Sequence record: PV467748.1
Strand: one strand, 5' to 3'
DNA length: 64,000 nucleotides
DNA from: a phage
This document shows positions 1 to 64,000 of this stretch, one piece after another. Numbering within the stretch: position 1 is the stretch's first letter; each line of letters opens with the position of its first letter. The notes under the pieces were generated by a model that ran no database searches, had not been told where the DNA came from, and was given only the letters and a program-made list of their open reading frames with translations. A program made the translations under genes and the position numbers.

Positions 1-254
1 ATAAAGGTTCCAACGAAATGGACGCAGGTATCTACTATGCTCCGTACGTTGCACTGACTCCGCTGCGTGGTTCCGATCCGAAGAACTTCCAACCGGTAAT
101 GGGCTTCAAAACTCGTTACGGTATCGGTATTAACCCGTTCGCTGACCCAGCTGCTCAGGCGCCTACCAAACGTATTCAGAATGGTATGCCTGACATCGTT
201 AACAGCCTCGGTCTGAATGGTTACTTCCGTCGCGTATATGTTAAAGGTATCTAA
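1..254 (+). CDS. 23: Major capsid protein gp23, C-terminal fragment (gene continues upstream of window)
   Basis: ORF 18..254 is open in frame to the window start; tail ...YYAPYVALTPLRGSDPKNFQPVMGFKTRYGIGINPFAD resembles T4 gp23 C-terminus; followed by gene 24 as in T4. Confidence 0.8.
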   Translation, partial: KGSNEMDAGIYYAPYVALTPLRGSDPKNFQPVMGFKTRYGIGINPFADPAAQAPTKRIQNGMPDIVNSLGLNGYFRRVYVKGI

Positions 255-269
255 TATAAACCTTATTAT

Positions 270-287
270 GGGAGACTTCGGTCTCCC
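270..287. terminator. Hairpin gggagac-ttcg-gtctccc between gene 23 stop and convergent minus-strand ORF
   Basis: Perfect 7 bp stem with UUCG/CGAA loop, T-rich flank; lies between convergent genes. Confidence 0.5.
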
Positions 288-302
288 ATTCTTGTTTCTA
301 TA

Positions 303-569
303 CTATGCAATCTTAACACGATGGTTGATGATATCACGGAAGTCAATACGATTTTCTTGGATTTTCAGCCAGTTACCAGATTTGTCTTTGGTATGGGTAG
401 AGTATTCACCGTTCCACCAGAAGTCGGTAGCATAAGCCATGGCTTCGTATTTCTTAACTAGTGCATTCACTGCATTACCGTTAGGATTGGAACCATATTT
501 TTCTACCAGGGCTTTGATGTCTTTATCAAGAGCGGAAAGAGTAGTACGAATAAAGTTTAACTTGTTCAT
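303..569 (-). CDS. Hypothetical early protein, 88 aa (at the T4 segD position)
   Basis: ORF track 303..584; start moved to Met6 (MNKLNF...) which has GGAG RBS; own early promoter upstream. Confidence 0.5.
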   Translation of the reverse strand: MNKLNFIRTTLSALDKDIKALVEKYGSNPNGNAVNALVKKYEAMAYATDFWWNGEYSTHTKDKSGNWLKIQENRIDFRDIINHRVKIA

Positions 570-596
570 TTTTAATCTCCTCATGTTTTGATAGGT

Positions 597-630
597 CTAT
601 AGTAACATGTGATAACCTTGCTGTAAACAA
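597..630 (-). promoter_or_regulatory. T4-type early promoter (minus): GTTTACA -35, TACTAT -10
   Basis: rc reads GTTTACAgcaaggttatcacatgtTACTAT; same architecture recurs upstream of many minus-strand early genes here. Confidence 0.55.
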
Positions 631-634
631 CTTT

Positions 635-642
635 TATAAATA
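635..642 (+). promoter_or_regulatory. T4 late promoter TATAAATA upstream of gene 24
   Basis: Exact TATAAATA about 30 nt upstream of ATG at 671. Confidence 0.6.
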
Positions 643-670
643 AACATATACCCTCAATAAGGAAAGCGCA

Positions 671-1954
671 ATGGCAAAGATTAACGAATTACTGCGCGAG
701 TCAACAACTACTTCTAGCAACTCATTGGGTCGCCCTAATCTTGTTGCTTTGACCCGTGCTACAACCAAATTGATTTACCGTGATATTATTGCTGAACAAC
801 GTACTAGCCAGCCTATTGCTGCATTGTATGGTGTCAAATATCTTACTCCTGATAATGAATTTAGCTTCCAAACTGGTGCCGTTTATGGTGGTGAAGTTGG
901 TTCTAAAGACCGTGAAACTATCCCGGAACTCACAGATAAGGCCCAGGCTATTGCCAAGGGTGAATATTTCAAGTATCAGAACATAGTTTATAAGGCTCTT
1001 CAAGCAAGCCCACTCGCATCCACTAGCGCTACAGGATTGGCTGATGCTCTTCAAGAAGGTTTAGTGTCATTAACATGTCGTCTGGTTCCGGACGCTGCTC
1101 ATACCACTAAATTCGAAGCGAGTGATGTAGAAATCTCTGATGCTGTATTCCAGGTAAATAAATGGAATGCTCCTGTTAAGACTCGTAAATTGAAGACTGC
1201 TTTGACAGTAGAATTGGCACAGGATATGGAATCAAATGGATTCGACGCCCCTGCATTCTTAGAAGACCTCCTGGCTACAGTAATGGCAGATGAAATTAAT
1301 AAAGACGTTCTGCAATCCTTGATTACGGTATCTAAACGTTATAAAGTTACCGGTGTATCTGATAACGGCATCATAGATTTGACTTATGATAGTGCTCCGG
1401 AATCTGCACGTAAACTTTATGAAATTGTTTGTGAGATGAATTCTGAAATCCAGAAAACTACTTCTTATTCTGGTACGTTTGTTGTGGCTTCAAGTCGTGT
1501 GGCTGCAATGCTTGCAGGTTCTGGCTGGTTAAAACATAAACCTGAAGATAATAATTGGCTCCCAGAAACCGCCTATGGGTATTTGTTGAATGGATTACCT
1601 CTGTTCTGTGACGTTAACAGCCCGTTGGATTATGTTATCGTCGGTGTTAAAGAGAACTATGGTGGTAATGAAGTTGTCGGTTCTATTTTCTATGCCCCGT
1701 ATACAGAAGGCCTGGATTTAGACGACCAAGAACACGTTGGCGCTTATAAGGTTATTGTCGACCCGGATTCATTACAGCCTTCTATTTCTCTGATGGTTCG
1801 TTATGCACTGTCCGCTAATCCATACACCGTAGCTAAAGACGATAAAGAAGCTCGTGTTATAGATGCAACTAATATGGATTTAATGGCGGGCCAGAGTAAT
1901 ATGTCTTATCTGCTTGGTGTTAAACTTCCAGCAATTATTTACGAGGCTGATTAA
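671..1954 (+). CDS. 24: Capsid vertex protein gp24
   Basis: 427 aa; N-term MAKINELLRESTTT..., LQSLITVSKRYKVTG, SANPYTVAKDDKEAR match recalled T4 gp24; position after 23. Confidence 0.9.
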   Translation: MAKINELLRESTTTSSNSLGRPNLVALTRATTKLIYRDIIAEQRTSQPIAALYGVKYLTPDNEFSFQTGAVYGGEVGSKDRETIPELTDKAQAIAKGEYFKYQNIVYKALQASPLASTSATGLADALQEGLVSLTCRLVPDAAHTTKFEASDVEISDAVFQVNKWNAPVKTRKLKTALTVELAQDMESNGFDAPAFLEDLLATVMADEINKDVLQSLITVSKRYKVTGVSDNGIIDLTYDSAPESARKLYEIVCEMNSEIQKTTSYSGTFVVASSRVAAMLAGSGWLKHKPEDNNWLPETAYGYLLNGLPLFCDVNSPLDYVIVGVKENYGGNEVVGSIFYAPYTEGLDLDDQEHVGAYKVIVDPDSLQPSISLMVRYALSANPYTVAKDDKEARVIDATNMDLMAGQSNMSYLLGVKLPAIIYEAD

Positions 1955-3234
1955 TGTCTAAGATTGTAGACCTAATTAAAGAATCCACATTGACGGCTGC
2001 CAACTCGGTTGGCCGTCCTGCTCTTCTTTCATACACCCAAGCAACTAATAAACGAATCTTTAAAGCCTTAGTTGCTGAACAAAAAACAAGTCAACCTGTT
2101 GCCGCTCTGTACGGGGTTCGTGTACTTAATCCTGATGACAAAATGACTTATCTTGGTGGCGCTACATTTGCAGGCCAGATTGGTATGTCGGAACGTGAAA
2201 ATATTCCTGAATTTACCGATTCGTCTACAGCTTATGCAGCCGGCGATATGTTCCAGTTTGAAAGTGTAGTGTTTAAAGTTCTGGAAGCATCTCCTTTCGC
2301 CGGAACCACAGAAACTGACCTCGGTGAAGTTATTTCTGAAGCAGTGGCTGCTGGGCATATTCGTATGGTATCAGATGCGGCTATTACTTCTAAATTCGAA
2401 CAGGGCCATCCTGAAATTGCTGAAGCAGGCTTCCGTATTGATAAGTGGCAGACTGAAGTTAAATCACGTAAACTGAAAACTTCATTGACCGTCGAATTAG
2501 CCCAAGATCTAGAATCAAACGGGTTTAATGCTCCTAATTTCGTTGAAAACCTGCTAGGCATTCAAATGGCAGAAGAAATTAATAAGGACGTATTACAGTC
2601 ATTAATTACGGTGAGTTCTCGTTTTAAAGTCCAGGGTGTTTCCGAAAAGGGTGTATTGGACCTTACCAACCCACGTTACGATAATGCTCAGGACCGTGCT
2701 CGTACATTGTATTATTACATGTGTGAGATGAACTCTGCCGTACAACGCCAGACTTCTTTCGCTGGGACTTATGCAGTAGCTAGTTCTCGTTGTGCCGCTA
2801 TTCTTGCCGCATCTGGTTGGGTTGAGAAAAAGGAAGACCAAGACGAACTGGCTTACGGTATATTAAAAAATGGCCTGCCTCTTTATGCCGATATGAATAG
2901 TCCGTGTGATTATGTTATTGTTGGTGTAAATGCTCAGATGGGTGAAGGACAGACGGTCGCATCTTTATATTATGCGCCTTATACGGAAGGTTTGAATGAG
3001 GTTGATGAGGAAGGGGATACTTCAGTAGGTGAATTTAAGGTTATTGTTGACCCGGAAAGCTTACAACCTACAGTAGCATTGCTTGCTCGTTATGCATTGA
3101 CTGCAAACCCTTATACCGTCGCTAAGGACGATAAAGAAGCCCGCATTATTGATGGTTCTGATATGGACAAAATGGCTAATCAAAGTCAATTGAGTTCTTA
3201 TCTCGGTGTAAAATTACCACCTTTAGAAAAATAA
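1954..3234 (+). CDS. Second, diverged gp24-like capsid vertex protein paralog
   Basis: 426 aa, collinear with the upstream gp24 (shared LQSLITVS, YAPYTEGL, SLQP, ANPYTVAKDDKEAR blocks) but diverged; start overlaps upstream stop (TAATG). Confidence 0.8.
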   Translation: MSKIVDLIKESTLTAANSVGRPALLSYTQATNKRIFKALVAEQKTSQPVAALYGVRVLNPDDKMTYLGGATFAGQIGMSERENIPEFTDSSTAYAAGDMFQFESVVFKVLEASPFAGTTETDLGEVISEAVAAGHIRMVSDAAITSKFEQGHPEIAEAGFRIDKWQTEVKSRKLKTSLTVELAQDLESNGFNAPNFVENLLGIQMAEEINKDVLQSLITVSSRFKVQGVSEKGVLDLTNPRYDNAQDRARTLYYYMCEMNSAVQRQTSFAGTYAVASSRCAAILAASGWVEKKEDQDELAYGILKNGLPLYADMNSPCDYVIVGVNAQMGEGQTVASLYYAPYTEGLNEVDEEGDTSVGEFKVIVDPESLQPTVALLARYALTANPYTVAKDDKEARIIDGSDMDKMANQSQLSSYLGVKLPPLEK

Positions 3235-3236
3235 AA

Positions 3237-3257
3237 GGGACCGTGAGGTCCCTTTTT
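3237..3257. terminator. Hairpin gggacc-gtga-ggtccc plus T-run after gene 24 paralog
   Basis: 6 bp GC stem, GNRA-type loop, TTTTT on plus strand; also sits just 3' of convergent rnlB. Confidence 0.6.
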
Positions 3258-3260
3258 CAT

Positions 3261-4268
3261 TTATTTGGATACTAGGTCAATCCATACTGCTCGTAGGGTA
3301 TCTTTTACACACTCAACGAGCTGCTTTTTAACTTCAACAGGATTTTCAGCATCAGTTAATTCTAATTCTTCACGGGCAGCTTCTTCTAAGATATCTTGGA
3401 CTGTCAAGCCCATTACCTTTCCAAAATCCTTCGGCGATACTTCACCAATCTTACTGATGACGTTGTTAATGCGGTTAACAGTCACATAATCAGTGAATTG
3501 CCACATCAAGTCCATATCGTCTTGGGATAAAACCACTGCAACTTTAATAGGCTTATCAGACTTTTTCTTCTCGCTGAATTTAGAGTTCTTACATTTAATC
3601 GCTACACGATTTCCGTTTGGAAGCCAGATAGGAACATCAGGTTTCAGTACAAAGCCTTCGGCGGTGAATACTTTACCTTCTACCTTAGGAATAAAATCTG
3701 TTGAGTTCGCAATAGTTAGGCCAGCATTATCCACTGCAAAATTATAATCAGGAACAACAGAATCAAAATCATTAGGAAGTTTAATAAGGTCTTCAAAGCT
3801 ACCAGTGGCCAGACATGGCGCAACCTTAAACTTATGGATAATACAGAAGGCTTCCATCAATGTATCGGATAGAACAGATTCTGAGCCATCTTCCTTAGTA
3901 ACTCGGATATCGAACACATAAAAGTCTTTATCACCGTAATCCACATTCTTCTGGATACCCGGCCCAGCGAATTCGCCGTAAATTTGATATGACTGATAAT
4001 TAATCGATTCAATTAGATGTTGAACGGATTTAATAGAATCAGCATAATTCTTTAAAACAATTTCATAACCAAAGAAATCTTCAGCAGGGAGGATAGGGCC
4101 AGTGCGCTTGGCGCATGTGACTGCGTCACGTTCTATGATTAAACTAAAGTTGGTCCCATGAATCTTCTCACGTGCCACCCATTCACCACCAGTCAAACCG
4201 TTAGTACGGAGTTTTTCGATAAACTTACTGTTGTAGTGGTTTTCGAGACTGCTATATTTCTTGAACAT
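3261..4268 (-). CDS. rnlB: RNA ligase 2 (Rnl2)
   Basis: 335 aa; nucleotidyltransferase motif I EKIHGTN with Lys at position 35 as in T4 Rnl2; T4 position after gene 24. Confidence 0.85.
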
Positions 4269-4382
4269 AAATCACCATAATAAATATAATTAAATAGAAG
4301 AGCTAGTAGTCTTCTGTCACCAAGCCAAATGGTTTAACGGAAGGACCTAGACCCATTATATCACACCTAAATTTAAAGCATA

Positions 4383-4592
4383 TTACTTTGAACCAGAACG
4401 CGCTTTGCGCCGAACCTTGTTGTTCAATCTTTTACGATAAACAACCTTTTCTTTCGCTTTAAATTTGGCCTTGGCTTGTTCTACATCAACCCATGCTTTG
4501 GCCATGTCCTTAGCGGTCCCGCCCATTTTTTTAGCAATTTCTATAAAATTCAACCCAGATTCGTGTAAAAAATGTACTTTAACCTTGTCCAT
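4383..4592 (-). CDS. Hypothetical small basic protein, 69 aa (24.2/24.3 region)
   Basis: ORF with early promoter upstream; Lys/Arg-rich C-terminus; possible helix-turn-helix (NFIEIAKKMGGTAKDMAKAW). Confidence 0.45.
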   Translation of the reverse strand: MDKVKVHFLHESGLNFIEIAKKMGGTAKDMAKAWVDVEQAKAKFKAKEKVVYRKRLNNKVRRKARSGSK

Positions 4593-4620
4593 AACAATTC
4601 TCTCGTTGAGCCGGTAAAAC

Positions 4621-4653
4621 TCATCTTAACATAGAATTTTTAACTTGTAAACA
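4621..4653 (-). promoter_or_regulatory. T4-type early promoter (minus)
   Basis: rc reads GTTTACAagttaaaaattctatgtTAAGAT upstream of the 69 aa ORF. Confidence 0.45.
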
Positions 4654-4676
4654 GGAATTTTGTACTTTAATGCAAA

Positions 4677-4694
4677 ATGGGCCTTGCGGCCCAT
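4677..4694 (-). terminator. Hairpin atgggcc-ttgc-ggcccat downstream of hoc
   Basis: 7 bp stem immediately 3' of hoc stop on minus strand; weak T-run, may be an RNA stability element rather than terminator. Confidence 0.35.
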
Positions 4695-4696
4695 AA

Positions 4697-5545
4697 TTAA
4701 TAAACGTAATCGTATATAATACCAGCTTCTAAAGTGGTGCGATGAATAATTCGACCATTACGAGATTCTTGTACATCAACCTCTGGATAGTCGGTAATCA
4801 TTTTTTGAAGTGTATACCGGTGCAAATAATACGGGCTATCCGGGTCATCTGTTTTCCAGTCTTTGCCTTCAAGAGTCATTTTCTGGATTTCATCCATAAC
4901 CCACCAACCGCACCAAATATAAGCTGAATTACGTACTGGCAATGGATGAACGTAAGGTAATTCGCCATCCGGAACCGGTGCGACTTTAGCCGTGACCGTT
5001 ACATTACCGGTTTTTGTGACAGTCGCCTGGTTATAATCAGCCGCCGAAACCACAACAGAAACTTCAATAACCTGTGAACCTTCGGTGCTTGTGTCGATTG
5101 TTAGAGTATCCGTGGTGCCAACTACAGGAGAACCGTCTTTCTTCCAAGAATAGGCAAAAGTAGCGCCAGCAGGCGCGCCGACTACATCCGCTTTAAAAGA
5201 AGCTGGAGTGCCTTCCGGAACATTAATTGATTCTGGGGTTAATGTCACAGAAACACCAGACATAGTTTTATTCTGGATAGTTAAAGTCGTCTCAGCTTCA
5301 GCAGTTTCCGGTTCGCCGTCCGCTGGTGTAGTTGTTGCAACAACTTTAATAGTCTTGCTGCCTGCTGGACCAACAGCAACATAATCCATTGCAGCAGTCA
5401 CAGAAGATTGAGGAACGCCATCAACGGTCCAGACAAATGATTCAGTACCTTCAGCTGCAGCACCGGAACCGGTCGCAGTGAAATTGGTTGTTGCTCCAAT
5501 AACGGCCGTAGCCGCCAAAGGAGAAATATCTACGGTATAAGCCAT
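4697..5545 (-). CDS. hoc: Hoc-like outer capsid decoration protein (Ig-like repeats)
   Basis: 282 aa; repeated Ig-like Thr/Val-rich segments; C-terminal Trp/Tyr-rich domain; T4 position between rnlB and inh. Confidence 0.65.
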   Translation of the reverse strand: MAYTVDISPLAATAVIGATTNFTATGSGAAAEGTESFVWTVDGVPQSSVTAAMDYVAVGPAGSKTIKVVATTTPADGEPETAEAETTLTIQNKTMSGVSVTLTPESINVPEGTPASFKADVVGAPAGATFAYSWKKDGSPVVGTTDTLTIDTSTEGSQVIEVSVVVSAADYNQATVTKTGNVTVTAKVAPVPDGELPYVHPLPVRNSAYIWCGWWVMDEIQKMTLEGKDWKTDDPDSPYYLHRYTLQKMITDYPEVDVQESRNGRIIHRTTLEAGIIYDYVY

Positions 5546-5554
5546 AATAAACCC

Positions 5555-6226
5555 TTATTTTAAAGTGACAAAAGATGAGTTACGAGTTTCTCGTACTAGA
5601 ACAGACCCATTACGATTGATGTAATAAATCAAGCTGAATAGTGTTTGGTGTGCGGTAGGATGTTGGAAAGCAGTTGGACGTTCTTTCCAATCCGGAGTCT
5701 CAGAAATCCATTGGTAAATCCACCAAGGAACAGTGCAATAACCTGGGTTCTTACCGATAAGCAAAAGATTAGGACTGAAGTTTTCAGGTAAAGAGAATAC
5801 AGGTTTTTCAGATTCAACAACCTTGGCTACAGCCTTTTTGAATTTCTCTTCGTCAAATGGAACATCCTCTTCGATAATCTCTACCTTAGGAAGTTCGGCT
5901 ACCTCTATTACTTCAACAACTGCCTCAGGAGCATCGAACAACAGGGTTGCTTCTTCTTTAGCTGGTTCTACACCTTCGATAAAATCATTATCACCAGTGA
6001 GTTCGTCAGCAGCATCAATCAAATCAGAAATAGACAACCCGTCTGTTTCCGGAAGTGGTTCGTCAGCCAAGGCTTTAAGGCCTTCAGAGATATCGATAAT
6101 CAAATTATCAAACGAACGGGTTTTCTTAAGTTTTAAACCGAACTGTTCGCCGTATTCGATTAACTTAGCTTTAGCTTCTTTTTTGTCTTTGAGTGCACGA
6201 AGCTCTTCAATATATTGAGTATCCAT
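5555..6226 (-). CDS. inh: Inh-like inhibitor of prohead protease
   Basis: 223 aa, acidic middle region, size and position as T4 inh. Confidence 0.55.
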   Translation of the reverse strand: MDTQYIEELRALKDKKEAKAKLIEYGEQFGLKLKKTRSFDNLIIDISEGLKALADEPLPETDGLSISDLIDAADELTGDNDFIEGVEPAKEEATLLFDAPEAVVEVIEVAELPKVEIIEEDVPFDEEKFKKAVAKVVESEKPVFSLPENFSPNLLLIGKNPGYCTVPWWIYQWISETPDWKERPTAFQHPTAHQTLFSLIYYINRNGSVLVRETRNSSFVTLK

Positions 6227-6245
6227 AATTAGTCTCTTGTTGGTG

Positions 6246-6253
6246 TATAAATA
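6246..6253 (+). promoter_or_regulatory. T4 late promoter TATAAATA upstream of uvsW
   Basis: Exact TATAAATA about 28 nt upstream of uvsW ATG. Confidence 0.55.
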
Positions 6254-6259
6254 TAACTA

Positions 6260-6267
6260 TATTTATA
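6260..6267 (-). promoter_or_regulatory. T4 late promoter TATAAATA (minus) upstream of inh/hoc
   Basis: Plus-strand tatttata = rc TATAAATA, divergent from the uvsW late promoter. Confidence 0.5.
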
Positions 6268-6281
6268 ACTGAGAATTACTT

Positions 6282-7778
6282 ATGCAAATTCAAGTACATT
6301 TTGATAATTTTAGTCATGTCCGTATCGAGTGTGATGAATCCACATTCTACGAACTCAGAGACTATTTTAGCTTTGAAGCTGATGGGTATAAATTCAACCC
6401 TAAATTTCGTTATGGGCAATGGGATGGACGTATTCGTCTTCTGGATTATAACCGTAAACTTCCTTATGGATTGGTTCCGCAAATTAAAAAGTTCGCCGAA
6501 CAATTTGAATATTCTCTGTGGATTGACCCACGTATTCTTGAACAGGAAGATATTTCTCGTGAAGATTTTGACTCATGGGTAGCTTCTCAAGAAATTTATT
6601 CAGGGTCTACCAAGATTGAGCCTCATTGGTATCAGAATGAAGCTGTATACAACGGCCTGACAAAACGTCGCGCAATTCTGAATTTACCTACATCCGCAGG
6701 TAAATCATTGATTCAGGCGCTCCTGAGTCGATATTACGTTGAGAACTATGAAGGTAAAATTCTTATATTAGTTCCTACTACTGCACTTGTCGACCAGATG
6801 ATTAATGACTTCATCGATTATAGATTGTTCCCTAAAGCAGAAATGCTTGGTATTCGTTCAGGTACTGCTCGTGATTCTGATGCAATGATTTACGTTTCAA
6901 CTTATCAAACTGCTATCAAGCAACCTAAAGAATGGTTTGCTCAGTTTGGTATGTTTATGAACGATGAATGCCACTTGGCTACAGGTAAATCTATTTCTAC
7001 TATCATCGAAGGCCTAACCAACTGTATGTTTAAATTCGGTTTGTCTGGTTCTTTAAAAGATGGTAAAGCTAATTTAATGCAATATATGGGTTTGTTTGGT
7101 GATGTGTTTAAGCCAGTATCCACCTCCCAGTTAATGGAAGAAGGACAGGTTACCGACCTTAAAATCAACAGTATTTTCCTTCGATACCCAGACGAATTCA
7201 CTGTTAAGATGAAAGGTAAAGATTACCAATCAGAAATCAAGGTCATTACTAAGGCTACTCGTCGTAATAAATGGGTTGCTAATTTAGCTGTTAAACTCGC
7301 TAAGAAAGAAGAGAACGTATTCCTGATGTTTAAAAACATCGAACACGGTAAAACTCTTTTTGAAATGGTTAAAGAGCAACATAAAGAAGTTTATTACGTA
7401 TCAGGTGAAGTTAATACCGAAACGCGTAATGCTCTGAAAGTAATGGCGGAAAATGGTAAGGGTATTATTGTTGTTGCAAGTTATGGTGTGTTCTCTACTG
7501 GTATTTCCGTTAAGAACCTTCATCACGTTGTATTTGCCCACCCAGTAAAATCCAAAATCATTGTACTCCAGACAATTGGTCGTGTACTCCGTAAACATGC
7601 CTCTAAATCAACAGCACAGGTATGGGATATCATCGACGACATGGGTGTTAAGCCTAAATCAGCTACGGCTAAAAAGAAATATGTTCATTTGAACTACGCC
7701 CTCAAACACGCTTTAGAACGTATTCAACGTTATGCTGATGAGAAATTTAATTACGTAATGAAACAGGTGGATTTATGA
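6282..7778 (+). CDS. uvsW: UvsW RNA-DNA and DNA-DNA helicase
   Basis: 498 aa; near-collinear with recalled T4 UvsW (HFDNFSHVRIECDESTF..., Walker A LNLPTSAGKS, DECH box MNDECHLATGKS, QTIGRVLRKH). Confidence 0.95.
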   Translation: MQIQVHFDNFSHVRIECDESTFYELRDYFSFEADGYKFNPKFRYGQWDGRIRLLDYNRKLPYGLVPQIKKFAEQFEYSLWIDPRILEQEDISREDFDSWVASQEIYSGSTKIEPHWYQNEAVYNGLTKRRAILNLPTSAGKSLIQALLSRYYVENYEGKILILVPTTALVDQMINDFIDYRLFPKAEMLGIRSGTARDSDAMIYVSTYQTAIKQPKEWFAQFGMFMNDECHLATGKSISTIIEGLTNCMFKFGLSGSLKDGKANLMQYMGLFGDVFKPVSTSQLMEEGQVTDLKINSIFLRYPDEFTVKMKGKDYQSEIKVITKATRRNKWVANLAVKLAKKEENVFLMFKNIEHGKTLFEMVKEQHKEVYYVSGEVNTETRNALKVMAENGKGIIVVASYGVFSTGISVKNLHHVVFAHPVKSKIIVLQTIGRVLRKHASKSTAQVWDIIDDMGVKPKSATAKKKYVHLNYALKHALERIQRYADEKFNYVMKQVDL

Positions 7779-8002
7779 AAACCTTTAAAGAAGTTATTCA
7801 AGAAGCATCTATTGAAAGCTTCATGGCTAAAATTGGTTCTTGTCAGACTATGGATGGTCTGAAGGAATTAGAAAAGTATTACAAAACTCGTAGTAAGGAA
7901 GCTGAACTTCGTGATTCGGACGATATTAGCGTGCGTGATGCATTGGCTGGTAAGAGAGCTGAATTGGAGTCGATGGACGACGAGGAAGAGGAAGATTTCT
8001 AA
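7775..8002 (+). CDS. uvsW.1: UvsW.1 small acidic protein
   Basis: 75 aa, start overlaps uvsW stop (ATGA); acidic C-terminus DDEEEEDF; size and position as T4 uvsW.1. Confidence 0.8.
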   Translation: MKTFKEVIQEASIESFMAKIGSCQTMDGLKELEKYYKTRSKEAELRDSDDISVRDALAGKRAELESMDDEEEEDF

Positions 8003-8003
8003 A

Positions 8004-8032
8004 CAAAAAAGGCCCAACCTTTCGGAAGGGCC
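8004..8032 (-). terminator. Intrinsic terminator (minus strand) downstream of uvsY.-2
   Basis: Hairpin ggccc...gggcc with inner GAAA-type loop, followed on minus strand by TTTTTTGTTT. Confidence 0.5.
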
Positions 8033-8061
8033 AATAACCATAAATGGCTATACACACTAGA

Positions 8062-8229
8062 CTAAAGTAGTAATTGGGTTTCGTTCAGCTGTTCTTCAGT
8101 GTTTTCCGTAACAGGCATGCTTTGAACGTAATTATAACATGAGCCCGGATGAACCGGACCTTTTTCTGTTTCAACAACCAATGCAGCATCGATTGGAGTT
8201 TTACAGACAACGCAAATCTTATCTGACAT
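8062..8229 (-). CDS. UvsY.-2-like small Cys-containing protein, 55 aa (not in ORF track)
   Basis: Hand-translated: MSDKICVVCKTPIDAALVVETEKGPVHPGSCYNYVQSMPVTENTEEQLNETQLLL; strong RBS AAGGAG 7 nt upstream; CxxC plus HPGxC pattern. Confidence 0.55.
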   Translation of the reverse strand: MSDKICVVCKTPIDAALVVETEKGPVHPGSCYNYVQSMPVTENTEEQLNETQLLL

Positions 8230-8356
8230 GATTGTCTCCTTAGTTTAACTTACATATCTATTTATTACTTGATAAAGCAGTATTAATGAATTCTTGAAGA
8301 AGTTTCATTTTATCGGCATCTACTTTAATGGGTTTGGTATTTTTAGTACGTCTCAT

Positions 8357-8791
8357 TTATTTACCTGCCTCAAATTGTCTCATCTCATGCATGGTCTTAA
8401 GGTTAAAACCACGCGCCTTAATAGCATCAAGTGCTGAACTACAAAAGTCCTGTAATAAAGCCCAATACTGAATTGATGTGTCGATTTTAATTACACTAGA
8501 ATCCGCAGCCATAACGGTCTTTAATTCAGACTTCTCATACTGGTCCATACAAACCTCATCACCAGGCTCTCCACGTCCCGTGTAGAAATCTAATCGCTTC
8601 TTAAGTGAGGTCTTTTTCTGGATTTCTAATCTCATTATTTCTTTCTTACAATTCGTATACAGCCTTAGCCATTTGCTGTGCAGCAAAACGTTGTTCTGTA
8701 CTTCATATTGTAAACGAGTTCCATCAATCTTTAAATCCTCGTCTAATGCGTCCTGAAATGATTCTAATTTATATTCAATCTCTTTACTCAT
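8357..8791 (-). CDS. uvsY: UvsY recombination mediator
   Basis: ORF track 8357..8824; start moved to Met12 (MSKEIEYK...) with AGGA RBS; collinear with recalled T4 UvsY (LQYEVQNNVLLHSKWL, KSELKTVMAADSSVIKIDTSIQYW, RQFEAGK). Confidence 0.9.
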   Translation of the reverse strand: MSKEIEYKLESFQDALDEDLKIDGTRLQYEVQNNVLLHSKWLRLYTNCKKEIMRLEIQKKTSLKKRLDFYTGRGEPGDEVCMDQYEKSELKTVMAADSSVIKIDTSIQYWALLQDFCSSALDAIKARGFNLKTMHEMRQFEAGK

Positions 8792-8849
8792 CGCATGTTT
8801 CCTGTGTAATAACCATAGGACCATTATACACTATTCATTTGAACAGCAA

Positions 8850-9239
8850 TTAACCACTCTGTGAGAGCTGGATTCTAATTTGCTCTAATGTATCCGGGTC
8901 ATCAACTATACTAAACTGAACCGTCACTATAATCGAGTTATCATCATACACAGGTGTCACACCTACAGCCAGGGTAGAAATTCTGGGTTCGAAGTTCCGC
9001 ACAGCGGAAACTATATTACGCTTAATGGTATCCGTGATTAGTGGAGTAATATTCTCAAACAATTGGTTACTGATGTCACAACCAAATTCAGGCATAAAAG
9101 GGCGTGAACCTTTGCGAGTAGTAATAATGCCTAACAAACTATTTTTTACTGCACGAGCGCCTGTGGCTTTAGCGACGTCTCTATTCCAAGACGTCCTCAT
9201 TTCAGGGTCTAAATCTGAATACATTTTATTGATATTCAT
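8850..9239 (-). CDS. 25: Baseplate wedge protein gp25
   Basis: 129 aa; size and position after uvsY as in T4. Confidence 0.8.
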   Translation of the reverse strand: MNINKMYSDLDPEMRTSWNRDVAKATGARAVKNSLLGIITTRKGSRPFMPEFGCDISNQLFENITPLITDTIKRNIVSAVRNFEPRISTLAVGVTPVYDDNSIIVTVQFSIVDDPDTLEQIRIQLSQSG

Positions 9240-9862
9240 TACATCACCTTAAAGAACTCTTTAAGTCCCTCAATAACGTGGACGGTATGTTCACCACATT
9301 CACAAGAAATAGGTATAGCCAAAATAGGCTTAGGGGCGACTAGTGCATCATAAACTTCTTTTATGTCTTTTTCTGTTATCGCAGAATAAAGGTCATCAAG
9401 TTCCGCATCACTTAAATCGGAAAGAAAAAGCTTTTCGCCTGCAGAAGTTAAAATATAATCGATACACCCTGCGACCATCATAGCCCTATTTTTATCTTCA
9501 AAGAGTTTAGGATATCTGAAAACAATTTTAAAGTTGCCAAAGTCTTTAATAACATCCGGCTCTTTACCTAATGTTGCGCGAGTTAGTGTCATAGGGACAA
9601 CCTGTGAGCGACCGCAACTACAAACCCACTCACGTTCTATATTCACTTCAGCTAATGAATGGGCCCACAGGTTTATCACCAGGAGCTCAGATTCTTGCTT
9701 GTTTAAATCACGAGCATCTGTGCAATTCGAAATGAGTTCATTGATAAAGGACTCTATTCTGCCTTCTAATTTAGCTTGGAGCAAGTCCTTATACTCTCTG
9801 AGGGTAAATGCTCTGCATTTTATGGTTTTGTTTTTAATTTTTACGTCAAAAGTATAATTCAT
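9239..9862 (-). CDS. 26: Baseplate hub protein gp26
   Basis: 207 aa; divergent from gene 51 as in T4. Confidence 0.75.
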   Translation of the reverse strand: MNYTFDVKIKNKTIKCRAFTLREYKDLLQAKLEGRIESFINELISNCTDARDLNKQESELLVINLWAHSLAEVNIEREWVCSCGRSQVVPMTLTRATLGKEPDVIKDFGNFKIVFRYPKLFEDKNRAMMVAGCIDYILTSAGEKLFLSDLSDAELDDLYSAITEKDIKEVYDALVAPKPILAIPISCECGEHTVHVIEGLKEFFKVM

Positions 9863-9880
9863 TGTCTTCTCCTTTAAGCT

Positions 9881-9892
9881 TATTTATAAATA
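9881..9892. promoter_or_regulatory. Overlapping divergent late promoters (palindromic tatttataaata)
   Basis: Reads TATAAATA on both strands; serves gene 51 (+) and gene 26 (-). Confidence 0.55.
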
Positions 9893-9912
9893 CATCAATA
9901 AGAGGACACCCT

Positions 9913-10665
9913 ATGGCTAATATAGTACGTTGTGAAATGCCTGATGGAGTCCACCGATTTAAACCTTTTACAGTAGCTGATTATCGTGATTTTATTTTGA
10001 TTCGAAATGACATGAATAATAAATCACCTGAAGAGCAAAAACAAATTTTAGATGAGTTACTGGAAGAATACTTCGGTGAATATCCTATGTCATGGCGCCC
10101 GTATATGTTCATTGAACTTTACACATCATCACTCGGCAAGACCAAAATTCCTATCCGATACACTTGTAGTAAGTGTGAAAAGGATAGACAAGTTTTATTC
10201 AATTTGAAACAGACCAAGTTAGATAATCCCACAATTGAAGTGGCCGGCTTGAAGCTAGCATTCAAATTTCCGGAAATAGAATATCAAGACAAATCCGAAT
10301 TGATTCTGAACACCCTCCAAACCGTGGAAGATGAAAACGGGAAATATAATTGGACTGACCTTTCTGAAGAAGACCAATTAGCCGTAATAGATGCTATAGA
10401 CTTATCCACTTTAGAGGATATAGTCAAACAAACTAGCCCTATTAATTTTGAACTAAAATATGGATGCTGTAATCGTAGAACAATTACGTATACCGATATT
10501 TTAGAGGTGTTTAAGCTTATAGTCAATCCGGATGAGATATTTTTATTTTACCAAATAAACCATTTATTGGTAAAGAACAATTATTCATTAGAAAGCATTA
10601 TGCAGATGATTCCAATCGAACGCGGTATTGCTTTGTCTTTGGTTGAAAAGGACCTTAAGAAATGA
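9913..10665 (+). CDS. 51: Baseplate hub assembly catalyst gp51
   Basis: ORF track starts at 9862; true start likely Met18 (MANIVR...) with AAGAGG RBS and late promoter upstream; 250 aa vs T4 249 aa. Confidence 0.8.
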
Positions 10666-11831
10666 GTTCAAAAACTATGCAACGTGAAGGCTTTCCTAAT
10701 ATTAGTATACGCCTTTACGAAGATTATGACGCCTGGTTAGAGCATCGTTTTGTTGAACTAGGCGCGACATTTACTACTCTAACAATGCGAGATGGACTTT
10801 ACGGTAGTAATGAAGGATTGCTCCAGTTTTATGATGCAAAGAACCTTCATACTAAAATGGACGGTGAGCAGATTATTCAAATTTCTGTTAAGAATGCTAA
10901 CTCTGAGCGTACCCAATCAAGAATTTATGGAAGTAAGCACTTTGCTGTAGGAGTGGATTCTAAGGGCGACAATATCATAACAATACAACTCGCCCCAATC
11001 CACTTTTTAGAAAATCTTAAATTCGGACGTATGTTCTTCCCTAGTGTTCAAGAAACATTAACTGAAATGATTGGTGTTATTTATCAAGACCGTCCACTTC
11101 TTGCACCTCCATTGAACGGGATAAACGTTTACGTTCCTAATGTTCCTTGGTGCGATTCAATGGACCGTTATATGGAATTTGTACGAGAAGTAGGTATGGC
11201 TGTTGAATCTGATAAATTTGTATTTGTCTGGGAAGATATAGATGGTATTTCTATTATGGACTACGAATTTATGGTTAATCAAGAGCCAATTAATTTTGTG
11301 GTAGGTGAGCCGCGTTTAATAGGCCAATACGTTCAAGATATGGATACTCCTATCGCATTTGATTTTGAATGGTTAACTAAAGCCAACCAGCATTCCAGAA
11401 AGCCATATGAAAACGCTACTATATACGCCCACTCTTTCTTAGACAAAAACGCCACACGAATTACTTTTGGCGATGGGCAAAACAGTATATTGGTTTCTCG
11501 CTCTGGCGGATATTCCGATTATACCTATCGAAATGGATATGAAGAAGCTGATAGATTAGTTACAATGGCCCAATACGACGGCTACGCGCATTGTAAGGTA
11601 TACGGTAACTTTGAACTAACTCCAGGCGATAAGATTAATTTCTATGACCCTAAAAACCAATTCCAATACGATTTTTATGTAGACGAAGTTATTCATGAAG
11701 TGAGTAACAATACATCAATTACAAACCTTTATATGTTTACTAATGGTAAGCCTATTAAGATTGAAGAACCACCGAAGGTTAAAAATGAACTTAAAACTGA
11801 TACTCCCTATCAAGAAAATAACGCTGGGTGA
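10662..11831 (+). CDS. 27: Baseplate hub protein gp27
   Basis: 389 aa (T4 391 aa); T4 position. Confidence 0.85.
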
Positions 11832-12312
11832 TAAAGAGATTTCTATTCCTAAATTGGGTCTTAAACACCAGAAATTGGTTAAAGATGAAAAAGACCCTTA
11901 CAAGGCTCTTCACATATTAATGAATTCCATTTATAAAGATTTATCCGCGGCAGAGACTGATTTTGCCGCTCTTCACCTTTTAGAATTCAATGGAAGATTA
12001 AAAAGTAAAGTAACCAAAGACGGGTTTACTTATAACTTAAATGACCTTTATATTTGCCAACGACTTGAATTCCAATTCCAAGGTAAAACATTTAAATTTA
12101 AATCACATGAACCATTTCAAACATTTGGGCCTGTTGATAGTGTATTACAGTCCCTTTACCTTGGTGATGATGTACCAGATTTTCTGGATATGCCTGCCTT
12201 TGTTGCTACATGGGCCGACGATATAACTTCTACTATAGCTATCCCTGGTCCTAATGGTCCTATCAAAGGATTGCTTAAAATCATGGATATCTTAAATGAA
12301 GAACGAATCTAA
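11785..12312 (+). CDS. 28: Baseplate distal hub protein gp28
   Basis: ORF track 11743..12312; Met15 start gives 175 aa (T4 177 aa); overlaps gp27 3' end. Confidence 0.65.
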
Positions 12313-14032
12313 TCAGAATAGTTTTCGTCGCAATAAACTGATTGAAGAAATGGCTCCTCAGCGTCGTGCTGAGGCGCTAGCCCAAACTCAGAACGACGAA
12401 TTAGGAAATATATCAGATGTTTTATCCGATTCCCAGGCGGCGTCTGAATTGCTCTCTGAAGTGGTTGAGACAAAGTCCAATCAGATTATTAGTTCTGTAG
12501 ACCGAGTAGATAAAAGCGTCCAAGATGTTGTTGCTGGGACAGAATTAACGGCTGAAGCTATATCAGAACAAACTCAACAATCTAAAGCTCTTTCGGATGC
12601 ACTAAACGAAAAGATTAATAAGCTTTCTAATATGTTAGAGGCTAAATTTTCTGGTATTTCTATTCCACCGGAAGGGAGTTCATTAAAGGTTATTGAAGAC
12701 TCTATTCCGGAAGAACCTAAGGCCGAAACTCCTAAAGTTCCTGCTGTTGTTGAAGATATTCTTCCGCCTGAAGATAATAAACCTGACGCTGAATTTATGC
12801 CCGAGCCTCCTAAAAATTCAGATGAAGGTAAAGAAGGTGATAAGACTTCTCTTTCTGATAAAATTGAAGCCCTTACTAAAATAACTGAAAAGGGATTTAA
12901 AGCTTCTATAGGCGTCGCTGATAGAATTTCAGGCATGCTTTTTAAGTATACCATTACCGCTGCCGCTGAAGCTGCTAAACTCGCAGCAGGTTTAGTCCTT
13001 TTAATATTTGGTATAGATGCCATTCGCGTATACTTCCAATATTTCATGGACCAATTTGAGTCAGGGTGGAAAGAATTTAACGATAAGTTTAAAGAGTGGG
13101 GACCATTACTTGAAGGGCTAATGACATGGGCCAAGAATGCTGAAGCCATGTTTAGTGAAGGAAACTGGTTAGGTCTGGCTGAAGCTATTATTCGTGGTAT
13201 GGTTAATCTTACCAAAAATATGGCACAACTTTTAATGCTTGGTATTTCTAAGTTGATTTCTGCTATTTTAAGTAAAATACCTGGTATGGGTGATTTAGCT
13301 GAAAACGTAGAGGCTTCTGCTTTAATGTCATATCAGCAAAATACCGGAGCCACTTTGGACGATGAAGACCAAACTAAAGTGGCCAAGTACCATGATAGAC
13401 GTTCAGCCGAGGCTTTAGAAACAGCCGAGAAAATGAATAAGAAGTATAAGGATAAACCTGAGCTTATAAACCAGGCAGAGAAATACGGTAATCTTACTAA
13501 AGAACAAGCCGACCAATTACGCGCAGGTGGAATTGACACAAGCTTCCGTGACCTCCCTGAAGAAGAACGTTTAGAGTATTTCAAGAAACGTGATAAAGCT
13601 CAGGCTGATATTATTCGTTTGACACAAACCGCTGATAATATAATGAAGCCAGATTCTAAAGATATCGAAAATGCTAAAGCATTTAAAGCTGATATCGAGA
13701 AACAATTGGCCGACCCTATTATGGCTAAAGGTGGGGCACCGAAAGACCTTAATATCCAGCAATTACTCGATAAGATGAATAAATCTTTAGAGAAATTTAA
13801 TGAAGCTGAAAAGCCTAAACCTGCTTCTGTAGCGGAATCTCCTGAAAATACCCAGGTTAAAAAGGTTGATGAGCAAATGAGAGCAAAGGAAAATGCTAAA
13901 TATAGTCAGCAAGCTCCAACTCAAATAAATCAGCAAACGAATATCAAGAAAACGAGTAAGACAAGCTATAATATGCCTCCACAGTCCTCTACTCCTGCTC
14001 CTGGTATGCGTCAAGCTACTAAAGTTAATTAG
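12296..14032 (+). CDS. 29: Baseplate hub / tail length determinator gp29
   Basis: 578 aa, extended alpha-helical low-complexity protein; T4 position. Confidence 0.8.
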   Translation: MKNESNQNSFRRNKLIEEMAPQRRAEALAQTQNDELGNISDVLSDSQAASELLSEVVETKSNQIISSVDRVDKSVQDVVAGTELTAEAISEQTQQSKALSDALNEKINKLSNMLEAKFSGISIPPEGSSLKVIEDSIPEEPKAETPKVPAVVEDILPPEDNKPDAEFMPEPPKNSDEGKEGDKTSLSDKIEALTKITEKGFKASIGVADRISGMLFKYTITAAAEAAKLAAGLVLLIFGIDAIRVYFQYFMDQFESGWKEFNDKFKEWGPLLEGLMTWAKNAEAMFSEGNWLGLAEAIIRGMVNLTKNMAQLLMLGISKLISAILSKIPGMGDLAENVEASALMSYQQNTGATLDDEDQTKVAKYHDRRSAEALETAEKMNKKYKDKPELINQAEKYGNLTKEQADQLRAGGIDTSFRDLPEEERLEYFKKRDKAQADIIRLTQTADNIMKPDSKDIENAKAFKADIEKQLADPIMAKGGAPKDLNIQQLLDKMNKSLEKFNEAEKPKPASVAESPENTQVKKVDEQMRAKENAKYSQQAPTQINQQTNIKKTSKTSYNMPPQSSTPAPGMRQATKVN

Positions 14033-14040
14033 GATTAATA

Positions 14041-15129
14041 ATGAAAGTAAAAGAACTTGACTTTGATGTAGCCTCCTTGTTTAAAGGAGGTTCAAAGACC
14101 TCCGCAGGTCAATCTAAAACACCTCCAATAAAAACCACGGTAACCGCTCAGTATCCAGCTGAGCGGGCTTCAGGTAATGATACCTCAACCGATATGGTAT
14201 TAAACGACCTCTATAAAAATGGATTGCTTTTTACTGCATATAATTTTAGTTCTCGTGTATCTCCGGATTTGCGTAACGACCGTTCGAGTCAAATGACTAA
14301 AAAGTTCTCAAGTGCAGCCAGCAAATTAACAGGTAATAGTGGAACATATAGTGCTGTTAAAAACTTGTTTAGTAATAACTCTAAGGGCGTTAAATTTGAT
14401 AGCCAAGCCTTAGCCAATATTCTTTTACCTCGTTCTAAATCTGATGTGGATTCCGTGTCACATAAATTTAACGATGTAGGCGAATCATTGATTACTAAAG
14501 GTGGTGGTACTGCTACAGGTATTTTAAGTAACGTTGCAAGTACTGCGGTATTTGGTGCGTTGGAATCTGTGACTAATGGCGTAATGGCTGATTCAGGTGA
14601 ACAGATATACACCACTGCCCGTAGTATGTACGCCGGCCCGGATAACCGTACTAAGGTATTTACTTGGGAAATGACTCCACGAAACGCCCAAGACCTTATC
14701 CAGATTATTAAAATATATGAAATCTTTAATTACTATTCTTATGGTGAAACCGGCAACTCAGCCTTCGCAGGCGAATTAAAAGATAAGATTGATACTTGGT
14801 ACCGTTCTACATTTAAAAAAGAAGCTATTGACAAGTTTGATGGTAAGCTATTAGGGGAAAGTATTACAAGCTTCCTTTCTAATGTTATTGTGGTAAGTAA
14901 CCCTACCATTTGGTATATCCGAAACTTTGGCGATAGCAGTTCATATGATGGTCGTGAAGATATTTTCGGCCCGTGTCAAATCCAAAGTATCCGTTTCGAT
15001 AAAACTCCGGACGGGCATTTTAACGGATTGGCTATTGCTCCTAACTTACCATCTACATTTAGTTTAGAAGTTACTTTCCGTGAAATCATTACTTTGAACC
15101 GTGGCTCACTTTATACGGAAGGATTCTAA
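14041..15129 (+). CDS. 48: Baseplate tail tube cap gp48
   Basis: 362 aa (T4 364 aa); position. Confidence 0.8.
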   Translation: MKVKELDFDVASLFKGGSKTSAGQSKTPPIKTTVTAQYPAERASGNDTSTDMVLNDLYKNGLLFTAYNFSSRVSPDLRNDRSSQMTKKFSSAASKLTGNSGTYSAVKNLFSNNSKGVKFDSQALANILLPRSKSDVDSVSHKFNDVGESLITKGGGTATGILSNVASTAVFGALESVTNGVMADSGEQIYTTARSMYAGPDNRTKVFTWEMTPRNAQDLIQIIKIYEIFNYYSYGETGNSAFAGELKDKIDTWYRSTFKKEAIDKFDGKLLGESITSFLSNVIVVSNPTIWYIRNFGDSSSYDGREDIFGPCQIQSIRFDKTPDGHFNGLAIAPNLPSTFSLEVTFREIITLNRGSLYTEGF

Positions 15130-16058
15130 TGTATACTTTACAAGAATTTCAGAACCAGGCAATTAATATTGACCTACAGAGGAATAACCTGTTTAGTGTA
15201 GTATTTGCTACAGTTCCTTCTTCTAAATCCCAAGCGCTCCTCGACCAGTTCGGTGGAGCTTTATTTAACAATATCCCATTGAATAGCGATTTGTTTGGTA
15301 TTACACAAGGAGAGTTGACCCAAGGTGTTACGACATTAGTGACAGCGGGCACTCAGAAGTTGATTCGTAAGTCAGGCATAAGTAAATATCTGATTGGAGC
15401 TATGTCATCCAGGGTTGTGCAGAGCTTACTAGGAGAGTTTGAAGTAGGTACATATCTGATGGATTTTTTCAATATGGCCTATCCTACGGCAGGTCTTTTA
15501 GTCCACGCCGTTAAAATCCCAGATAATACTTTGAGCTATGAAATGGATTTGAACCACAACTCGCCTAACATCAAAATTACCGGAAGAGAATATTCTCCAT
15601 TGGTATTAAGCTTCCGTATGGATTCTGAAGCTGCTAACTACCGTGCTTTTAATGATTGGGTCAATAGTGTTCAAGACCCTATTACACAATTAAGAGCATT
15701 GCCTGAGGATGTTGAAGCCGACATTCAAGTCAACCTTCATTCTCGTAATGGATTGCCACATACGGTAGTAATGCTTAATGGTTGTGTTCCAATGAGCGTA
15801 TCTTCCCCGGAATTATCTTACGACGGTGATAACCAAATTGCTTCGTTTGATGTTACATTTGCTTATAGAAGTGTACAGACAGGCGCAGTCGGTAAACAGG
15901 CTGCTTACGAATGGCTGGAAGATAAGATTATTAAAGGCGTCGCTGGGCTAAGTGAGAATAATTCACTGAGTTCTTCAGTAGCTAAATTAAGTCGACTTTC
16001 AGGAGCGGCTAGTGGATTAACAGGATTGGTTAATAGTAGAATATCGAGGTTGCTATAG
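15129..16058 (+). CDS. 54: Baseplate tail tube initiator gp54
   Basis: 309 aa; position; overlaps gp48 stop. Confidence 0.8.
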   Translation: MYTLQEFQNQAINIDLQRNNLFSVVFATVPSSKSQALLDQFGGALFNNIPLNSDLFGITQGELTQGVTTLVTAGTQKLIRKSGISKYLIGAMSSRVVQSLLGEFEVGTYLMDFFNMAYPTAGLLVHAVKIPDNTLSYEMDLNHNSPNIKITGREYSPLVLSFRMDSEAANYRAFNDWVNSVQDPITQLRALPEDVEADIQVNLHSRNGLPHTVVMLNGCVPMSVSSPELSYDGDNQIASFDVTFAYRSVQTGAVGKQAAYEWLEDKIIKGVAGLSENNSLSSSVAKLSRLSGAASGLTGLVNSRISRLL

Positions 16059-16059
16059 C

Positions 16060-16083
16060 AAAAAAGGAGAGCGTACGCTCTCC
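16060..16083. terminator. Bidirectional hairpin terminator ggagagcg-ta-cgctctcc between convergent gene 54 and alt-operon
   Basis: Perfect 8 bp stem; A-run on plus side gives T-run for minus-strand transcripts. Confidence 0.6.
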
Positions 16084-16092
16084 TTTAGGGGG

Positions 16093-16383
16093 TTATTTAC
16101 GGAACGAAATGAAACCTGCTGCAGTCATTAGTGGTTGCTTTTTATCAAACACCGTAACTGAAATAGGAGCTTCAGATTCGAGTTGTCCTGTCACTACACC
16201 GTTAAAAATGTTTTCGGTTTGTTCTGGATGAGAAAAATTCTCAACAGGCCGGATATCAAACTGTTTGTCTTCACCGAAAACTCGACGTAATTCATTACCC
16301 ACTGCACTGTCAAACTCTTCAGAAGCAGGGATAACGTTTTCAACCACCAGTTCTTGACCATTAAAACGGAATGCAGATTTCAT
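16093..16383 (-). CDS. Hypothetical protein, 96 aa (alt-downstream ORF)
   Basis: ORF downstream of the alt array in the same orientation. Confidence 0.45.
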   Translation of the reverse strand: MKSAFRFNGQELVVENVIPASEEFDSAVGNELRRVFGEDKQFDIRPVENFSHPEQTENIFNGVVTGQLESEAPISVTVFDKKQPLMTAAGFISFRK

Positions 16384-16440
16384 AATGTTCTCCTCATGTT
16401 TGTGTAAGGTAATAGTACCACATCCTTGTGGTGTTGTAAA

Positions 16441-18564
16441 CTACATTTTGAATTTATTTGATAAAGAAGAGATATCCAAAGACGCTGCAAGGATTTCCAT
16501 AGCTTCGTTGCTTTCAGAAACGGATTCATTAACCAAGAATTGACTAAATCCATCCATCAGGCGAACTTCACCAGTTTCCATCAAATGGTCACCATCGTAA
16601 ACAGATTCGCTGAGCTCTGAAGGAGGTGTTACGGTAGCTTCCATAAGGTATTTGTGAGATACTCTATCATTCATGGCAAAAGCCGCTACTTTATCAACCT
16701 TCAACAATAATCCGCGCGGAAGGATAATTTCTGCTTCTTCGGCATATTCTGTAAGGTCACCAGGAGCGATAACTTTAACTGCTTCAGCACCTCGAATAAC
16801 CATACCAATTTCAGCAATTCTATCTGCAGGACCTTCAGGTGCAATTGGATTACCAAACTCGTCTTCTTCCCATTCTACCTCTTCGTCATCGACTTCACCC
16901 ACATCAGATGAACTACCACTAGCCAATTTAAACAACTCATCAGCTGAGGACAAAGAACCTTCACCACCAACAAAAACGGCTTGGTTGTCGAGGGCCATAT
17001 AATTTTTACCGAATTCACCAAAGATGTTAGGCTTTAATGAGGCTGACACAAAGTTCTTAAAGTAAAATGTTTTGTTATCGATATTATGGCGCAGAATTTT
17101 GTATGGCAAATCCTGACCACGATACAAAATAGTACCCTTAGGAAGTTTAATACCCTTAGTAAATGCTGAGTCTAAATCCTTAATCAATTTAATAGCCGTT
17201 GTATTGTTTTCGGATTCAGGTTTACCTAAAAGGAATAAGTTCATAGGAGCATATTCAGCCGCGCAATATTCAATAATAGCATTGCTTTCGTCTTTGGTTA
17301 GGTCCTTAGGTTTAATGAGCTCGCCTGAATAAGCATATGCATCACTAATAGAATCGTTAACCAGTTTATAAACTGCTTCCATAGCGAAAGCAATTCGAGA
17401 GGCCTTTTCTGAAGGGGAACCCTTAAAACGGGTACTCAGGTTATTAACAATTTTCTTAATAATATCCAGACTATTGGTTGTATTGATTTGCGAAAGACCA
17501 CTTAAAAGTCTATCGACTTCTGTATTAAAAAATGCCATATTATTAGAGTAAATTTCAAACCCTTGTTTATCTCTATTAGCATAATTTAGTTTAAATTTAC
17601 TATCAGTCATTAAAGCGTGTGTGAGAGCAATAGTGTATCTAAAGTTGGCAAGGTCCTCGCTCTTAGATTTAAACTGAGAAGCCTGGCGCATTTTAGTAAT
17701 AGCACCTTTTTTAAAGTTCTGGCTAATCTGTTCAATACCTTCATTCTCAGGGCCTTCAGCCGTGTGAACAGGTACAGAAGCTTCAAACTCATTATAAACC
17801 TGCAATTCTTTAGGGGACAAAGTTTCAGGTTCGGCAGTAGAATACTGCGCCGCTGCTGCCATACGACGGGAAATCTTAGTACGGGTAATGACAGCCTTAT
17901 CGGTACGTTTCTCTTCAACTTGTGCAATAGATGCCGCTACTGCTTCAACCTTACTTACGGCCTGGCCGGTTTTCTTAGAAACATACACTTCGCCAACTTT
18001 AGACTCAACTTTAGTATAAAGATCGGCATTAATTTCAGGCATACCCTTGATATCTTCAATATTAGCACCACGACGTACTAAAAGAACGTAGGTATGTTTT
18101 CCGCTGAATTGGAACATGTCGTCAACAACTTTAAACTTACCACCGGTACGAGCCATAGCCAAACGAGCTAATACGCGCTGAACGGTAGGGCCCTTACCTT
18201 TCATTTTCTTAGTAGGGAAACGGAACAGAACTGCGTCCATTTTAAGTTTGTTTATTTGTTCGTATATGGTATCGAAAATGGTGTTCAGTGTACCAAGTGG
18301 ATCGGTACCCAACCCGCCCTTGAGTTCTGCCGGAGCGCCTTTAGCTGACAAACTCATCAAAATAACATGAACATATTTGTCGCCCGGCTTAACCATTTTA
18401 ATAGCGTCTCCTTGAGACGCATAAGATACCATACGAGCAACCAGATTATCATTACCTGGTGCTTGGATAGAGAAAATCTGTGGAATACCGGAACCCGGTT
18501 TAAGATTTGTTACTGGATAGTTTTTAGCGGAATCACTATCAAAAACCTCATTTAAATTTTCCAT
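16441..18564 (-). CDS. Alt-like ADP-ribosyltransferase paralog 1 (707 aa)
   Basis: N-terminal module shared with the two upstream paralogs; C-terminal R-S-E ART signature (LYRGQ, FVSASL, EAEIILPRG). Confidence 0.8.
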   Translation of the reverse strand: MENLNEVFDSDSAKNYPVTNLKPGSGIPQIFSIQAPGNDNLVARMVSYASQGDAIKMVKPGDKYVHVILMSLSAKGAPAELKGGLGTDPLGTLNTIFDTIYEQINKLKMDAVLFRFPTKKMKGKGPTVQRVLARLAMARTGGKFKVVDDMFQFSGKHTYVLLVRRGANIEDIKGMPEINADLYTKVESKVGEVYVSKKTGQAVSKVEAVAASIAQVEEKRTDKAVITRTKISRRMAAAAQYSTAEPETLSPKELQVYNEFEASVPVHTAEGPENEGIEQISQNFKKGAITKMRQASQFKSKSEDLANFRYTIALTHALMTDSKFKLNYANRDKQGFEIYSNNMAFFNTEVDRLLSGLSQINTTNSLDIIKKIVNNLSTRFKGSPSEKASRIAFAMEAVYKLVNDSISDAYAYSGELIKPKDLTKDESNAIIEYCAAEYAPMNLFLLGKPESENNTTAIKLIKDLDSAFTKGIKLPKGTILYRGQDLPYKILRHNIDNKTFYFKNFVSASLKPNIFGEFGKNYMALDNQAVFVGGEGSLSSADELFKLASGSSSDVGEVDDEEVEWEEDEFGNPIAPEGPADRIAEIGMVIRGAEAVKVIAPGDLTEYAEEAEIILPRGLLLKVDKVAAFAMNDRVSHKYLMEATVTPPSELSESVYDGDHLMETGEVRLMDGFSQFLVNESVSESNEAMEILAASLDISSLSNKFKM

Positions 18565-18567
18565 TAT

Positions 18568-20652
18568 TTACCCTTGGATGAATTTTTCTGGGATGTCATA
18601 GAGGTCTATGCATGAAGCCAAAAGAGGCAGTACATCAAACCGGGTAGATTTAACAAATGAATCAAAAGATACAGGGCTTTCGGAAGTATCGAAGTCATCT
18701 TGGTATACAACCAATTCACCAGTTTCCATTAGTACGTCACCATCATACACTACAGATTCTTGAAGCTCATCTGTTGTCATAACTTCAGCTTGAATGAGTT
18801 TTGTATTATTAGATGTTGTTCCATCATTATTAGAAGCATCTGTTATTTTATTAACTTTGACCATTAATCCACGTGGTAGAATAACTTCAGCTTCAGTTGC
18901 TATTCCGAGATTTCCTGGATATACAACATTAACTTTATGAGCACCGTCAATTGCCCATCCTATTTGAGCTTTAACGTAATCAGGATTTTCCTTATACGCC
19001 CTTATTTCATTAGGGTTAATAGTTATTCCTTCTTCATTTTTATCGACTGTCAATTCATTGCGAACTTCCGGTTCTAAAAGACCGATACCAGCGTGTGTAA
19101 CACCAAATCGTCCAAAAATGATAGGGGTTAAAGAAGTAGATACAAAATTTCTGAAATAGAACACTTTATTTTTAACTAGTGCTTCGTATATAGGAGCAGT
19201 CATACTCTGGGCACGATAAACTGTGATGCCTTCTGGTATACGGTCGCCGTTTTCAAAAGCTGAATCTAAATTATTTATCGCAGATTCAATTTCTTTTTCA
19301 CTCATTACCTCATATCGTTCTGGATTGTAGCGACCTAAAAGAAGATTATTGATGTCAGTATATCCTGAACCACAATATTCTCTGATACCACGCTTTTGTG
19401 ATGGAGTATATTTAGAACCCTCACGAGCAATAGTAATATCAACCATAATACCGCCACCTACACCAGCAAAACTATAAACACATTTTTTAATGAACTTGGT
19501 CTTAGTGGCTTTCCACTTGGACTCGGTTAATTCATTCCAGACGTCGTCAGGTTGACCTTTACGAGTTTTGTTATGCTTGGCCAACCATTTGGCTTTGTAT
19601 TCTTCGAAAATGGTATTAATAGCAGAGGCATATTTTTCTAGAGCTTTAACAGATGTCAAAGGTTCGTTTTTGATGGCCGCAAGAATTTTATCTTTAATTT
19701 TCTCTTGGATTTCACCTATACCGTGAAGAGGAAACATTTTGTAATCGTAATGCAATTCTTCAGCAGTGCCTTCAGCTATTATATTAGCAACCTTATTTTT
19801 AGCCGCAGGAGAATTGTTATTAGTAACCATTTCCTGGGCCTCAGGGATTAATGGAGCTGTTGCTGGTTTATTAAAATCCACTGCAGTAGCTTCATATTTC
19901 TTAAACAGTTCACTTTCATTACGATAAGATTCTAACGATTGACTTGCTGCAATAGCACGACGCGAAATCTTAGTCTTGGTTATAACCATTTTATCAGTGC
20001 GACGTTCTTCAACTTTAGCAATACTGCCGGCAATAGCAGTTTCTTTAGTAACCTGCACACCTTCTTTTTTAGAAATATAAACTTCACCGACATCAGAATC
20101 TACCTTAGTGTATAATTCGGAATTAATTCCAGGCATACCTTTGATATCTTCGATATCAGCTTGTTTACGAACTACTAGAATATAAGTATGTTTACCAGTA
20201 AATTGGTACATAGCCGGAACTACTTTGAAGCGTCCACCTGTTTTTTGAGTTGCCAAACGTTGGATAATCCGTTGGACGATAGGTCCTTGCCCTTTCATTT
20301 TCTTGGTTGGAAAACGGAACATCACAGCATCCATACGAAGCTTTTTAACTTGTTCGAATACTACGTCGAAAATGGTATTAATAGCATCAATAGGAGTAGG
20401 GCCTAAGCCGCCTTTAAGTTCGGCTGGAGAACCTTTAGCTGAAAGGCTCATAAGGATAATGTGGGCGTATTTATCACCTAATTTAACCTGTTTAATAGCA
20501 TCGCCTTCAGAGGCATAAGATACCATACGAGCAACCAATTGGGATTCAGCATCGCCAATCTTCCAAATCTGGGGTACTTTAAGTTTTGGGTTTAAGTTTA
20601 CAGTAGGCAGGGTGCCTTCGGACTCAAACACCTCATTCAATTGTTCGGTCAT
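18568..20652 (-). CDS. Alt-like ADP-ribosyltransferase paralog 2 (694 aa)
   Basis: Same N-terminal module; C-terminal TVYRAQ, FVSTSL, EAEVILPRG. Confidence 0.8.
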   Translation of the reverse strand: MTEQLNEVFESEGTLPTVNLNPKLKVPQIWKIGDAESQLVARMVSYASEGDAIKQVKLGDKYAHIILMSLSAKGSPAELKGGLGPTPIDAINTIFDVVFEQVKKLRMDAVMFRFPTKKMKGQGPIVQRIIQRLATQKTGGRFKVVPAMYQFTGKHTYILVVRKQADIEDIKGMPGINSELYTKVDSDVGEVYISKKEGVQVTKETAIAGSIAKVEERRTDKMVITKTKISRRAIAASQSLESYRNESELFKKYEATAVDFNKPATAPLIPEAQEMVTNNNSPAAKNKVANIIAEGTAEELHYDYKMFPLHGIGEIQEKIKDKILAAIKNEPLTSVKALEKYASAINTIFEEYKAKWLAKHNKTRKGQPDDVWNELTESKWKATKTKFIKKCVYSFAGVGGGIMVDITIAREGSKYTPSQKRGIREYCGSGYTDINNLLLGRYNPERYEVMSEKEIESAINNLDSAFENGDRIPEGITVYRAQSMTAPIYEALVKNKVFYFRNFVSTSLTPIIFGRFGVTHAGIGLLEPEVRNELTVDKNEEGITINPNEIRAYKENPDYVKAQIGWAIDGAHKVNVVYPGNLGIATEAEVILPRGLMVKVNKITDASNNDGTTSNNTKLIQAEVMTTDELQESVVYDGDVLMETGELVVYQDDFDTSESPVSFDSFVKSTRFDVLPLLASCIDLYDIPEKFIQG

Positions 20653-20660
20653 AATAATTC

Positions 20661-22556
20661 CTATTTAAATAAATTTGATAATTTTTCCATAGAATCTTCG
20701 TAAAGGATTTTATCATAACTTTCAAATGAAAGTACTGTGCTATACGAATTTTCTTCTGTGATTTGTTCAGAACCAATAACTTCGCACTCCACCAATACGT
20801 ACTTACCTATAGAACCCATAAGACCTTTAGAAGCACCATACACTTTATTAATTTTAAGCATTACGCCTCTAGGAAGAATAACCTCAGTTTCTGTAGACCA
20901 ATTTGCCAAATTACCTGGTACGATAACTTTAATTTTGTCCGCGCCTTTAATAATTAATCCAAGCTTAATTGTCTCTCTAGCACTTCCGGTTGCACTTTTA
21001 ATTGTGTCTTCTAGATTATTATCTATATCGCTAGAAAGAGCTTCGGGATCTAAATTTGATTGAGCGTGTCCCATTTCGCCAAAAATATTAGGAGCTAATG
21101 AGGTAGATGCGAAAATAGGAAGATACATTACTTTATGTTTTATTGAATTCAAAGCCATTTCGGTGGGCATTATTTGAGATCGATACACTATAGTTCCTTT
21201 AGGGAGCTTTGTACCGTTTTCAAAAGCAGAATCCATATCACCAATCATTTTTATCATTTCATCAGTAGTATCTGTTTTACCTAATAAAAAGTTGTTAATG
21301 TGATTATATCCACCGCGAGTGTACTTTTTGATAGCCTCTTCTTGAGGTTTAGTTAAATTGGGATTGTCATCTATTTTAAACAAAGGTTGTATAGATTTGG
21401 TATAGACTGCTACTAATGATTTTATTACTTCTTTTATTTTAGATTCTCTAGCCCATGTACCTTTAACTGAACCATCTAAAAGAGATGCGGCAACTAATCT
21501 AAGGACGTCCACATGTGTTTTACCTGATTTTAAAGCATTTATAACACCATTAGATTTATCTAAAGAATCTGATGATTCTAAAGCAAACTTTATATCTTTA
21601 ATTAATTTAAGCCTATGCTCATCTATTTCAAACGACGGATTAACACCATTAAAAATATAATCTAAATATTCTGCCATTTCTTTAGAAGTATCTTTTAATA
21701 CTTTAATACCGGCTGACGCTATTTGGCTTTCTTTAGAACCTTCAGAAGAATGCACTGAACTAGTAATAGATAAATCGGAGTAAACTTTTTTATGTTCTTC
21801 TGAAAATTTATTCAATCCTGACGGTTCTGATGTTGAGTATAGTGCATTTATTGCGGCTCGTTTAGAAACCTTTGTTTTGGTTATAACCATTTTATCTGAA
21901 CGAGATTTTTCTATTTCATCTATAGATTTAGCTATGGCTTCTAGTTTAGTAACATCTTCACCTGTTTTCTTTGAAACATATACATCACCAACTTCAGATT
22001 CAACTTTAGTATATAACTCAGCATTAATATTTGGGATGCCTTTTATAGATTCTATATTTTTATTTTTACGGTAGATAAAAACATATGAATGTTTACCACT
22101 GAATTGGTACAAGGCGTCAAGGACCTTGAATTGTCCACCCGCTCTAGAAGCTATCAATTTGGCTAGGACTCTCTGTACGGTTTTTTCCTGCCCTTTCATT
22201 TTCTTGGTTGGAAAACGGAACATCACAGCATCCATACGAAGAGCTTTAATTTGTTCATAGACTATATCAAATATGGAACGAATAGCTGAAATAGGATTTG
22301 TGCCTAGCCCGCCTTTAAGTTCAGCCGGCGTACCTTTAGGAGATAGGCTCATTAAAATAACATGCACGTATTTATCACCCGGCTTAACTTGTCTAATGGC
22401 ATCACCTTCTGAAGTATAAGAAACCATTCGCGCTACAAGGTTATCATTACCTTCTGCCTTTATATTCCAAATCTGTGGTACTTTAAGTTTAGGGTTTAAA
22501 TTAATAGCAGATAAATCTACATCCCCATCAAATATTTCATTTAGTTGTTCAGGCAT
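20661..22556 (-). CDS. alt: Alt-like ADP-ribosyltransferase paralog 3 (631 aa)
   Basis: Same N-terminal module; C-terminal IVYRSQ, FASTSL, ETEVILPRG; adjacent to ligase side as T4 alt. Confidence 0.8.
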   Translation of the reverse strand: MPEQLNEIFDGDVDLSAINLNPKLKVPQIWNIKAEGNDNLVARMVSYTSEGDAIRQVKPGDKYVHVILMSLSPKGTPAELKGGLGTNPISAIRSIFDIVYEQIKALRMDAVMFRFPTKKMKGQEKTVQRVLAKLIASRAGGQFKVLDALYQFSGKHSYVFIYRKNKNIESIKGIPNINAELYTKVESEVGDVYVSKKTGEDVTKLEAIAKSIDEIEKSRSDKMVITKTKVSKRAAINALYSTSEPSGLNKFSEEHKKVYSDLSITSSVHSSEGSKESQIASAGIKVLKDTSKEMAEYLDYIFNGVNPSFEIDEHRLKLIKDIKFALESSDSLDKSNGVINALKSGKTHVDVLRLVAASLLDGSVKGTWARESKIKEVIKSLVAVYTKSIQPLFKIDDNPNLTKPQEEAIKKYTRGGYNHINNFLLGKTDTTDEMIKMIGDMDSAFENGTKLPKGTIVYRSQIMPTEMALNSIKHKVMYLPIFASTSLAPNIFGEMGHAQSNLDPEALSSDIDNNLEDTIKSATGSARETIKLGLIIKGADKIKVIVPGNLANWSTETEVILPRGVMLKINKVYGASKGLMGSIGKYVLVECEVIGSEQITEENSYSTVLSFESYDKILYEDSMEKLSNLFK

Positions 22557-22577
22557 AATAATTCCTCTTAATACCTG

Positions 22578-22585
22578 TATTTATG
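22578..22585 (-). promoter_or_regulatory. Possible late promoter variant (CATAAATA) upstream of alt array
   Basis: rc reads CATAAATA about 25 nt upstream of alt paralog 3 ATG; 7/8 match to TATAAATA. Confidence 0.3.
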
Positions 22586-22587
22586 CC

Positions 22588-22610
22588 AGAAAAAGGCCCG
22601 AAGGCCTTTA
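22588..22610 (-). terminator. Hairpin aaaggcc-cgaa-ggccttt with flanking A/T runs
   Basis: Palindromic hairpin between the small ORF ending at 22611 and alt; T-run on minus-strand RNA. Confidence 0.5.
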
Positions 22611-22796
22611 TTAAGGAAGTACTAGCAGAGTACGGTAAACTTCAAATTTAGGACCCTTTTCATAGCGGTCGAAATTATCTTTAAAATCAGCGAACGCGAT
22701 TTCATTTTCAAATTCAAGGACAATTTGGGACACTGCGGTGGAGACATCGCCACCTTCTTTATATCCAATAACCACGGTTTCTAAATAAGCTTTCAT
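22611..22796 (-). CDS. Hypothetical small protein (61 aa from Met15)
   Basis: ORF track 22611..22838 overlaps ligase; shortened to internal Met just after the ligase stop. Confidence 0.35.
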   Translation of the reverse strand: MKAYLETVVIGYKEGGDVSTAVSQIVLEFENEIAFADFKDNFDRYEKGPKFEVYRTLLVLP

Positions 22797-22797
22797 A

Positions 22798-24303
22798 TTA
22801 TAGTCCAGTTTGAGACCAATCGCCAAATACATCTTCAAATGTATCAGCTTCTGTTTTATCGAAACGCCAACCTTTAATAATTGGAAGGAAAATACCTACA
22901 GTATCAGTACGTCCTTTAGAATGAACCCAACCATTACATTCGCAGTCAGCAATACGACCAATCAATTTACCTTCACGGGCTTGTTTCATAAGAAGTTCAC
23001 GGTCTAAATCAGGACGGTCTTCTAATGGAATCAATACCTTTTTACCTGATTTATCTTTCTTATGGGTGGTATCTTTAAAGCCTGAGCCACAGTCACTTGT
23101 AATTCGACGACAACGTGATACCAATTCGACACCACCAAGTTTGTTAGGGTCCTTCGAGTGTTCATAATAACCCACTACTTCTAAAGCGATATCGATTACT
23201 TCTTTGAACTTGATAAGATTCTTAGAACGGCGGTTTTCCCAGTAGGAGTCCATGTTCTTAAGGATAATACCTTCCAGACCTTGGTCGACATATTTCTTAT
23301 AAACGACTTTAGCTTCTTCAAGATTATTAACCCATTGCGTTTCAATAGGCTCGACACGTGTAAAGCCTTCAGCCATTTGTACTAATGCAGCTAAACGAAC
23401 ATCGTATTTTTGACCTTTAATTTTGCCTTCAGAATAAACTTCATCTAACGGAACATAGTCCCATGCCTGCAATACCATACCATCTGCTTCAGCTGGAGTA
23501 ATAGTTCCTTGAAGAGCTTTATTAGCCAAACCATTTGAAGTAGAACGGTCGGCGACTGTCTGGAATTCCTTGGCTTTACTTAATTCCGGAAGTTCTTCAT
23601 CAAACATACTAAACAAATCGTTAGATGCTTTAGGTTCAACTTTAGGGGTATGGTAAACTAATTCACCATCAATCATAACGCCATTAGGATGACGTTGACG
23701 AGCTTCTTCGGTCATTTTAATAAGTTCGGCTGCAAGCTTAGTAAGCCCTTGATATTCATTACCACCGCGAGTAAGGAATGTAACGCCCGAATCACGAACT
23801 TCAGCAAAACAACGAGCACCGTCAGCTTTTAATTGAGCAAACGCCGGCCATTTAATATTTTTCTTAATTAGAGCTTCGTCATAAGAACTAGCCAACATCT
23901 GTGGTTGTTCAGGGATTAAACCTTTCCAAACCTTGTTAGCAATAGAAATCGATGCACCACATTCAAGGTCGCGCATCATTACACGACGTAATACCTCGGC
24001 ATCTGGTCCCTTAGCATCGGCAATGATTTGAGCCAGTTCTTCAATAGCAGCATTACCGGTAACCTTACGAGTAGCCAAAGTGAATTCAGCGAAATCAAGA
24101 AGGTCTTCAAGAGTAATCATACCAAAGGATTGGGACGTAAATCCAGGTTCAGGCCACTTTTTGATGCCGTAGTTCAGACGACGGGTATACGCCATACGAT
24201 AAACGCGTTTCAGAAGCTCATTGTCCTTTTCACGAGCAATAATAGCTTCTTTAGCTTTAGTAGAATCAATAGAAGCAATTTCGTTTAAAATATCTAAAAT
24301 CAT
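22798..24303 (-). CDS. 30: ATP-dependent DNA ligase gp30
   Basis: 501 aa; collinear with recalled T4 ligase (MILDILNEIASI..., adenylation motif KADGAR, ...CECNGW..., C-term FEDVFGD). Confidence 0.95.
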   Translation of the reverse strand: MILDILNEIASIDSTKAKEAIIAREKDNELLKRVYRMAYTRRLNYGIKKWPEPGFTSQSFGMITLEDLLDFAEFTLATRKVTGNAAIEELAQIIADAKGPDAEVLRRVMMRDLECGASISIANKVWKGLIPEQPQMLASSYDEALIKKNIKWPAFAQLKADGARCFAEVRDSGVTFLTRGGNEYQGLTKLAAELIKMTEEARQRHPNGVMIDGELVYHTPKVEPKASNDLFSMFDEELPELSKAKEFQTVADRSTSNGLANKALQGTITPAEADGMVLQAWDYVPLDEVYSEGKIKGQKYDVRLAALVQMAEGFTRVEPIETQWVNNLEEAKVVYKKYVDQGLEGIILKNMDSYWENRRSKNLIKFKEVIDIALEVVGYYEHSKDPNKLGGVELVSRCRRITSDCGSGFKDTTHKKDKSGKKVLIPLEDRPDLDRELLMKQAREGKLIGRIADCECNGWVHSKGRTDTVGIFLPIIKGWRFDKTEADTFEDVFGDWSQTGL

Positions 24304-24614
24304 TTTACCGTCCTTACAGTTTGTGTACTTCTATTATAAGCTACTTCATCTAAAAGCTCATTTAAAGTTTTGTGATACGATATAATACGCTTATCTTTAA
24401 TATCGTATTCAGTAACATACATAAATCCGCGCCGAACACATTGGATAAAGATATCTTCATCTTTGGCTTGGAAATATACAGGGTTCAATCGAAGGAAATA
24501 TCTAACGTTTCCATAATCATGGGATTTAGGCGTTCCATCAGTAATAGTATGAACTACAAACATATTAACCTCGAGCAATCCATTCAACTGCAGCGTTATT
24601 ACGAAGGGATTCAA
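24300..24614 (-). CDS. Hypothetical protein (30.1-like), start uncertain
   Basis: 104 aa ORF overlaps upstream gene by about 50 nt; internal Met17 would abut it. Confidence 0.4.
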   Translation of the reverse strand: MNPFVITLQLNGLLEVNMFVVHTITDGTPKSHDYGNVRYFLRLNPVYFQAKDEDIFIQCVRRGFMYVTEYDIKDKRIISYHKTLNELLDEVAYNRSTQTVRTVK

Positions 24615-25203
24615 TTGCTGCGATATCGTCCCATGAATTAACCTTTACGGCCAGATTAGGTTTAAAGTCACGTTCACCACGGGCCAACCAATAAACTTGG
24701 ATATCCATGAGAACATTAGATGCGGCATCACAGTGGTGAGCCAAATCATCGACATAAAACTTAATGCGTTTGCCGTATGTATTTTTAGCTCTTATGAACA
24801 GGTCTTCTTTTGATTCTGAATGACCACACATCAGAATCTCCTTGAATGCGCCAGGGAACAAAGCATTCAAATTGAATTGTCTATTCAGCAGGGCGTCAAT
24901 TGAGTCGCCTAGCGCAGTCACGGCTACAAAATCGAAGTCTTTTTTGAGCTTGTTGATGTGTTTTAATGCGTCCATGTAAGGAGACAGATAACGAATAAAA
25001 TCCGACTGATTATATTTCTCAATTAAACGTGCGCCTAATTCGTCGTCACAATTAAACAGTTCGCCTGGAGATAAGAAACGTTCGTCCTGAATCATATTCA
25101 AAATATGTTCTAAAGGCAAATTATATTTCTGTGCGAAATAAGGCAAGCCGGACTGCCAACTTAAACACACTCCATCGATATCTGTTAAGATAACTGGTTT
25201 CAT
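24565..25203 (-). CDS. HAD-superfamily hydrolase, putative 5'-nucleotidase-like (30.2 position)
   Basis: N-terminal ILTDIDGV (HAD motif I) and later YVDDL acidic motif; 212 aa. Confidence 0.55.
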   Translation of the reverse strand: MKPVILTDIDGVCLSWQSGLPYFAQKYNLPLEHILNMIQDERFLSPGELFNCDDELGARLIEKYNQSDFIRYLSPYMDALKHINKLKKDFDFVAVTALGDSIDALLNRQFNLNALFPGAFKEILMCGHSESKEDLFIRAKNTYGKRIKFYVDDLAHHCDAASNVLMDIQVYWLARGERDFKPNLAVKVNSWDDIAAIESLRNNAAVEWIARG

Positions 25204-25667
25204 AATAAATCTCTCAATTTGTTTAGGATGTCGATAAACTCTTTTTCAGTTAGTATTGTATCACATTCTGTAAGGTGGCTTGCCATTGAATGCTTTAAAA
25301 CCTTACCTTTAGCGGCTTGTAACGCATCTCGGAATCCTTTGTTCTGGAGCGCTGCTTCAAAATATGCATTTGTATACAACTCTTTCCATGCTGCAGAGTA
25401 TCTTGAAAAGGGAATTCCAAGCCAGAAAAGCGTCCCACGGTCCGCAGCTCTTGCATAAGCTCTTCCACTTTGCTGGGCGGCCAATCCGGACATCCCAAAT
25501 ATACGTTTTTGTTGTTCAATATTTTTCACCTTACACCCTTGGAGGAATCCTTCGAGTCCACCAAATTGGATACCATCCATAACGAAAGGCCATTTAGCAA
25601 AGTTACTTAATGCGCATGATGGCCACGGAAAGTTACTTCTAATTTCTAACTCAGACATCTTTGACAC
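25200..25667 (-). CDS. NADAR/YbiA-like (DUF1768-type) protein, 155 aa
   Basis: ALSNFAKWPFVMDGIQFGGLEGFLQGCKV parallels recalled E. coli YbiA FSNFAAWPIKVDGKTWPTSEHYFQAQKF. Confidence 0.55.
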   Translation of the reverse strand: MSKMSELEIRSNFPWPSCALSNFAKWPFVMDGIQFGGLEGFLQGCKVKNIEQQKRIFGMSGLAAQQSGRAYARAADRGTLFWLGIPFSRYSAAWKELYTNAYFEAALQNKGFRDALQAAKGKVLKHSMASHLTECDTILTEKEFIDILNKLRDLL

Positions 25668-25863
25668 TTATAATTTCGACATCGGCCCAATGCCCGTAAC
25701 CAGGCAGACGGTCTTTAATAGATAATCCACCGTCAGACTTCAGCATTTTAATTGTTTTGGTATACGGTTCATCTTGTGGTTGCACAGGAGATAAATCAGT
25801 TACACGATAAGTCACTTCGACCATTTCCGTACCTAATAATTTCTGAATCAGTTTCTTAAACAT
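25651..25863 (-). CDS. Hypothetical protein, 70 aa
   Basis: ORF in tightly packed minus-strand early cluster. Confidence 0.4.
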   Translation of the reverse strand: MFKKLIQKLLGTEMVEVTYRVTDLSPVQPQDEPYTKTIKMLKSDGGLSIKDRLPGYGHWADVEIISVKDV

Positions 25864-25864
25864 G

Positions 25865-26059
25865 TTATCCTCGCTTTAAACATTTGATTACGGACAGTTC
25901 AGAACCCATACGAACGTCTTCAGTTCCATCGACCCATAGGACGGTGTAGGCTTCTTTAATAGTAGCATTACCTAATTTAAAAGCAGGTAGAACCTTTGAA
26001 ATCATACCAGGAATACCTACACCTTTTAATTGGACTGTTTGTGATAAGAATAGTTGCAT
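25865..26059 (-). CDS. Hypothetical protein, 64 aa
   Basis: ORF in tightly packed minus-strand early cluster. Confidence 0.4.
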   Translation of the reverse strand: MQLFLSQTVQLKGVGIPGMISKVLPAFKLGNATIKEAYTVLWVDGTEDVRMGSELSVIKCLKRG

Positions 26060-26346
26060 TAGAACCTCATCTGAAAGCCATGGGATTTAACATTACCACC
26101 ATAGATGTCAGAGGTATTGACTTCACGGGCGACACTTGGGTCGATGTTAATATCATGGTTGAGCTTAGTGATTGCTAGGGTGTCACGACCATTAACAGTA
26201 CGGAATTCTACTGGACATACAACATCGGCATAAGCCTTAATGGATTCACGAGTAGGCTGTTTGTCAGCAGGAACATCTTTACTTGCCTTAGAGAAAACAA
26301 CTTCACAGAAATTTTTACGAGTATCGAAATAAGTGGTCATAAACAT
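26059..26346 (-). CDS. Hypothetical protein, 95 aa
   Basis: ORF track 26059..26379 N-terminus translates an RNA hairpin; start moved to Met12 (MFMTTYF...) with GAGGA RBS. Confidence 0.45.
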   Translation of the reverse strand: MFMTTYFDTRKNFCEVVFSKASKDVPADKQPTRESIKAYADVVCPVEFRTVNGRDTLAITKLNHDINIDPSVAREVNTSDIYGGNVKSHGFQMRF

Positions 26347-26360
26347 AATATTTTCCTCAA

Positions 26361-26378
26361 TGGAGGCCGAAGCCTCCA
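26361..26378 (-). promoter_or_regulatory. Intercistronic RNA hairpin ggaggc-UUCG-gccucc just upstream of RBS
   Basis: Perfect stem with UUCG tetraloop on the minus-strand transcript; same hairpin recurs at 62990..63005. Confidence 0.5.
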
Positions 26379-26387
26379 TTTTTAAGA

Positions 26388-26753
26388 TTAGATATCGAAT
26401 TCATTCAGAACTACATCAAAGATTGCTTCCAGGTGTTCAGGTTTAGCTCGGTTGCTCAGGATGTGACGAATCCAGGTTTTAACCAGAAGCTTACGATTAG
26501 AACCGTTCCAGCAAGGATGGGTACCTAAATCACGTTGACGGAAATCGTCATCTAAAGCGATTTTAAAAGTAGAACCTTCCATAGTGATTGAAACCGTAAT
26601 ACCATTTTCAAAGCGCATGTAAACGTAGTTAGGAGTCATGCACTGTTCGATTTCACACACTGTACCGTTTTCGTGTTTCCACAGGCAAATAACTTCGGAA
26701 GAACCAGCGATACCGTTAGAAACATATTTACGTTCGAAGTTGATGTAGTTCAT
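26388..26753 (-). CDS. Hypothetical protein, 121 aa
   Basis: ORF track 26388..26846; start moved to Met32 (MNYINFERKY...) preceded by GGAG RBS inside the conserved leader. Confidence 0.5.
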   Translation of the reverse strand: MNYINFERKYVSNGIAGSSEVICLWKHENGTVCEIEQCMTPNYVYMRFENGITVSITMEGSTFKIALDDDFRQRDLGTHPCWNGSNRKLLVKTWIRHILSNRAKPEHLEAIFDVVLNEFDI

Positions 26754-26793
26754 TTTTATTCTCCAGTTTGTTTTCGTATTATTTGGTACAGCT

Positions 26794-26826
26794 CTATAAT
26801 AACACAACCTGTACCAAAGTAAAACA
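26794..26826 (-). promoter_or_regulatory. Early-type promoter (minus), -10 TATTAT, -35 GTTTTAC
   Basis: Upstream of the conserved leader for the 121 aa gene; weaker -35 match. Confidence 0.35.
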
Positions 26827-26827
26827 T

Positions 26828-27160
26828 TTATTTCACAACATTCCAATTTTTCATATCAAGTTTACCAACTTTTTTCATCTGAGCAATCAGACGTTCAGCG
26901 CGTGTACGGGCATTAACGTAATAGAATTCACCAATTTTGTTTTCTTCAATACGACCAGTAATTACAGTTTTCAGTTCATAAATCCAACCTGTAAAGAAGT
27001 TGTGAAGCTCGATGGTAAATGTGAAATCAGTACCCATACCTTCAGTTGTTTCAACTTCGATGATATCACCTTCAACTGCAGTCAGGACCCACATGGTTTC
27101 TTGATATCCACCGTTGAAACATTTAGCTTTAACAGATGCATTCAGATTTACAGTTTTCAT
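26828..27160 (-). CDS. Hypothetical protein, 110 aa
   Basis: ORF with same conserved 5' leader and early promoter. Confidence 0.5.
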   Translation of the reverse strand: MKTVNLNASVKAKCFNGGYQETMWVLTAVEGDIIEVETTEGMGTDFTFTIELHNFFTGWIYELKTVITGRIEENKIGEFYYVNARTRAERLIAQMKKVGKLDMKNWNVVK

Positions 27161-27199
27161 TTTATTCTCCAGTTTGTTTTCGTATTATTTGGTACATGT

Positions 27200-27231
27200 C
27201 TATAGTATCATGCCTACCGGAGATGTACACC
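27200..27231 (-). promoter_or_regulatory. T4-type early promoter (minus): GTGTACA -35, TACTAT -10
   Basis: rc reads GTGTACAtctccggtaggcatgaTACTAT upstream of the 110 aa gene. Confidence 0.45.
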
Positions 27232-27252
27232 TTTTTTTTAAGATTTAGAAAC

Positions 27253-27278
27253 AAAAATGGGACTCCGAAGAGTCCCAT
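27253..27278 (-). terminator. Intrinsic terminator (minus) after small basic ORF
   Basis: Hairpin tgggactc-cgaa-gagtccca followed on the transcript by UUUUUGUUU. Confidence 0.6.
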
Positions 27279-27281
27279 AAC

Positions 27282-27443
27282 TTATGCCTGAGGCTTACCA
27301 AAGCAAGCAGCATCTGCACGCAATACTGCACGAGCACGAGCTTGAAGCTTATCAACTACCTGATTGATACGCTTGTTGGACGCACGCTTGTAACCAGCGC
27401 GTTTAGAGGTACCGTCAACTACTTTAACTTCTTTCTTAGCCAT
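27282..27443 (-). CDS. Small basic protein, 53 aa (not in ORF track)
   Basis: Hand-translated MAKKEVKVVDGTSKRAGYKRASNKRINQVVDKLQARARAVLRADAACFGKPQA; in-frame ATG to TAA, terminator immediately downstream. Confidence 0.45.
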   Translation of the reverse strand: MAKKEVKVVDGTSKRAGYKRASNKRINQVVDKLQARARAVLRADAACFGKPQA

Positions 27444-27706
27444 TTTTAAATCTCTTAAATTAGGATGCAGGACTTATTGGCGTTGCCTGCGCAAGCCCTC
27501 AAGGGGAACATAGGTTTTGGATATTTAACGACAGGATAACCATAAACCTCGTCATCATACCAACCACGACTTAGACAGATAACCTTTTTCTGACGCGTGA
27601 TAGTACAAAATACATTCAAGAGGTACACCGTAAAACTGTTGGGGTCTTAAAACTATAATGATTCGCAAATCATTAATCAAACAGTTCGACGGCTCCTCGA
27701 TTTAAT

Positions 27707-27955
27707 TTACTTCAGGGTAATAATAAAATGACGTACTGCTTTACGAGCTGCTGAAGCCAAAGGCTTAGCAAATTTCAGTTCATCTTTAGCTTCCAGTTCA
27801 GCAGCCAGAGTAGCCTGAGCAGGATTCAGATGTTTGAAATAACGCAGGATTTCCAGTGCTTCGGCTTCGACATCAATAGATGCGCCGTAGTTTTCGTGAC
27901 CGTTGTTCCAAGCGTTGCGTTGCAGTTCAAGAGCGTGATTCAATTGTTTGTTCAT
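27707..27955 (-). CDS. rIII: rIII lysis inhibition accessory protein
   Basis: 82 aa (T4 rIII 82 aa); position between 30.x cluster and gene 31. Confidence 0.75.
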   Translation of the reverse strand: MNKQLNHALELQRNAWNNGHENYGASIDVEAEALEILRYFKHLNPAQATLAAELEAKDELKFAKPLASAARKAVRHFIITLK

Positions 27956-28101
27956 TTTAGTTTCTCAATTCGAGATAAAGATTGGTGGACACGTTCTTCT
28001 GAATTTCACTTCCTTTCGGCAAGTCTCTCAGTTGTAGTCCACCGCTTAGGATTCTCCGGTTAACTAACTAGTCCGGCAGCCAATCCATATTATTATTTAT
28101 A

Positions 28102-28425
28102 TCACTTATAAAGACACGGAATAGCTTTATAGTGACAGGTAACGAATTTCTGTTTAATTTCTTTAGGTTGCTTAATACCGAGCGCAACTAAAGGATGAGG
28201 CACGTTAGCAATCTTACCAACAGGAAGTGGAGTCAAATCACCTACTTCACAAAAACCTTCAGGGACATCAGGTCCTACAGAATAAATTTCACAAAGTTCG
28301 GGGATTTCACCTTGATGAAGCTTGCCAATAACGATACCAGATGCAGTAGTTTCTTCATCGCCAGCTTGTTTTGGTTCGGAAACGAGAATAACATATTCTC
28401 CGACCGCTTTAATAGGAAGTTCCAT
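28102..28425 (-). CDS. 31: Co-chaperonin gp31 (GroES analogue)
   Basis: 107 aa; collinear with recalled T4 gp31 ([36 protein letters not shown]-term [17 protein letters not shown]). Confidence 0.9.
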
Positions 28426-28454
28426 ATTTAATCCATATTGTTTTGTTGATAGAT

Positions 28455-28485
28455 TAATAATAACACGCTATTCTTAAAGCATATT
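28455..28485 (-). promoter_or_regulatory. Candidate MotA-dependent middle promoter for gene 31
   Basis: rc reads aTATGCTTTAAg (MotA box TGCTTtA) then 12 nt then TATTAT. Confidence 0.4.
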
Positions 28486-28783
28486 ACAGGACAAGCAGAG
28501 TTTCAGTCTGAAGCCCGTTAATAGAAATCAGTTTATCGAAACGGAACGAGCGCCAGTCATTAACCTTGGTATCAAATACTCTGATGTAATTAACAGGTTC
28601 TTTATTGGCTTCAGGCCCAGGGGCCTGGACTTCTTTATATGGAAGCAGGTCTAAGTCACGTGTACAAGTCATACGACGGGCACTACCATCAGCCTTTTCA
28701 AACAGAACTTCGTGAAAGCCTACAGACAAAATAGTCTTGACTTTTTCACGCAGACGAATAGTTTCTTGTTCAGTTAAAATCAT
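28484..28783 (-). CDS. Hypothetical protein (31.1 position), 99 aa
   Basis: ORF; position. Confidence 0.45.
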   Translation of the reverse strand: MILTEQETIRLREKVKTILSVGFHEVLFEKADGSARRMTCTRDLDLLPYKEVQAPGPEANKEPVNYIRVFDTKVNDWRSFRFDKLISINGLQTETLLVL

Positions 28784-28785
28784 AA

Positions 28786-29019
28786 TTATTCCAGAATAGT
28801 TTTAATAGTGGTTGCATTACGCTCTTTTAGAGCTCTTAATAGGCTATGGCAATTTTCAAGAATAGGTACTGTTTTGTAATTCATGTTGGCATAAACCCAA
28901 TCAGATTTATAGTACGATTTCCAACGAGAGAAAAAGTACTTTTTGTATTCTACTGAATAGGCTACTAAGCTTTCACCTTTTGAATTCAGACCTGAAAACT
29001 TAACTAGACGAAATTTCAT
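28786..29019 (-). CDS. Hypothetical protein (31.2 position), 77 aa
   Basis: ORF; position. Confidence 0.45.
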   Translation of the reverse strand: MKFRLVKFSGLNSKGESLVAYSVEYKKYFFSRWKSYYKSDWVYANMNYKTVPILENCHSLLRALKERNATTIKTILE

Positions 29020-29564
29020 TATTCACCACAATAGTTTTGAATTGATTCCCAGTTCAGAGAACGGAGGCCAGTACGGTTATACTGGATAACCTCAATGCCT
29101 GATTCACGGAGGATATCGTCCCACCCTTCAGGATTTCGGTCATAGAGTTCAGCATAAACCAGTGTTTTAATTCCGGACTGCGCAATAGACTTAGCACAAT
29201 CTGCACATGGGGACAGTGTCACATACATCGTAGCACCGTCAATAGAACTTCCTGTACGAGCTGCGAACAGGATAGCATTCAGTTCGGCATGGATTTCATT
29301 TTTAGATGACCATGCAGCGTGAGCCATACGGTGTTCTTTAAGAAGAACGGATTTGTGCGACATCCGAGTTGGGTCATACACCACACGGGTCCAGTCCTGT
29401 TCCACAGCGTGGTCACAACAGTTAACACCACCGGACGGTGAACCATTATACCCTGTAGAGATAATGCGACCATTCTTTTCAATAACCGCGCCCACTTTCC
29501 ATGAACAACATTTTGATTCTTGAGAAATCAGATATGCAATCTGAAGGTATGTGCTTGCTTTCAT
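29019..29564 (-). CDS. cd: dCMP deaminase
   Basis: 181 aa; zinc-binding deaminase motifs HAELNA...PCADC. Confidence 0.85.
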   Translation of the reverse strand: MKASTYLQIAYLISQESKCCSWKVGAVIEKNGRIISTGYNGSPSGGVNCCDHAVEQDWTRVVYDPTRMSHKSVLLKEHRMAHAAWSSKNEIHAELNAILFAARTGSSIDGATMYVTLSPCADCAKSIAQSGIKTLVYAELYDRNPEGWDDILRESGIEVIQYNRTGLRSLNWESIQNYCGE

Positions 29565-29902
29565 TACATCACCATGATATAGGCAGATTTAGCAGTTTCA
29601 ACACGATATAATTCATGTCGCAATTTCGTGATTGATTTTACACGTGAGGTTAATATACCATAACCATCTTTAAAGCGTTTTTTCTTATCAAAAAATACTA
29701 CACCCGCTAATGAACTACCAATTTCAACTGGTAACATAGTCAGCAGCACACCGTCATAATCAGCCGGGTTAATGCTTTTGAACAGGGTATCATTCATCAA
29801 CAAAGATCGGATAAATTGTATAGCGCCATCAGAGAGACCGCGATGGTCTCCATCCTTATCTTCTTGTAATGCGGTGGTAATAGCTTCTACTAAACTAATC
29901 AT
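29564..29902 (-). CDS. Hypothetical protein (cd.x), 112 aa
   Basis: ORF; start overlaps neighbour. Confidence 0.4.
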   Translation of the reverse strand: MISLVEAITTALQEDKDGDHRGLSDGAIQFIRSLLMNDTLFKSINPADYDGVLLTMLPVEIGSSLAGVVFFDKKKRFKDGYGILTSRVKSITKLRHELYRVETAKSAYIMVM

Positions 29903-30129
29903 TGATATACCCGCTGTGCTTCAACCAAACCGTCTGAACCTAGTTTTAACTGGGTAATCTGGTCGCCATCTTTAGGATTAACGATAACCAATACCGCACG
30001 TGGTGTTTCCTGGATTACTCGAAGAGTTGCATCAGGAAAACGTACAGAAACCTTATTAATCAGGGCCTGAGCAAATTCTTTAACTTTAACGTGGAACTGC
30101 TCTACAGTAATAGGTTGTTCGCTCAGCAT
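29899..30129 (-). CDS. Hypothetical protein (cd.x), 76 aa
   Basis: ORF; start overlaps neighbour. Confidence 0.4.
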   Translation of the reverse strand: MLSEQPITVEQFHVKVKEFAQALINKVSVRFPDATLRVIQETPRAVLVIVNPKDGDQITQLKLGSDGLVEAQRVYQ

Positions 30130-30680
30130 TAGATGGTCTCCAACTTAAGTTGTTTGGTAGTGGTAGCTTGGGTAACATCGCCTTTAACAATATAACACAC
30201 TTGTTGGAACGACTTAGTCAAAAGCTCTTCGGCTTGACGATCGGCTTGTTCCTTTGTGTTATGGCGAGAATGAACTTCAATCTTACCATTTTTAACGATA
30301 AGCACTTTCCAATCCGCAGTGGCTTTTACTGGTTTAGGCTCATTTTCAGGAATACTCACCGAGGCCAGTGGACGTACTACTTCAATAAAGTAATCGAATT
30401 CATGGCCAAAAAAGCCTGAGGAATTAAAAAGAACAGCATTTGCATCATCAGGATTACCTGTGATTTTGCTCAGGTCAACAAACCTCAACTCATCGTATAC
30501 ACGAATTCGGCTTACACGTTCACGCCCATTATGGTAATCAATTTCAACTTCAAACGGATTCATACCTACATACTTGGCAAAAGCTGTATTGAGGCCATAA
30601 GCGCCGTTATTAGTGAATTTGTTTTTAGTGTATTCACTACCGAACTTATAAAACTTACGCTCTTCAAAGAACTTGCTCAT
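30129..30680 (-). CDS. Hypothetical protein (cd.x), 183 aa
   Basis: ORF track 30129..30791; start moved to Met38 (MSKFFEERKFYK...) with GAGGA RBS. Confidence 0.45.
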   Translation of the reverse strand: MSKFFEERKFYKFGSEYTKNKFTNNGAYGLNTAFAKYVGMNPFEVEIDYHNGRERVSRIRVYDELRFVDLSKITGNPDDANAVLFNSSGFFGHEFDYFIEVVRPLASVSIPENEPKPVKATADWKVLIVKNGKIEVHSRHNTKEQADRQAEELLTKSFQQVCYIVKGDVTQATTTKQLKLETI

Positions 30681-30742
30681 TTCGATTTCCTCATTTGTTT
30701 CGGTAGGACTACTATACCACAGTCCTACCATGATGTAAACAC

Positions 30743-31021
30743 TTAAATTGCTTCGACAACTACCGTTTGTTTCTGGAAGTCCATTTTGCATGAAATAGCC
30801 AAAATGTGGTTATCAATTTTAAATGGAACGATTGCAAATGCTGCACCAGACGTGAGTTGGACAGTGATTGCATCAACTGCATCTGGGAACATGATTTCCA
30901 GAATAGCAGACAAACGGCCGTGAACTTTTAATTCAATCGACGTGTCGACAGGTTCGTATAGGTAATCAGATACAATCTGACTAAAAACTACTTTAACAAT
31001 TTCAGAATAAGTAGGGAACAT
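30743..31021 (-). CDS. Hypothetical protein, 92 aa
   Basis: ORF. Confidence 0.4.
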   Translation of the reverse strand: MFPTYSEIVKVVFSQIVSDYLYEPVDTSIELKVHGRLSAILEIMFPDAVDAITVQLTSGAAFAIVPFKIDNHILAISCKMDFQKQTVVVEAI

Positions 31022-31028
31022 AATTACC

Positions 31029-31349
31029 TCAGTGTACTGTATGGACCTTCACGTTAACAATAAACCGGTCAACGACTTCAGTCAGAGGAACGAACTCAAC
31101 ATAGTACTCACCTTTGTAACGTTCATTCAAATCGTTACGGAGAGCGGCAAGCGAGTTAATGAGAGCAGGAGACATATTCTGTCCTACCAGTTTCTGAAGC
31201 TCTTTATAAGCTTCTTCTTCAACTTCATGGTGTTTGTTATACATAATGTTTTTCCAAGAAGGCAAGGAGTTCTGGCGCTGATTTAAAAATACCACCATCG
31301 ACCCTGTCTTCATCTTTATAGTCCATAACATCCAGGCCAATACGTCCAT
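31029..31349 (-). CDS. Hypothetical protein, up to 106 aa, start uncertain
   Basis: ORF overlaps upstream ORF; internal Met (MYNKHHEVEEE...) plausible. Confidence 0.35.
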   Translation of the reverse strand: MDVLAWMLWTIKMKTGSMVVFLNQRQNSLPSWKNIMYNKHHEVEEEAYKELQKLVGQNMSPALINSLAALRNDLNERYKGEYYVEFVPLTEVVDRFIVNVKVHTVH

Positions 31350-31433
31350 CAGTTAAAGGCCATACGCCGAAGAAAAAGCATTTACGTTTTTCAATTTCTT
31401 CGATTGTACGAAAAATCTTTTCGATATTATTCA

Positions 31434-31434
<1 letters not shown>
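31237..31434 (-). CDS. Hypothetical protein, 65 aa
   Basis: ORF immediately downstream of pseT. Confidence 0.35.
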
Positions 31435-32659
<1,225 letters not shown>

Positions 32660-32689
32660 AATAATTTCCTCAAATTTTATAATCCGTAG

Positions 32690-32725
32690 GAGCATTATAC
32701 TCTGCTCCCAAGAGTTTGTAAACTA
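32690..32725 (-). promoter_or_regulatory. T4-type early promoter (minus), consensus-like GTTTACA/17 bp/TATAAT
   Basis: rc reads GTTTACAaactcttgggagcagagTATAAT. Confidence 0.6.
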
Positions 32726-32826
32726 CTTTCCAAAAAGACCATGCATACACATGCTGAACACAATCCCAAAACAAAAGAATGCGGCGCCAAATCTAACGGC
32801 ATCCCAACCGCAAACACATGTCTCAA

Positions 32827-33117
32827 TCATTTGCACTTCTCCTCTTTTAGTCCAGAACGATAATAACATAACATAGATTTCTGGTCTTGTACATATCTTT
32901 TTACGTCATTCAACCAAATGCGATGTTCTTGAGAGTCTTCAAATGGCATACCGACCCAAGCCTTACCATCGATTACCTTAACCTGCCACTTAACATTATG
33001 TTCGGCAATAGGTTGTGGCCATGAAGGGTGGAGTTGTTGTTTAGGCGCTACAGGAACATCCTGGGCACATCCAACTAGCAATCCAATAGATAACATTACA
33101 ACAGCCAATTTAATCAT
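32827..33117 (-). CDS. pseT.2: o-spanin (outer membrane lipoprotein, Rz1 equivalent)
   Basis: 96 aa; signal peptide with lipobox LLVGC; start overlaps i-spanin stop. Confidence 0.7.
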   Translation of the reverse strand: MIKLAVVMLSIGLLVGCAQDVPVAPKQQLHPSWPQPIAEHNVKWQVKVIDGKAWVGMPFEDSQEHRIWLNDVKRYVQDQKSMLCYYRSGLKEEKCK

Positions 33118-33467
33118 TCTGTGATGCTCCTGAAGTCTTCTGTAAAGGAATCGAAGGACTTGTTGATTTGTTTTTCGACCAATCCTGGCTTACTTGCCAC
33201 CACGTGCGCCTTCTTCGAATCTTTACGGAGCTTTTCATTTTCTACCTTAATTTTATCCATTCGGGCATTCATTTCAGTAGTGCGGAATTCAATATCAGAG
33301 TATTGACCACGAAGGTCCTCTACAGCTTCAGCGTTCTGTTTAGCTGTTTGCTGGGTTGTTTTCAGTTCTTCAGTAAGGGTATCAATACGGCTTGATTGAT
33401 ACGAAATAAGACTGTACGCGCCTACTGCAATGGCTCCGGCTAAAAGGTAAATACTTAATTTAGACAT
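33114..33467 (-). CDS. pseT.3: i-spanin (inner membrane, Rz equivalent)
   Basis: 117 aa; N-terminal transmembrane helix (IYLLAGAIAVGAYSLISY) then coiled-coil; upstream of lipoprotein gene. Confidence 0.7.
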   Translation of the reverse strand: MSKLSIYLLAGAIAVGAYSLISYQSSRIDTLTEELKTTQQTAKQNAEAVEDLRGQYSDIEFRTTEMNARMDKIKVENEKLRKDSKKAHVVASKPGLVEKQINKSFDSFTEDFRSITE

Positions 33468-33955
33468 TTGGTAATAATCTCGATGATGTCATCACGTGAC
33501 AGGGAATTAATAAGAACCGTTTTAGGATTTTCACACTGAATTTTATACGTTTCAAACATGAAACACAATTCTTCAGCGGTATGGTAAGGACTTGAAATGC
33601 CAAGGCGATTAAACTTGTCGCTTAATGGGTCACAAATCAAATAGAACGTGATGCCTGAGATTTTAACATTAGGCTGGCTGATGTTAATGAATACCTCGGC
33701 ATCGTATTTGGAAAGGTTGTTTTGGAGAAACTCGACCATAGAGTTAACAGCTTCCGGCATGGCTTCACGCTTTTCTTCTGCATAACGGGTAGAGTATTCT
33801 TTTTGCTTAATTTTCTTTTTAGCATTTTTGGCTAAAGTAACACGAAGATCGGTCAGGTAACCTACTGCACGAGAACCTTTAAAAACTTGGATGCCGTCAG
33901 TAGAGTCACCAAAAGCCTTAACAACCATTTCGTTAGTAATCATTTGCATATTCAT
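33455..33955 (-). CDS. alc: Alc-like host transcription inhibitor
   Basis: ORF track 33455..33970; Met6 start after AGGAG RBS gives 166 aa (T4 Alc 167 aa); position between spanins and rnlA. Confidence 0.6.
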   Translation of the reverse strand: MNMQMITNEMVVKAFGDSTDGIQVFKGSRAVGYLTDLRVTLAKNAKKKIKQKEYSTRYAEEKREAMPEAVNSMVEFLQNNLSKYDAEVFINISQPNVKISGITFYLICDPLSDKFNRLGISSPYHTAEELCFMFETYKIQCENPKTVLINSLSRDDIIEIITKCLN

Positions 33956-33982
33956 TTGTTTTCTCCTCATTAGTTGGTAAGT

Positions 33983-34014
33983 CTATACTAACACATCATG
34001 AGGAGATGTAAACT
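33983..34014 (-). promoter_or_regulatory. T4-type early promoter (minus)
   Basis: rc reads GTTTACAtctcctcatgatgtgtTAGTAT upstream of alc. Confidence 0.5.
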
Positions 34015-35161
34015 ACTCTACCACAATTTCTTTCAAATATTTTTCAGGGATTTGGGCTTTGTGGTTTTTCAAGAACACAGAGTTAATCTGGTCTACAACC
34101 ATATCATAATTAATACCGCCTACGTACGCCTGCATAAGAATAGAGAACAGCCCTGGGAAGTCCTTAAGGATTAATTGACCTGTAACGGCGTAGTCCTTAC
34201 GGTCACGACCCTTGAGCTGAGAATATGCTGCTTCTAACAAGGCCAATGATTGTTCTAGGTAATCTAAATGGATACGTTCAAAGGCATCGATTTTCTCGAT
34301 AGCAAACGAATCCGTACTGAACAATCCACGAAGGTCATCGGTTCCACCTGCAACTACAACTTCAAACAAACGTTCGTTATTGTTAATGGAATCCTTGGTA
34401 TGATGCAGTGCACTGTACCAGGCCGTTTTGAGTTTAAAGAACGTACCATCTTTCAGTACAAAGATGAAACCTTCAATACCCTCTTGTTTACGGATGTTTT
34501 CTACGAAATCACCCTCAGTAAGGTCATAACTTTCAACCAAATGCTTACGCAACGCAGCGTCCTTAAACAGTTCAGCATACGGAATATATTCACCTGTTTC
34601 ATTATTACGAACGTTCAACAGGATAAGATTTGTTTCTTGGTAAGCCAGCACGATACGGTTGGTAGGTGCTACATATTCAAGGTTGCAGGTGTACCCTGCT
34701 TTGGTGATTTCTTCCAGTCGAGCAGCGAAGGCCTCGTTTTCAGGGAGACGAAGGAAACGTAAAGAATCATGTACCATTGATGAATGGATAGAACCTTTAG
34801 ATTTAACAGAAAGATACTGTCGGTCCATGAATGTAGAAATCAGAGAACCGTCTTCCTTAGCCATTACGAGGTCGATATTTTCCGGCGACAAATCCAGACC
34901 GATAGTCATAGGGTTTTCGTCGAGGTTAAAGAACTTTTGCATAGGACGAGCAGCAATACGTACCGGACCGTTCTCGTCCATTTCAAACATAATGCCTCGG
35001 CACTCTAGTGCGCCGTCTTCCAACCAATCACTGTACGATGCATAGTTATAACTAAAGATGCGATAGTTGACTCCTAGCGCACTCTGAAAGTCTTTAAAGA
35101 AGAACTTAGATTTAGTCGAGTTTTTAACCAGGGCCATCAAGTTATCATATAATTCAATCAT
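34013..35161 (-). CDS. rnlA: RNA ligase 1 (Rnl1)
   Basis: 382 aa; collinear with recalled T4 RnlA incl. FSYNYASYSDWL, ECRGIMFEMD, adenylation motif AKEDGSL, NRIVLAYQE. Confidence 0.9.
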   Translation of the reverse strand: MIELYDNLMALVKNSTKSKFFFKDFQSALGVNYRIFSYNYASYSDWLEDGALECRGIMFEMDENGPVRIAARPMQKFFNLDENPMTIGLDLSPENIDLVMAKEDGSLISTFMDRQYLSVKSKGSIHSSMVHDSLRFLRLPENEAFAARLEEITKAGYTCNLEYVAPTNRIVLAYQETNLILLNVRNNETGEYIPYAELFKDAALRKHLVESYDLTEGDFVENIRKQEGIEGFIFVLKDGTFFKLKTAWYSALHHTKDSINNNERLFEVVVAGGTDDLRGLFSTDSFAIEKIDAFERIHLDYLEQSLALLEAAYSQLKGRDRKDYAVTGQLILKDFPGLFSILMQAYVGGINYDMVVDQINSVFLKNHKAQIPEKYLKEIVVE

Positions 35162-35571
35162 TGCTTTATCCTATGTTGAGTATTCCAAGGTGGATTAAAT
35201 TTCTTTATGAACATTGGCTCTTCAAGAGACATGGTCTCAACTGACATAGTTCCAAGTTCGTTAGTCATCGACAGATTAAAGCACTGCCGTGCATAGAACT
35301 CCACCTTTTTACCTGCCATTAATGCTTCATGAATCAGAATGGACTTAGTCGAATCTGACGTTTGGTCCTTACGATTAATAGCTGTACGGTAGTAGTTGAT
35401 GCGCTTACGAAGATTTTTAGTCTTCCCGACGTAGACTAGTATATCATCAACCGCTATAGCATATATGACATTTTGTTTATTTGGTACTGTGAGTGGAGCT
35501 ATGGTGGCGTCATCTTGGAGTTCTAGGGTGACGTACTTGATAAAGCTAAATTCGTCTGCGATTTCTTTCAT
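35158..35571 (-). CDS. denA: Endonuclease II (GIY-YIG)
   Basis: ORF track 35158..35595 N-term translates a hairpin; Met9 start gives 137 aa; MKEIADEFSFIKY..., GIY-YIG-like VIYAIAVDDILVYVGKT. Confidence 0.85.
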   Translation of the reverse strand: MKEIADEFSFIKYVTLELQDDATIAPLTVPNKQNVIYAIAVDDILVYVGKTKNLRKRINYYRTAINRKDQTSDSTKSILIHEALMAGKKVEFYARQCFNLSMTNELGTMSVETMSLEEPMFIKKFNPPWNTQHRIKQ

Positions 35572-35579
35572 AGCAATAA

Positions 35580-35593
35580 GGGGCCGAAGCCCC
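35580..35593 (-). promoter_or_regulatory. Intercistronic RNA hairpin ggggc-UUCG-gcccc between nrdB and denA
   Basis: 5 bp GC stem with UUCG tetraloop on minus-strand RNA, immediately upstream of denA RBS. Confidence 0.5.
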
Positions 35594-35598
35594 ATTCC

Positions 35599-36777
35599 TT
35601 AAAAATATTTCTTGTACGATGCCATTACTTTTTCATCGACATCGTTATCAATTTGTGCTACAAGGTAAGAACTGATTTCCACTTCCTGAGGAGCAGCCTG
35701 TACAGCATCAGAGTTCAGGTATTCTCGAATCCAAGGATAAGGATGGCGAGTAGGGGCATCAGTAATAGGACATGGTAAGCCACATTGCTTCATACGAGAA
35801 ACTGTCAGGTAATCGACAAAAGCACCCATGTTCTGAGTATTTAATCCAGGGCAAGTACCATCTTTGAACAGGTGAGTGGCCCATTCTTTTTCTTGACGGT
35901 TAACTTCCATGAAAATATCAACGGCTTCTTGTTCGCACTCTTGAGCAATTTTAACCCATTCATCCCCATCAGTACCAAGTTGGAGTTGACGAATAATGTA
36001 CTGAGTACCCTTAAGGTGAAGCTGTTCATCACGTGCAATGAACTTCATAATCTTAGCATTACCTTCCATGATTTCCATGTTTTTATGGAAGTTAAAGGTG
36101 CATGCGAAAGATACATAAAAACGAATAGCTTCCAACGCGTTGATTACATGAAGGCAAAGGTAAAGGGATTTCATTAGCTCACGCTTCCAATACATCTCAT
36201 GCTCAATAGCATCTTCAATATCGTCTTCGTCTGCATTAATTTCTTTTTGGTATTCGATATCAGCTTTAGCATTCTGCCAATAGCGAGTTTTCTCAATAAC
36301 GTCATCATAGTAACGACCAATGGACTCGGCACGTTTCATGATAGCGTCGTCTAACAGAATTTCATCAAATACCTTAGATGGGTCTGTATAGAGGTTACGC
36401 ATGATATGGGTATACGAACGAGAGTGAATGGTTTCACTAAAGGTCCATGTAGCCACCCATGTATCAAGGCTAGGGTCTGAAATCAAGGCTTGAAGTGCAG
36501 CAGAAGGAGCACGTCCCTGGATACTGTCCAGAAGTGATTGATACTTCAGATTATTGGTAAAAATATTTTGCTGGAATTGTGGAAGCTTATTAAACTGGGC
36601 AGCATCCATCATCAAGTTAACTTCCTCTGGACGCCAGAAAAAACTCAACTGCTTCTCACAAAGCTCTTCGAATACTTTATGGCGTTGGATATCATAACGA
36701 GCAATACCCAATCCTGAACCAAAGAACATCGGTTCGACTAAAACATTAACTGGGGTAGTATTAAAAACTGTAGACAT
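35599..36777 (-). CDS. nrdB: Ribonucleotide reductase small subunit
   Basis: ORF track 35599..36807; Met11 start (MSTVFNTTPV...) matches recalled T4 NrdB N-terminus; continuous ORF, no intron. Confidence 0.9.
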   Translation of the reverse strand: MSTVFNTTPVNVLVEPMFFGSGLGIARYDIQRHKVFEELCEKQLSFFWRPEEVNLMMDAAQFNKLPQFQQNIFTNNLKYQSLLDSIQGRAPSAALQALISDPSLDTWVATWTFSETIHSRSYTHIMRNLYTDPSKVFDEILLDDAIMKRAESIGRYYDDVIEKTRYWQNAKADIEYQKEINADEDDIEDAIEHEMYWKRELMKSLYLCLHVINALEAIRFYVSFACTFNFHKNMEIMEGNAKIMKFIARDEQLHLKGTQYIIRQLQLGTDGDEWVKIAQECEQEAVDIFMEVNRQEKEWATHLFKDGTCPGLNTQNMGAFVDYLTVSRMKQCGLPCPITDAPTRHPYPWIREYLNSDAVQAAPQEVEISSYLVAQIDNDVDEKVMASYKKYF

Positions 36778-36830
36778 GTTATTCTCATTTGTTAGTGACT
36801 CATCCATGAGTCAATTATAATCAGATTTTA

Positions 36831-39086
36831 TTAAAGCTTACAAGCTGCGCAATCATCGGCTTTAGGAGTTTCTAATTCATAATCATCAGTACCAGAGCCA
36901 TCACGGGTATTGTGGTAGTAAAAATTCTTGAGCCCATAATACCATCCGTACAGCAGGTCATCAAGCATTACCGACATAGGAACTTTTCCTTTTGGGAAAA
37001 TCTGTGGGTCGTAATATGTATTAGCTGATGCTGATTGACACACCCATTTCAACGCTATTGCCACTTGGGTAAGATAAGGTTTATTACCTTTCTTAGCAAG
37101 GGTCCAAGCATAATCATACAACCCTAGGTTATGTTCTACATTAGGAACTACCTGACGGAAGTTACCTTCTTTAGATTCTTTAATACTTACCGGGCCACGT
37201 GGAGGTTCGATACCGTTTGTAGAGTTGGAAACCTGGCTGCTTGATTCACACGGCATAAGTGCTGATAATGTGCTATTACGGATGCCATGTTTAGCCAAGT
37301 CTTCCCGCAACGACGTCCAGTCACAAACATAGTTAGGGGCTGCGATTTGGTCAATCTTTTTATTGTACCAGTCGATAGGTAATTCGCCTCGAGACCATTT
37401 AGTGTCTGAATAATACTCGCAAGGTCCTTTTTCTTCGGCCAACTTGATGGATGCTCGGATAAGTCCATATTGTAATCTCTCAAACAATTCATGAGTTAAA
37501 TCGTTAGCGTCTTCATAAGAAGCAAAGTTGCTTGCTAACCAAGCGGCATAGTTCGTAACACCAACGCCCAGGTTACGACGTTTCTTAGCCTTCAGAGCTT
37601 CAGGAACAGGATAATCTTGGTAGTCTAACAAGTTATCAAGTGCACGGACTTGTACTTCAGCAAGCTCGTTAATTTTGTCTTGGTCCTGCCAATCGAAATT
37701 ATCCAGCACAAATGCAGACAACGTACACAATCCGATTTCAGCGTCCGGACTATTCACATCAGTAGTCGGGATAGCAATTTCACAACACAAGTTGCTCTGG
37801 CGAATAGGAGCTTTTTCACGAATAAATGGTGTGAAGTTGTTAGTGTTATCAACGAACTGAGGATAAATTCGTGCAGTGCCTGAACGTTCAGTCATGAACA
37901 ATTCAAAGAGGTCACGTGCTTTAATACGTTTCTTACGAATACTAGGGTCTTTTTCTGCGGCTTCATACAATTCACGGAAACGGTCTTGGTCTTCGAAATA
38001 AGAATGGTAAAGCTCACCACCCATTTCATGAGGACTAAACAGGGTAATATAATCATTTTTACCGAAACGTTCCATCATAAGGTCGTTCATCTGGATTCCG
38101 TAGTCCATATGGCGAATACGGTTCTCATCGACTCCTTTGTTGTTTTTCAGAACGAGCAGATTTTCAACTTCCAAATGCCAAATAGGATAATAAGCAGTAG
38201 CAGCGCCGCCACGGATTCCACCTTGTGAACATGATTTAACAGCAGTCTGGAAATGTTTCCAGAATGGAATAACGCCTGTATGTTTGACTTCACCCATGCC
38301 AATACGAGAACCTTCAGCACGAATCATACCAACGTTGATACCAATACCTGCACGTTTAGAAATGTATTCAATTATTGAGTTAGCAGTTTTGTTAATAGAT
38401 TTCAGTGAGTCGCCTGCTTCAATAACCACACAAGAACTAAATTGACGGGTAGGTGTACGTGCTCCAGCCATAATAGGAGTCGGTAATGAAACCTGACGGG
38501 TACTTACAGCATCATAAAAACGAATAATATGGGCTAAACGATTACCCGGCTCGTCTTGGTGTAAGGCCATGCCAATACACATGATAGCGAACTGAGGGGT
38601 TTCGTAGATTTTACCGGTTGTTTTATCTTTAACCAGATATTTCTCTTTAAGCTGCATCGCCCCAGCATAAGTCAATTCGAAATCGCGTTCATGCTTTATA
38701 TGAGATTCTAAGAAAGTAATTTCTTCTGCAGAATATCGAGACAGCAATTCGGGGTCATATTTACCTTCGTTAACACAATAGGAAATATGGTCAATAAAAC
38801 TACGTGGTTCGAACTGGCCATAAACTTCTTTACGCAGTGCAAACATCAATTCTTTTGCAGCCACATATTGGTAATCAGGCTCTTCAACCGAGATAAGGTT
38901 GGCTGCTACCTTAACAGTCAGATTCTGGATATCTTTGGTAGTCATACCATCACGAAGATGAGATTTGATTTCTTCATATAATTTATAGGGGTCGATTTGG
39001 GTTCCTTCACAGCCCCAAGTCAGAACTTTAATAATTTTTTGTGCGTCAAAATCTTGGGATACACCACTACTTTTTTGTACTTGCAT
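36831..39086 (-). CDS. nrdA: Ribonucleotide reductase large subunit
   Basis: 751 aa (T4 754 aa); C-terminal redox cysteines ...CAACKL; position. Confidence 0.9.
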   Translation of the reverse strand: MQVQKSSGVSQDFDAQKIIKVLTWGCEGTQIDPYKLYEEIKSHLRDGMTTKDIQNLTVKVAANLISVEEPDYQYVAAKELMFALRKEVYGQFEPRSFIDHISYCVNEGKYDPELLSRYSAEEITFLESHIKHERDFELTYAGAMQLKEKYLVKDKTTGKIYETPQFAIMCIGMALHQDEPGNRLAHIIRFYDAVSTRQVSLPTPIMAGARTPTRQFSSCVVIEAGDSLKSINKTANSIIEYISKRAGIGINVGMIRAEGSRIGMGEVKHTGVIPFWKHFQTAVKSCSQGGIRGGAATAYYPIWHLEVENLLVLKNNKGVDENRIRHMDYGIQMNDLMMERFGKNDYITLFSPHEMGGELYHSYFEDQDRFRELYEAAEKDPSIRKKRIKARDLFELFMTERSGTARIYPQFVDNTNNFTPFIREKAPIRQSNLCCEIAIPTTDVNSPDAEIGLCTLSAFVLDNFDWQDQDKINELAEVQVRALDNLLDYQDYPVPEALKAKKRRNLGVGVTNYAAWLASNFASYEDANDLTHELFERLQYGLIRASIKLAEEKGPCEYYSDTKWSRGELPIDWYNKKIDQIAAPNYVCDWTSLREDLAKHGIRNSTLSALMPCESSSQVSNSTNGIEPPRGPVSIKESKEGNFRQVVPNVEHNLGLYDYAWTLAKKGNKPYLTQVAIALKWVCQSASANTYYDPQIFPKGKVPMSVMLDDLLYGWYYGLKNFYYHNTRDGSGTDDYELETPKADDCAACKL

Positions 39087-39214
39087 AATTTCCTCAATAT
39101 GTTAGGTTCTACAATTATTCTATCATAGAACCTGTTAAGCATGGACTGATATTTATAGAATGAAATTCAGTCCGACCATAATAACCAAAAACAGAGTACA
39201 GATTATTTGAATTT

Positions 39215-40900
<1,686 letters not shown>

Positions 40901-40923
40901 TTTATTCTCCTTAGTTGACAAGG

Positions 40924-40956
40924 CTATAGTATCACTACCATAGCCTGATGTAAACT
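40924..40956 (-). promoter_or_regulatory. T4-type early promoter (minus)
   Basis: rc reads GTTTACAtcaggctatggtagtgaTACTAT. Confidence 0.5.
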
Positions 40957-41183
40957 TATTTTTGAATTAAGCCCATATAAAATTTAGCGTCTTCCGGGTG
41001 CATACCGTCACAATACTCGCCAGCCATAAAGCGGGTAAGGTCTTCAAGAGGACCTTGAACTTCAATTTGCATACTACAGAATTGTGTGTCTTTGATATAA
41101 GTCATAGTCAAAGAAGGATAACTATTACGGATAACTTCGTAAGTGTATTCAAAATCAACGATATCAATATTAACTTTAGCCAT
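40956..41183 (-). CDS. Hypothetical protein (frd.2 position), 75 aa
   Basis: ORF with early promoter upstream. Confidence 0.45.
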
Positions 41184-41210
41184 TTTATTTTCCTCATGTA
41201 GTTGATAGGT

Positions 41211-41242
41211 CTATAGTATCATGACTACAGACCTTGTAAACA
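41211..41242 (-). promoter_or_regulatory. T4-type early promoter (minus)
   Basis: rc reads GTTTACAaggtctgtagtcatgaTACTAT. Confidence 0.55.
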
Positions 41243-41243
41243 C

Positions 41244-41504
41244 TTATTTTTGAATTTTATCGAGCCACTTACCGAGTTTAATCATTTCTTTGGTAGCTTT
41301 TTCCATACTTCTGAATTTAACCAGTAAAGGTTGGGCATCAACACCCATAACTAAGCTGGTTACAAGACTATGTTCACCTACAAGCCATAAAGAATACGTT
41401 TGAATATCGAGCCCGTAATTTCGGTCTTTATGGACCCGTACACCCATCACTTCAAATTTCTCACTGGCTTTTTCTACTGCATCCAGGAAATCATCTTTAG
41501 TCAT
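41244..41504 (-). CDS. Hypothetical protein, 86 aa from Met22
   Basis: ORF track 41244..41567 overlaps upstream gene; Met22 start abuts upstream stop. Confidence 0.4.
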   Translation of the reverse strand: MTKDDFLDAVEKASEKFEVMGVRVHKDRNYGLDIQTYSLWLVGEHSLVTSLVMGVDAQPLLVKFRSMEKATKEMIKLGKWLDKIQK

Positions 41505-41505
41505 A

Positions 41506-41895
41506 TTAGGCCTTAAAAGTTTTTTGCAAAAGTTCAATGATTTGGTCAACGTTCTGTTCGGTGACAATGCAATGGATTTGAGTCACACCTGCCTTAGCAA
41601 TAGGCGCATCGATTTCTTTATCTTCCACAACATATTCACGGAAGCAATAGAACTCATCTTCGTGCAATTCAAAATAATTTGGCGCTAACCCAACTTCATT
41701 ATAAATCTCGCCGTTAGCGCATTCGATTTCAGTCACAAATTTGTCGCCATCCATGGTCAACATATCCTTTACTTCAAACCAACCGCCGTTGTCTTGGATA
41801 AGGTCGACCATGCTTTTATTATTTTCATATTCGTCCATTTCAATAAAGTCTTTAATGCATTCAGGGCGAAGTTCGTATTTTTTACCGATTTCCAT
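41506..41895 (-). CDS. Hypothetical acidic protein, 129 aa
   Basis: ORF with early promoter upstream. Confidence 0.45.
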   Translation of the reverse strand: MEIGKKYELRPECIKDFIEMDEYENNKSMVDLIQDNGGWFEVKDMLTMDGDKFVTEIECANGEIYNEVGLAPNYFELHEDEFYCFREYVVEDKEIDAPIAKAGVTQIHCIVTEQNVDQIIELLQKTFKA

Positions 41896-41922
41896 TTTTA
41901 TTTCCTCATGTAGTTGATAGGT

Positions 41923-41954
41923 CTATAGTATCATGTTTAAAGGCATTGTAAACC
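41923..41954 (-). promoter_or_regulatory. T4-type early promoter (minus)
   Basis: rc reads GTTTACAatgcctttaaacatgaTACTAT. Confidence 0.55.
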
Positions 41955-41962
41955 ATTAAGTG

Positions 41963-41989
41963 CCAAAAAGGGAAGACCGAAGTCTTCCC
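41963..41989 (-). terminator. Intrinsic terminator downstream of gene 32
   Basis: Hairpin gggaagac-UUCG-gucuuccc followed by UUUUU on minus-strand RNA, 17 nt after gene 32 stop. Confidence 0.65.
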
Positions 41990-42005
41990 ATTATAAATCA
42001 ATAAC

Positions 42006-42911
42006 TTATAGACCAGCTAACAAATCGTCCAGGCCGTCGTCATCAGAAGGACTTACTGATGGTTCAGGAGTAGTGGAACGAGTTGGTGTAGACGGTTTGG
42101 AATCATAGGCATCAAGGTCTGCACTGAATGCGTCCAGGTCATCACCAATCTTATCAGCAGCTGCAGAAGCTTTAGCGGCAGCACCACCAAGAGCAGCAGT
42201 ACCAACAACTTTCTTAAACTTGGCTTCGTTAGTTTCGAACGATTTGAACTCGAGCAGTTTAGAAAGGTCGTGCATTTCTTCCATCAATTTGGCTTGGTAA
42301 GCTTCATCATTGATGTTAGGAATTTCAGACTGGCCCATGAATTTGGAATCGTCGTAGTTTTTGAAGTCGCCAACTTTCTTAGATTTCAGTACGAAGTTCG
42401 CACCATCAAACGGACATGTTACGTCAACCGGCACTTCACCGATATCAGTATCAACTTCAACCATCTGGTTGATTTTATCCATAATTTTCTGACCGAAACG
42501 GAATTTAAACACTTTACCTTCGTTAGCAGGCACTGCACTATCCTTAATAACAAGGATGTTAGCCCAGAAGGAAGTTTTACGTTTCATCAGCTTGTATTCG
42601 GCATTATTAGTATTATACGTATCGTTCTGGTTCATGTATTTACATACAGGACAAGAATCGAAATCACCGTGAGTAGACGTACAGTTTTCAATATACCATT
42701 GACCATTTTTCTTAAAGCCGTGGTTAACGAGCTTAATGAATGGAGATGGATTTTCTTCGTTTTTCGAAGGTAGGAAACGAATTACCGCAGTACCAACACC
42801 GTTGTCATCTTTCAATTTCCATTCAGCTTTATCATCGGAAGAGAAAGAAGAACCACCTTTCATTGCAGACAGTTGAGCAGCCAGTTGGGAAGGGTCTTTA
42901 CGTTTAAACAT
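42006..42911 (-). CDS. 32: Single-stranded DNA-binding protein gp32
   Basis: 301 aa (equals T4); MFKRK..., zinc site [14 protein letters not shown], acidic C-terminus [11 protein letters not shown]. Confidence 0.95.
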
Positions 42912-42973
42912 ATTATTTACCTTAGCAGATTTAGCAGTTGTATTTTATTGACAGTTTTTAACAGATTGAGTTA

Positions 42974-43001
42974 GTATATTAACACAGTTGATTTGAAGCA
43001 T
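42974..43001 (-). promoter_or_regulatory. Candidate MotA-dependent middle promoter for gene 32
   Basis: rc reads TGCTTCA (MotA box) then 12 nt then TAATAT. Confidence 0.35.
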
Positions 43002-43654
43002 TAAAACTTGCAAGATTTGATAGTTTCAATGAACAATTTACGAGCTTCTAAATTATCGATTATAAGAATTTTCTTATAAGCATTTAATTTAGTCGAATAC
43101 TTAGACCACACCAAATCGTTGGTCTGTTCATCATGTTTATTTATTATGTCCATAAATGAATCAAGCAAAATAAACGTTTCGAATGAAATAACATTCGATT
43201 GAAGGAGCTTAAAAATATAGCTCGAATTAACTTTTTTATTATAATCAAAAATTTCAGAAAGCGCTTGAACTTCCACTTTCTTACTGAAATAATAGATGTT
43301 TTTGATATCGTCCTCAAAAACTTGTTTTATTCTTTTAAGTCTACCGATATATTCTCGGTAAAAGACTAAGGCGTCAGCATCACTGATGTCGCCAATCCAT
43401 GCGTCTTGGTTAGCCACCAAGTTACTCATGAAGATAAGAGCAAGCTCTTTCAAAGTGTATTTATCACTCAATTTCTCGAAGAAATATTTGTCACGACGTT
43501 TTTGGTAAGCCGTATCAGAGATTCGCATGACCCAGTTATATTTTATAACGTCGTATTTGGCGTTGAAGTGATGTTTGAGCATTAAGTATAGTGAATATAC
43601 GCTCTTACCATTCACCATACGGTTATTGTTTGGTGGCATGCGAATCTTAATCAT
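43001..43654 (-). CDS. 59: gp59 helicase loader
   Basis: 217 aa (equals T4); near-collinear with recalled T4 gp59 (KSVYSLYLMLKHHFNAKYDVIKYNW, ANQDAWIGDISDADALVFYREYIGRLK). Confidence 0.95.
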   Translation of the reverse strand: MIKIRMPPNNNRMVNGKSVYSLYLMLKHHFNAKYDVIKYNWVMRISDTAYQKRRDKYFFEKLSDKYTLKELALIFMSNLVANQDAWIGDISDADALVFYREYIGRLKRIKQVFEDDIKNIYYFSKKVEVQALSEIFDYNKKVNSSYIFKLLQSNVISFETFILLDSFMDIINKHDEQTNDLVWSKYSTKLNAYKKILIIDNLEARKLFIETIKSCKF

Positions 43655-43953
43655 AACAAGAAATCCAGGGTATTAGTTTTTTGCGTTCGTGCCATTGAAG
43701 GACGAAGCAAGTTATCATCAATGGCCTCGTTCATAATTTTATCAATAATTCCTGCAGGCAAATAACGGGCAAAGTTACCTTCAGGGATGCTGTTCTCTTC
43801 CAACCATGCGGTAGCCGCTTCGAGATAGCTACATCCTTCGGCCTCAACAAAGGCCTCAATATCAAGGCCATTCTGTTGTTTATTTACCAATACATGGACG
43901 GGTTCAGAAGCGGTATTAACCGCTCCATCAAAATCATTCAAAGATTGTGTCAT
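43651..43953 (-). CDS. 33: gp33 late transcription co-activator
   Basis: 100 aa; C-terminal clamp-binding-like tail ...NTLDFLL; overlaps gene 59 start. Confidence 0.75.
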   Translation of the reverse strand: MTQSLNDFDGAVNTASEPVHVLVNKQQNGLDIEAFVEAEGCSYLEAATAWLEENSIPEGNFARYLPAGIIDKIMNEAIDDNLLRPSMARTQKTNTLDFLL

Positions 43954-44203
43954 ACAGTTCTACCACTTCAGTTTTTTCGTCTTCGAAACGTTCACGAGTG
44001 CCTTTATGATACAGGGAGAACAGCTGGTTAAACATTTTACCGTCGACACCAAGTTCAGTCTTAGCACGGTCTTTGATATCTTTAATTTCATCGCCATAGG
44101 CTTCCATTTTTAATTTAGTATCGGAAGCAGTTTTAATCAACTGGGCTAGGGTATTACCATGTTCTTCTTGATTGAATTCAACTTTCACTTTTTCTTTAGC
44201 CAT
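43934..44203 (-). CDS. dsbA: DsbA double-stranded DNA-binding protein
   Basis: ORF track begins at a GTG; ATG start (MAKEKVKV...) gives 89 aa as T4 DsbA. Confidence 0.7.
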   Translation of the reverse strand: MAKEKVKVEFNQEEHGNTLAQLIKTASDTKLKMEAYGDEIKDIKDRAKTELGVDGKMFNQLFSLYHKGTRERFEDEKTEVVELYDTIFE

Positions 44204-44213
44204 TATATTCACC

Positions 44214-45161
44214 TTAATAGAAATCAGCTACTGTAGCAGTTAGTTTAGACAAACCAGATTTAACGAAATAAGGATAAACTTTAGATTTCGAAGGTTTGTT
44301 ATACGTATTATATCTTTCAGTAATTAAAGCAACAATATCATCTGGAATAAAGTCCATATCAATTAAGATTTGGTTTTCACAGAAACGTTCATATTGTTCC
44401 TCAGTAAGAAGTGTTTTAATTATATCATGGTCATAATAATTCAGAGCAATTGCTTCAAGTTCCTTGGCACGAGTGCTAGGAGTACGTTCGCCTTCAACCA
44501 TAGTCAACCAATAATCACCACGAACTTTAATACTCGCAACGTTATCCTTGCGGTCGCCTTTAACAACCTTAGTCACGCAATCAAGCAGAGCATCGCCAGA
44601 TTTTGTTTTGACGAATTTTTTCTGCATTGGAGACCATTGTTTTACACCAGGGAATTTATGAAGTTGGGTAAAGTCACCATCCGAAGAACCGATCATAACA
44701 GGATGACCTAAAGCCGTAAGGATACGAGTCAATACAGCAATATGGTCATCAGCCTCGATTGTATCGATATTCATAACAATATAAGGCATATTATGTTCAA
44801 GCTCATCAACAATAATATGCATTGCCGTAAATAAGCCTTCCCAATCAAATGGTGATTCGTCACGAGCCTTAGCACGGTTTTTCTTATAATAAGAAGAATA
44901 ACGACGACGCCAATAACCTGATTTAGAGTTATCAACACAAATGATTAGTTGGTTGTAACCTTGTTTTTTAAAGTCTTTAATATTTTTCTTAATCGAATTC
45001 AGCACGAGGTGTCGAAGCATTGCTGTAGTTACTTTAGGAAATCCAGCGTTTTCACCAAATTCTTGGAAGGCTGCAGCCATAATGATTTGGCTGAAATCTA
45101 GGAGTAAAAACCCGTCTTTTTGTTGGTCTTCTTCAGGAAGTAAAAAATCTAAATCGTTCAT
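44214..45161 (-). CDS. rnh: RNase H (5'-3' exonuclease, FEN family)
   Basis: ORF track 44214..45194; Met12 start after GAGG RBS gives 315 aa; collinear with recalled T4 RNase H (GYWRR, YKKNR, DTIEADDHIAVL, SSDGDFTQLHK, VKQWSPMQKK). Confidence 0.9.
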   Translation of the reverse strand: MNDLDFLLPEEDQQKDGFLLLDFSQIIMAAAFQEFGENAGFPKVTTAMLRHLVLNSIKKNIKDFKKQGYNQLIICVDNSKSGYWRRRYSSYYKKNRAKARDESPFDWEGLFTAMHIIVDELEHNMPYIVMNIDTIEADDHIAVLTRILTALGHPVMIGSSDGDFTQLHKFPGVKQWSPMQKKFVKTKSGDALLDCVTKVVKGDRKDNVASIKVRGDYWLTMVEGERTPSTRAKELEAIALNYYDHDIIKTLLTEEQYERFCENQILIDMDFIPDDIVALITERYNTYNKPSKSKVYPYFVKSGLSKLTATVADFY

Positions 45162-45228
45162 ATGAACCTCTGTCCAATTAGTGTAGAGGTTCATTATATC
45201 ATGACCCTAGAAGAAGTAAACACTTTGC

Positions 45229-45236
45229 TATAAATA
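45229..45236 (+). promoter_or_regulatory. T4 late promoter TATAAATA upstream of gene 34
   Basis: Exact TATAAATA about 33 nt upstream of gene 34 ATG. Confidence 0.6.
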
Positions 45237-45268
45237 GTTCTATACCCTGAAAACGAAAAGGAAATAAA

Positions 45269-48200
45269 ATGGCCGATATTTTAAAACCTGCATTCCGTGC
45301 TACATCCGGACTCGATGCTGCGGGCGAGAAAGTTATCAATGTTGCCAAAGCCGATTACAATGTATTAGATGATGGCGTCAACGTTGAATTCTTTATAGAT
45401 GAGAACACCATCCAGGCGTACGACGAGACGCGCGGATATAAGAAAGGGTTTGCAGTAATCCATGACCAACGTATCTGGGTTGCTCAACGTGATATCGATG
45501 CTCCAGCAGGAACCTTTGTACCTGGTTATTGGACTGCTACCCGTACTGACCCTAAATGGATTACTGTAGCATCTCCTACACGCCAGCTGGCTTCCGGTGA
45601 ATATATTGCTGTGGATTCCGCTGCTAGCTTTACCACATTTACCCTGCCTCCTAACCCTACTGATGGCGATACCGTTGTAATTAAAGATATCGGCGGTCGT
45701 GTAGGTTATAATGAAATCAAGGTCCAATCTAGTTCTGCTCCAGGTGGTGGTAATCAGAAAATTGTCCGTTTTGGTAACCAGTTCACTGAGACCTTAATTA
45801 CGAAGCCTTTTTCCTATAATATGATTATCTTTGCCAACCGTCTTTGGCATTTCTGGGAATCAGGTAATGAAGAACGTGGTATCCGTGTAGAACCTAACAC
45901 CGCTCAGTTCCAAGCTCAAGCAGGCGATAATGTTCTCCGTCGTTATACTTCAGGTGCAGTAATTAAGTTTACTCTTCCTAAGTATGCGAACCAAGGTGAT
46001 ATTATTAAAACCGCTGATATCGATGGTTTAGGAAGTAAGTTCCACTTAATTGTTGAAACGTTTGATGCTTCATCTTCATTAGGTAAGCTTGGTCAGCATA
46101 GCATGGAATTCCGTACCTCCGGCGATGGATTCTTTGTTTATAACTCTACCGAAAAATTATGGTACGTTTGGGACGGCGACCTTAAAACCCGTTTACGTGT
46201 AATTCGCGATGATGTTGAGCTCTTGGCTAACGAAAGTGTTATTGTTTTTGGCCCTAATAATACAACACCACAGACGATTAATATCACATTACCTACAGGC
46301 GTAGCCCAGGGTGATGTCGTTAAGATTGCTCTGAACTATCTCCGTAAAGCTCAGACGGTAAATATTAAGGCTGCCGTAGGAGATAAAATAGCTTCTTCGG
46401 TTCAATTGCTCCAGTTCCCTAAACGTTCTGAATATCCGCCAGATACTGAATGGGTTCTGAATGACGTATTGACCTTCAATGGCAACTTAAGTTATACTCC
46501 GGTTATTGAACTTAGCTATATAGAAGACACCGCTACAGGTGGCAAATATTGGGTTGTTGCTCAGAACGTTCCTACTATAGAACGTGTGGATTCTAAGGAC
46601 GATTTAACCCGTGCTCGCCTCGGTGTTATTGCTCTGGCGTCACAAACGCAAGCAAACGTCGACCATGAAAATAATCCTGAAAAAGAACTTGCAATTACTC
46701 CACAGACTTTAGCTAATCGTGTAGCGACTGAATCTCGTCGTGGTATTGCTCGTATTGCTACTACTGCTCAGGTGAACCAGGATACAACCTTCGCATTCCA
46801 GGACGATTTAATTATTTCTCCTAAGAAATTAAACGAACGTACTGCAACCGAAACTCGTCGTGGTGTTGCTGAAATTGCTACGCAAGTTGAAACTGATGCC
46901 GGCATAGATGATACCACAATCATCACTCCTAAGAAGCTACAAGCGCGCCAGGGTTCGGAAAGTCTTTCAGGTATTGTAACATATACCTCTACCGTAGGAA
47001 CCACTCCTGCGACTGCTAGAGACACTGTAGGTACTAACGTTTATAATAAGAACGTAGGCAATTTGGTTATTTCTCCTAAAGCACTTGACCAGTATAAAGC
47101 TACTCAAGTTCAACAGGGTACAGTATATCTTTCTAACCAATCCGAAGTTAACGCAGGTCAATCTGCAAGTGGATTTGCTAACAGTGCTGTTTCTCCTGAA
47201 ACATTACATGCTCGTGTGGCTCTTGATACTCGTACAGGGTTAATTGAAATTGCTACGCAACAGGAAACTGATACCGGAACAGATTATACTCGTGCAGTAA
47301 CGCCTAAAACGTTAAATGATAGGAAAGCTACGGAAGGATTGACTGGTATTGCTAGAATTGCAACACAGGTAGAATTTGATGCAGGTACGTTAGATAATGT
47401 TATTTCAACTCCGTTGAAAATTAAAACAAGATTTAATGATACTGCTAGAACTTCTGTCTCAGCAGCCAGTGGTTTGGTTGAATCAGGAACCTTATGGAAC
47501 CATTATACACTAGATATTAGAGAAGCAAATGAGACTCAACGTGGTACTGCTCGCCTGGCGACCCAGACCGAAGTCAACGTTGGTACCGATGATAAAACCA
47601 TCATCACTCCTTTGAAATTACACTCTAAAAAATCTACTGAAAGCTCTGAAGGTATTATTCGTGTTGCAACGAATACCGAAACAACCGCAGGAACTTCTAA
47701 AGTTTTGGCTGTAAGCCCTTCTGGTTTAAAATATGTAGTACAGACCGAAACCACTTGGGAAGCTACTGCACTTCGTCGTGGATTTGTTAAACTAACCGAA
47801 GGTGCTTTAACCCATTCAGGAAATAAAGTTACCGGTTCCGGTGTTAAATTTAACTCAGGTACAGGCCTTTATGAGAACGATGATACTGTTCTGAACGCAG
47901 CGAACTATCCTAAAACGGGTTATGCGGTTTCATCTTACGAGATGAATAAAACCTTACAGAACTTTTTACCTATAAATGCTACGGCTGTGAACTCCGAGAA
48001 ATTAGATGGCCTAGATTCACTCCAGTTCATTCGTAGAGACGTCGACCAAACGGTTAATGGTTCTTTAACCCTGGCCAAACAATTGAACCTGGCGGCTCCT
48101 CTGGTGTCTTCTAGTACTGCTAATATTACCGGCAACACTATTTTAGGTTCTCTGGAAGTAACCGGGAATTCTACTTTTAAAAATGATGTATCTGTTAGCT

Positions 48201-49312
48201 CAGGTAAATCTATTAAATTTGTAGGACCCCAGTCTGGCGCAGGTTCTTGGGATTCTCAGGCAACTAATTTTGCACCTATTTTCTCTGAGATAAATTCTAC
48301 TGTTGATGCTAGTTATCACCCTATTGTTAAGCAACGACTAGGGCAAGGTACTTTCTCTTTAGGTACTTTAAATGACGGCTCCGGCGATTTTAAAATCCAT
48401 CATATCAGCGGTGCTTTAAAATCTTCCTACTGGACCTTTAATACGACTGGTGACTTTGCTGTTAATAGTGGTTCCATTAGTATTTCTAAGAATGCTAATA
48501 TCACAGGTATAACCACTTCTAACGGTGTTTCTACAACCACACTAAATGCTTCTGCTCTGTCTTCATTACAAAACGTAACTACTTCAGGTACTATCGTTTC
48601 TACCGGACAGGTATCGGCAAATAATGGTTTGGTTGCTCAAAAATACGTTCGTTCTGTTGGTGTTAAACCTACATTAGCATCCCAGGCCCCTACTGCAGAA
48701 ACAGTTGGCTTCTGGTCTGTTGATATCAATGATTCGGCTACATTTAACCTGTTCCCTGGTTATTGGACGATGAAAACTAAACGCCAGGTTAATATCGATA
48801 CGGTCCAAACTAAACCTGCCGGTGTTTCTGATGAGATATGGAATGCTTCTGGTTGGTTGACAGAAACGGGTGCATTTAGTTCCCCGGCCATTCGTTATCG
48901 TAACGAAGACGGTAGTTTTGGTGACGAGGTTCTCGGTACATCAGGTCAGAAATTACGTGGTACTTGGTTTGATTATTCTGTTCGTGATAAGGAAGTTAAA
49001 TATCCTGGTACGTTAACTCAGTTTGGTAATACTCTGGATTCATGTTATCAGGATTGGGTGTGCTATCCTACAGGATTGAATGGCGGTACTATTCGTTATA
49101 CTCGCACCTGGCAGAAGAATAAAAACGCATGGACTACGTTCTCTATGGTCTATACCGCAGATAACCCTCCTTCTGCGGAAGAGGTTGGTGCATTACCTGC
49201 TGATAACGCTACAATGGGTAACATTACAATCCTTGATTGGTTACGTATTGGTAACGTTCGTATTATTCCTGACCCGGTCACTAAATCCGTTAAGTTTGAG
49301 TGGATTGAATAA
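45269..49312 (+). CDS. 34: Long tail fibre proximal subunit gp34
   Basis: 1347 aa; long collinear similarity to recalled T4 gp34 (KIASSVQLLQFPKRSEYPP, TATETRRGIARIATTAQVNQ, FGNTLDSCYQDW, C-term DPV.KSVKFEWIE). Confidence 0.95.
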   Translation: MADILKPAFRATSGLDAAGEKVINVAKADYNVLDDGVNVEFFIDENTIQAYDETRGYKKGFAVIHDQRIWVAQRDIDAPAGTFVPGYWTATRTDPKWITVASPTRQLASGEYIAVDSAASFTTFTLPPNPTDGDTVVIKDIGGRVGYNEIKVQSSSAPGGGNQKIVRFGNQFTETLITKPFSYNMIIFANRLWHFWESGNEERGIRVEPNTAQFQAQAGDNVLRRYTSGAVIKFTLPKYANQGDIIKTADIDGLGSKFHLIVETFDASSSLGKLGQHSMEFRTSGDGFFVYNSTEKLWYVWDGDLKTRLRVIRDDVELLANESVIVFGPNNTTPQTINITLPTGVAQGDVVKIALNYLRKAQTVNIKAAVGDKIASSVQLLQFPKRSEYPPDTEWVLNDVLTFNGNLSYTPVIELSYIEDTATGGKYWVVAQNVPTIERVDSKDDLTRARLGVIALASQTQANVDHENNPEKELAITPQTLANRVATESRRGIARIATTAQVNQDTTFAFQDDLIISPKKLNERTATETRRGVAEIATQVETDAGIDDTTIITPKKLQARQGSESLSGIVTYTSTVGTTPATARDTVGTNVYNKNVGNLVISPKALDQYKATQVQQGTVYLSNQSEVNAGQSASGFANSAVSPETLHARVALDTRTGLIEIATQQETDTGTDYTRAVTPKTLNDRKATEGLTGIARIATQVEFDAGTLDNVISTPLKIKTRFNDTARTSVSAASGLVESGTLWNHYTLDIREANETQRGTARLATQTEVNVGTDDKTIITPLKLHSKKSTESSEGIIRVATNTETTAGTSKVLAVSPSGLKYVVQTETTWEATALRRGFVKLTEGALTHSGNKVTGSGVKFNSGTGLYENDDTVLNAANYPKTGYAVSSYEMNKTLQNFLPINATAVNSEKLDGLDSLQFIRRDVDQTVNGSLTLAKQLNLAAPLVSSSTANITGNTILGSLEVTGNSTFKNDVSVSSGKSIKFVGPQSGAGSWDSQATNFAPIFSEINSTVDASYHPIVKQRLGQGTFSLGTLNDGSGDFKIHHISGALKSSYWTFNTTGDFAVNSGSISISKNANITGITTSNGVSTTTLNASALSSLQNVTTSGTIVSTGQVSANNGLVAQKYVRSVGVKPTLASQAPTAETVGFWSVDINDSATFNLFPGYWTMKTKRQVNIDTVQTKPAGVSDEIWNASGWLTETGAFSSPAIRYRNEDGSFGDEVLGTSGQKLRGTWFDYSVRDKEVKYPGTLTQFGNTLDSCYQDWVCYPTGLNGGTIRYTRTWQKNKNAWTTFSMVYTADNPPSAEEVGALPADNATMGNITILDWLRIGNVRIIPDPVTKSVKFEWIE

Positions 49313-49320
49313 GAGGTATT

Positions 49321-50442
49321 ATGGAAAGATTTATGGCAGAATTTGGACAAGGATATGTCCAGGTTCCTACATTATCTGAAAACAATGCTGTAAGGTATAA
49401 ACTTAGTATAGCTGGTAGTTGTACTAAGTCTACCACAAAAGCATATGTTAAATTTCAAGATGGGAACTTCGGTTCCCAGAATTTTCAAAATGGATTAAAC
49501 CTTATAGAAATCGATGTTAGTGCCGAACCTAAAATCGTTGCTAACAAAACTTATAGTTTTACAAAAGATTTTGATGTTATTTCTGAAGCTTTTATAACGT
49601 ATATAAACTCTATACCAGCCAATAGAATAGTTTGTTTAGTATCTTCCGGTAGATTAAATGCTTCACAAAAACTTATCGATTGGTTCCGTGCAGCAGGAAG
49701 TACTGCATTTCCATCTAAATGGCTAATAGACCGCTTCGAGCCGTCTTATTCAGCGTTTTATGTTTCAGGAAGGAATGCTATAGTAATGGAACATGTGCTT
49801 TATAATGATGGGGTATTGGTCGAAGATGTTTCTACCCCATTAGAAGTCGTTTTTGACGACATCAGTGATGTCGGTGGTACAGGATATCCTGTCAGAATTG
49901 TTGAAGACGAAAGCACTTATCTAAGCAATGATGGAGATGAAATTAAGCGATTTCCTACCGAATCTCCTACTACCCCATTAACAGATTATAATATGAAACC
50001 AGGTGAATTCTTTTACCTTAAGTTTCAATTAATGTGCGACCAGGCTTTAAAAGACGTCGGGACTTCTCAGATGTCTGTTAGATTTTTTAATGCCTCAGGT
50101 GCTTTAACTGGGACAGTTAATATGGACGTTCCTTCCAACGTTCCTGCCGGTGCATGGATGACATTTGAACGGGTAGTAATGGTTCCTGAAGGTACTACAG
50201 ACTTTACCCTTTATGCCAGAAAAACAGCTTCGGCTGGCCAAGGTGGAGTTCGAAATGTTATGTTCGGTGAGATATCTGAATCAGAACCTCAGCCAAAACC
50301 TGCCGAATTTGGTGTTAACGGTATTCGTATGAACTTTGGTACAGAAACTAAAAATATGGGTACTACCATAGCCCAGCTATATGATAAAACAGGCACTAAA
50401 CCTGGACAGGTTTGGGTCGCCGAATTTAGAGAAAAATATTAA
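49321..50442 (+). CDS. 35: Long tail fibre hinge protein gp35
   Basis: 373 aa (T4 372 aa); position. Confidence 0.8.
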   Translation: MERFMAEFGQGYVQVPTLSENNAVRYKLSIAGSCTKSTTKAYVKFQDGNFGSQNFQNGLNLIEIDVSAEPKIVANKTYSFTKDFDVISEAFITYINSIPANRIVCLVSSGRLNASQKLIDWFRAAGSTAFPSKWLIDRFEPSYSAFYVSGRNAIVMEHVLYNDGVLVEDVSTPLEVVFDDISDVGGTGYPVRIVEDESTYLSNDGDEIKRFPTESPTTPLTDYNMKPGEFFYLKFQLMCDQALKDVGTSQMSVRFFNASGALTGTVNMDVPSNVPAGAWMTFERVVMVPEGTTDFTLYARKTASAGQGGVRNVMFGEISESEPQPKPAEFGVNGIRMNFGTETKNMGTTIAQLYDKTGTKPGQVWVAEFREKY

Positions 50443-50464
50443 GGAACCTTCGGGTTCCTTTTTC
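50443..50464 (+). terminator. Intrinsic terminator after gene 35
   Basis: Hairpin ggaacc-ttcg-ggttcc followed by TTTTTCGTTTTC. Confidence 0.6.
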
Positions 50465-50517
50465 GTTTTCTACAGCCATAAATATATAAAAGGCTATAAC
50501 TCCCAAAGGAAACTCAA

Positions 50518-51165
50518 ATGGCAGATTTAAAATTAGGTTCTACAGCAGGAGGTTCGGTATTATGGCACCAAGGTAATTTCCCCTTAACGCCTGTATCAAA
50601 TGACCTTCTTTACAAAACATATAAGGTTTATACCGAGTATAATAAACCACAAGCAGCTGATAATGATTTCGTTTCAAAAGCTAACGGTGGTAATTATAAG
50701 AATACCGTGTATTTTGAAAAAGGTTTGACCTTTAATGATACTAATGGATATGGTATTAAATTAGGAGCAAGAACTGGCGGAGCACCGTTCACAGCTTCTT
50801 TCCGTATTAAAGGCGCTTTTGGATATGAAACGGAAGATGGTACACCGTTCGTTATATTTGACCCGAATACGGCAGTTGGTGCTAAACGCCTCACAGTAAT
50901 GGGTGATTCATTATTCCGCCAAGTATATGATGAATCAGGTCGTGTATTCAGCCCCGGCAACACCCCTACTAAAGCTCAAGTTGGATTGTCATTAGTAGAT
51001 AACGCAAAACAGGTCCAAATAAATAATACTAATATGCAAACAATGACTGGGGTACTTGCGGCTCCTAACTTCATTTCATTAAATCCGGCCTCTGACGCAG
51101 GACATGTTCCGCGTTTCGACCAGATTGTTATTAAAGATTCTATCCAAGATTTTGGTTATTATTAA
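50518..51165 (+). CDS. 36: Long tail fibre distal connector gp36
   Basis: 215 aa (T4 221 aa); CATAAATA late-promoter variant near 50477. Confidence 0.8.
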   Translation: MADLKLGSTAGGSVLWHQGNFPLTPVSNDLLYKTYKVYTEYNKPQAADNDFVSKANGGNYKNTVYFEKGLTFNDTNGYGIKLGARTGGAPFTASFRIKGAFGYETEDGTPFVIFDPNTAVGAKRLTVMGDSLFRQVYDESGRVFSPGNTPTKAQVGLSLVDNAKQVQINNTNMQTMTGVLAAPNFISLNPASDAGHVPRFDQIVIKDSIQDFGYY

Positions 51166-51173
51166 GAGGCATT

Positions 51174-54100
51174 ATGGCTACTTTAAAACAGATACAATTT
51201 AAAAGAAGTAAAGTAGCTGGTGTACGTCCTACGCCAGCGCAGTTGGCTGAAGGCGAGCTGGCTATTAACTTAAAAGACCGTTTGTTATTTACCAAAGATG
51301 ACACTGGAGCGATTATCGACCTTGGCTTTGCTAAAGGTGGTAATATTGACGGTAACGTTATTCATAATGGTAATTACAATCAAACCGGTGATTATACCCT
51401 GAATGGTACTTTTACCCAAACTGGTGATTTTAATTTAACAGGTATTGCTCGTGTAACTCGCGATATTATTGCCGCAGGTCAGATAATGACTGAAGGTGGA
51501 GAACTTATTTCTAAGAGTACCTCAACTTCTCACCTTCGTTTCTTTGATGGCAATGACCGTGAACGTGGCATTATCTTTTCTCCTAATAATGCAGGGGCAA
51601 CCAACCAAGTAGTTAATATTCGTGTACAAGATTATTCTACCGCAAGCGAAAGCACTTATGCATTTTCAGGCGCCGGTGTATTTTCTTCTCCTGTAGTTTT
51701 TGGATGGAAATCTGTATCAACTCCCGTAATTTATACTAATAAAGTTATTACAAATGGTAAAGTTGCCGGCGATTATGATATCTATTCATTGGCCGATAAT
51801 ACCCCATTGGCAGAAAGTGAAACAGCTATTAACCATCTCCGTGTTATGCGAAATGCTGTAGGCGCGGGTATATTTCACGAAGTTAAAGATAATGACGGAA
51901 TAACCTGGTATGCTGGAGATGGATTGGACGCTTATCTTTGGTCATTTACATGGTCAGGTGGATTGAAAGCCGGTCATTCTATTTCCGTAGGCACCCCAGG
52001 TAACTCTAAAGGATATTCTGAATTAGGAAATGCTTCAATTGCTCTTGGCGATAATGACACCGGGCTAAAATGGCATCAGGATGGATATTTCCATACAGTA
52101 AACAACGGCACGAGAACTTTCCTGTACAGCCCAGCAGAAACCACCAGTCTTAGAAAAATGGTTATGGGGTATTCTACTAACGGAACCGATTTAACTACTC
52201 CTCCTACTGAAAACTATGCTCTTGCTACTGTTGTTACTTACCATGATAATAACGCGTACGGTGACGGTCAAACTCTTTTAGGGTATTATCAAGGCGGTAA
52301 TTATCACCACTATTTCCGTGGTAAGGGCACTACAAACGTTAACACCGCTGGCGGTTTGTTAGTTACTCCTGGTAATATTGATGTTGTAGGTGGTTCGGTT
52401 AATATTGATGGTCGCAACAACGCTTCGACTCTTTTGTTCAGAGGAAATACAACAGGAAGTAGTTCAGTTGATAATATGACTATCAGCGTTTGGGGTAACA
52501 CCTTTACTAATGTCGCCGGTGACCGCAAAAACGTAATGGAAATATCTGATGCCGTTGGTTGGATGCATTATATTCAGCGTAAGACTGATAATACAGTCGA
52601 AGCCCATTTAAATGGCGGCATGAATGTAAACGAAAGCATCAACGTCGGCAGAGAAGTTAACGCCTCCGGCACTATTGCTGGTAATGCTGTCAATGCCCTT
52701 AGAATTTGGAACGACGACTACGGTGCCATTTTCCGCCGTTCAGAAAACAGTCTTCATATTATTCCTACTGCTTTTGGTGAAGGTAAAACCGGTGATATTG
52801 GCCCACTTCGTCCATTTAGTTTGGCTTTAGATACAGGTAAGGTCGTTATTCCTGACCTAGATTTGAGTTATGCTTCTTTTGCAGCAAACGGCTATATTAA
52901 ATTCGGTGGCCATGGTGCAGGCGCTGGTGGTTATGATATTCAATATGCACAAGCAGCTCCTGTTTTCCAAGAAATTGACGATGACGCGGTAAGTAAATAT
53001 TATCCTATTGTCAAGCAGAAATTCTTACAAGGAAAAGCTGTTTGGTCTTTAGGTACTGAAATTAATTCCGGTACTTTTGTTTTGCATCATTACAAAGAAG
53101 ACGGGACCCAAGGTCATACATCAAGATTTAATGCCGATGGTACAGTTAACTTCCCGGATAACGTACAGGTTGGTGGCGGTGAAGCTACTATTGGCAAAAA
53201 TGGTAACATCTGGTCTGATATCTGGAAAACGTTTACTTCTGCCGGTGATGTAACCAATCTTCTTGGTGCTGTCTATAGCCGTGTTTCTAAAGAAGGCGAC
53301 ACGATGACCGGCCGCTTAACTCTTAAAACCAACTCAGATGCTGTGGTTATTGATTATCCAGCAGATGAAGCGGGTTATGTTAAGGGTAAAAAAGGTGGTG
53401 CTGATAACTGGTATGTCGGTAACGGTGGTGCTGATAATGGTTTAGCCTTCTGGAGCTTCCAATCCCAAGGTGGTATTAATATTAACCCTAATGGCGAGGT
53501 TATTTTAGCCCCACAAGGTGTTGCAATGTTCAATATAAACCGCGACCGTATTCATATGAACGGTGCTAACTGGATTGCACATAAATCTGGTGCATGGGGT
53601 GACCAATGGGGTTTAGAAGCACCTTATTTCCTTGAGTTTGGTAGTGTGGGTGAAGACACTTATTATCCCATTATTAAAGGCCGATCTTTAATTAGTGGTC
53701 AGGGTTATACTACTTCTGTTGATTTAGGCATGCGTCGTACTCCACAAACATGGGGACAAGCGATAATTCGAGTAGGTAATGCCGAGGGTGGCGACGGTCC
53801 TGTAGGTATTTTCGAATTCCACTCTAGCGGTTTATTTTACGCCCCGACTTTAGTCCAGACTCCTGCCATTGGTGTTGGTACTGTTAACGGATTAGGCTCT
53901 CCTAGTATTGCTATCGGTGATAATGACACAGGATTATCACATGGTGGCGATGGACGAATTAATATGGTTGCCAATGGTATGCATATTGCATCTTGGGCTA
54001 GCTCTTACCATATCCATGAAGGTCTTTGGGATACCACTGGGGCCTTGTGGACTGAAACAGGAAGAGCTATTATTTCTTTTGGTCATTTAGTCCAACAAAA

Positions 54101-54476
54101 CGATAGCTATTCAACATTTGTTCGTGACGTTTATGTTCGTTCTGATATTCGTGTTAAAAAAGACCTTGTTAAATTTGAAAATGCTTCACAGACACTTTCA
54201 AAAATTAACGGTTACACTTATATGCAGAAACGTGGCCTAGATGAAGAAGGTAATCAGAAATGGGAACCTAACGCCGGTTTGATAGCTCAAGAAGTTCAAG
54301 CTATTTTACCAGAATTAGTTGAAGGTGACCCTGATGGTGAAGCTTTACTTCGTTTGAACTATAACGGTGTAATTGGTTTAAATACAGCTGCAATCAATGA
54401 GCATACTGCAGAAATTGCAGAATTGAAATCAGAGATTGAAGAACTTAAAGCATTAATTAAATCATTGTTAAAATAA
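51174..54476 (+). CDS. 37: Long tail fibre distal subunit gp37 with C-terminal intramolecular chaperone domain
   Basis: 1100 aa; position; C-terminal about 110 aa carries autoproteolysis-type motif SDIRVK (Ser990) and chaperone-domain-like helix. Confidence 0.85.
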
Positions 54477-54480
54477 TAAG

Positions 54481-54496
54481 AGGGGCTTCGGCCCCT
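54481..54496 (+). promoter_or_regulatory. Intercistronic hairpin aggggc-UUCG-gcccct between genes 37 and 38
   Basis: 6 bp stem with UUCG loop immediately upstream of GGAGG RBS of gene 38. Confidence 0.45.
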
Positions 54497-54507
54497 TGGA
54501 GGTTTAT

Positions 54508-55305
54508 ATGGCAGTAGCAGGACCGTGGATAGGAACTTCTGCATTAGCTAATACAGGACAAAATTGGATGGGCGGCGCTGCCCAACGATTGAGAATGGGC
54601 GCCCCGTTTTGGATGAGTAATATGAACGGTCGGTCTGTTGAAGTAATTCATACCATAACAGCAAACCATAACTTTAACGGGCAATGGTTCCGCGACCGCT
54701 GTTTTGAAGCAGGCAGCGCACCTATTGTGTTTAATATCACAGGCGATATAGTATCTTACGACCGTAATGTTCCATTGTTCTTTATGAATGCGGATACTCC
54801 AAACGAATACGTTGTTTTGAATATTCATGGTGGGGTTCATATGTGGGGCCGAGGCGGCCACGGTGGGTGGACCCATTCAGGTGGCGACGGTAACGGTCAA
54901 TGGGGTGGTGATTGTATAGTCAACCACATAGGTCATAGACTACGTATTTGGAACTATGGGGTTATCTGTGGTGGTGGCGGTGGCGGTGGTGGCATTGCGT
55001 ATCGTCCTCACTCAGGTGCTAACTGGCAAGATATCGGTGGTGGTGGTGGACGTCCATTTGGTCCTGGTGGCGGTGGTGGATACTCCGGCGGTGGTGCTTC
55101 TTATGAAAGCCCCGGCGGTGGATACAATTATGGTAACGCCCACTCAGGTCATGGCGGTGATGCTGGCGCCGCAGGCCAGAACGCATGGAATGATGGTGGT
55201 AAAGTTCTTAAAGTTGGGGCCGGCGGCGGTTCTGGGGCTGCTGTCGCCGGTTCTGCTCCTGCATGGGGAGCGACAGGTACGATTTACGGGCCTTGGCTTA
55301 GTTAA
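54508..55305 (+). CDS. 38: T2-type gp38 receptor-recognising adhesin (glycine-rich motifs)
   Basis: Start at Met5 after GGAGG RBS; conserved N-terminal attachment domain ([27 protein letters not shown]), poly-Gly motifs [22 protein letters not shown] alternating with variable segments. Confidence 0.85.
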
Positions 55306-55310
55306 GAACT

Positions 55311-55318
55311 TATAAATA
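55311..55318 (+). promoter_or_regulatory. T4 late promoter TATAAATA upstream of t
   Basis: Exact TATAAATA about 19 nt upstream of holin ATG, then AAGGAG RBS. Confidence 0.6.
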
Positions 55319-55336
55319 TCTTTAAAGGAGAAAAGT

Positions 55337-55990
55337 ATGGAACCAAAAGTAGGATTTTCATTATCAGACCTACTTTTTGGACTTCTTGATAGAATTTTTA
55401 AAGATACTTCTTCCGGGAAAGTAGTTTTTTCCCGGGTCCTAGTCGTGATATTATTGTTCTTTATGGCACTGGTTTGGTATAAAGGCGAGTATATTCTAAA
55501 CTTTTACAAAGAGACAACTTATGCCTCTTATACTGAAATGATTAGACAAGACCAGGACAATAGATTTAAAATTGCGGCTATCGAGCAGCTCCGAATAGTG
55601 CATTCTTCTTCAGGCGCAGACTTCACAGCAATATATTCTTTTAGACCAACCAACATGAATTATTTTGTGGATATGGTTGCTTACGAGGGTAAATTACCGG
55701 AAACGGTAGACGCAAAAAATACGGGAGGGTTTCCAATTGACAAAACGTCAGTAGAATATATGGCGGGAGTTAACGGGAACTATTTTGAATCAAGTACAGA
55801 AACTGTATTCCTTCCTACAAAGAAGAAAACACAATTCACGTATATGTTTTCATGCCCGTTTTTTAATTTGGATAACGTCTACGCCGGCTCGATATCGTTG
55901 TACTGGTATGATATCAAACCGGATTTAGGATTTCCTAGACTTTCGTCTATGTGCGGTCAAGCCGGAAGGACATTAGGTCGAACTCGTTAA
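55337..55990 (+). CDS. t: Holin T
   Basis: 217 aa; single N-terminal TMD (VLVVILLFFMALVWY) and large periplasmic domain; collinear with recalled T4 T. Confidence 0.9.
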   Translation: MEPKVGFSLSDLLFGLLDRIFKDTSSGKVVFSRVLVVILLFFMALVWYKGEYILNFYKETTYASYTEMIRQDQDNRFKIAAIEQLRIVHSSSGADFTAIYSFRPTNMNYFVDMVAYEGKLPETVDAKNTGGFPIDKTSVEYMAGVNGNYFESSTETVFLPTKKKTQFTYMFSCPFFNLDNVYAGSISLYWYDIKPDLGFPRLSSMCGQAGRTLGRTR

Positions 55991-56262
55991 AAATTGGAGG
56001 TATACATCATTAGATAGCGGTGTATATCTTCATACCCTTCATTAAATTGCTCAATAAGAGTGTCACGTTCATCTTCAGTTAAAGACTTAAAGAGTTTATT
56101 AAAAGATAGACCGTTAAGTTCCTTTCCATGTTCATTACGAATACCCAACTCATTCAAAAAGGCAATAAACTCATCACGGCGTTGCATTATGTCTTCACAA
56201 TCCGTTTTAATCAAAATGGAAACAATAGTAGCAATTTCGGAAACGATTTCAATTTTAGTCAT
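55987..56262 (-). CDS. asiA: AsiA anti-sigma70 factor
   Basis: 91 aa; ...IVSILIK...FIAFLNE...EQFNEGYEDIHRYLMMYT parallels recalled T4 AsiA. Confidence 0.85.
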   Translation of the reverse strand: MTKIEIVSEIATIVSILIKTDCEDIMQRRDEFIAFLNELGIRNEHGKELNGLSFNKLFKSLTEDERDTLIEQFNEGYEDIHRYLMMYTSNF

Positions 56263-56301
56263 AATATTCTCTTCAATTCAGTACGACATTATCTGATAAG
56301 G

Positions 56302-56333
56302 CTATAATAACATATCCTTAGTAATTGTAAACA
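56302..56333 (-). promoter_or_regulatory. T4-type early promoter (minus) for asiA
   Basis: rc reads GTTTACAattactaaggatatgtTATTAT. Confidence 0.5.
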
Positions 56334-56476
56334 TGTTCTTCGTTCTTTTTAACATATTCCTGATACATTTCTTCAATAGGTTCCTGGAACCTAAAATCGG
56401 CTCCTAGGAATTCCTCAAAGCACTCCTGCTCACGCGTACGCATACCTGTTACGGTATTCTCTAAGTTATGACTCAT
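56318..56476 (-). CDS. Small acidic protein, 52 aa (not in ORF track)
   Basis: Hand-translated MSHNLENTVTGMRTREQECFEEFLGADFRFQEPIEEMYQEYVKKNEEHVYNY. Confidence 0.3.
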   Translation of the reverse strand: MSHNLENTVTGMRTREQECFEEFLGADFRFQEPIEEMYQEYVKKNEEHVYNY

Positions 56477-56565
56477 ATCCTTTACCCTTATGTTTCTGCT
56501 TACGCTTAGACTCTTTAAAATTTTTCTTCTTATCTTTATGGACCGAAGCCTTATTGAAATCGTGC

Positions 56566-56850
56566 TTAGCTACCAGATTGTTCATCACGTAATTTCCTTA
56601 ATTGATATTCAAGAGAGCTAATAATTTCTTTATTAGTCGCAATATACATATCACGTAGGAACGGCTTCAACCCTTCCATATTCCCATGGATTGTCTTGGA
56701 ACTAATATTCTTTATATATTCATGGTCTAATGCATCCCAAGCTGGTTGGTTGACATAAGTTCCCCAATTATCTTCCACCGTGACATTCAGACGTTTGATA
56801 TGATTGATATGGGTTTCGATTGCATCAATTTGGAGTTGTTTAAGGTTCAT
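56566..56850 (-). CDS. Hypothetical protein (arn region), 94 aa
   Basis: ORF between asiA and motA. Confidence 0.45.
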   Translation of the reverse strand: MNLKQLQIDAIETHINHIKRLNVTVEDNWGTYVNQPAWDALDHEYIKNISSKTIHGNMEGLKPFLRDMYIATNKEIISSLEYQLRKLRDEQSGS

Positions 56851-57338
56851 TAATAAAGGTCCTCAGAGTAAAGTTCTTTTTCACTACCACCACGTTCAAT
56901 ACGAACCTGATTAGCATATGTTGCAATTACCATTGCTTCTTCACGAGTCCAATAGTTTGAATATTGGTCAATAAAACCTTGGTCATCGCCGCAAACATGC
57001 TCTGACACAAGTTTATCACTTACTTGGTCAAGCACTTCTGCCATATCTTTAGAATAATGGCGAGCTCCTGGAATAACTAGAGTCCCACCGTCTTTTAACT
57101 TAAAACGGTTGGCCGCGCATACAATTCGACGTTGGTATTTTTCATTGTTGTTCCAATAGGCAATCTGCCAACAGATTTCTGGGACTTCATTCAAAACATC
57201 CTCTTCTGTATATTCAGTATAATCGCCATAGGCCTGTAATTTAGCTGCTAGACTTTCAGGCGTCTCGCGAGAAAGAGCTTTATCTAACAAGGCCATTCGG
57301 TCTTTGAAGGATAATTCTTTACCTTTTAATGGATTCAT
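56850..57338 (-). CDS. Hypothetical protein (arn.x region), 162 aa from Met4
   Basis: ORF; conserved-looking core [27 protein letters not shown]. Confidence 0.45.
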
Positions 57339-57664
57339 TTGAACCATCCTTTAACACGTTGCCAGAGGCTTTTCTGTTGGGCTTTATTAACACCAATTGA
57401 ACGAATAACCGGCTGTGATTCCTGGTATTCTTTGTAGTCGGCTTTATAGACTTCATAAGCGGCTGGAACAAAGGTGCTGATTGCTGCCATAAAGTTCTTA
57501 CGAATTCCCATAGAAGCTTCAGAACCGCCACGGATGATTAAGTATTTACCTGCTTTAATCTTAACAATAGTGCCGAGATAAGCGCCATGGTACCAAATAT
57601 CCCAACCTTCTTGAGTAGGTTCTGCACAACGACGAAGTTCATTAACAATATTCAGCTTGTTCAT
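57335..57664 (-). CDS. Hypothetical protein (arn.x region), 109 aa
   Basis: ORF immediately downstream of motA. Confidence 0.45.
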
Positions 57665-57682
57665 AATAATTTCCTCAGTCAG

Positions 57683-58315
57683 TTAAATTGCGTTGGTTAC
57701 GGTTTTGATAACTTCAGATGATACGTTTTGGAAGTCGATATAAGTATTCTTACCGCCAGTCTTAATCTTAACATCAAGGTTCAAGGAAGTAAACACTTGT
57801 TTTTCTTTATCAGTCATATTATAACCGAAAATACGCATCATTCCGTCACGACGGACTTCGATTTGACGAATACCATTGGTACGTTTAGCGAATCGAACTT
57901 CAAGATTGCTACGGTTTTCGGCAATTTCACGAATCTCGATACGGTCTTCCAACAAAGATTTAACTTCATCAGCCAATACCACCATTTCAGGAGTAACACC
58001 ACGTGAGCTACGCGTTTTACGTTTTTCCAACATCTCTGGAGCATTTTCAGAAGCGAACAGGTCGGCAGCTTTTTGAACTAGGTCCATTGCTTCACCTGTA
58101 GCCACCAGTCCATCACCAGATTTTTCGATGAATCCTTTCTTAATCAATACACCGATGTTAGAGTTAACCACTGCTGCAGTGAATTGCTCACTCAGGGCTT
58201 CACGGACTTCGCCTGAAGTGATGAAGTTATTCTTGATGATATGTACTAAGATAGAAGCGGTTTTTTCATTCAGGACGTCTTCAGAAGCTTTGATGATGTA
58301 AGTAATTTTAGACAT
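57683..58315 (-). CDS. motA: MotA middle-transcription activator
   Basis: 210 aa; MSKITYIIKASEDVLNEKTASIL..., NSNIGVLIKKGFIEKSGDGL, RTNGIRQIEV..MRIFGY parallel recalled T4 MotA. Confidence 0.9.
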   Translation of the reverse strand: MSKITYIIKASEDVLNEKTASILVHIIKNNFITSGEVREALSEQFTAAVVNSNIGVLIKKGFIEKSGDGLVATGEAMDLVQKAADLFASENAPEMLEKRKTRSSRGVTPEMVVLADEVKSLLEDRIEIREIAENRSNLEVRFAKRTNGIRQIEVRRDGMMRIFGYNMTDKEKQVFTSLNLDVKIKTGGKNTYIDFQNVSSEVIKTVTNAI

Positions 58316-58348
58316 TTTAATCTCCGATAACCGTTTATTTGATAGGTC

Positions 58349-58380
58349 TTATAGTATCATGTTTAAAGCAGAAGTAAACA
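58349..58380 (-). promoter_or_regulatory. T4-type early promoter (minus) for motA
   Basis: rc reads GTTTACttctgctttaaacatgaTACTAT. Confidence 0.5.
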
Positions 58381-58403
58381 CCTTTTTGCACTAAACCAAA
58401 AAA

Positions 58404-58419
58404 GGAACCCGAAGGTTCC
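58404..58419 (-). terminator. Hairpin ggaacc-UUCG-gguucc plus U-run downstream of gene 52 operon
   Basis: 6 bp stem, UUCG loop, followed by UUUUUUGG on minus-strand RNA. Confidence 0.55.
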
Positions 58420-58524
58420 TTACTTTTTAAAGTGGGCTGCTATTAAACCTATAGCTAAGCCTGTCGCCAGGCCTAGGATAACAACAAAGATGCAGAGTAA
58501 AAAGAACTCGACTCCAAGGCTCAT
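58420..58524 (-). CDS. Small hydrophobic peptide, 34 aa (not in ORF track)
   Basis: Hand-translated MSLGVEFFLLCIFVVILGLATGLAIGLIAAHFKK; ATG overlaps gene 52 stop (ATGA). Confidence 0.35.
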   Translation of the reverse strand: MSLGVEFFLLCIFVVILGLATGLAIGLIAAHFKK

Positions 58525-59900
58525 AGAGCCTCCAAATCTTTAACATACTCAGTTACAACATCAGTGGTTTTCCAATATTGATGCTCTTCTTTCTTAGCCT
58601 TGGCTTCTAAGGCCAATTTCTTAGCTTCATCTGATGTGATATGGAAAATGTTCATGGCTACTAGTTTATCAGCATACTCGCCGTAGACTTTATTACTAGC
58701 CAATTCTTCGGTTAAAACCTTACGGGTCTTACCTTGGATAACCACTACGCCATCAATAACATCTTTGATAAATGTGGCTTTAGCCAATGCCAGTTTGAAA
58801 GCTTCTTCAGTTTCGATGATTTTACCATCAATACGTTTCTGTACAAAGGTCTTACGGACCTCAACGAAATCACGAATCAGTTCAACTGCATCTTCGTAAA
58901 CCTTAAGTTTACCTTTCTCATTAATGACAGTCAGGTTTTGTGAACGGCGTTCGATTAACCCGAAGTCCTTCATGATTTTTTCGTGCTTCTTATTTTCTTC
59001 GGTAGGCAATTCATATTCTTTACGAATCTTAACCTTGAAGCCGAAACCGTTCTCGTCACAGTCGTCATCATACGTGATATACCCTTTGTCTTCCAGAGGG
59101 TCTAATATCTTAGCCACGTACGTTTCACGGTCGTATTTGTATGGGATTTCCGTGATATGCATTTGGGTTCGAGATGTGAACTTATAGGTTCCACGAATCT
59201 CATAACTACCAGGTTCAATCTCAACAACATCACCGCGGAATTCAGGATAAGCCACTTTAGGTTTGGTTACGCGTTTTTTCTGAAGAACTTGCAATACAGC
59301 TTTCTTAACAGAATCAAAACTATGAGGAAGAATATTAGTTGCATAACCAGTTGCAATACCGGAAACACCATTAAGAAGAACAGTAGGAATAATAGGCAGA
59401 TAAAAAGCCGGTGGCTTATGTTCAACATCCGCATGAACCGGAGCATATTCTGTGTCCTTATACACCTTAGCAAAGTTACTTCCAATACGAGCAAAAATAT
59501 AACGAGAGGCCGCGGCCTTTTGAACCAAACGAGAACCAAAGTTACCTTGGCCATCCAACAGTGGGAAATTGTTGTTCCATGTGTTGGCCATAAGTGCACC
59601 AGCTTCCTGAGCAGAACCTTCGCCATGGTGGTATCCAAGGTCGGCTACGCCGCCAGCGATAGAAGCGAGTTTGTGGAATTTTTCTTTATTACCACGAGCC
59701 ATATCAAGACAACGAGCAACTACAAAACGTTGTACGGGTTTAAAGCCATCAATCATATTCGGAATGGCTCGGTTTTCGACAGTATACATTGCATAAGCCA
59801 ATGCTTCATTGTCGATAATACTTTTTAAGTCACGACGAGTAAAAGTATCATCGTAAACATCTAAAGCCTGTTTAAAAAGGGTATCAATTACATCAGCCAT
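58521..59900 (-). CDS. 52: DNA topoisomerase II medium subunit gp52
   Basis: 459 aa; GyrA/ParC-like N-terminus (AIPNMIDGFKPVQRFV) with catalytic Tyr region. Confidence 0.9.
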   Translation of the reverse strand: MADVIDTLFKQALDVYDDTFTRRDLKSIIDNEALAYAMYTVENRAIPNMIDGFKPVQRFVVARCLDMARGNKEKFHKLASIAGGVADLGYHHGEGSAQEAGALMANTWNNNFPLLDGQGNFGSRLVQKAAASRYIFARIGSNFAKVYKDTEYAPVHADVEHKPPAFYLPIIPTVLLNGVSGIATGYATNILPHSFDSVKKAVLQVLQKKRVTKPKVAYPEFRGDVVEIEPGSYEIRGTYKFTSRTQMHITEIPYKYDRETYVAKILDPLEDKGYITYDDDCDENGFGFKVKIRKEYELPTEENKKHEKIMKDFGLIERRSQNLTVINEKGKLKVYEDAVELIRDFVEVRKTFVQKRIDGKIIETEEAFKLALAKATFIKDVIDGVVVIQGKTRKVLTEELASNKVYGEYADKLVAMNIFHITSDEAKKLALEAKAKKEEHQYWKTTDVVTEYVKDLEAL

Positions 59901-59904
59901 AATT

Positions 59905-60045
59905 TTACCATACTAGTGAATGAATAGCCATAATAACATCGGAAATAAAAAGCACAACTTGGATAAGTCCGAACATTACTCCATAATACAGCGCTACTAA
60001 TAAAGCAGCAAGGGCTAACGAGTAGCCCAGGATTTGTTTAATCAT
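59905..60045 (-). CDS. Small membrane peptide, 46 aa (not in ORF track)
   Basis: Hand-translated MIKQILGYSLALAALLVALYYGVMFGLIQVVLFISDVIMAIHSLVW; start overlaps upstream stop. Confidence 0.35.
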   Translation of the reverse strand: MIKQILGYSLALAALLVALYYGVMFGLIQVVLFISDVIMAIHSLVW

Positions 60046-60206
60046 TTCTTGACCAAGGCTTCCAGAAATTTAACGATTGCATCAATTACGAACCAAGTGC
60101 AAATAAATCCAACAGCGAAAGGACCTGGAACCCACACACCAGCAGCAAAAAGGGTTACCCACACAATAACAATCACGAGCCAGATAAAAGTATAAATCGG
60201 TAGCAT
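60042..60206 (-). CDS. Small membrane protein, 54 aa, possibly ac-like (not in ORF track)
   Basis: Hand-translated MLPIYTFIWLVIVIVWVTLFAAGVWVPGPFAVGFICTWFVIDAIVKFLEALVKK; GAGGA RBS; UUCG hairpin (60220..60233) upstream. Confidence 0.4.
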   Translation of the reverse strand: MLPIYTFIWLVIVIVWVTLFAAGVWVPGPFAVGFICTWFVIDAIVKFLEALVKK

Positions 60207-60293
60207 AATTTCCTCACAAGCGTCCGAAGACGCCTTTAGTTTTAAGATTGTTACGATAGAACTGCATCACATGTTCGTTATGGAAATTACTCA

Positions 60294-60743
60294 TTAGTAA
60301 GCCTGCAGGATGAATTTAAAGTTATCAGCCAACATACGGTTCATTTCTTCCAGGGTCTGGAAGTCGGAACTATGATTGCGAGTGAAAGCCATTGCAATTT
60401 GACCCTTACCAAAACCTGTAGTCAGAGGTTTCATTTTAGAAGCCGGCACATAAAGAACTTCGTACACTACACCGTTCACTGCCATAGTGCGAGCTGATTG
60501 AGAACGTTTCTTACGAATGTTAGCCACAATACCATCAAGACCTTGAGCTGAACGTTGATTACCGACATAAAAACGAGCAGCTACGACACGGGAATCAGCG
60601 CCACCTTTAACAAAGAAGTAGAAGCCTGGTTGAGCAGAGATTTCTTTAGAAGGTTTACCATTTTGGTATTCACCATTCTTAACATAAGCAACAGTAGTAG
60701 CACCAGCAGACAGAACGTTACGGCGAGTCATATAAGTATTCAT
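60294..60743 (-). CDS. ndd: Ndd nucleoid disruption protein
   Basis: 149 aa; [35 protein letters not shown]-term [20 protein letters not shown] parallel recalled T4 Ndd. Confidence 0.9.
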
Positions 60744-60790
60744 ATCAATTTCCTCAGTAGATTAATGTTTTGTTATCCAGTCAACGAGAA

Positions 60791-60822
60791 CCATTATAAC
60801 ATGATTCTCGAGGTTGTAAACT
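60791..60822 (-). promoter_or_regulatory. T4-type early promoter (minus) for ndd
   Basis: rc reads GTTTACAacctcgagaatcatgtTATAAT. Confidence 0.55.
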
Positions 60823-61165
60823 ATTTTTGTAGCTGTTCTAAAATAAATCCGCTCGTATAAAAGGAAGCATTATAAACCTTGTTCAGAGGGTTCAAAGCAC
60901 GTCCGTATGTATCCTGCAATTCTTTGATAACATTTTCATAACTCACGTAGTAAGCACTATGATAACCAGGGTCCATGCTCATACGGAATTTGATGAACCG
61001 ATAAAAACCTGTATCCGGGTCTTGAACGAAAACGAAATCCGCGCTTGCCATAGTTTTTGGATTTACGCCAGGAATCATACTTTGATTGAATGCTGCCGTT
61101 GCCTCCTGAAGGCTGAGTTGTTTAAAGAACATAACTTTAGAGTTACCAAAAAATACTTTAGACAT
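60821..61165 (-). CDS. Hypothetical protein (ndd.x), about 114 aa
   Basis: ORF track 60821..61189; Met9 start likely. Confidence 0.4.
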   Translation of the reverse strand: MSKVFFGNSKVMFFKQLSLQEATAAFNQSMIPGVNPKTMASADFVFVQDPDTGFYRFIKFRMSMDPGYHSAYYVSYENVIKELQDTYGRALNPLNKVYNASFYTSGFILEQLQK

Positions 61166-61175
61166 AATAATTTCC

Positions 61176-61388
61176 TTATTCAGCGTCAACAGAAATAGCC
61201 ATCAGCTCATCAACGGTAAGGCACTGTACACTTGGTCCTACACAAAAGCGCTTAGTTGAATCATAAAGGTCTGTAGCATTTACGGGTTGCAATTCAGTAC
61301 CAACTTGCAAAGGAGAAATGCGAATCAGTTGTTGGCCGTTATGTAATACAAAGCTCTCACCAACTACGACATCTTTAAAAAGTTTCAT
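61176..61388 (-). CDS. Hypothetical protein (ndd.x), 70 aa
   Basis: ORF track start is a TTG; internal ATG (MKLFKDVVV...) has GAGGA RBS. Confidence 0.4.
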   Translation of the reverse strand: MKLFKDVVVGESFVLHNGQQLIRISPLQVGTELQPVNATDLYDSTKRFCVGPSVQCLTVDELMAISVDAE

Positions 61389-61398
61389 AATATTTTCC

Positions 61399-61509
61399 TC
61401 AGAAGTTAAAGAATACACGTACATGGTCAATCATAAAAACGATTGGGAAAATGCTCAATACGACCAATAACACAAACATGTTCCAAATTGCTTTAAGTAA
61501 GTTTTTCAT
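61399..61509 (-). CDS. Small hydrophobic peptide, 36 aa (not in ORF track)
   Basis: Hand-translated MKNLLKAIWNMFVLLVVLSIFPIVFMIDHVRVFFNF; early-promoter-like motif upstream. Confidence 0.25.
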   Translation of the reverse strand: MKNLLKAIWNMFVLLVVLSIFPIVFMIDHVRVFFNF

Positions 61510-61654
61510 AATCATCTCCATTAGTTGATAGGTCTATAATATCATGATTAATGGAGATGTATACTGATTTATGCCAATTTCCACAACAATAAACTAAAAC
61601 ATACGCAAATCACTGGGGTACAGGCCATCCAAATAAGGCACCACGTTTTGCTAC

Positions 61655-61912
61655 TCATAATTCCACCTCAATGATTTCAATCTTCTTGGCTTTGATAGCT
61701 TTCTTCAAATCCGGGTAAACTTGAGTACAGTAAGAATTATTCAACTCGCCATTCACCAAACGTTGAATCTCTTCATGGGTGGTCAGATAAGGTTGGTCCG
61801 TCTCATATTTAGATAAATCCAGTCCGGTAATGCAAAAATCTTCTCCATCCGAAAAGGTTGAAAACGATACAAACTCACGGGTAATTTTATGTTTAGCGTA
61901 ATAGAATTTCAT
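61655..61912 (-). CDS. Hypothetical protein (ndd.x), 85 aa
   Basis: ORF with early promoter upstream. Confidence 0.45.
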   Translation of the reverse strand: MKFYYAKHKITREFVSFSTFSDGEDFCITGLDLSKYETDQPYLTTHEEIQRLVNGELNNSYCTQVYPDLKKAIKAKKIEIIEVEL

Positions 61913-61940
61913 TTTTGTTTCTCCTCATAAGTTGATAGGA

Positions 61941-61973
61941 AGATAGTAACACCGTCCTTGGTGTATGTAAACT
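61941..61973 (-). promoter_or_regulatory. T4-type early promoter (minus)
   Basis: rc reads GTTTACAtacaccaaggacggtgtTACTAT. Confidence 0.5.
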
Positions 61974-61989
61974 GTTTTGTGGAAAAAAA

Positions 61990-62571
61990 TTATAAGGCGA
62001 GATACCAGCCGCTAAAATTACTCTTACGGACTAGCTTTTTGATGGCTTCTCTATCACCAGAGAATTTAGGAGTGAACAGGACGTCGCCTGCCTCATTTAC
62101 TGAAGTGTCGAATATAATTATACAGTCTGCAACTTTATGATTCAGGAGTGGGCCTAGGTTAATCCCTGTTCCATACGGGAAGTCACCCGAGTATCCTGTG
62201 GTGCAGGAAATCCACTTAGAATCCGATTGGTGCGTCTTGACCTCTACACGAAGTCCACAGTACATAGGATGGGCTAAAACATCCCAGGCGTAGGTATAAG
62301 GGTCATCATGGTCTTCCAACCCGCTATTAACATACCCTTTCAACCAATCAGCAACCATGTACTCAGCGTACGTTGCAATGACACACCGAGTCAATACTTC
62401 TTTCTTATCTTGGGACGGGTCTTGACTTAAGGAATACAACATGGTATCCTTAATCTTGACCTTCATTTCGCCCGTTAAATCAGATGTCTTCAGGGTAAAT
62501 GTCGGCATCGCTGCCAATCGGAGTAACCCCGGGTTCGTCTTCACCATAAATGCCTCGAATATGAAGTTCAC
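61990..62571 (-). CDS. denB: Putative endonuclease IV (DenB-like), start uncertain
   Basis: Met9 start gives 185 aa (recalled T4 DenB length); position between ndd.x genes and rIIB; no motif verified. Confidence 0.45.
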   Translation of the reverse strand: MNFIFEAFMVKTNPGLLRLAAMPTFTLKTSDLTGEMKVKIKDTMLYSLSQDPSQDKKEVLTRCVIATYAEYMVADWLKGYVNSGLEDHDDPYTYAWDVLAHPMYCGLRVEVKTHQSDSKWISCTTGYSGDFPYGTGINLGPLLNHKVADCIIIFDTSVNEAGDVLFTPKFSGDREAIKKLVRKSNFSGWYLAL

Positions 62572-62788
62572 CGTAATAAATTCGGTCGTTTGGTTCTAAA
62601 GTATCAGAATCTGCTAAAGGAAATTCACCTTCGACCACCTCGTCGCATTCAAGAAAAGCGTAATGGACGTCACCAGGGTGTTTAACGAGCTTAGCACAAT
62701 AAACAGTACCTGCTCGATGGAACCCACGCAAATTGGAAATCTTGATATCACGTTCACTGACATTTAGGTAATTAATCATTTTACTCAC
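62480..62788 (-). CDS. Hypothetical protein, 102 aa
   Basis: ORF; 3' end overlaps putative denB start region. Confidence 0.4.
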   Translation of the reverse strand: MSKMINYLNVSERDIKISNLRGFHRAGTVYCAKLVKHPGDVHYAFLECDEVVEGEFPLADSDTLEPNDRIYYGELHIRGIYGEDEPGVTPIGSDADIYPEDI

Positions 62789-62978
62789 CGAAATAAGAAA
62801 TACGAACCTCTAAACAATGAGCATAAGCACCCATCGCATCCAGTTGTGCAATCAGTAACCCTTGTTGACGGATATCAAGAGTTTCAAAAACACCGCCTTT
62901 AATAAAGGTTTCTAGTGCATTAATTTTAAGAACCAACTGGTCGTATTCTTCAACTACACGTGCTTGGAAACCTAACAT
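62781..62978 (-). CDS. Hypothetical protein, 65 aa
   Basis: ORF with RBS GAGGA immediately after UUCG hairpin. Confidence 0.45.
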   Translation of the reverse strand: MLGFQARVVEEYDQLVLKINALETFIKGGVFETLDIRQQGLLIAQLDAMGAYAHCLEVRISYFGE

Positions 62979-62989
62979 AATTCCTCATT

Positions 62990-63005
62990 AGGAGGCCGAA
63001 GCCTC
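62990..63005 (-). promoter_or_regulatory. Intercistronic RNA hairpin ggaggc-UUCG-gccucc downstream of rIIB
   Basis: Identical hairpin to 26361..26378; immediately upstream of next RBS. Confidence 0.5.
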
Positions 63006-63016
63006 CGTTTATTGAT

Positions 63017-63985
63017 TTAGTATTTGTATTCGTTTGCGAACTGTTCAGTGACGTCTTCCAGAACTTCATAATAACATACGCGCATTTTAGCATCACCGTA
63101 ATCGACTGGGATACTAACAACATCACGTGGGTTAACTTTACATGAAACTACTTTACAGTTTGAGCTACCAAAATGTCTGATATAGCTACGAGAGCAAACG
63201 TGCAGACCTGTTGAACAAGTTACTTCGTCGTCATCATTTACACGCGAACGAGGCATTTTAACTGGCTTACCTGGCGAGTTATCAAACGTACCGGTACGGC
63301 AGTCGGTGTAATCGGAGTTAACTACCTTCCACGTAATAAAGTGGCCGTCTTCAGTGATTTTGATATCGTTTGCAACCAGGAAGTCAAACAAACGCTGTAC
63401 AGCTTTTTCGCTTGGGTTTTCTAACAGATTCTCAAGGAACGGCAGGTAGAATTCGAAGTCTTCACCATTTTCCATTGAGGTGATAATACGGTCAATCAAC
63501 CCTGAACGCAATTCGATACCTTGATAAACCAGACGTCCACCTTCAATACGAACGTTACCTTTAACAAATGCTTTAACAGCTTCTTTAATAGAAATCAGTT
63601 TAATTGCATCATCGAAACGGGATTCTTTAAGAGCCTGTACGATGGCATCGAAATGTTTGTTCTTATTAGTGGTGTTCCATACTGTACGGCCTTCAGTGAT
63701 GGATACGAATTTAGAACTGGCATTCCAAATAATTTCAGGACGAGAACCACCAATAGTAGCTTCAACAGGAACTACACGAGGCTCGTTAGGAACTGTTACT
63801 TTGATATTTCCGGTAATAACCACTTGCGAACGTTTAGCTTCTTCAGCATTTTTCAGGACTTTACGAATGGTATCAACCGAAACACCATACCAGTCAGCTA
63901 GTTCTTGCTGAGTATAATTACCAGATTTATAGAGGGAAACTACTTTCTCTTGTTCAGATTTAGCCAGACACTTAATATTGTACAT
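63017..63985 (-). CDS. rIIB: rIIB membrane-associated protein
   Basis: 322 aa; near-collinear with recalled T4 rIIB (MYNIKCL.K.EQ, SGNYTQQELADW.GVSVDTIR.VLKNAEEAKR, FLENLLENPS, RVNDDD, CYYEVLEDVTEQFA). Confidence 0.95.
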   Translation of the reverse strand: MYNIKCLAKSEQEKVVSLYKSGNYTQQELADWYGVSVDTIRKVLKNAEEAKRSQVVITGNIKVTVPNEPRVVPVEATIGGSRPEIIWNASSKFVSITEGRTVWNTTNKNKHFDAIVQALKESRFDDAIKLISIKEAVKAFVKGNVRIEGGRLVYQGIELRSGLIDRIITSMENGEDFEFYLPFLENLLENPSEKAVQRLFDFLVANDIKITEDGHFITWKVVNSDYTDCRTGTFDNSPGKPVKMPRSRVNDDDEVTCSTGLHVCSRSYIRHFGSSNCKVVSCKVNPRDVVSIPVDYGDAKMRVCYYEVLEDVTEQFANEYKY

Positions 63986-64000
63986 AATATTTCCTTAGAT

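Follow-up and report, generated by a model that had tools for sequence, protein, structure and literature searches.

Genes 37 and 38 of a T-even long-tail-fibre operon as the probable self-cleaving, adhesin-capped tip of a T2-architecture fibre

Genes 37 and 38 of the phage analysed here very probably encode the distal tip of a long tail fibre of the T2 architecture, in which gp37 would cleave itself, gp38 would cap the resulting fibre end, and the cap would probably bind OmpA. The window, i.e., the entire 64,000-nucleotide stretch of sequence record PV467748.1 that was analysed, carries the two genes next to each other, and their products are homologous to the tip proteins of characterised phages, share conserved motifs with them, and are encoded in the same gene order. 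Nothing in the sequence of the 37/38 locus was found to contradict the T2-architecture model.

The region at 49-56 kb of the window is a T-even long-tail-fibre operon on the plus strand, the features of which are collected in Table 1. The gene order 34-35-36-37-38-t-asiA is common to this phage, WG01, QL01, T6, and S16; the asiA position is held here by a minus-strand ORF of 91 amino acids that follows t, and the gene at that position is annotated as an anti-sigma 70 protein in WG01, QL01, T6, and S16. Likewise, gene 38 is situated between gene 37 and the holin gene t both here and in WG01, QL01, T2, T6, and S16, and the fibre operon is bounded downstream by the late-promoter consensus that precedes t. 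With respect to the source, genes for replication and nucleotide metabolism that span 24 kb of the window show approximately 93% identity to the Dhakaviruses IME08 and JS10, and on this sequence likeness the phage is classed as a Dhakavirus-like T-even coliphage. The best match to genes 37-38 is WG01 (89.8% nucleotide identity), in which the gene 37 product bears the label "long tail fiber distal subunit", and the best match to positions 54141-55305 is vB_EcoM_FB (94.1%). The loci compared throughout were those of T2, WG01, S16, FL08, vB_EcoM_FB (FB), QL01, and T6, with K3 and Ox2 left out of the set.

Table 1. Genes, protein segments, and nucleic acid elements of the tail-fibre region, in positions of the window
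Feature	Position	Strand	Size or residues	Basis or remark
Gene 34	45269-49312	+	1347 aa	
Gene 35	49321-50442	+	373 aa	
Gene 36	50518-51165	+	215 aa	
Gene 37, long tail fibre distal subunit precursor	51174-54476	+	1100 aa, 118.1 kDa	ORF
DVYVR, last strand of mature gp37	54126-54140	+	gp37 985-989	Alignment; predicted gp38-docking tip after cleavage
C-terminal intramolecular chaperone (IMC, Peptidase_S74)	54141-54473	+		Pfam E=1e-11; ends in heptad-like helix
SDIRVK, predicted autocleavage R989^S990	54141-54158	+	gp37 990-995	S74 alignment
Stem-loop GAGGGGC-UUCG-GCCCCUU, between gene 37 stop and gene 38 ribosome-binding site	54480-54497	+		RNA fold
Gene 38 ribosome-binding site GGAGG	54498-54502	+		
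Gene 38, T2/T6-type tail-fibre adhesin	54508-55305	+	265 aa, 26.9 kDa	Pfam, PDB matches
gp38 N-terminal gp37-attachment domain	54508-54624	+	gp38 1-39, Trp7/Trp20/Trp35	Pfam Gp38_N
gp38 C-terminal specificity domain	54844-55302	+	gp38 113-265	Alignments; glycine-rich motifs alternate with variable segments
gp38 HVS1			gp38 121-132	Boundaries approximated from alignment
gp38 HVS2			gp38 163-176	Boundaries approximated from alignment
gp38 HVS3			gp38 192-214	Boundaries approximated from alignment
gp38 HVS4			gp38 224-236	Boundaries approximated from alignment
gp38 poly-Gly (G8)	54970-54993	+	gp38 155-162	
gp38 poly-Gly	55036-55080	+	gp38 177-191	
TATAAATA, T4-type late-promoter consensus upstream of holin gene t	55311-55318	+		Pattern search
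Holin gene t	55337-55990	+	217 aa	Pfam Phage_holin_T 3.6e-66

The C-terminus of gp37 carries a Peptidase_S74 domain (PF13884; "chaperone of endosialidase"), which matches residues 990-1049 over model positions 1-57 of 58 with a score of 45.4 bits against a cut-off of 22 (E=1e-11). Ser990 is the first of the last 111 residues (12,306 Da) of the 1100-residue protein. The original prediction had placed a self-cleaving chaperone motif, SDIRVK with Ser990, at the head of the final 110 or so residues of gp37, followed by a helical segment, and it was borne out in each respect: the motif occupies residues 990-995, its first codon begins at nucleotide 54141, it opens the 111-residue S74 domain, and both of the strings quoted for the helical segment are present in the C-terminal fragment. 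Elsewhere in gp37, Gp34_trimer also passes its curated Pfam cut-off, as Peptidase_S74 does, and gp37_trimer is found only weakly (17.3 bits, below the cut-off of 21.7).

Structural matches point in the same direction. A match with E=1.5e-46 links the C-terminal 211 residues of gp37 to 6F45_A, the distal fibre subunit of S16, and SDIRVKKD is aligned to SDRRIKKD. When a single sequence was used, the PDB search with the gp37 C-terminus returned only 6F45_A and a weak match to MYRF, and a profile built from four gp37 C-termini retrieved the MYRF ICA domain 7DC3 (2.7e-10), the tail fibre 8JOV (1e-4), and the GA-1 structure 3GUD (0.0076). Neither the single-sequence nor the profile search of the PDB reached the chaperone structures of endosialidase and T5 pb1. 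Among the compared loci, the IMC is identical to that of WG01 and QL01 (100%), nearly so to that of FL08 (96%), and progressively more distant from those of S16 (55%) and of T6 and T2 (25-28%). The gp37 protein is a mosaic: in blocks of 100 residues it shares 86-95% identity with WG01, 66-99% with FB, and 27-87% with QL01, rising to 98-100% with these three phages across the final 100 residues.

The site of the predicted cut is defined by several alignments. SDIRVK aligns to position 1 of the Pfam S74 model, such that Ser990 and Lys995 (S-x4-K) occupy the S74 serine and lysine positions; a serine nucleophile with a lysine five residues downstream is what we take to be the Ser/Lys dyad of the S74 family. 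Since Ser990 is aligned with residue 1 of 3GUD_A, the released chaperone chain of the GA-1 neck appendage (SDERHK), the scissile bond is predicted to lie between Arg989 and Ser990. The pattern S-D-x-R-x-K was found in all of the compared loci (T2, WG01, S16, FL08, FB, QL01, and T6), reading SDIRLK in T2, SDSRLK in T6, and SDRRIK in S16. Immediately upstream, (D/N)VY(I/V)R precedes the motif in every compared locus except S16; the DVYVR of this phage is aligned with DVYIR in the fPS phages and T6, NVYIR in T2, and DLNVS in S16. Following the serine, the domain is 99-113 residues long across the compared loci.

Cleavage of gp37 has been reported for homologues. For example, the IMC of S16 gp37 (its last 113 residues) cuts itself off after trimerisation at DLNVS^SDRRIKK (PMC7917993, citing Dunne 2018 and Schulz 2010), thereby exposing the surface on which the N-terminal domain of gp38 docks through its tryptophans (PMC7917993), and in T2 and T6 gp38 caps gp37 once the latter has been cleaved (PMC3157838). 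Self-cleavage of gp37 before gp38 docks is thus the published model, and the present alignments support it for this phage. It could be argued instead that the S74 domain is a relic that does not cleave, with gp37 keeping its C-terminus and gp38 either binding elsewhere or serving in assembly only. This is very unlikely, given that Ser990 and Lys995 are both intact, that the docking model requires a new gp37 C-terminus, and that the T2/T6 and S16 homologues are reported to be cleaved (PMC3157838, PMC7917993). Moreover, the 111-residue domain is 96-100% conserved among relatives, which indicates purifying selection.

Gene 38 most likely begins at ATG 54508, 5 nt after the GGAGG of its ribosome-binding site, and is annotated likewise in WG01, FB, QL01, and FL08; the ORF lister placed the start at TTG 54496. 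Its stop codon ends at 55305. The product is recognised by the Pfam family GP38 (PF05268; E=5.7e-64, 216.4 bits against a cut-off of 25), and its residues 1-39 by Gp38_N (PF21721; E=1.5e-19, 70.1 bits against a cut-off of 25). In the PDB, gp38 matches 9V85, the receptor-binding domain of PP01 gp38 (1.2e-61), and, over its full length, 6F45_D, the receptor recognition protein of S16 (1e-48). The window, WG01, T2, and S16 all have Trp7, Trp20, and Trp35 without variation, and FL08 and T6 keep them as well; the tryptophans of the attachment domain have been described as prongs that enter pockets in gp37 (PMC7917993).

The remainder of gp38 is rich in glycine, which accounts for 25.6% of all residues and 34.6% of those in the C-terminal half. 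Motifs of the types GRGG, G8, GGGGGRP.G, GNGG, and GG..G.AV are kept in the window, WG01, FL08, T6, T2, and S16, with variable stretches between them, in keeping with the published scheme of glycine-rich motifs (GRM) and hypervariable segments (HVS) in gp38 (PMC3157838, PMC12032242). In characterised adhesins, the glycine-rich motifs of the C-terminal domain form a polyglycine-II sandwich whose hypervariable loops jut out and bind outer-membrane proteins (PMC12032242, PMC12892980), and sequence homology to the solved 6F45_D and 9V85 suggests a sandwich of the same kind in this gp38. The glycine content also explains the composition of the gene, in that local GC climbs from about 0.37-0.44 to 0.48 at gp38. 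Two further ORFs overlap the gene, one on the minus strand (54544-54876) and one in another plus-strand frame (54956-55315); both are regarded as side effects of a coding sequence rich in GGN, not as genes. Because a tblastn search with gp38 covered at most 66% of the query, its low-complexity filter masking the glycine-rich part, all full-length gp38 identities given here were taken from direct alignments.

These observations bear on what kind of gp38 the phage makes. It had been proposed that the protein combines a conserved N-terminal attachment domain with poly-glycine motifs and variable segments, as in the T2/T6 adhesins rather than the T4 chaperone. The Gp38_N match, the invariant tryptophans, and the poly-glycine runs agree with the first part of that proposal; the matches to GP38, Gp38_N, 6F45_D, and 9V85, together with the three N-terminal tryptophans and the glycine-rich motifs, uphold the second; and direct alignment with T2 and T6 recovers the shared tryptophans and motifs, with variable stretches in between. 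Several GenBank homologues, including those of T6 and UPEC07, are nevertheless labelled "distal long tail fiber assembly catalyst", as would suit an assembly chaperone of the T4 type that is absent from the virion. Such a role is exceedingly improbable: gp38 has a homologue, along its entire length, in the S16 adhesin, which is bound to the virion and whose crystal structure shows it on the tip of gp37 (6F45), and a Pfam scan at E<=0.01 recovered only the adhesin families GP38 and Gp38_N. In addition, gp37 ends in an S74 domain and not in a T4-style receptor-binding tip, and the "assembly catalyst" label is a holdover from the naming of T4 genes. By analogy with S16, PP01, T2, and T6, gp38 would instead be found at the tip of the virion fibre, where it would bind the receptor.

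Published work has described a lock-and-key pairing between subtypes of the gp37 C-terminus and the gp38 N-terminus (PMC3157838). The gp38 of this phage begins MAVAGPW...PFW, like those of S16, FL08, and WG01 and unlike those of T2 and T6 (MAxVGVPGW), and the gp37 sequence preceding the cleavage site differs from T2/T6 in step with the gp38 N-terminus, such that the co-varying ends fit the published pairing. The two genes are also joined by a putative RNA element. The stem-loop between them is predicted to fold with -16.2 kcal/mol in a 51-nt context (z=-2.1), and a hairpin occurs at the same gene 37/38 position in T2, T6, and S16, with differing stem sequences, which suggests a conserved intercistronic RNA element.

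Taken as a whole, the evidence is consistent with the following course of assembly, in which cleavage, order of docking, stoichiometry, and receptor are modelled on the homologues. gp37 would be made as a 118-kDa precursor, the C-terminal 111-residue S74 chaperone of which would aid folding of the trimeric fibre. Following trimerisation, Ser990, helped by Lys995, would cut the R989-S990 bond and the 12.3-kDa chaperone would depart, leaving a mature gp37 of 989 residues (105.9 kDa) whose new C-terminus, ending in DVYVR, would form a flat trimeric tip. On this tip a single gp38 would then dock, its N-terminal domain engaging by way of Trp7, Trp20, and Trp35. Finally, the C-terminal glycine-rich motifs of gp38 would pack as a polyglycine-II sandwich, and the protruding variable loops would bind an outer-membrane protein, most probably OmpA.

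The case for OmpA comes from the variable loops. Three of them are almost the same as those of FL08, one FL08 loop being IAYRVHSGANWKDI, and the FL08 adhesin is OmpA-dependent, belonging to a broad "type 1" group in which R165 and D217 are reported to be important (PMC12032242). Counterparts of these two residues appear to be kept in the present gp38 (within IAYR and GGDAG). Loops almost identical to those of an OmpA-dependent adhesin make OmpA the likely receptor; confidence in this is moderate, as the comparison draws on a single characterised relative (81% identity). Receptors can be switched by changing one residue in the hypervariable segments (PMC3157838).

Host range is a broader matter than receptor binding. 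The original prediction had located the host-range determinant in the gp38 variable segments, and the receptor-binding role assigned to these segments agrees with the evidence, but their exclusivity does not. Specifically, residues 41-265 of gp38 are identical to one another in WG01, FB, and QL01, and the gp37 of QL01 is only 27-67% identical to that of the window over residues 101-900. Furthermore, swapping parts of gp37 between QL01 and WG01 led to a wider host range, according to the summary of Chen 2017 that is given in PMC13517834. Because identical specificity domains are thus joined to divergent gp37 shafts, and because shaft exchanges have had an effect, host range is not set by the gp38 loops alone. 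At its extreme, this argument would have host range determined mainly by the gp37 shaft or other fibre parts, with gp38 as a generic OmpA anchor only, and the uniform gp38 residues 41-265 of these three phages alongside their mosaic gp37 proteins speak for it. This is unlikely in view of the extensive genetics and structures that place receptor binding of T2-type phages in the gp38 HVS loops (PMC3157838, PMC12032242, PMC12892980), and the two views are in any case compatible with each other. In this clade, then, the gp38 loops are probably necessary for receptor binding without being the sole determinant of host range.

The biology itself is already known. Descriptions of the T2-type arrangement of gp37 and gp38 go back to the 1980s (Drexler 1986, as cited in PMC3157838), and the phage collection holds 868 records that match gp38 and 1311 that match the IMC-containing C-terminus of gp37. 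Neither the exact gp37 nor the exact gp38 sequence is present in a collection of 15 billion proteins, which makes the allele new; it is only this precise allele and the gp37 mosaic that are novel. The gp38 specificity domain departs from the WG01/QL01/FB allele by five substitutions, and these, together with the new gp37 mosaic, might confer a receptor-loop preference or host range that is not seen in described relatives; this would be a natural case of fine-tuning inside the OmpA-type adhesin group, although such an outcome is doubtful.

The findings have little significance beyond correct annotation. The gene after 37 should read "tail fibre adhesin", not "assembly catalyst", and gp37 should carry a C-terminal, self-cleaving S74 chaperone with a predicted mature end at Arg989. 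For phage therapy or the engineering of host range, the useful elements are the module boundary at DVYVR^SD with the gp38 N-terminal subtype, and the probable OmpA receptor. Some caution is advisable in such engineering, as host range in this Dhakavirus clade also tracks mosaicism of the gp37 shaft.

Among known systems, the nearest are the Dhakaviruses WG01, QL01, and FB, which have the same gene order, a gp38 that is 95-95.5% identical (95.5% for the WG01 "tail fiber adhesin"), and a nearly identical intergenic hairpin; in WG01 and QL01 the IMC is the same 111 amino acids. These phages differ from the present one in the gp37 shaft mosaic. Relative to WG01, gp38 carries 12 substitutions: the attachment domain has five (A4, I8, T10, L13, and A32), the specificity domain has another five (N207, H215, A221, Q224, and G248), and the other two are at positions 103 and 105. 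FL08, a Tequatrovirus, has an 81% identical gp38, a 96% identical IMC, and near-identical variable loops, and its gp38 differs in the beta-helix and at the C-terminal end (GPRV vs. GPWLS).

The gp37-gp38 complex of S16 (6F45; Dunne et al. 2018) shares the S74 IMC after an SD-R-K site, the attachment domain with its tryptophan prongs, and a gp38 composed of a beta-helix and a glycine-rich specificity domain. It differs in that its IMC and gp38 are 55% and 44% identical, respectively, its gp37 is shorter (749 aa), DLNVS stands in place of DVYVR, it binds Salmonella OmpC, and its HVS loops are different. T2 and T6 (Drexler 1986, Trojet 2011) share the architecture, the VY(I/V)R^SD-R-K site, and a gp38 with five glycine-rich motifs and four variable segments, whereas their gp38 N-terminus is of another subtype (MAxVGVPGW rather than MAVAGPW), their gp38 identity is 45-52%, and the IMC of T2 is shorter (99 aa), without the terminal helix. 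Since their IMCs are only 25-28% identical to the present one, "T2-type" refers here to architecture and not to close kinship with T2. Published receptors include Tsx for T6-like adhesins and, for gp38 generally, OmpF (PMC3157838, PMC12032242). Finally, the chaperones of endosialidases, the GA-1 neck appendage, and MYRF share the Pfam family, the N-terminal S-x4-K, and a location at the very C-terminal end of a beta-helical protein that is trimeric, and differ in their distant sequence (profile E from 2.7e-10 to 0.0076) and in their passenger domains.

The gp37 shaft (residues 101-900 of the long tail fibre distal subunit precursor) is, on pairwise identities, a recombination mosaic. Residues 601-700 share 99% identity with the corresponding protein of vB_EcoM_FB (FB) versus 87% with that of WG01, whereas across residues 701-900 the relationship is reversed, with 87-90% identity to WG01 versus 66-69% to FB. 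The shaft also carries a Gp34_trimer-type domain at residues 447-549 (Pfam, 29.8 bits). A further recombination junction is hinted at near the start of gene 38, which encodes the tail-fibre adhesin: the gp38 attachment domain (residues 1-40) is only 87.5% identical to that of WG01, with the substitutions A4G, I8V, T10S, L13V, and A32I (window residue first), compared with 97% for the remainder of gp38, despite 100% identity to WG01 in the gp37 docking region and C-terminal intramolecular chaperone.

A mechanical ORF call places the start of gene 38 at TTG 54496, within the intercistronic hairpin described below. However, ATG 54508 lies 5 nt downstream of GGAGG and corresponds to the annotated gene 38 start in relatives; gp38 is therefore assigned 265 aa rather than 269 aa. 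Two long ORFs overlapping gene 38 are presumed to be by-products of its repetitive GGN glycine codons, and not genes.

Features of the tail-fibre region and their coordinates in the window
Feature	Coordinates	Strand	Remark
Exact TATAAATA (T4 late-promoter consensus)	45229-45236	+	33 nt upstream of gene 34
gp35, fibre hinge connector	49321-50442	+	
gp37 region including the shaft	51174-54140	+	
Hairpin GAGGGGC-UUCG-GCCCCUU	54480-54497	+	GC-rich; between gene 37 stop and gene 38 Shine-Dalgarno sequence
gp38 residues 1-40	54508-54624	+	
Long ORF overlapping gene 38	54544-54876	-	ORF listing
Long ORF overlapping gene 38	54956-55315	+ (other frame)	ORF listing
Exact TATAAATA (T4 late-promoter consensus)	55311-55318	+	19 nt upstream of holin gene t

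Exact copies of TATAAATA precede gene 34 and the holin gene, and none occurs within genes 35-38, a distribution that fits with the fibre genes being co-transcribed. Nine copies occur across the whole window, a total not above chance (mean 6.8), and thus only the positions of the copies are suggestive. Residues 57-130 of gp35 yielded a marginal match to the Pfam family ILEI (28.5 bits versus a cut-off of 27; E=2.2e-6), the interleukin-like EMT inducer/FAM3 fold; the two may have a beta-sandwich fold in common, or the hit may be due to chance.

Each of the seven relatives compared (T2, WG01, S16, FL08, FB, QL01 and T6) also has a hairpin at this site between genes 37 and 38. The element may serve as a barrier to mRNA degradation or processing, or as a modulator of gene 38 translation. 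Its stems in T2 (GAGGGC/GCCCUC), T6 (GGGGC/GCCCC), and S16 (GAGCC/GGCUC) all differ from that of the window, a pattern indicating that the structure is kept while the stem sequence changes. Hairpins of the C(UUCG)G type are known from the intercistronic regions of T4 in the older literature.

Follow-up and report, generated by a model that had tools for sequence, protein, structure and literature searches.

The genes that lie between motA and asiA in T4 take their name from Arn, an anti-McrBC DNA mimic that in both T4 and T2 shares their transcription unit and is the sole characterised anti-restriction protein of the locus. For thirty years, the arn.x genes of T4 have carried the label 'hypothetical', and a 2026 study newly points to the operon as a probable counter-defence unit. 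In a June 2026 preprint, the functions of Arn.1-4 are still given as unknown, counter-defence being conjectured only. The other described system of relevance is PD-T4-9, whose component B, the middle 'unknown protein', was later named CmdA and has a pair of N-terminal helices. Against this background, the interval found in the 64-kb stretch of phage DNA analysed here (the window) represents the early gene cluster from motA to asiA of T4 as it exists in a Dhakavirus, in a minimal configuration that has neither arn nor arn.1. A minimal cluster of this kind, with a two-module Arn.3 and a part in early host takeover, is the explanation we favour, and taken as a whole we regard it as reasonably probable.

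The Dhakavirus motA-asiA interval

The phage is a Dhakavirus with 96% identity to phage fDHCT2, and inspection of the ORFs revealed five tightly packed minus-strand genes filling the interval between motA and asiA. The activator of middle transcription MotA (57683-58315, minus strand, 210 aa; Pfam MotA_activ 5.7e-39 and MotCF 1.9e-13; PHROG 1345 at 4.8e-89; 50% identity to T4 MotA) is encoded by the first gene of a transcription unit that continues into the interval, the downstream edge of which is asiA, encoding the anti-sigma-70 factor (55987-56262, minus strand, 91 aa; Pfam AsiA 2.4e-22; 52% identity to T4 AsiA). Between them lie, all on the minus strand, the orthologues of arn.4 (57335-57664, 109 aa; PHROG 1594, 2.8e-53), arn.3 (56850-57338, 162 aa; PHROG 839, 8.4e-73) and arn.2 (56566-56850, 94 aa; PHROG 1844, 2.5e-39), a basic DUF7230 peptide (56466-56585, 39 aa; Pfam DUF7230 3.6e-13; PHROG 1359, 1.1e-22) and an acidic AsiA.1-like protein (56318-56476, 52 aa; PHROG 5245, 1.9e-33). 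These are five genuine protein genes. The ORFs go beyond chance since each is preceded at 5-10 nt by a Shine-Dalgarno-like motif, their junctions abut or overlap (arn.4 and arn.3 share an ATGA), each matches a PHROG family (E 1e-22 to 8e-73) and the closest phages have annotations for all five. The start adopted for arn.3 is the MNPLKG start of homologues and of the GenBank annotation; the program-made ORF list has 57347, three codons earlier. The DUF7230 peptide would count 40 aa if a GTG at 56588 were taken as its start.

The initial annotation had placed three to five uncharacterised genes here. Its ORFs of 94, 162 and 109 aa were all found on the minus strand, and the two that it considered merely possible (52 aa acidic, about 39 aa basic) are real by their PHROG matches, Shine-Dalgarno motifs and annotation in relatives, which settles the count at five rather than three. 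Synteny and BLAST against T4 proteins bear out its assignment of the locus to the T4 arn/arn.x neighbourhood, and the gene order is identical in the annotations of T4, JS10, fDHCT2 and NC-G. Arn.1-4 are indeed uncharacterised in the literature to June 2026, but the five genes are not new: they are ordinary orthologues of T4 arn.4, arn.3, arn.2 and the DUF7230 gene, and probably of asiA.1. Their sequences were rightly said to permit no functional assignment, as searches of Pfam, PHROG, PADLOC and NCBIfam gave none. For Arn.4, Arn.2, the DUF7230 peptide and the AsiA.1-like protein, nothing significant was returned by PADLOC, NCBIfam or PDB sequence searches.

How these genes are transcribed can be proposed from the promoters. 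Upstream of motA lies a putative T4-type early promoter, GTTTAC-N17-TACTAT (58351-58379, minus strand; read from sequence), whose two hexamers agree with the T4 early-promoter consensus. Transcription of motA and of the five genes behind it probably starts here, and they would be co-transcribed early; no terminator-like site was found on this strand from motA to asiA. The arn.4-arn middle transcript described in the T2 preprint disagrees with such co-transcription, although no MotA-box-like promoter was found directly upstream of arn.4 in the window. One chance-level MotA-box-like match occurs inside arn.3 (57010-57034). Upstream of asiA there is a further early-type promoter, GTTTAC-N17-TATTAT (56304-56332, minus strand), which overlaps the end of the 52-aa gene; the promoter scan reported it as TTTACA-16-TATTAT (10/12 matches, with TG), GTTTAC having been read from the sequence. 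An Rfam scan of 55800-58700 returned no RNA family.

Constant and variable genes across T4-like loci

Arn, which names the locus, has no homologue in the 64-kb window (tblastn, E<=0.1), nor does any ORF of the interval display BLASTP similarity to T4 Arn, and no counterpart was found in the window of the acidic 93-aa ORF that occupies the place of arn in JS10; arn.1 is absent as well. Arn is the one protein that would warrant the initial description of the interval as an anti-restriction neighbourhood. GenBank and UniRef label homologues of Arn.2, Arn.3 and Arn.4 as 'anti-restriction nuclease', which goes back to gene names, not to evidence. Variation in this interval across T-even phages, for which a comparison had been proposed, does exist. 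Among 79 IMG/VR loci, 43 have motA or asiA in the flank, and the order motA-arn.4-arn.3-...-DUF7230-...-asiA is common to all of them. Arn.4, Arn.3 and DUF7230 are present in all 43 (one locus ends upstream of arn.3), while Arn, Arn.1, Arn.2 and AsiA.1 come and go. The first three would thus be fixed companions of MotA and AsiA, and Arn.2, Arn.1, Arn and AsiA.1 a variable accessory part.

Arn.4 is found directly after motA in every T4-like locus examined. It has 76% identity to T4 Arn.4 across the 68 aa annotated for the latter (BLAST against T4 proteins). In the T4 reference, arn.4 has ATA where the gene in the window has a normal ATG start, and the annotation covers only a 68-aa fragment; the 41 codons upstream of the annotated T4 start are also conserved and in frame. 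Its homologues form 48 clusters, all of about 109 aa, with 63-89% identity and precomputed Pfam PF26821, the named ones coming from T-even-type phages. The AlphaFold model is of low confidence (pLDDT 60), too poor for a fold search.

Among the variable genes, arn.2 keeps its position after arn.3, and its product is 38% identical to T4 Arn.2 (E 1.6e-19). T2 is described as having an ArcZ pairing site at the 3' end of arn.2 and, beyond it, an intergenic region that contains an RNase E site; the window has neither. The pairing site CCAGGGAAAT, present at the 3' end of T4 arn.2, is absent from the window, and there is no intergenic region because arn.2 overlaps the next gene. The AsiA.1-like gene adjoins asiA exactly as asiA.1 does in T4, and its product is 96% identical to JS10 EpJS10_0245. 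Only its first 24 residues align with T4 AsiA.1 (46%, E 1.7e-5), the C-terminal halves being different, and beside the strong match to PHROG 5245 there is a weak one to PHROG 3762, restricted to the N-terminus.

The most constant gene of the interval encodes the 39-aa basic peptide, MNNLVAKHDFNKASVHKDKKKNFKESKRKQKHKGKGYES, which scores 49.8 bits against a Pfam cut-off of 27 and recurs with 64-97% identity in all T4-like loci examined, whereas MotA is only 41-70% identical. T4 has an orthologue too, at 161580-161699 of NC_000866, yet it is missing from the T4 reference annotation. A resemblance to the ribosome-rescue peptide ArfA was considered and rejected: BLASTP against ArfA gave only E 0.3 over nine residues, hhalign gave a probability of 1% against 68 enterobacterial ArfA sequences, and no PDB sequence matched.

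The invariable presence of Arn.4, Arn.3 and DUF7230 with motA and asiA suits a core early function no less than an accessory one in an arms race, and it argues against a purely accessory role of the latter kind. The cluster as a whole would most likely serve early host takeover, counter-defence being one possibility. A different reading is that Arn.4, Arn.3 and DUF7230 have nothing to do with counter-defence and are auxiliaries of the early-to-middle expression switch that co-evolve with MotA and AsiA, with targets such as RNA polymerase, mRNA or ribosomes. Their occurrence in every flanked locus while other genes vary would be consistent with this, as would the narrow distribution of Arn.4 (only 48 clusters) and the nature of DUF7230, which is better conserved than MotA and extremely basic, like nucleic-acid or ribosome binders. 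However, the main domain of Arn.3 is also present in many phages that have neither MotA nor AsiA in its vicinity, homology to transcription or translation factors was looked for and none was found, the supposed likeness of DUF7230 to ArfA was borne out by none of the tests, and co-occurrence may be mere linkage. We consider this reading unlikely, though worth keeping in mind.

The two modules of Arn.3

Arn.3 of the window is 75% identical to T4 Arn.3 (UniProt Y16D_BPT4; E 5e-83) over its full length, including the conserved core motif and the LYSEDLY-COOH end, and both genes occupy the same slot, downstream of motA between arn.4 and arn.2. The protein consists of two modules, a short two-helix N-terminal module (residues 9-40; 57219-57314, minus strand) and a compact alpha/beta T4_Y16D domain (residues ~52-162, ending in ..LYSEDLY; 56853-57185, minus strand). 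In the AlphaFold model (pLDDT 87.5 overall, 95-98 in the core domain), the two helices span residues 11-23 and 27-36. Precomputed annotation assigns Pfam PF26092 (T4_Y16D) to Arn.3 homologues, and the motifs are conserved across alignments of 50 and 267 sequences. Invariant in the larger one are R-H, QGFxDQ, R, Q and SExLY-COOH; the C-terminus is almost always SE-x-LY, and the final Y is present in 245 of 266 members. The domain is very widespread, with ~4,575 clusters at E<=1e-3 in a library of 1.84 billion proteins, and it is C-terminal in all of the best 150 of these. It stands alone as a protein of 83-100 aa in many other phages.

The Y16D domain would be the working part of Arn.3. Its invariant polar residues and the exact SE-x-L-Y-COOH end suggest a small enzyme or a specific ligand-binding pocket, although no fold match backs this reading. 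The initial annotation had singled out a 27-aa motif as looking enzymatic or nucleotide-binding; the motif is there, at the place where a large family is best conserved, and its likeness to an enzyme or ligand-binding site is sustained by the invariant residues over 267 sequences but not by a match to a solved structure, as a fold search of the PDB revealed no structural relative. Foldseek gave marginal matches (E 2e-3 to 6e-2) to 'large polyvalent protein associated domain' proteins. No neighbour gene was conserved across 36 non-T4 loci; MazG-like, metallophosphoesterase and NADAR-like genes were met repeatedly beside stand-alone Y16D genes, but in no more than 4-7 of the 36. Ten long Y16D proteins (225-434 aa) had no match to any Pfam family. 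The domain may need no dedicated partner from the phage and would presumably act on a molecule of the host.

Some of these properties would also suit a sponge, devoid of enzymatic activity, for a small immune signal or nucleotide, like Tad1, Tad2 and Acb2: many members stand alone at 83-100 aa and are widespread in phages, the conserved polar residues could line a binding pocket, and no partner gene is conserved. Nevertheless, the domain resembles no solved structure, known sponges included as far as they are in the PDB, and the invariant His, Asp and Glu and the exact C-terminus fit catalysis equally well. A sponge is therefore, in our estimation, a distinctly improbable identity for Y16D.

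Arn.3, CmdA and counter-defence

Residues 9-40 of Arn.3 match positions 2-33 of the 77 in the PADLOC profile PD-T4-9_B (E 2e-9, 36 bits), and five other module-bearing proteins reproduce this match (E 2e-12 to 7e-8). The module of T4 Arn.3 reaches only E 0.0026 (16 bits) against the same CmdA profile, whereas that of the window is of the consensus type. On the strength of these profile matches, the two-helix module can be regarded as homologous to the N-terminal helices of the antitoxin CmdA, the likeness extending over ~30 residues and being judged against the family profile rather than a CmdA sequence. The 52-aa N-terminus, used as query in a protein search, yielded only two fragments; for CmdA-like sequences, tblastn against plasmids gave nothing significant and blastn against E. 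coli genomes no match. The module is also found within gp63 of Klebsiella phage Geezett and is N-terminal in a protein of a Vibrio phage, and one homologue has two in tandem. Arn.3 of Bas36 and Arn.3 of T4 share 45% identity over the N-terminus but 97% over the core, a discordance which indicates that the module is swapped by recombination independently of the core. It might be a targeting or binding handle.

A counter-defence role of the interval genes, as initially proposed, may be called plausible, but the sole concrete idea that was examined, Arn.3 acting on CmdTAC, met a counter-example in Bas36. For this purpose, Arn.3 of seven BASEL phages was set against published plating efficiencies, and the module type had to be rejected as a predictor of escape from CmdTAC. 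A broader idea is that Arn.3 represents a class of modular phage effectors, in which a swappable two-helix adaptor, as in CmdA, would bring T4_Y16D, a new and small catalytic fold, to a toxin of the host or to what that toxin produces. If true, immunity of, for example, the ADP-ribosylation type could be reversed or blocked, the N-terminal module setting which host systems are countered; it is a very unlikely idea at present.

In its narrower form, Arn.3 would be a dedicated CmdTAC-type inhibitor whose CmdA-like helices bind the mRNA ADP-ribosyltransferase CmdT as a stable antitoxin mimic, free of ChAD tail and ClpXP degron, with Y16D perhaps also stripping ADP-ribose. Consensus-type modules do match PD-T4-9_B far better than that of T4 (E 2e-9 to 2e-12 against 0.0026), T4 itself is restricted by CmdTAC (published), and both escaping BASEL T-even phages, Bas35 (EOP 0.85) and Bas38 (0.32), have non-T4-type modules. 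This seems highly improbable all the same, since Bas36 with its consensus-type module is still restricted 5e-6-fold, escape in two of three non-T4-type against none of five T4-type phages (eight phages; Fisher p ~0.11) comes from a phylogenetically confounded sample, escape from CmdTAC in T4 mutants has been mapped to alt.-3 instead of arn.3 (published), and the module also sits on unrelated proteins of phages outside the T-even group.

We thus return to a minimal motA-asiA cluster for early host takeover with a two-module Arn.3. What is new here is the two-module make-up of Arn.3, its CmdA-like adaptor and the presence of DUF7230 in every T4-like locus examined. Arn.3 offers experimenters an adaptor, common to a host antitoxin and phages and shuffled among the latter, joined to a very widespread and structurally unmatched domain with sharply defined invariant residues, so that these results and those on DUF7230 translate into concrete constructs and mutants to test. 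The comparison with CmdA is limited to the helices. CmdA has an unstructured chaperone-addiction tail (ChAD) and an LAA ClpXP degron, whereas Arn.3 has neither and ends in SEDLY. Positions 34-77 of the CmdA profile are unmatched, the remaining two-thirds of Arn.3 being the folded Y16D domain, which is unrelated to CmdA. The CmdTAC operon also encodes an ADP-ribosyltransferase toxin and a SecB-like chaperone, while the neighbours of arn.3 are arn.4 and arn.2. In size, phage-wide spread and stand-alone occurrence, Y16D is akin to the Tad1, Tad2 and Acb2 sponges and to the domains of large polyvalent proteins.

Genes of the motA-asiA interval

Seven co-oriented genes occupy 55987-58315 on the minus strand, the outer two encoding MotA and AsiA (Pfam and PHROGs) and the motA-asiA interval holding ORFs of 109, 162, 94, 39 and 52 aa; the T holin gene (55337-55990; Pfam and PHROGs) is convergent to this cluster. 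The closest relatives by megablast, fDHCT2 (96% identity) and JS10 (95%), place the phage among the Dhakaviruses. Each of the five ORFs is preceded by a Shine-Dalgarno-like motif, their junctions are abutting or overlapping, all five are included in the annotations of fDHCT2, JS10 and NC-G, and all match PHROG families (E 1e-22 to 8e-73). They are therefore real genes, and the ORF inventory of the initial annotation was correct. Upstream of the holin gene, a glycine-rich 269-aa ORF (54496-55305) resembles, in composition and position only, the T2-type gp38 tail-fibre adhesin and not the T4-type gp38 chaperone.

BLASTP against the annotated T4 locus confirmed that this is the arn neighbourhood. 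The 109-aa ORF matches Arn.4 (76% over the 68 aa of the T4 protein), the 162-aa ORF Arn.3 (75%), the 94-aa ORF Arn.2 (38%, E 1.6e-19) and the 52-aa ORF AsiA.1 (46%, first 24 residues only), and the 39-aa basic peptide matches Pfam DUF7230 (49.8 bits, cut-off 27). The five genes are long-known orthologues in existing families, and no counterpart of T4 Arn or Arn.1 was found across the 64-kb window. They had been described as uncharacterized, in agreement with a preprint on phage T2 (June 2026), which states that no function is known for Arn.1-4 and offers counter-defence only as a conjecture; no other relevant full-text literature was found under gene names, UniProt names or Pfam accessions. 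Many database records for Arn.x homologues bear the label 'anti-restriction nuclease', which was carried over from the 'arn.N' gene names and has no evidential value. The proposal that these are candidate counter-defence genes is plausible, but the sole proven anti-restriction gene is absent from the window.

Compared with the window, JS10 has two additional genes, an acidic ORF of 93 aa at the place of arn and a 116-aa ORF between arn.4 and arn.3, and NC-G has only the ORF inserted between arn.4 and arn.3, without the acidic one, so that the content of the interval varies between relatives. Among 43 loci flanked by motA or asiA, Arn.2 is absent from eight, Arn is present in only seven, and the presence of Arn.1 and AsiA.1 is also variable. 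The variation across T-even relatives that had been envisaged is thus real, and the phage studied here has the minimal form of the interval. The inserted ORF (112-116 aa; 1544-1894 in JS10 locus L001, 1563-1901 in NC-G locus L003) has a leader, MIPMELNWDGEG, that is also fused to the Arn.3 core (Y16D, see below) in Serratia and Pectobacterium phage homologues. The acidic ORF found only in JS10 (L001 2750-3031) ends in GLEDYID and shows no BLAST similarity; it could be a remote analogue of Arn.

No other element of the interval is as constant as the DUF7230 peptide, present in 43/43 of these loci with 64-97% identity, even where MotA identity is only 41-70%. Its T4 orthologue is an unannotated 39-aa ORF on the minus strand (NC_000866 161580-161699; 2081-2200 in T4 locus L004), which encodes MNNLVAKHNFNKASVHKDKKKAFKESNRKQKHKGKVYDY, about 85% identical to the window peptide, and overlaps arn.1 at the 3' end of that gene and arn at its beginning. 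A supposed resemblance of this peptide to ArfA failed all similarity tests. Arn.4 is highly conserved within a family of only 48 clusters, whose named members are from T-even-type phages, and its structure model (pLDDT 60) is too poor for a fold search. The T4 reference protein is annotated as 68 aa only because its start codon is ATA (ATG in other phages); the 41 upstream codons are intact, in frame and conserved (L004 about 3335-3460; NC_000866 up to 162959), and ATA reflects either non-canonical initiation or mutation of the start codon in the reference strain.

Two promoter-like elements were found on the minus strand, GTTTAC-N17-TACTAT upstream of motA (58379-58351; read from the sequence) and GTTTAC-N17-TATTAT upstream of asiA (56332-56304; partly detected by the promoter scan), both of which we take to fit the T4 early-promoter pattern. 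No terminator-like site was found on the coding strand between motA and asiA, nor a promoter of MotA-box type directly ahead of arn.4, and no Rfam family was matched in the motA-asiA region. A 34-aa hydrophobic ORF (58420-58524) lies at the position of T4 motA.1; after it comes a strong terminator-like hairpin (58402-58421), which immediately precedes the motA promoter. The ArcZ-complementary CCAGGGAAAT, a site reported for T2, is present at the 3' end of T4 arn.2 (L004 about 2389) but is absent from the phage studied here (compare 56566-56600). Since arn.1, arn and the intergenic region downstream of arn.2 are missing as well, the ArcZ regulatory device is absent here.

The C-terminal core of Arn.3

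A homology search with Arn.3 returned 378 clusters, and a profile search matched 4,575 clusters at E<=1e-3 (1,720 at E<=1e-10) among 1.84 billion representative proteins. What is conserved is a C-terminal stretch of ~90-110 residues, which Pfam calls T4_Y16D (PF26092, a model that the locally scanned Pfam copy lacks). The domain is C-terminal in all of the best 150 of these 4,575 matches; many family members are only 83-100 aa long, and in others the domain is preceded by up to about 340 aa of unrelated sequence that matches no Pfam family. No conserved neighbour gene was found among 36 non-T4 phage loci. Across 267 sequences, V73, A75, A76, R93, H94, Q120, G121, F122, D124, R132, A135, A139, Q144, L156, S158, E159, L161 and Y162 are 93-100% conserved, and 245 of 266 members end exactly at the Y162 tyrosine. 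In line with the enzyme-like look that the initial annotation saw in this core, the conservation pattern suggests that the invariant polar residues might serve catalysis or specific ligand binding.

The AlphaFold2 model of Arn.3 (50-sequence alignment; pLDDT 87.5 overall, 95-98 in the core) shows a pair of helices at the N-terminus and, after them, a small alpha/beta domain. Foldseek against the PDB gave at best E 0.04 (probability 0.2), sequence and profile searches of the PDB gave no match, and BFVD returned only uncharacterized phage proteins and marginal hits to large polyvalent-protein domains. The Y16D domain is therefore without a solved relative.

The N-terminal module of Arn.3 and CmdTAC

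Residues 9-40 of Arn.3, the only such occurrence in the window, match the PADLOC profile PD-T4-9_B (E 2e-9). PD-T4-9 is CmdTAC, whose middle gene, the 'unknown protein', encodes the CmdA antitoxin, described as having two N-terminal helices and, after them, a chaperone-addiction tail that is unstructured and terminates in LAA. The match is reproducible across proteins, being found in P0104 (E 2e-12), P0013 (E 1e-9), the Arn.3 homologue P0001 (E 2.5e-10) and, much more weakly, T4 Arn.3 (E 0.0026). P0001, a 203-aa protein encoded on a 170.6-kb contig, has two different CmdA-like modules in tandem, one of Dhakavirus type and one of T4 type, before a single Y16D core. The module is also found inside the 320-aa gp63 of Klebsiella phage Geezett (E 3e-9; L008 2189-3151) and, in Vibrio phage 277E43-1, N-terminally in a protein whose C-terminal part is different (E 7e-8; L009 1992-2420). 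Its presence in these unrelated proteins of non-T-even phages indicates that the two-helix unit behaves as a mobile protein module. The module is internal in Geezett gp63, whose gene adjoins helicase and exonuclease genes, and is followed by a Cys-rich domain in the Vibrio phage protein. Other Arn.3 homologues have an alternative leader, MIPMELxWDG; in JS10 and NC-G this leader stands at the head of the separate ORF that is inserted beside arn.3.

Identities of N-terminus and core are discordant between phages, 45% and 97% for Bas36 against T4 Arn.3, and 82% and 94% for Bas35 (WilhelmHis) against the window protein, the Bas35 protein being nearer the Dhakavirus allele than T4 although this phage is a Tequatrovirus. 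The N-module is therefore exchanged by recombination.

Could this module mimic CmdA and thereby neutralize the CmdT toxin? Arn.3 was retrieved from Bas35-41 and compared with published source data on efficiency of plating (EOP) on cmdTAC cells. In accord with this scenario, both escapers, Bas35 (EOP 0.85) and Bas38 (0.32), have non-T4-type modules, and the T4 type is found in Bas37 (6e-7), Bas39 (6e-6), Bas40 and Bas41 (both described as restricted) and T4 (restricted at least 1e3-fold in ECOR22). However, Bas36 is fully restricted (5e-6) despite a clean consensus-type, non-T4 module, and T4 mutations that escape CmdTAC map to alt.-3. Simple neutralization of CmdT by Arn.3 is thus not supported. 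CmdTAC-insensitive Bas35 has an extra 51-aa ORF between arn.4 and arn.3 (L012 1841-1996).

The main yield of this analysis is the two-module anatomy of Arn.3 together with the finding that the Y16D family is large and structurally isolated, to which are added an overlooked universal 39-aa peptide and the link between the N-module and the CmdA antitoxin, a likeness that lies in the N-terminal two-helix region (PD-T4-9_B positions 2-33 of 77).

Follow-up and report, generated by a model that had tools for sequence, protein, structure and literature searches.

Sense-strand C(UUCG)G hairpins at gene junctions of a T4-like coliphage, with and without a U-tract

The DNA analyzed here is a 64,000-nt stretch of sequence record PV467748.1, which we refer to in its entirety as the window. 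It belongs to a T4-like coliphage (Dhakavirus) with ~93% identity to IME08. Between the end of gene 23 and rIIB, it is collinear with the annotated records of IME08 and T4. The right end, which carries rIIB, denB, and ndd, is 92–94% identical to Dhakavirus coliphages (IME08, JS10, and relatives), and the middle of the window matches the same phages. The G+C content is ~40%, and non-coding sequence makes up ~6% of the window. Genes 23 and 24 are separated by a 417-nt spacer (255–670) that contains only short ORFs, on either strand; in T4, the homing endonuclease segD occupies this place. Elsewhere, an 11-bp hairpin (−15.4 kcal/mol; 30694–30742, minus strand) overlaps a strong early-promoter-like site (TTTACA, 17 nt, TATAGT) just upstream of an SD, with the −10 element inside the 8-nt loop of the hairpin.

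The junction between rIIB and denB.1, read on the minus strand, contains the hairpin GGAGGC-UUCG-GCCUCC (62991..63006; −10.8 kcal/mol), which has no U-tract on the sense strand. The rIIB stop codon is at 63017–63019, the denB.1 SD (GAGG) is at 62983–62986, and the denB.1 AUG is at 62976–62978. The original prediction placed this hairpin at 62990..63005, one nucleotide off, and listed four more; all five exist on the strands it gave, and RNAfold recovers each of them in its local context. Between 30.7 and 30.6, also on the minus strand, the hairpin AAUGGAGGC-UUCG-GCCUCCAUU (26359..26380; −14.4 kcal/mol) is a 9-bp extension of a core at 26362..26377; the 30.7 stop codon is at 26388–26390, and the SD (GAGG) and AUG of 30.6 are at 26355–26358 and 26344–26346. 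On the plus strand, GAGGGGC-UUCG-GCCCCUU lies between genes 37 and 38 (54480..54497), bordered directly on its 5′ side by the double stop of gene 37 (54474–54479) and directly on its 3′ side by the gene 38 SD (GGAGG, 54498–54502), with the AUG at 54508–54510. The remaining two hairpins are both on the minus strand: GGGGC-UUCG-GCCCC, between nrdB and denA (35580..35593), separates the denA SD from its AUG, and AGGCGUC-UUCG-GACGCUU (60218..60235) falls in the last codons of the stp ORF (60214–60294). The claim that each hairpin sits between the stop codon of one gene and the RBS of the next is thus correct for three sites; it fails at 60218..60235, which is inside stp, and at 35580..35593, where the SD is upstream of the hairpin.

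None of these five hairpins is followed by a U-tract. The 8 nt after the four RBS-adjacent hairpins contain 0–3 U residues and lead into a purine-rich SD, and a consensus terminator scan made no sense-strand call at any of the four. The 35580 hairpin passes a lenient terminator scan, yet it sits between an SD and its AUG.

The stp ORF is a conserved 26-codon homologue of T4 stp that was too short for the ORF track. T4 stp is the activator of the host PrrC anticodon nuclease. The start of stp overlaps the ndd stop codon, and its UGA stop (60214–60216) overlaps the SD of the next gene (GAGG, 60212–60215), whose AUG is at 60204–60206. The UUCG hairpin encodes the C-terminal residues KGVFGR of stp. 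What follows GVFGR is variable (Q, L, P, or an immediate stop after R), whereas the stem is kept. T4 has an identical hairpin-in-stp arrangement at stp/ac, and the hairpin is absent from relatives with another ORF after ndd. At this site, the hairpin is inseparable from selection on the peptide.

We surveyed the whole window for C(UUCG)G-loop hairpins whose stems are 5 bp or longer and include three or more G-C pairs, using 300 dinucleotide shuffles as the control. There are 12 such hairpins in the window, compared with a mean of 0.11 (maximum 2) in the shuffles, and CTTCGG occurs 39 times, compared with 19.1 ± 4.2. The original prediction had proposed this comparison with shuffled sequence; its list of five was incomplete, with seven further C(UUCG)G hairpins in the window. 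Only two of the 12 overlap coding sequence, those in stp and gene 35; the other ten are strictly non-coding. The gene 35 hairpin, UGGGAAC-UUCG-GUUCCCA (49461..49478, plus strand), has a 7-bp stem at about codon 47 and is absent from IME08; an origin by pure chance is unlikely, given that 0.11 such hairpins are expected per window. Stems are 5–9 bp long in the five listed hairpins and the seven others, each with at least three G-C pairs, and predicted nearest-neighbor stabilities range from −9.0 to −14.7 kcal/mol. C(UUCG)G hairpins make up nine of the 16 sense-strand intergenic tetraloop hairpins as scored (11 of 18 once two false ORF extensions are corrected) and 10 of the ~17 stable hairpins located within 20 nt of a stop codon. 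The false N-terminal extensions flagged by the original prediction in the ORF track (MEASAS..., MGLRPLIA...) are real. A scan of the whole window with Rfam covariance models returned no matches at gathering thresholds.

The hairpins have a strong orientation bias. Every one of the 12 hairpins in the window has its UUCG loop on the sense strand. As an independent replicate, we scanned 100 kb of IME08 outside the span of the window and found 12 more C(UUCG)G hairpins, 11 of them sense, making 23 of 24 overall; the lone antisense hairpin is the weakest, with a 5-bp stem that includes a G.U pair, and lies within a coding region. G.U pairs are also present in the sense stems at 54480 and 60218 and in one relative (L113). 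Because a G.U pair in the sense stem becomes an A.C mismatch in antisense RNA, these pairs, together with the strand bias, indicate that the hairpins are RNA elements under selection on the mRNA. The two arms of the stem also differ in composition: the 5′ arm is purine-rich in all 12 hairpins (67 of 90 bases, the closing base always being C) and the 3′ arm is pyrimidine-rich. The reverse polarity, with a pyrimidine-rich 5′ arm, occurs in none of the 12, and the rIIB and 37/38 hairpins of relatives have the same polarity as those of the window.

Six of the other hairpins are followed by a U-tract, with 3–7 U residues in the next 8 nt (5–7 in five of the six). These are the gene 23 terminator (268..289, plus strand), a C(UUCG)G hairpin followed by a U-run, where T4 has AGGGAACC-UUCG-GGUUCCCU and a U-run at the same position; a terminator-like hairpin between alt.1 and alt (22592..22609, minus strand), AAAGGCC-UUCG-GGCCUUU followed by UUCUGG, kept in T4 and IME08; the 30.9/30.8 terminator (27257..27278, minus strand), with UUUUGUUUCU after the hairpin, a junction at which the T4 stem is different; the gene 32 terminator, downstream of that gene (41970..41989, minus strand), in which the hairpin is followed by UUUUU and then a GTTTACA promoter-like motif; the terminator between genes 35 and 36 (50441..50460, plus strand), AAGGAACC-UUCG-GGUUCCUU and a U-run, which overlaps the gene 35 stop codon; and the terminator upstream of motA (58402..58421, minus strand), a 20-nt hairpin identical to the one at 50441, followed by a U-run and a GTTTAC motif. 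GTTTAC-type promoter motifs follow the hairpins at 41970 and 58402 and several in IME08. Of these six, the consensus scan made sense-strand terminator-like calls at three (27257, 50441, and 58402). Judged by hairpin and U-tract together, all six (268, 22592, 27257, 41970, 50441, and 58402) appear to be intrinsic terminators.

Some stems recur exactly. The 20-nt hairpin AAGGAACCTTCGGGTTCCTT is found at unrelated terminators (50441–50460 on the plus strand, 58402–58421 on the minus strand, and after soc in IME08 at L139 14407–14426), and GGAGGCTTCGGCCTCC is present at both 26362 and 62991. Such recurrence may have arisen by convergence on favorable stems or through cassettes recombining with one another. 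The two pairs described as near-identical are so as sequences, but identical stems recur at terminators (50441, 58402) as well. Other terminators in the window use other loops. After hoc (4677–4694, minus strand), there is AUGGGCC-GCAA-GGCCCAU followed by a U-run, where IME08 and T4 have UUCG hairpins with other stems. The convergent gene ends at 16063–16086 (54/alt.-3) and 3233–3256 (a tail-fibre-like gene/rnlB) have 10-bp hairpins with U-rich tails on both strands, and their loops, GUAC (which is palindromic) and GUGA/UCAC, work both ways; neither has a UUCG loop.

The hairpin after rIIB is widely conserved. We compared 48 loci with rIIB identities from 96% down to ~40%, and scored covariation on 17 distinct sequences; rows were anchored on the best hairpin at each locus, so the alignment leans toward structure. 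A tetraloop hairpin lies just after the rIIB stop codon at 41 of the 48 loci, with a UUCG loop at 31 of these 41 and mostly UUUG, UCCG, CUUG, UCAG, or GCAA at the rest. The stems include GGAGGC, GGGGC, AAGGGC, GGGGAC, AGGAGCC, AAGGGCC, and AAGGGAC. Even so, 98% of alignment cells are paired, five of the six pairs have changes on both sides, and the closing C-G pair is invariant; none of 500 shuffles reached the covariation score, and sliding the pairing partners out of register abolishes the signal. Conservation extends to other junctions. The order of stop codon, GC-rich hairpin, SD, and AUG is kept in most of 43 loci at 37/38, with variable stems and mostly UUCG loops (two loci, L072 and L075, were mis-scored by the automatic hairpin picker and were read by eye). 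At 30.7/30.6, relatives alternate between GGAGGC/GCCUCC and GGGGC/GCCCC stems, with UUCG, UUUG, UUCA (in T4), or GAAA loops. Across orthologous sites, the loops that replace UUCG include GCAA, GAAA, UUCA, UUUG, UCCG, and UUAG. These swaps fit a stability role and do not point to a specific mechanism; a UUCG loop is not strictly required. T4 itself has C(UUCG)G hairpins at five of the same junctions (alt.1/alt, 30.9/30.8, 37/38, stp/ac, and rIIB/denB.1) and at the gene 23 terminator, in agreement with the original assignment of the hairpins to the type known from T4 intercistronic regions, and it has a UUCA or GCAA loop variant at two further junctions.

The sequence that follows the rIIB hairpin is far less constant. 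In many lineages, the hairpin and a U-run form a canonical terminator, with 5–7 U residues in the next 8 nt at L013, L014, L022–L025, L027–L030, L032–L034, L036, L037, L041, and L043. The U-run is lacking in the lineage of the window (UAAUGAGG) and in the T4 lineage (AACUAAGG); the number of U residues is one or two in the window lineage and most of the T4 lineage, and three in two T4-lineage loci with a UUUG loop. Several lineages that differ in the U-run have the same gene downstream of the hairpin. Across these comparisons, the hairpin is what stays constant, with the U-tract and the SD arranged around it.

The nrdB/denA junction has a different organization: UAAGGAAU-GGGGC-UUCG-GCCCC-UUAUUGCU-AUG, with the SD (UAAGGA) upstream of the hairpin and the AUG 8 nt downstream. 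The SD core (AAGGA, 35596–35600) overlaps the nrdB stop codon (35599–35601), and the denA AUG is at 35569–35571. Five lineages keep the series of UAAGGA, hairpin, 7–8 nt, and AUG, with GGGGC, CAGGGC, UAGGGC, or GGGCC stems and UUCG, GCAA, or GUAA loops, and L058–L060 have no alternative upstream start codon for denA. The denA start looks mis-annotated in RefSeq for both T4 (a GUG; L004 1935–1960) and IME08 (an AUG; L002 2451–2466), where it lies 0–1 nt after the SD. Both annotated starts read through the hairpin; the conserved AUG, 7–8 nt past the hairpin, gives a protein of 136–137 aa. In a separate case from IME08, a C(UUCG)G hairpin upstream of gene 43 (L139 30491–30510; AAAGGGAC-UUCG-GUCCCUUU-UGGAGUAUAAUG) abuts the SD of this DNA polymerase gene, and the annotated gene 43 start (TTG) lies at the final stem base. 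In T4, the translational operator hairpin of gene 43 has a UAAC loop.

Among the five listed sites, an SD upstream and an AUG downstream of a stable hairpin are found at 35580–35593 only; the other four have the SD downstream, that of stp overlapping the stop codon. The separation of the denA SD and AUG is ~24 nt when unfolded, and folding of the hairpin would shorten it to ~10 nt. Split (“accommodated”) ribosome-binding sites have been described for T4 genes 38 and 25 (Nivinskas et al. 1999; Malys and Nivinskas 2009; as reviewed in PMC3014915). The nrdB/denA site has the same SD-hairpin-AUG order, the same ~10-nt folded spacing, and compensatory changes, unlike the other four sites, where the SD is downstream of the hairpin. 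By analogy with genes 38 and 25, the nrdB/denA hairpin most likely doubles as a split-RBS spacer; denA is not among the cases presented in the review (PMC3014915). In the published split RBS of T4 gene 38, the SD is 5′ of the 37/38 hairpin, whereas the phage studied here has essentially the same hairpin with GGAGG 3′ of it. The window also contains the known gene 25 split RBS, within the end of gene 26 (9239–9267, minus strand: GAGGG, CUUAAAG-AGUU-CUUUAAG, GUGAUGUA-AUG); its hairpin is AU-rich and does not have a UUCG loop.

At four of the five sites, the hairpin ends 10–12 nt before the AUG, i.e., 0–4 nt before the SD, and proximity is kept in relatives: 12–19 nt from hairpin to AUG after rIIB (longer with an intervening U-run), ~10–18 nt at 37/38, and 0–5 nt from hairpin to SD at 30.7/30.6. 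A fast-folding hairpin just 5′ of an SD might organize translation initiation, by insulating the RBS against pairing with coding sequence upstream or by stacking on the SD:anti-SD helix, and so raise or standardize initiation of the downstream gene; RNA structure does aid initiation at T4 genes 38 and 25 (PMC3014915). When the hairpin was removed in silico, the RBS became less likely to be unpaired: the predicted probability fell 8.5-fold at 30.7/30.6, 5.3-fold at 37/38, and 15-fold at stp, but only 1.1-fold at the primary rIIB/denB.1 site. Absolute predicted accessibilities are low in all constructs, and the result hints weakly at an RBS-insulating role. The spacing itself has a simpler explanation. 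Among the 77 same-strand junctions there are 23 gene overlaps, 14 spacers of 1–15 nt, and two of 16–25 nt (39 of 77 overlapping or within 25 nt). Four spacers are 26–50 nt long; three of these contain a UUCG hairpin, and the remaining one lacks a hairpin but has a late-promoter-like ATAAATA motif. Since the spacers of this genome are minimal and accommodate nothing beyond the RBS, SD adjacency is expected of any hairpin inserted into them. Closeness to the RBS mostly reflects this compaction. Moreover, T4 has its gene 38 SD on the opposite side of this 37/38 hairpin, and the U-tract terminators are equally close to the next SD, so the hairpin needs no fixed relation to the SD. We consider a general role in initiation quite unlikely. 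The idea that the hairpins are systematically positioned relative to RBSs survives as a description of four of the five sites, and is weakened by the fact that half of the hairpins are, by their sequence, terminators and that compaction accounts for the adjacency.

The same hairpins might instead stop or pause some RNA polymerases, acting as leaky terminators that are tuned by gain or loss of the U-tract to set downstream transcription. The module is identical to that of the six U-tract terminators in the window, and many lineages have a U-run after the rIIB hairpin, which makes it a full terminator, several of them with the same downstream gene. Intrinsic termination, however, normally needs a U-rich tract directly after the stem, where these sites have the few U residues and the purine-rich SD described above and draw no sense-strand calls from the consensus scan; in addition, the stp hairpin is translated and the nrdB/denA hairpin is within an RBS. 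This makes leaky termination unlikely. Termination on the opposite strand, where the A-rich tract 5′ of the hairpin would be a U-tract that stops, e.g., late transcripts entering early genes, is suggested by terminator-like calls at 54481–54496 (minus strand), 60220–60233 (plus strand), and 62991–63006 (plus strand), and by 5′ flanks with 4–6 A residues in 8 nt, against a mean of 2.9 and at least five in only 12% of genes. We think it very unlikely, given the high background of the scan (24 found vs. 14 in shuffles), the CGAA loop that antisense RNA would have when UUCG is sense in 12 of 12, and the GUAC or GUGA/UCAC loops used by the true two-way terminators at the convergent ends. The A-rich flank is also unconserved at the rIIB site, where the T4-lineage stem begins in the stop codon. 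Lastly, stems shared exactly by unrelated sites (one at 26362 and 62991, another at 50441, at 58402, and after soc in IME08) might mark cruciform or recombination sequences, mobile cassettes without an RNA role, or chance; PeSLs, which are stem-loop and promoter cassettes, have been proposed to mediate shuffling in T4-type genomes (PMC4122927). This idea is largely refuted by the strand bias of 23 of 24 and by the compensatory changes at orthologous sites, and we find it barely credible: G.U pairs work in sense RNA only, UUCG stabilizes RNA hairpins whereas TTCG does not stabilize DNA ones (PMC2864571), and no promoter adjoins the U-tract-less hairpins. Two further candidates were rejected. 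The hairpins are not RNase III sites, the stems being merely 5–9 bp, and they are not RegB endonuclease targets: the SDs after them are GAGG(A) and not GGAG, and the GGAG within GGAGGC stems is base-paired. RNA structure protects against RegB (PMC3014915).

On balance, we lean toward the hairpins being the standard C(UUCG)G mRNA module of T4-type phages, which acts as a terminator when a U-tract is present and as read-through mRNA punctuation when it is absent. The phage would use one extra-stable module, on the transcribed strand, wherever a compact and reliably folding intergenic stem-loop is needed. With a U-tract behind it, as at six sites, often followed by a promoter, the module would act as an intrinsic terminator; without one, as at the five listed sites, transcription would read through. 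Hairpins of the latter kind would then block 3′-to-5′ exonucleases, such that the upstream cistron (rIIB, 30.7, gene 37, nrdB, or stp) would outlive downstream cleavage, and where cleavage occurs in the AU-rich spacer just 5′ of the hairpin, the hairpin could cap the downstream message. Such a stabilizing role is the most likely one for the U-tract-less hairpins by analogy with other systems. A CUUCGG hairpin has been reported to stabilize T4 gene 32 mRNA (PMC8948821), and 3′-to-5′ exonucleases and RNase E act on T4 mRNA (PMC3014915); a search of the T4 transcriptome and RNA-end mapping literature returned nothing usable. A more ambitious version is tentative and may well be wrong. It holds that the U-tract-less, SD-abutting hairpins could be a distinct, conserved “decay boundary” class that sets the expression of neighboring cistrons, that gain or loss of the U-tract would let lineages convert one and the same site from full terminator to read-through boundary or back, and that nrdB/denA would be a third, undescribed split RBS.

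These hairpins resemble several known elements. The intergenic regions of T4, a member of the group in which such hairpins were first described, are rich in C(UUCG)G hairpins (Tuerk et al. 1988, PNAS 85:1364, as cited in PMC8948821). The hairpins found here have the same loop, the same closing C-G pair, a GC-rich stem of 5–9 bp, and a mainly intergenic location on the transcribed strand, in the same phage family. Nothing essential differs; stem sequences vary, and some sites swap UUCG for GNRA or near-UUCG loops. T4-type phages also have intrinsic terminators and terminator-promoter cassettes, the PeSLs (Arbiol et al. 2010, PMC2839356; Comeau et al. 2014, PMC4122927). Half of the 12 hairpins share the U-tract of these elements, several with GTTTAC-type motifs afterward, and the rIIB hairpin is a terminator in other lineages. 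In contrast, the five listed sites have no U-tract and no adjoining promoter, nor room for one, their spacers of 27–41 nt being filled by the hairpin and the RBS. Outside phages, a parallel is found in the REP hairpins between malE and malF, bacterial intercistronic stabilizers that are stem-loops without a U-tract and are proposed to block 3′-to-5′ exonucleases and so prolong the life of the upstream cistron. REP hairpins are longer, imperfect palindromes with no sequence relationship to those described here, whose similar function we infer.

The class of feature is therefore already known, an ordinary element of T4-type phages, and our understanding of T4 biology is unchanged. The additions are modest: a site-level switch between terminator and read-through element across lineages, a candidate split RBS for denA, a change in the side on which the SD lies at 37/38, and a hairpin at stp that is also coding. 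There are practical consequences for annotation. The hairpins mislead ORF callers, as with denA in the RefSeq records of T4 and IME08 and with 30.6 in the ORF track of the window, which begin inside or before the hairpin, and they hide tiny genes such as stp; they probably also mark transcript and decay boundaries. If it is true that the U-tract-less class sets differential cistron stability, expression from polycistronic messages could be tuned with the hairpins as a compact, portable part, and they would also offer a tractable case of terminators evolving into read-through elements.
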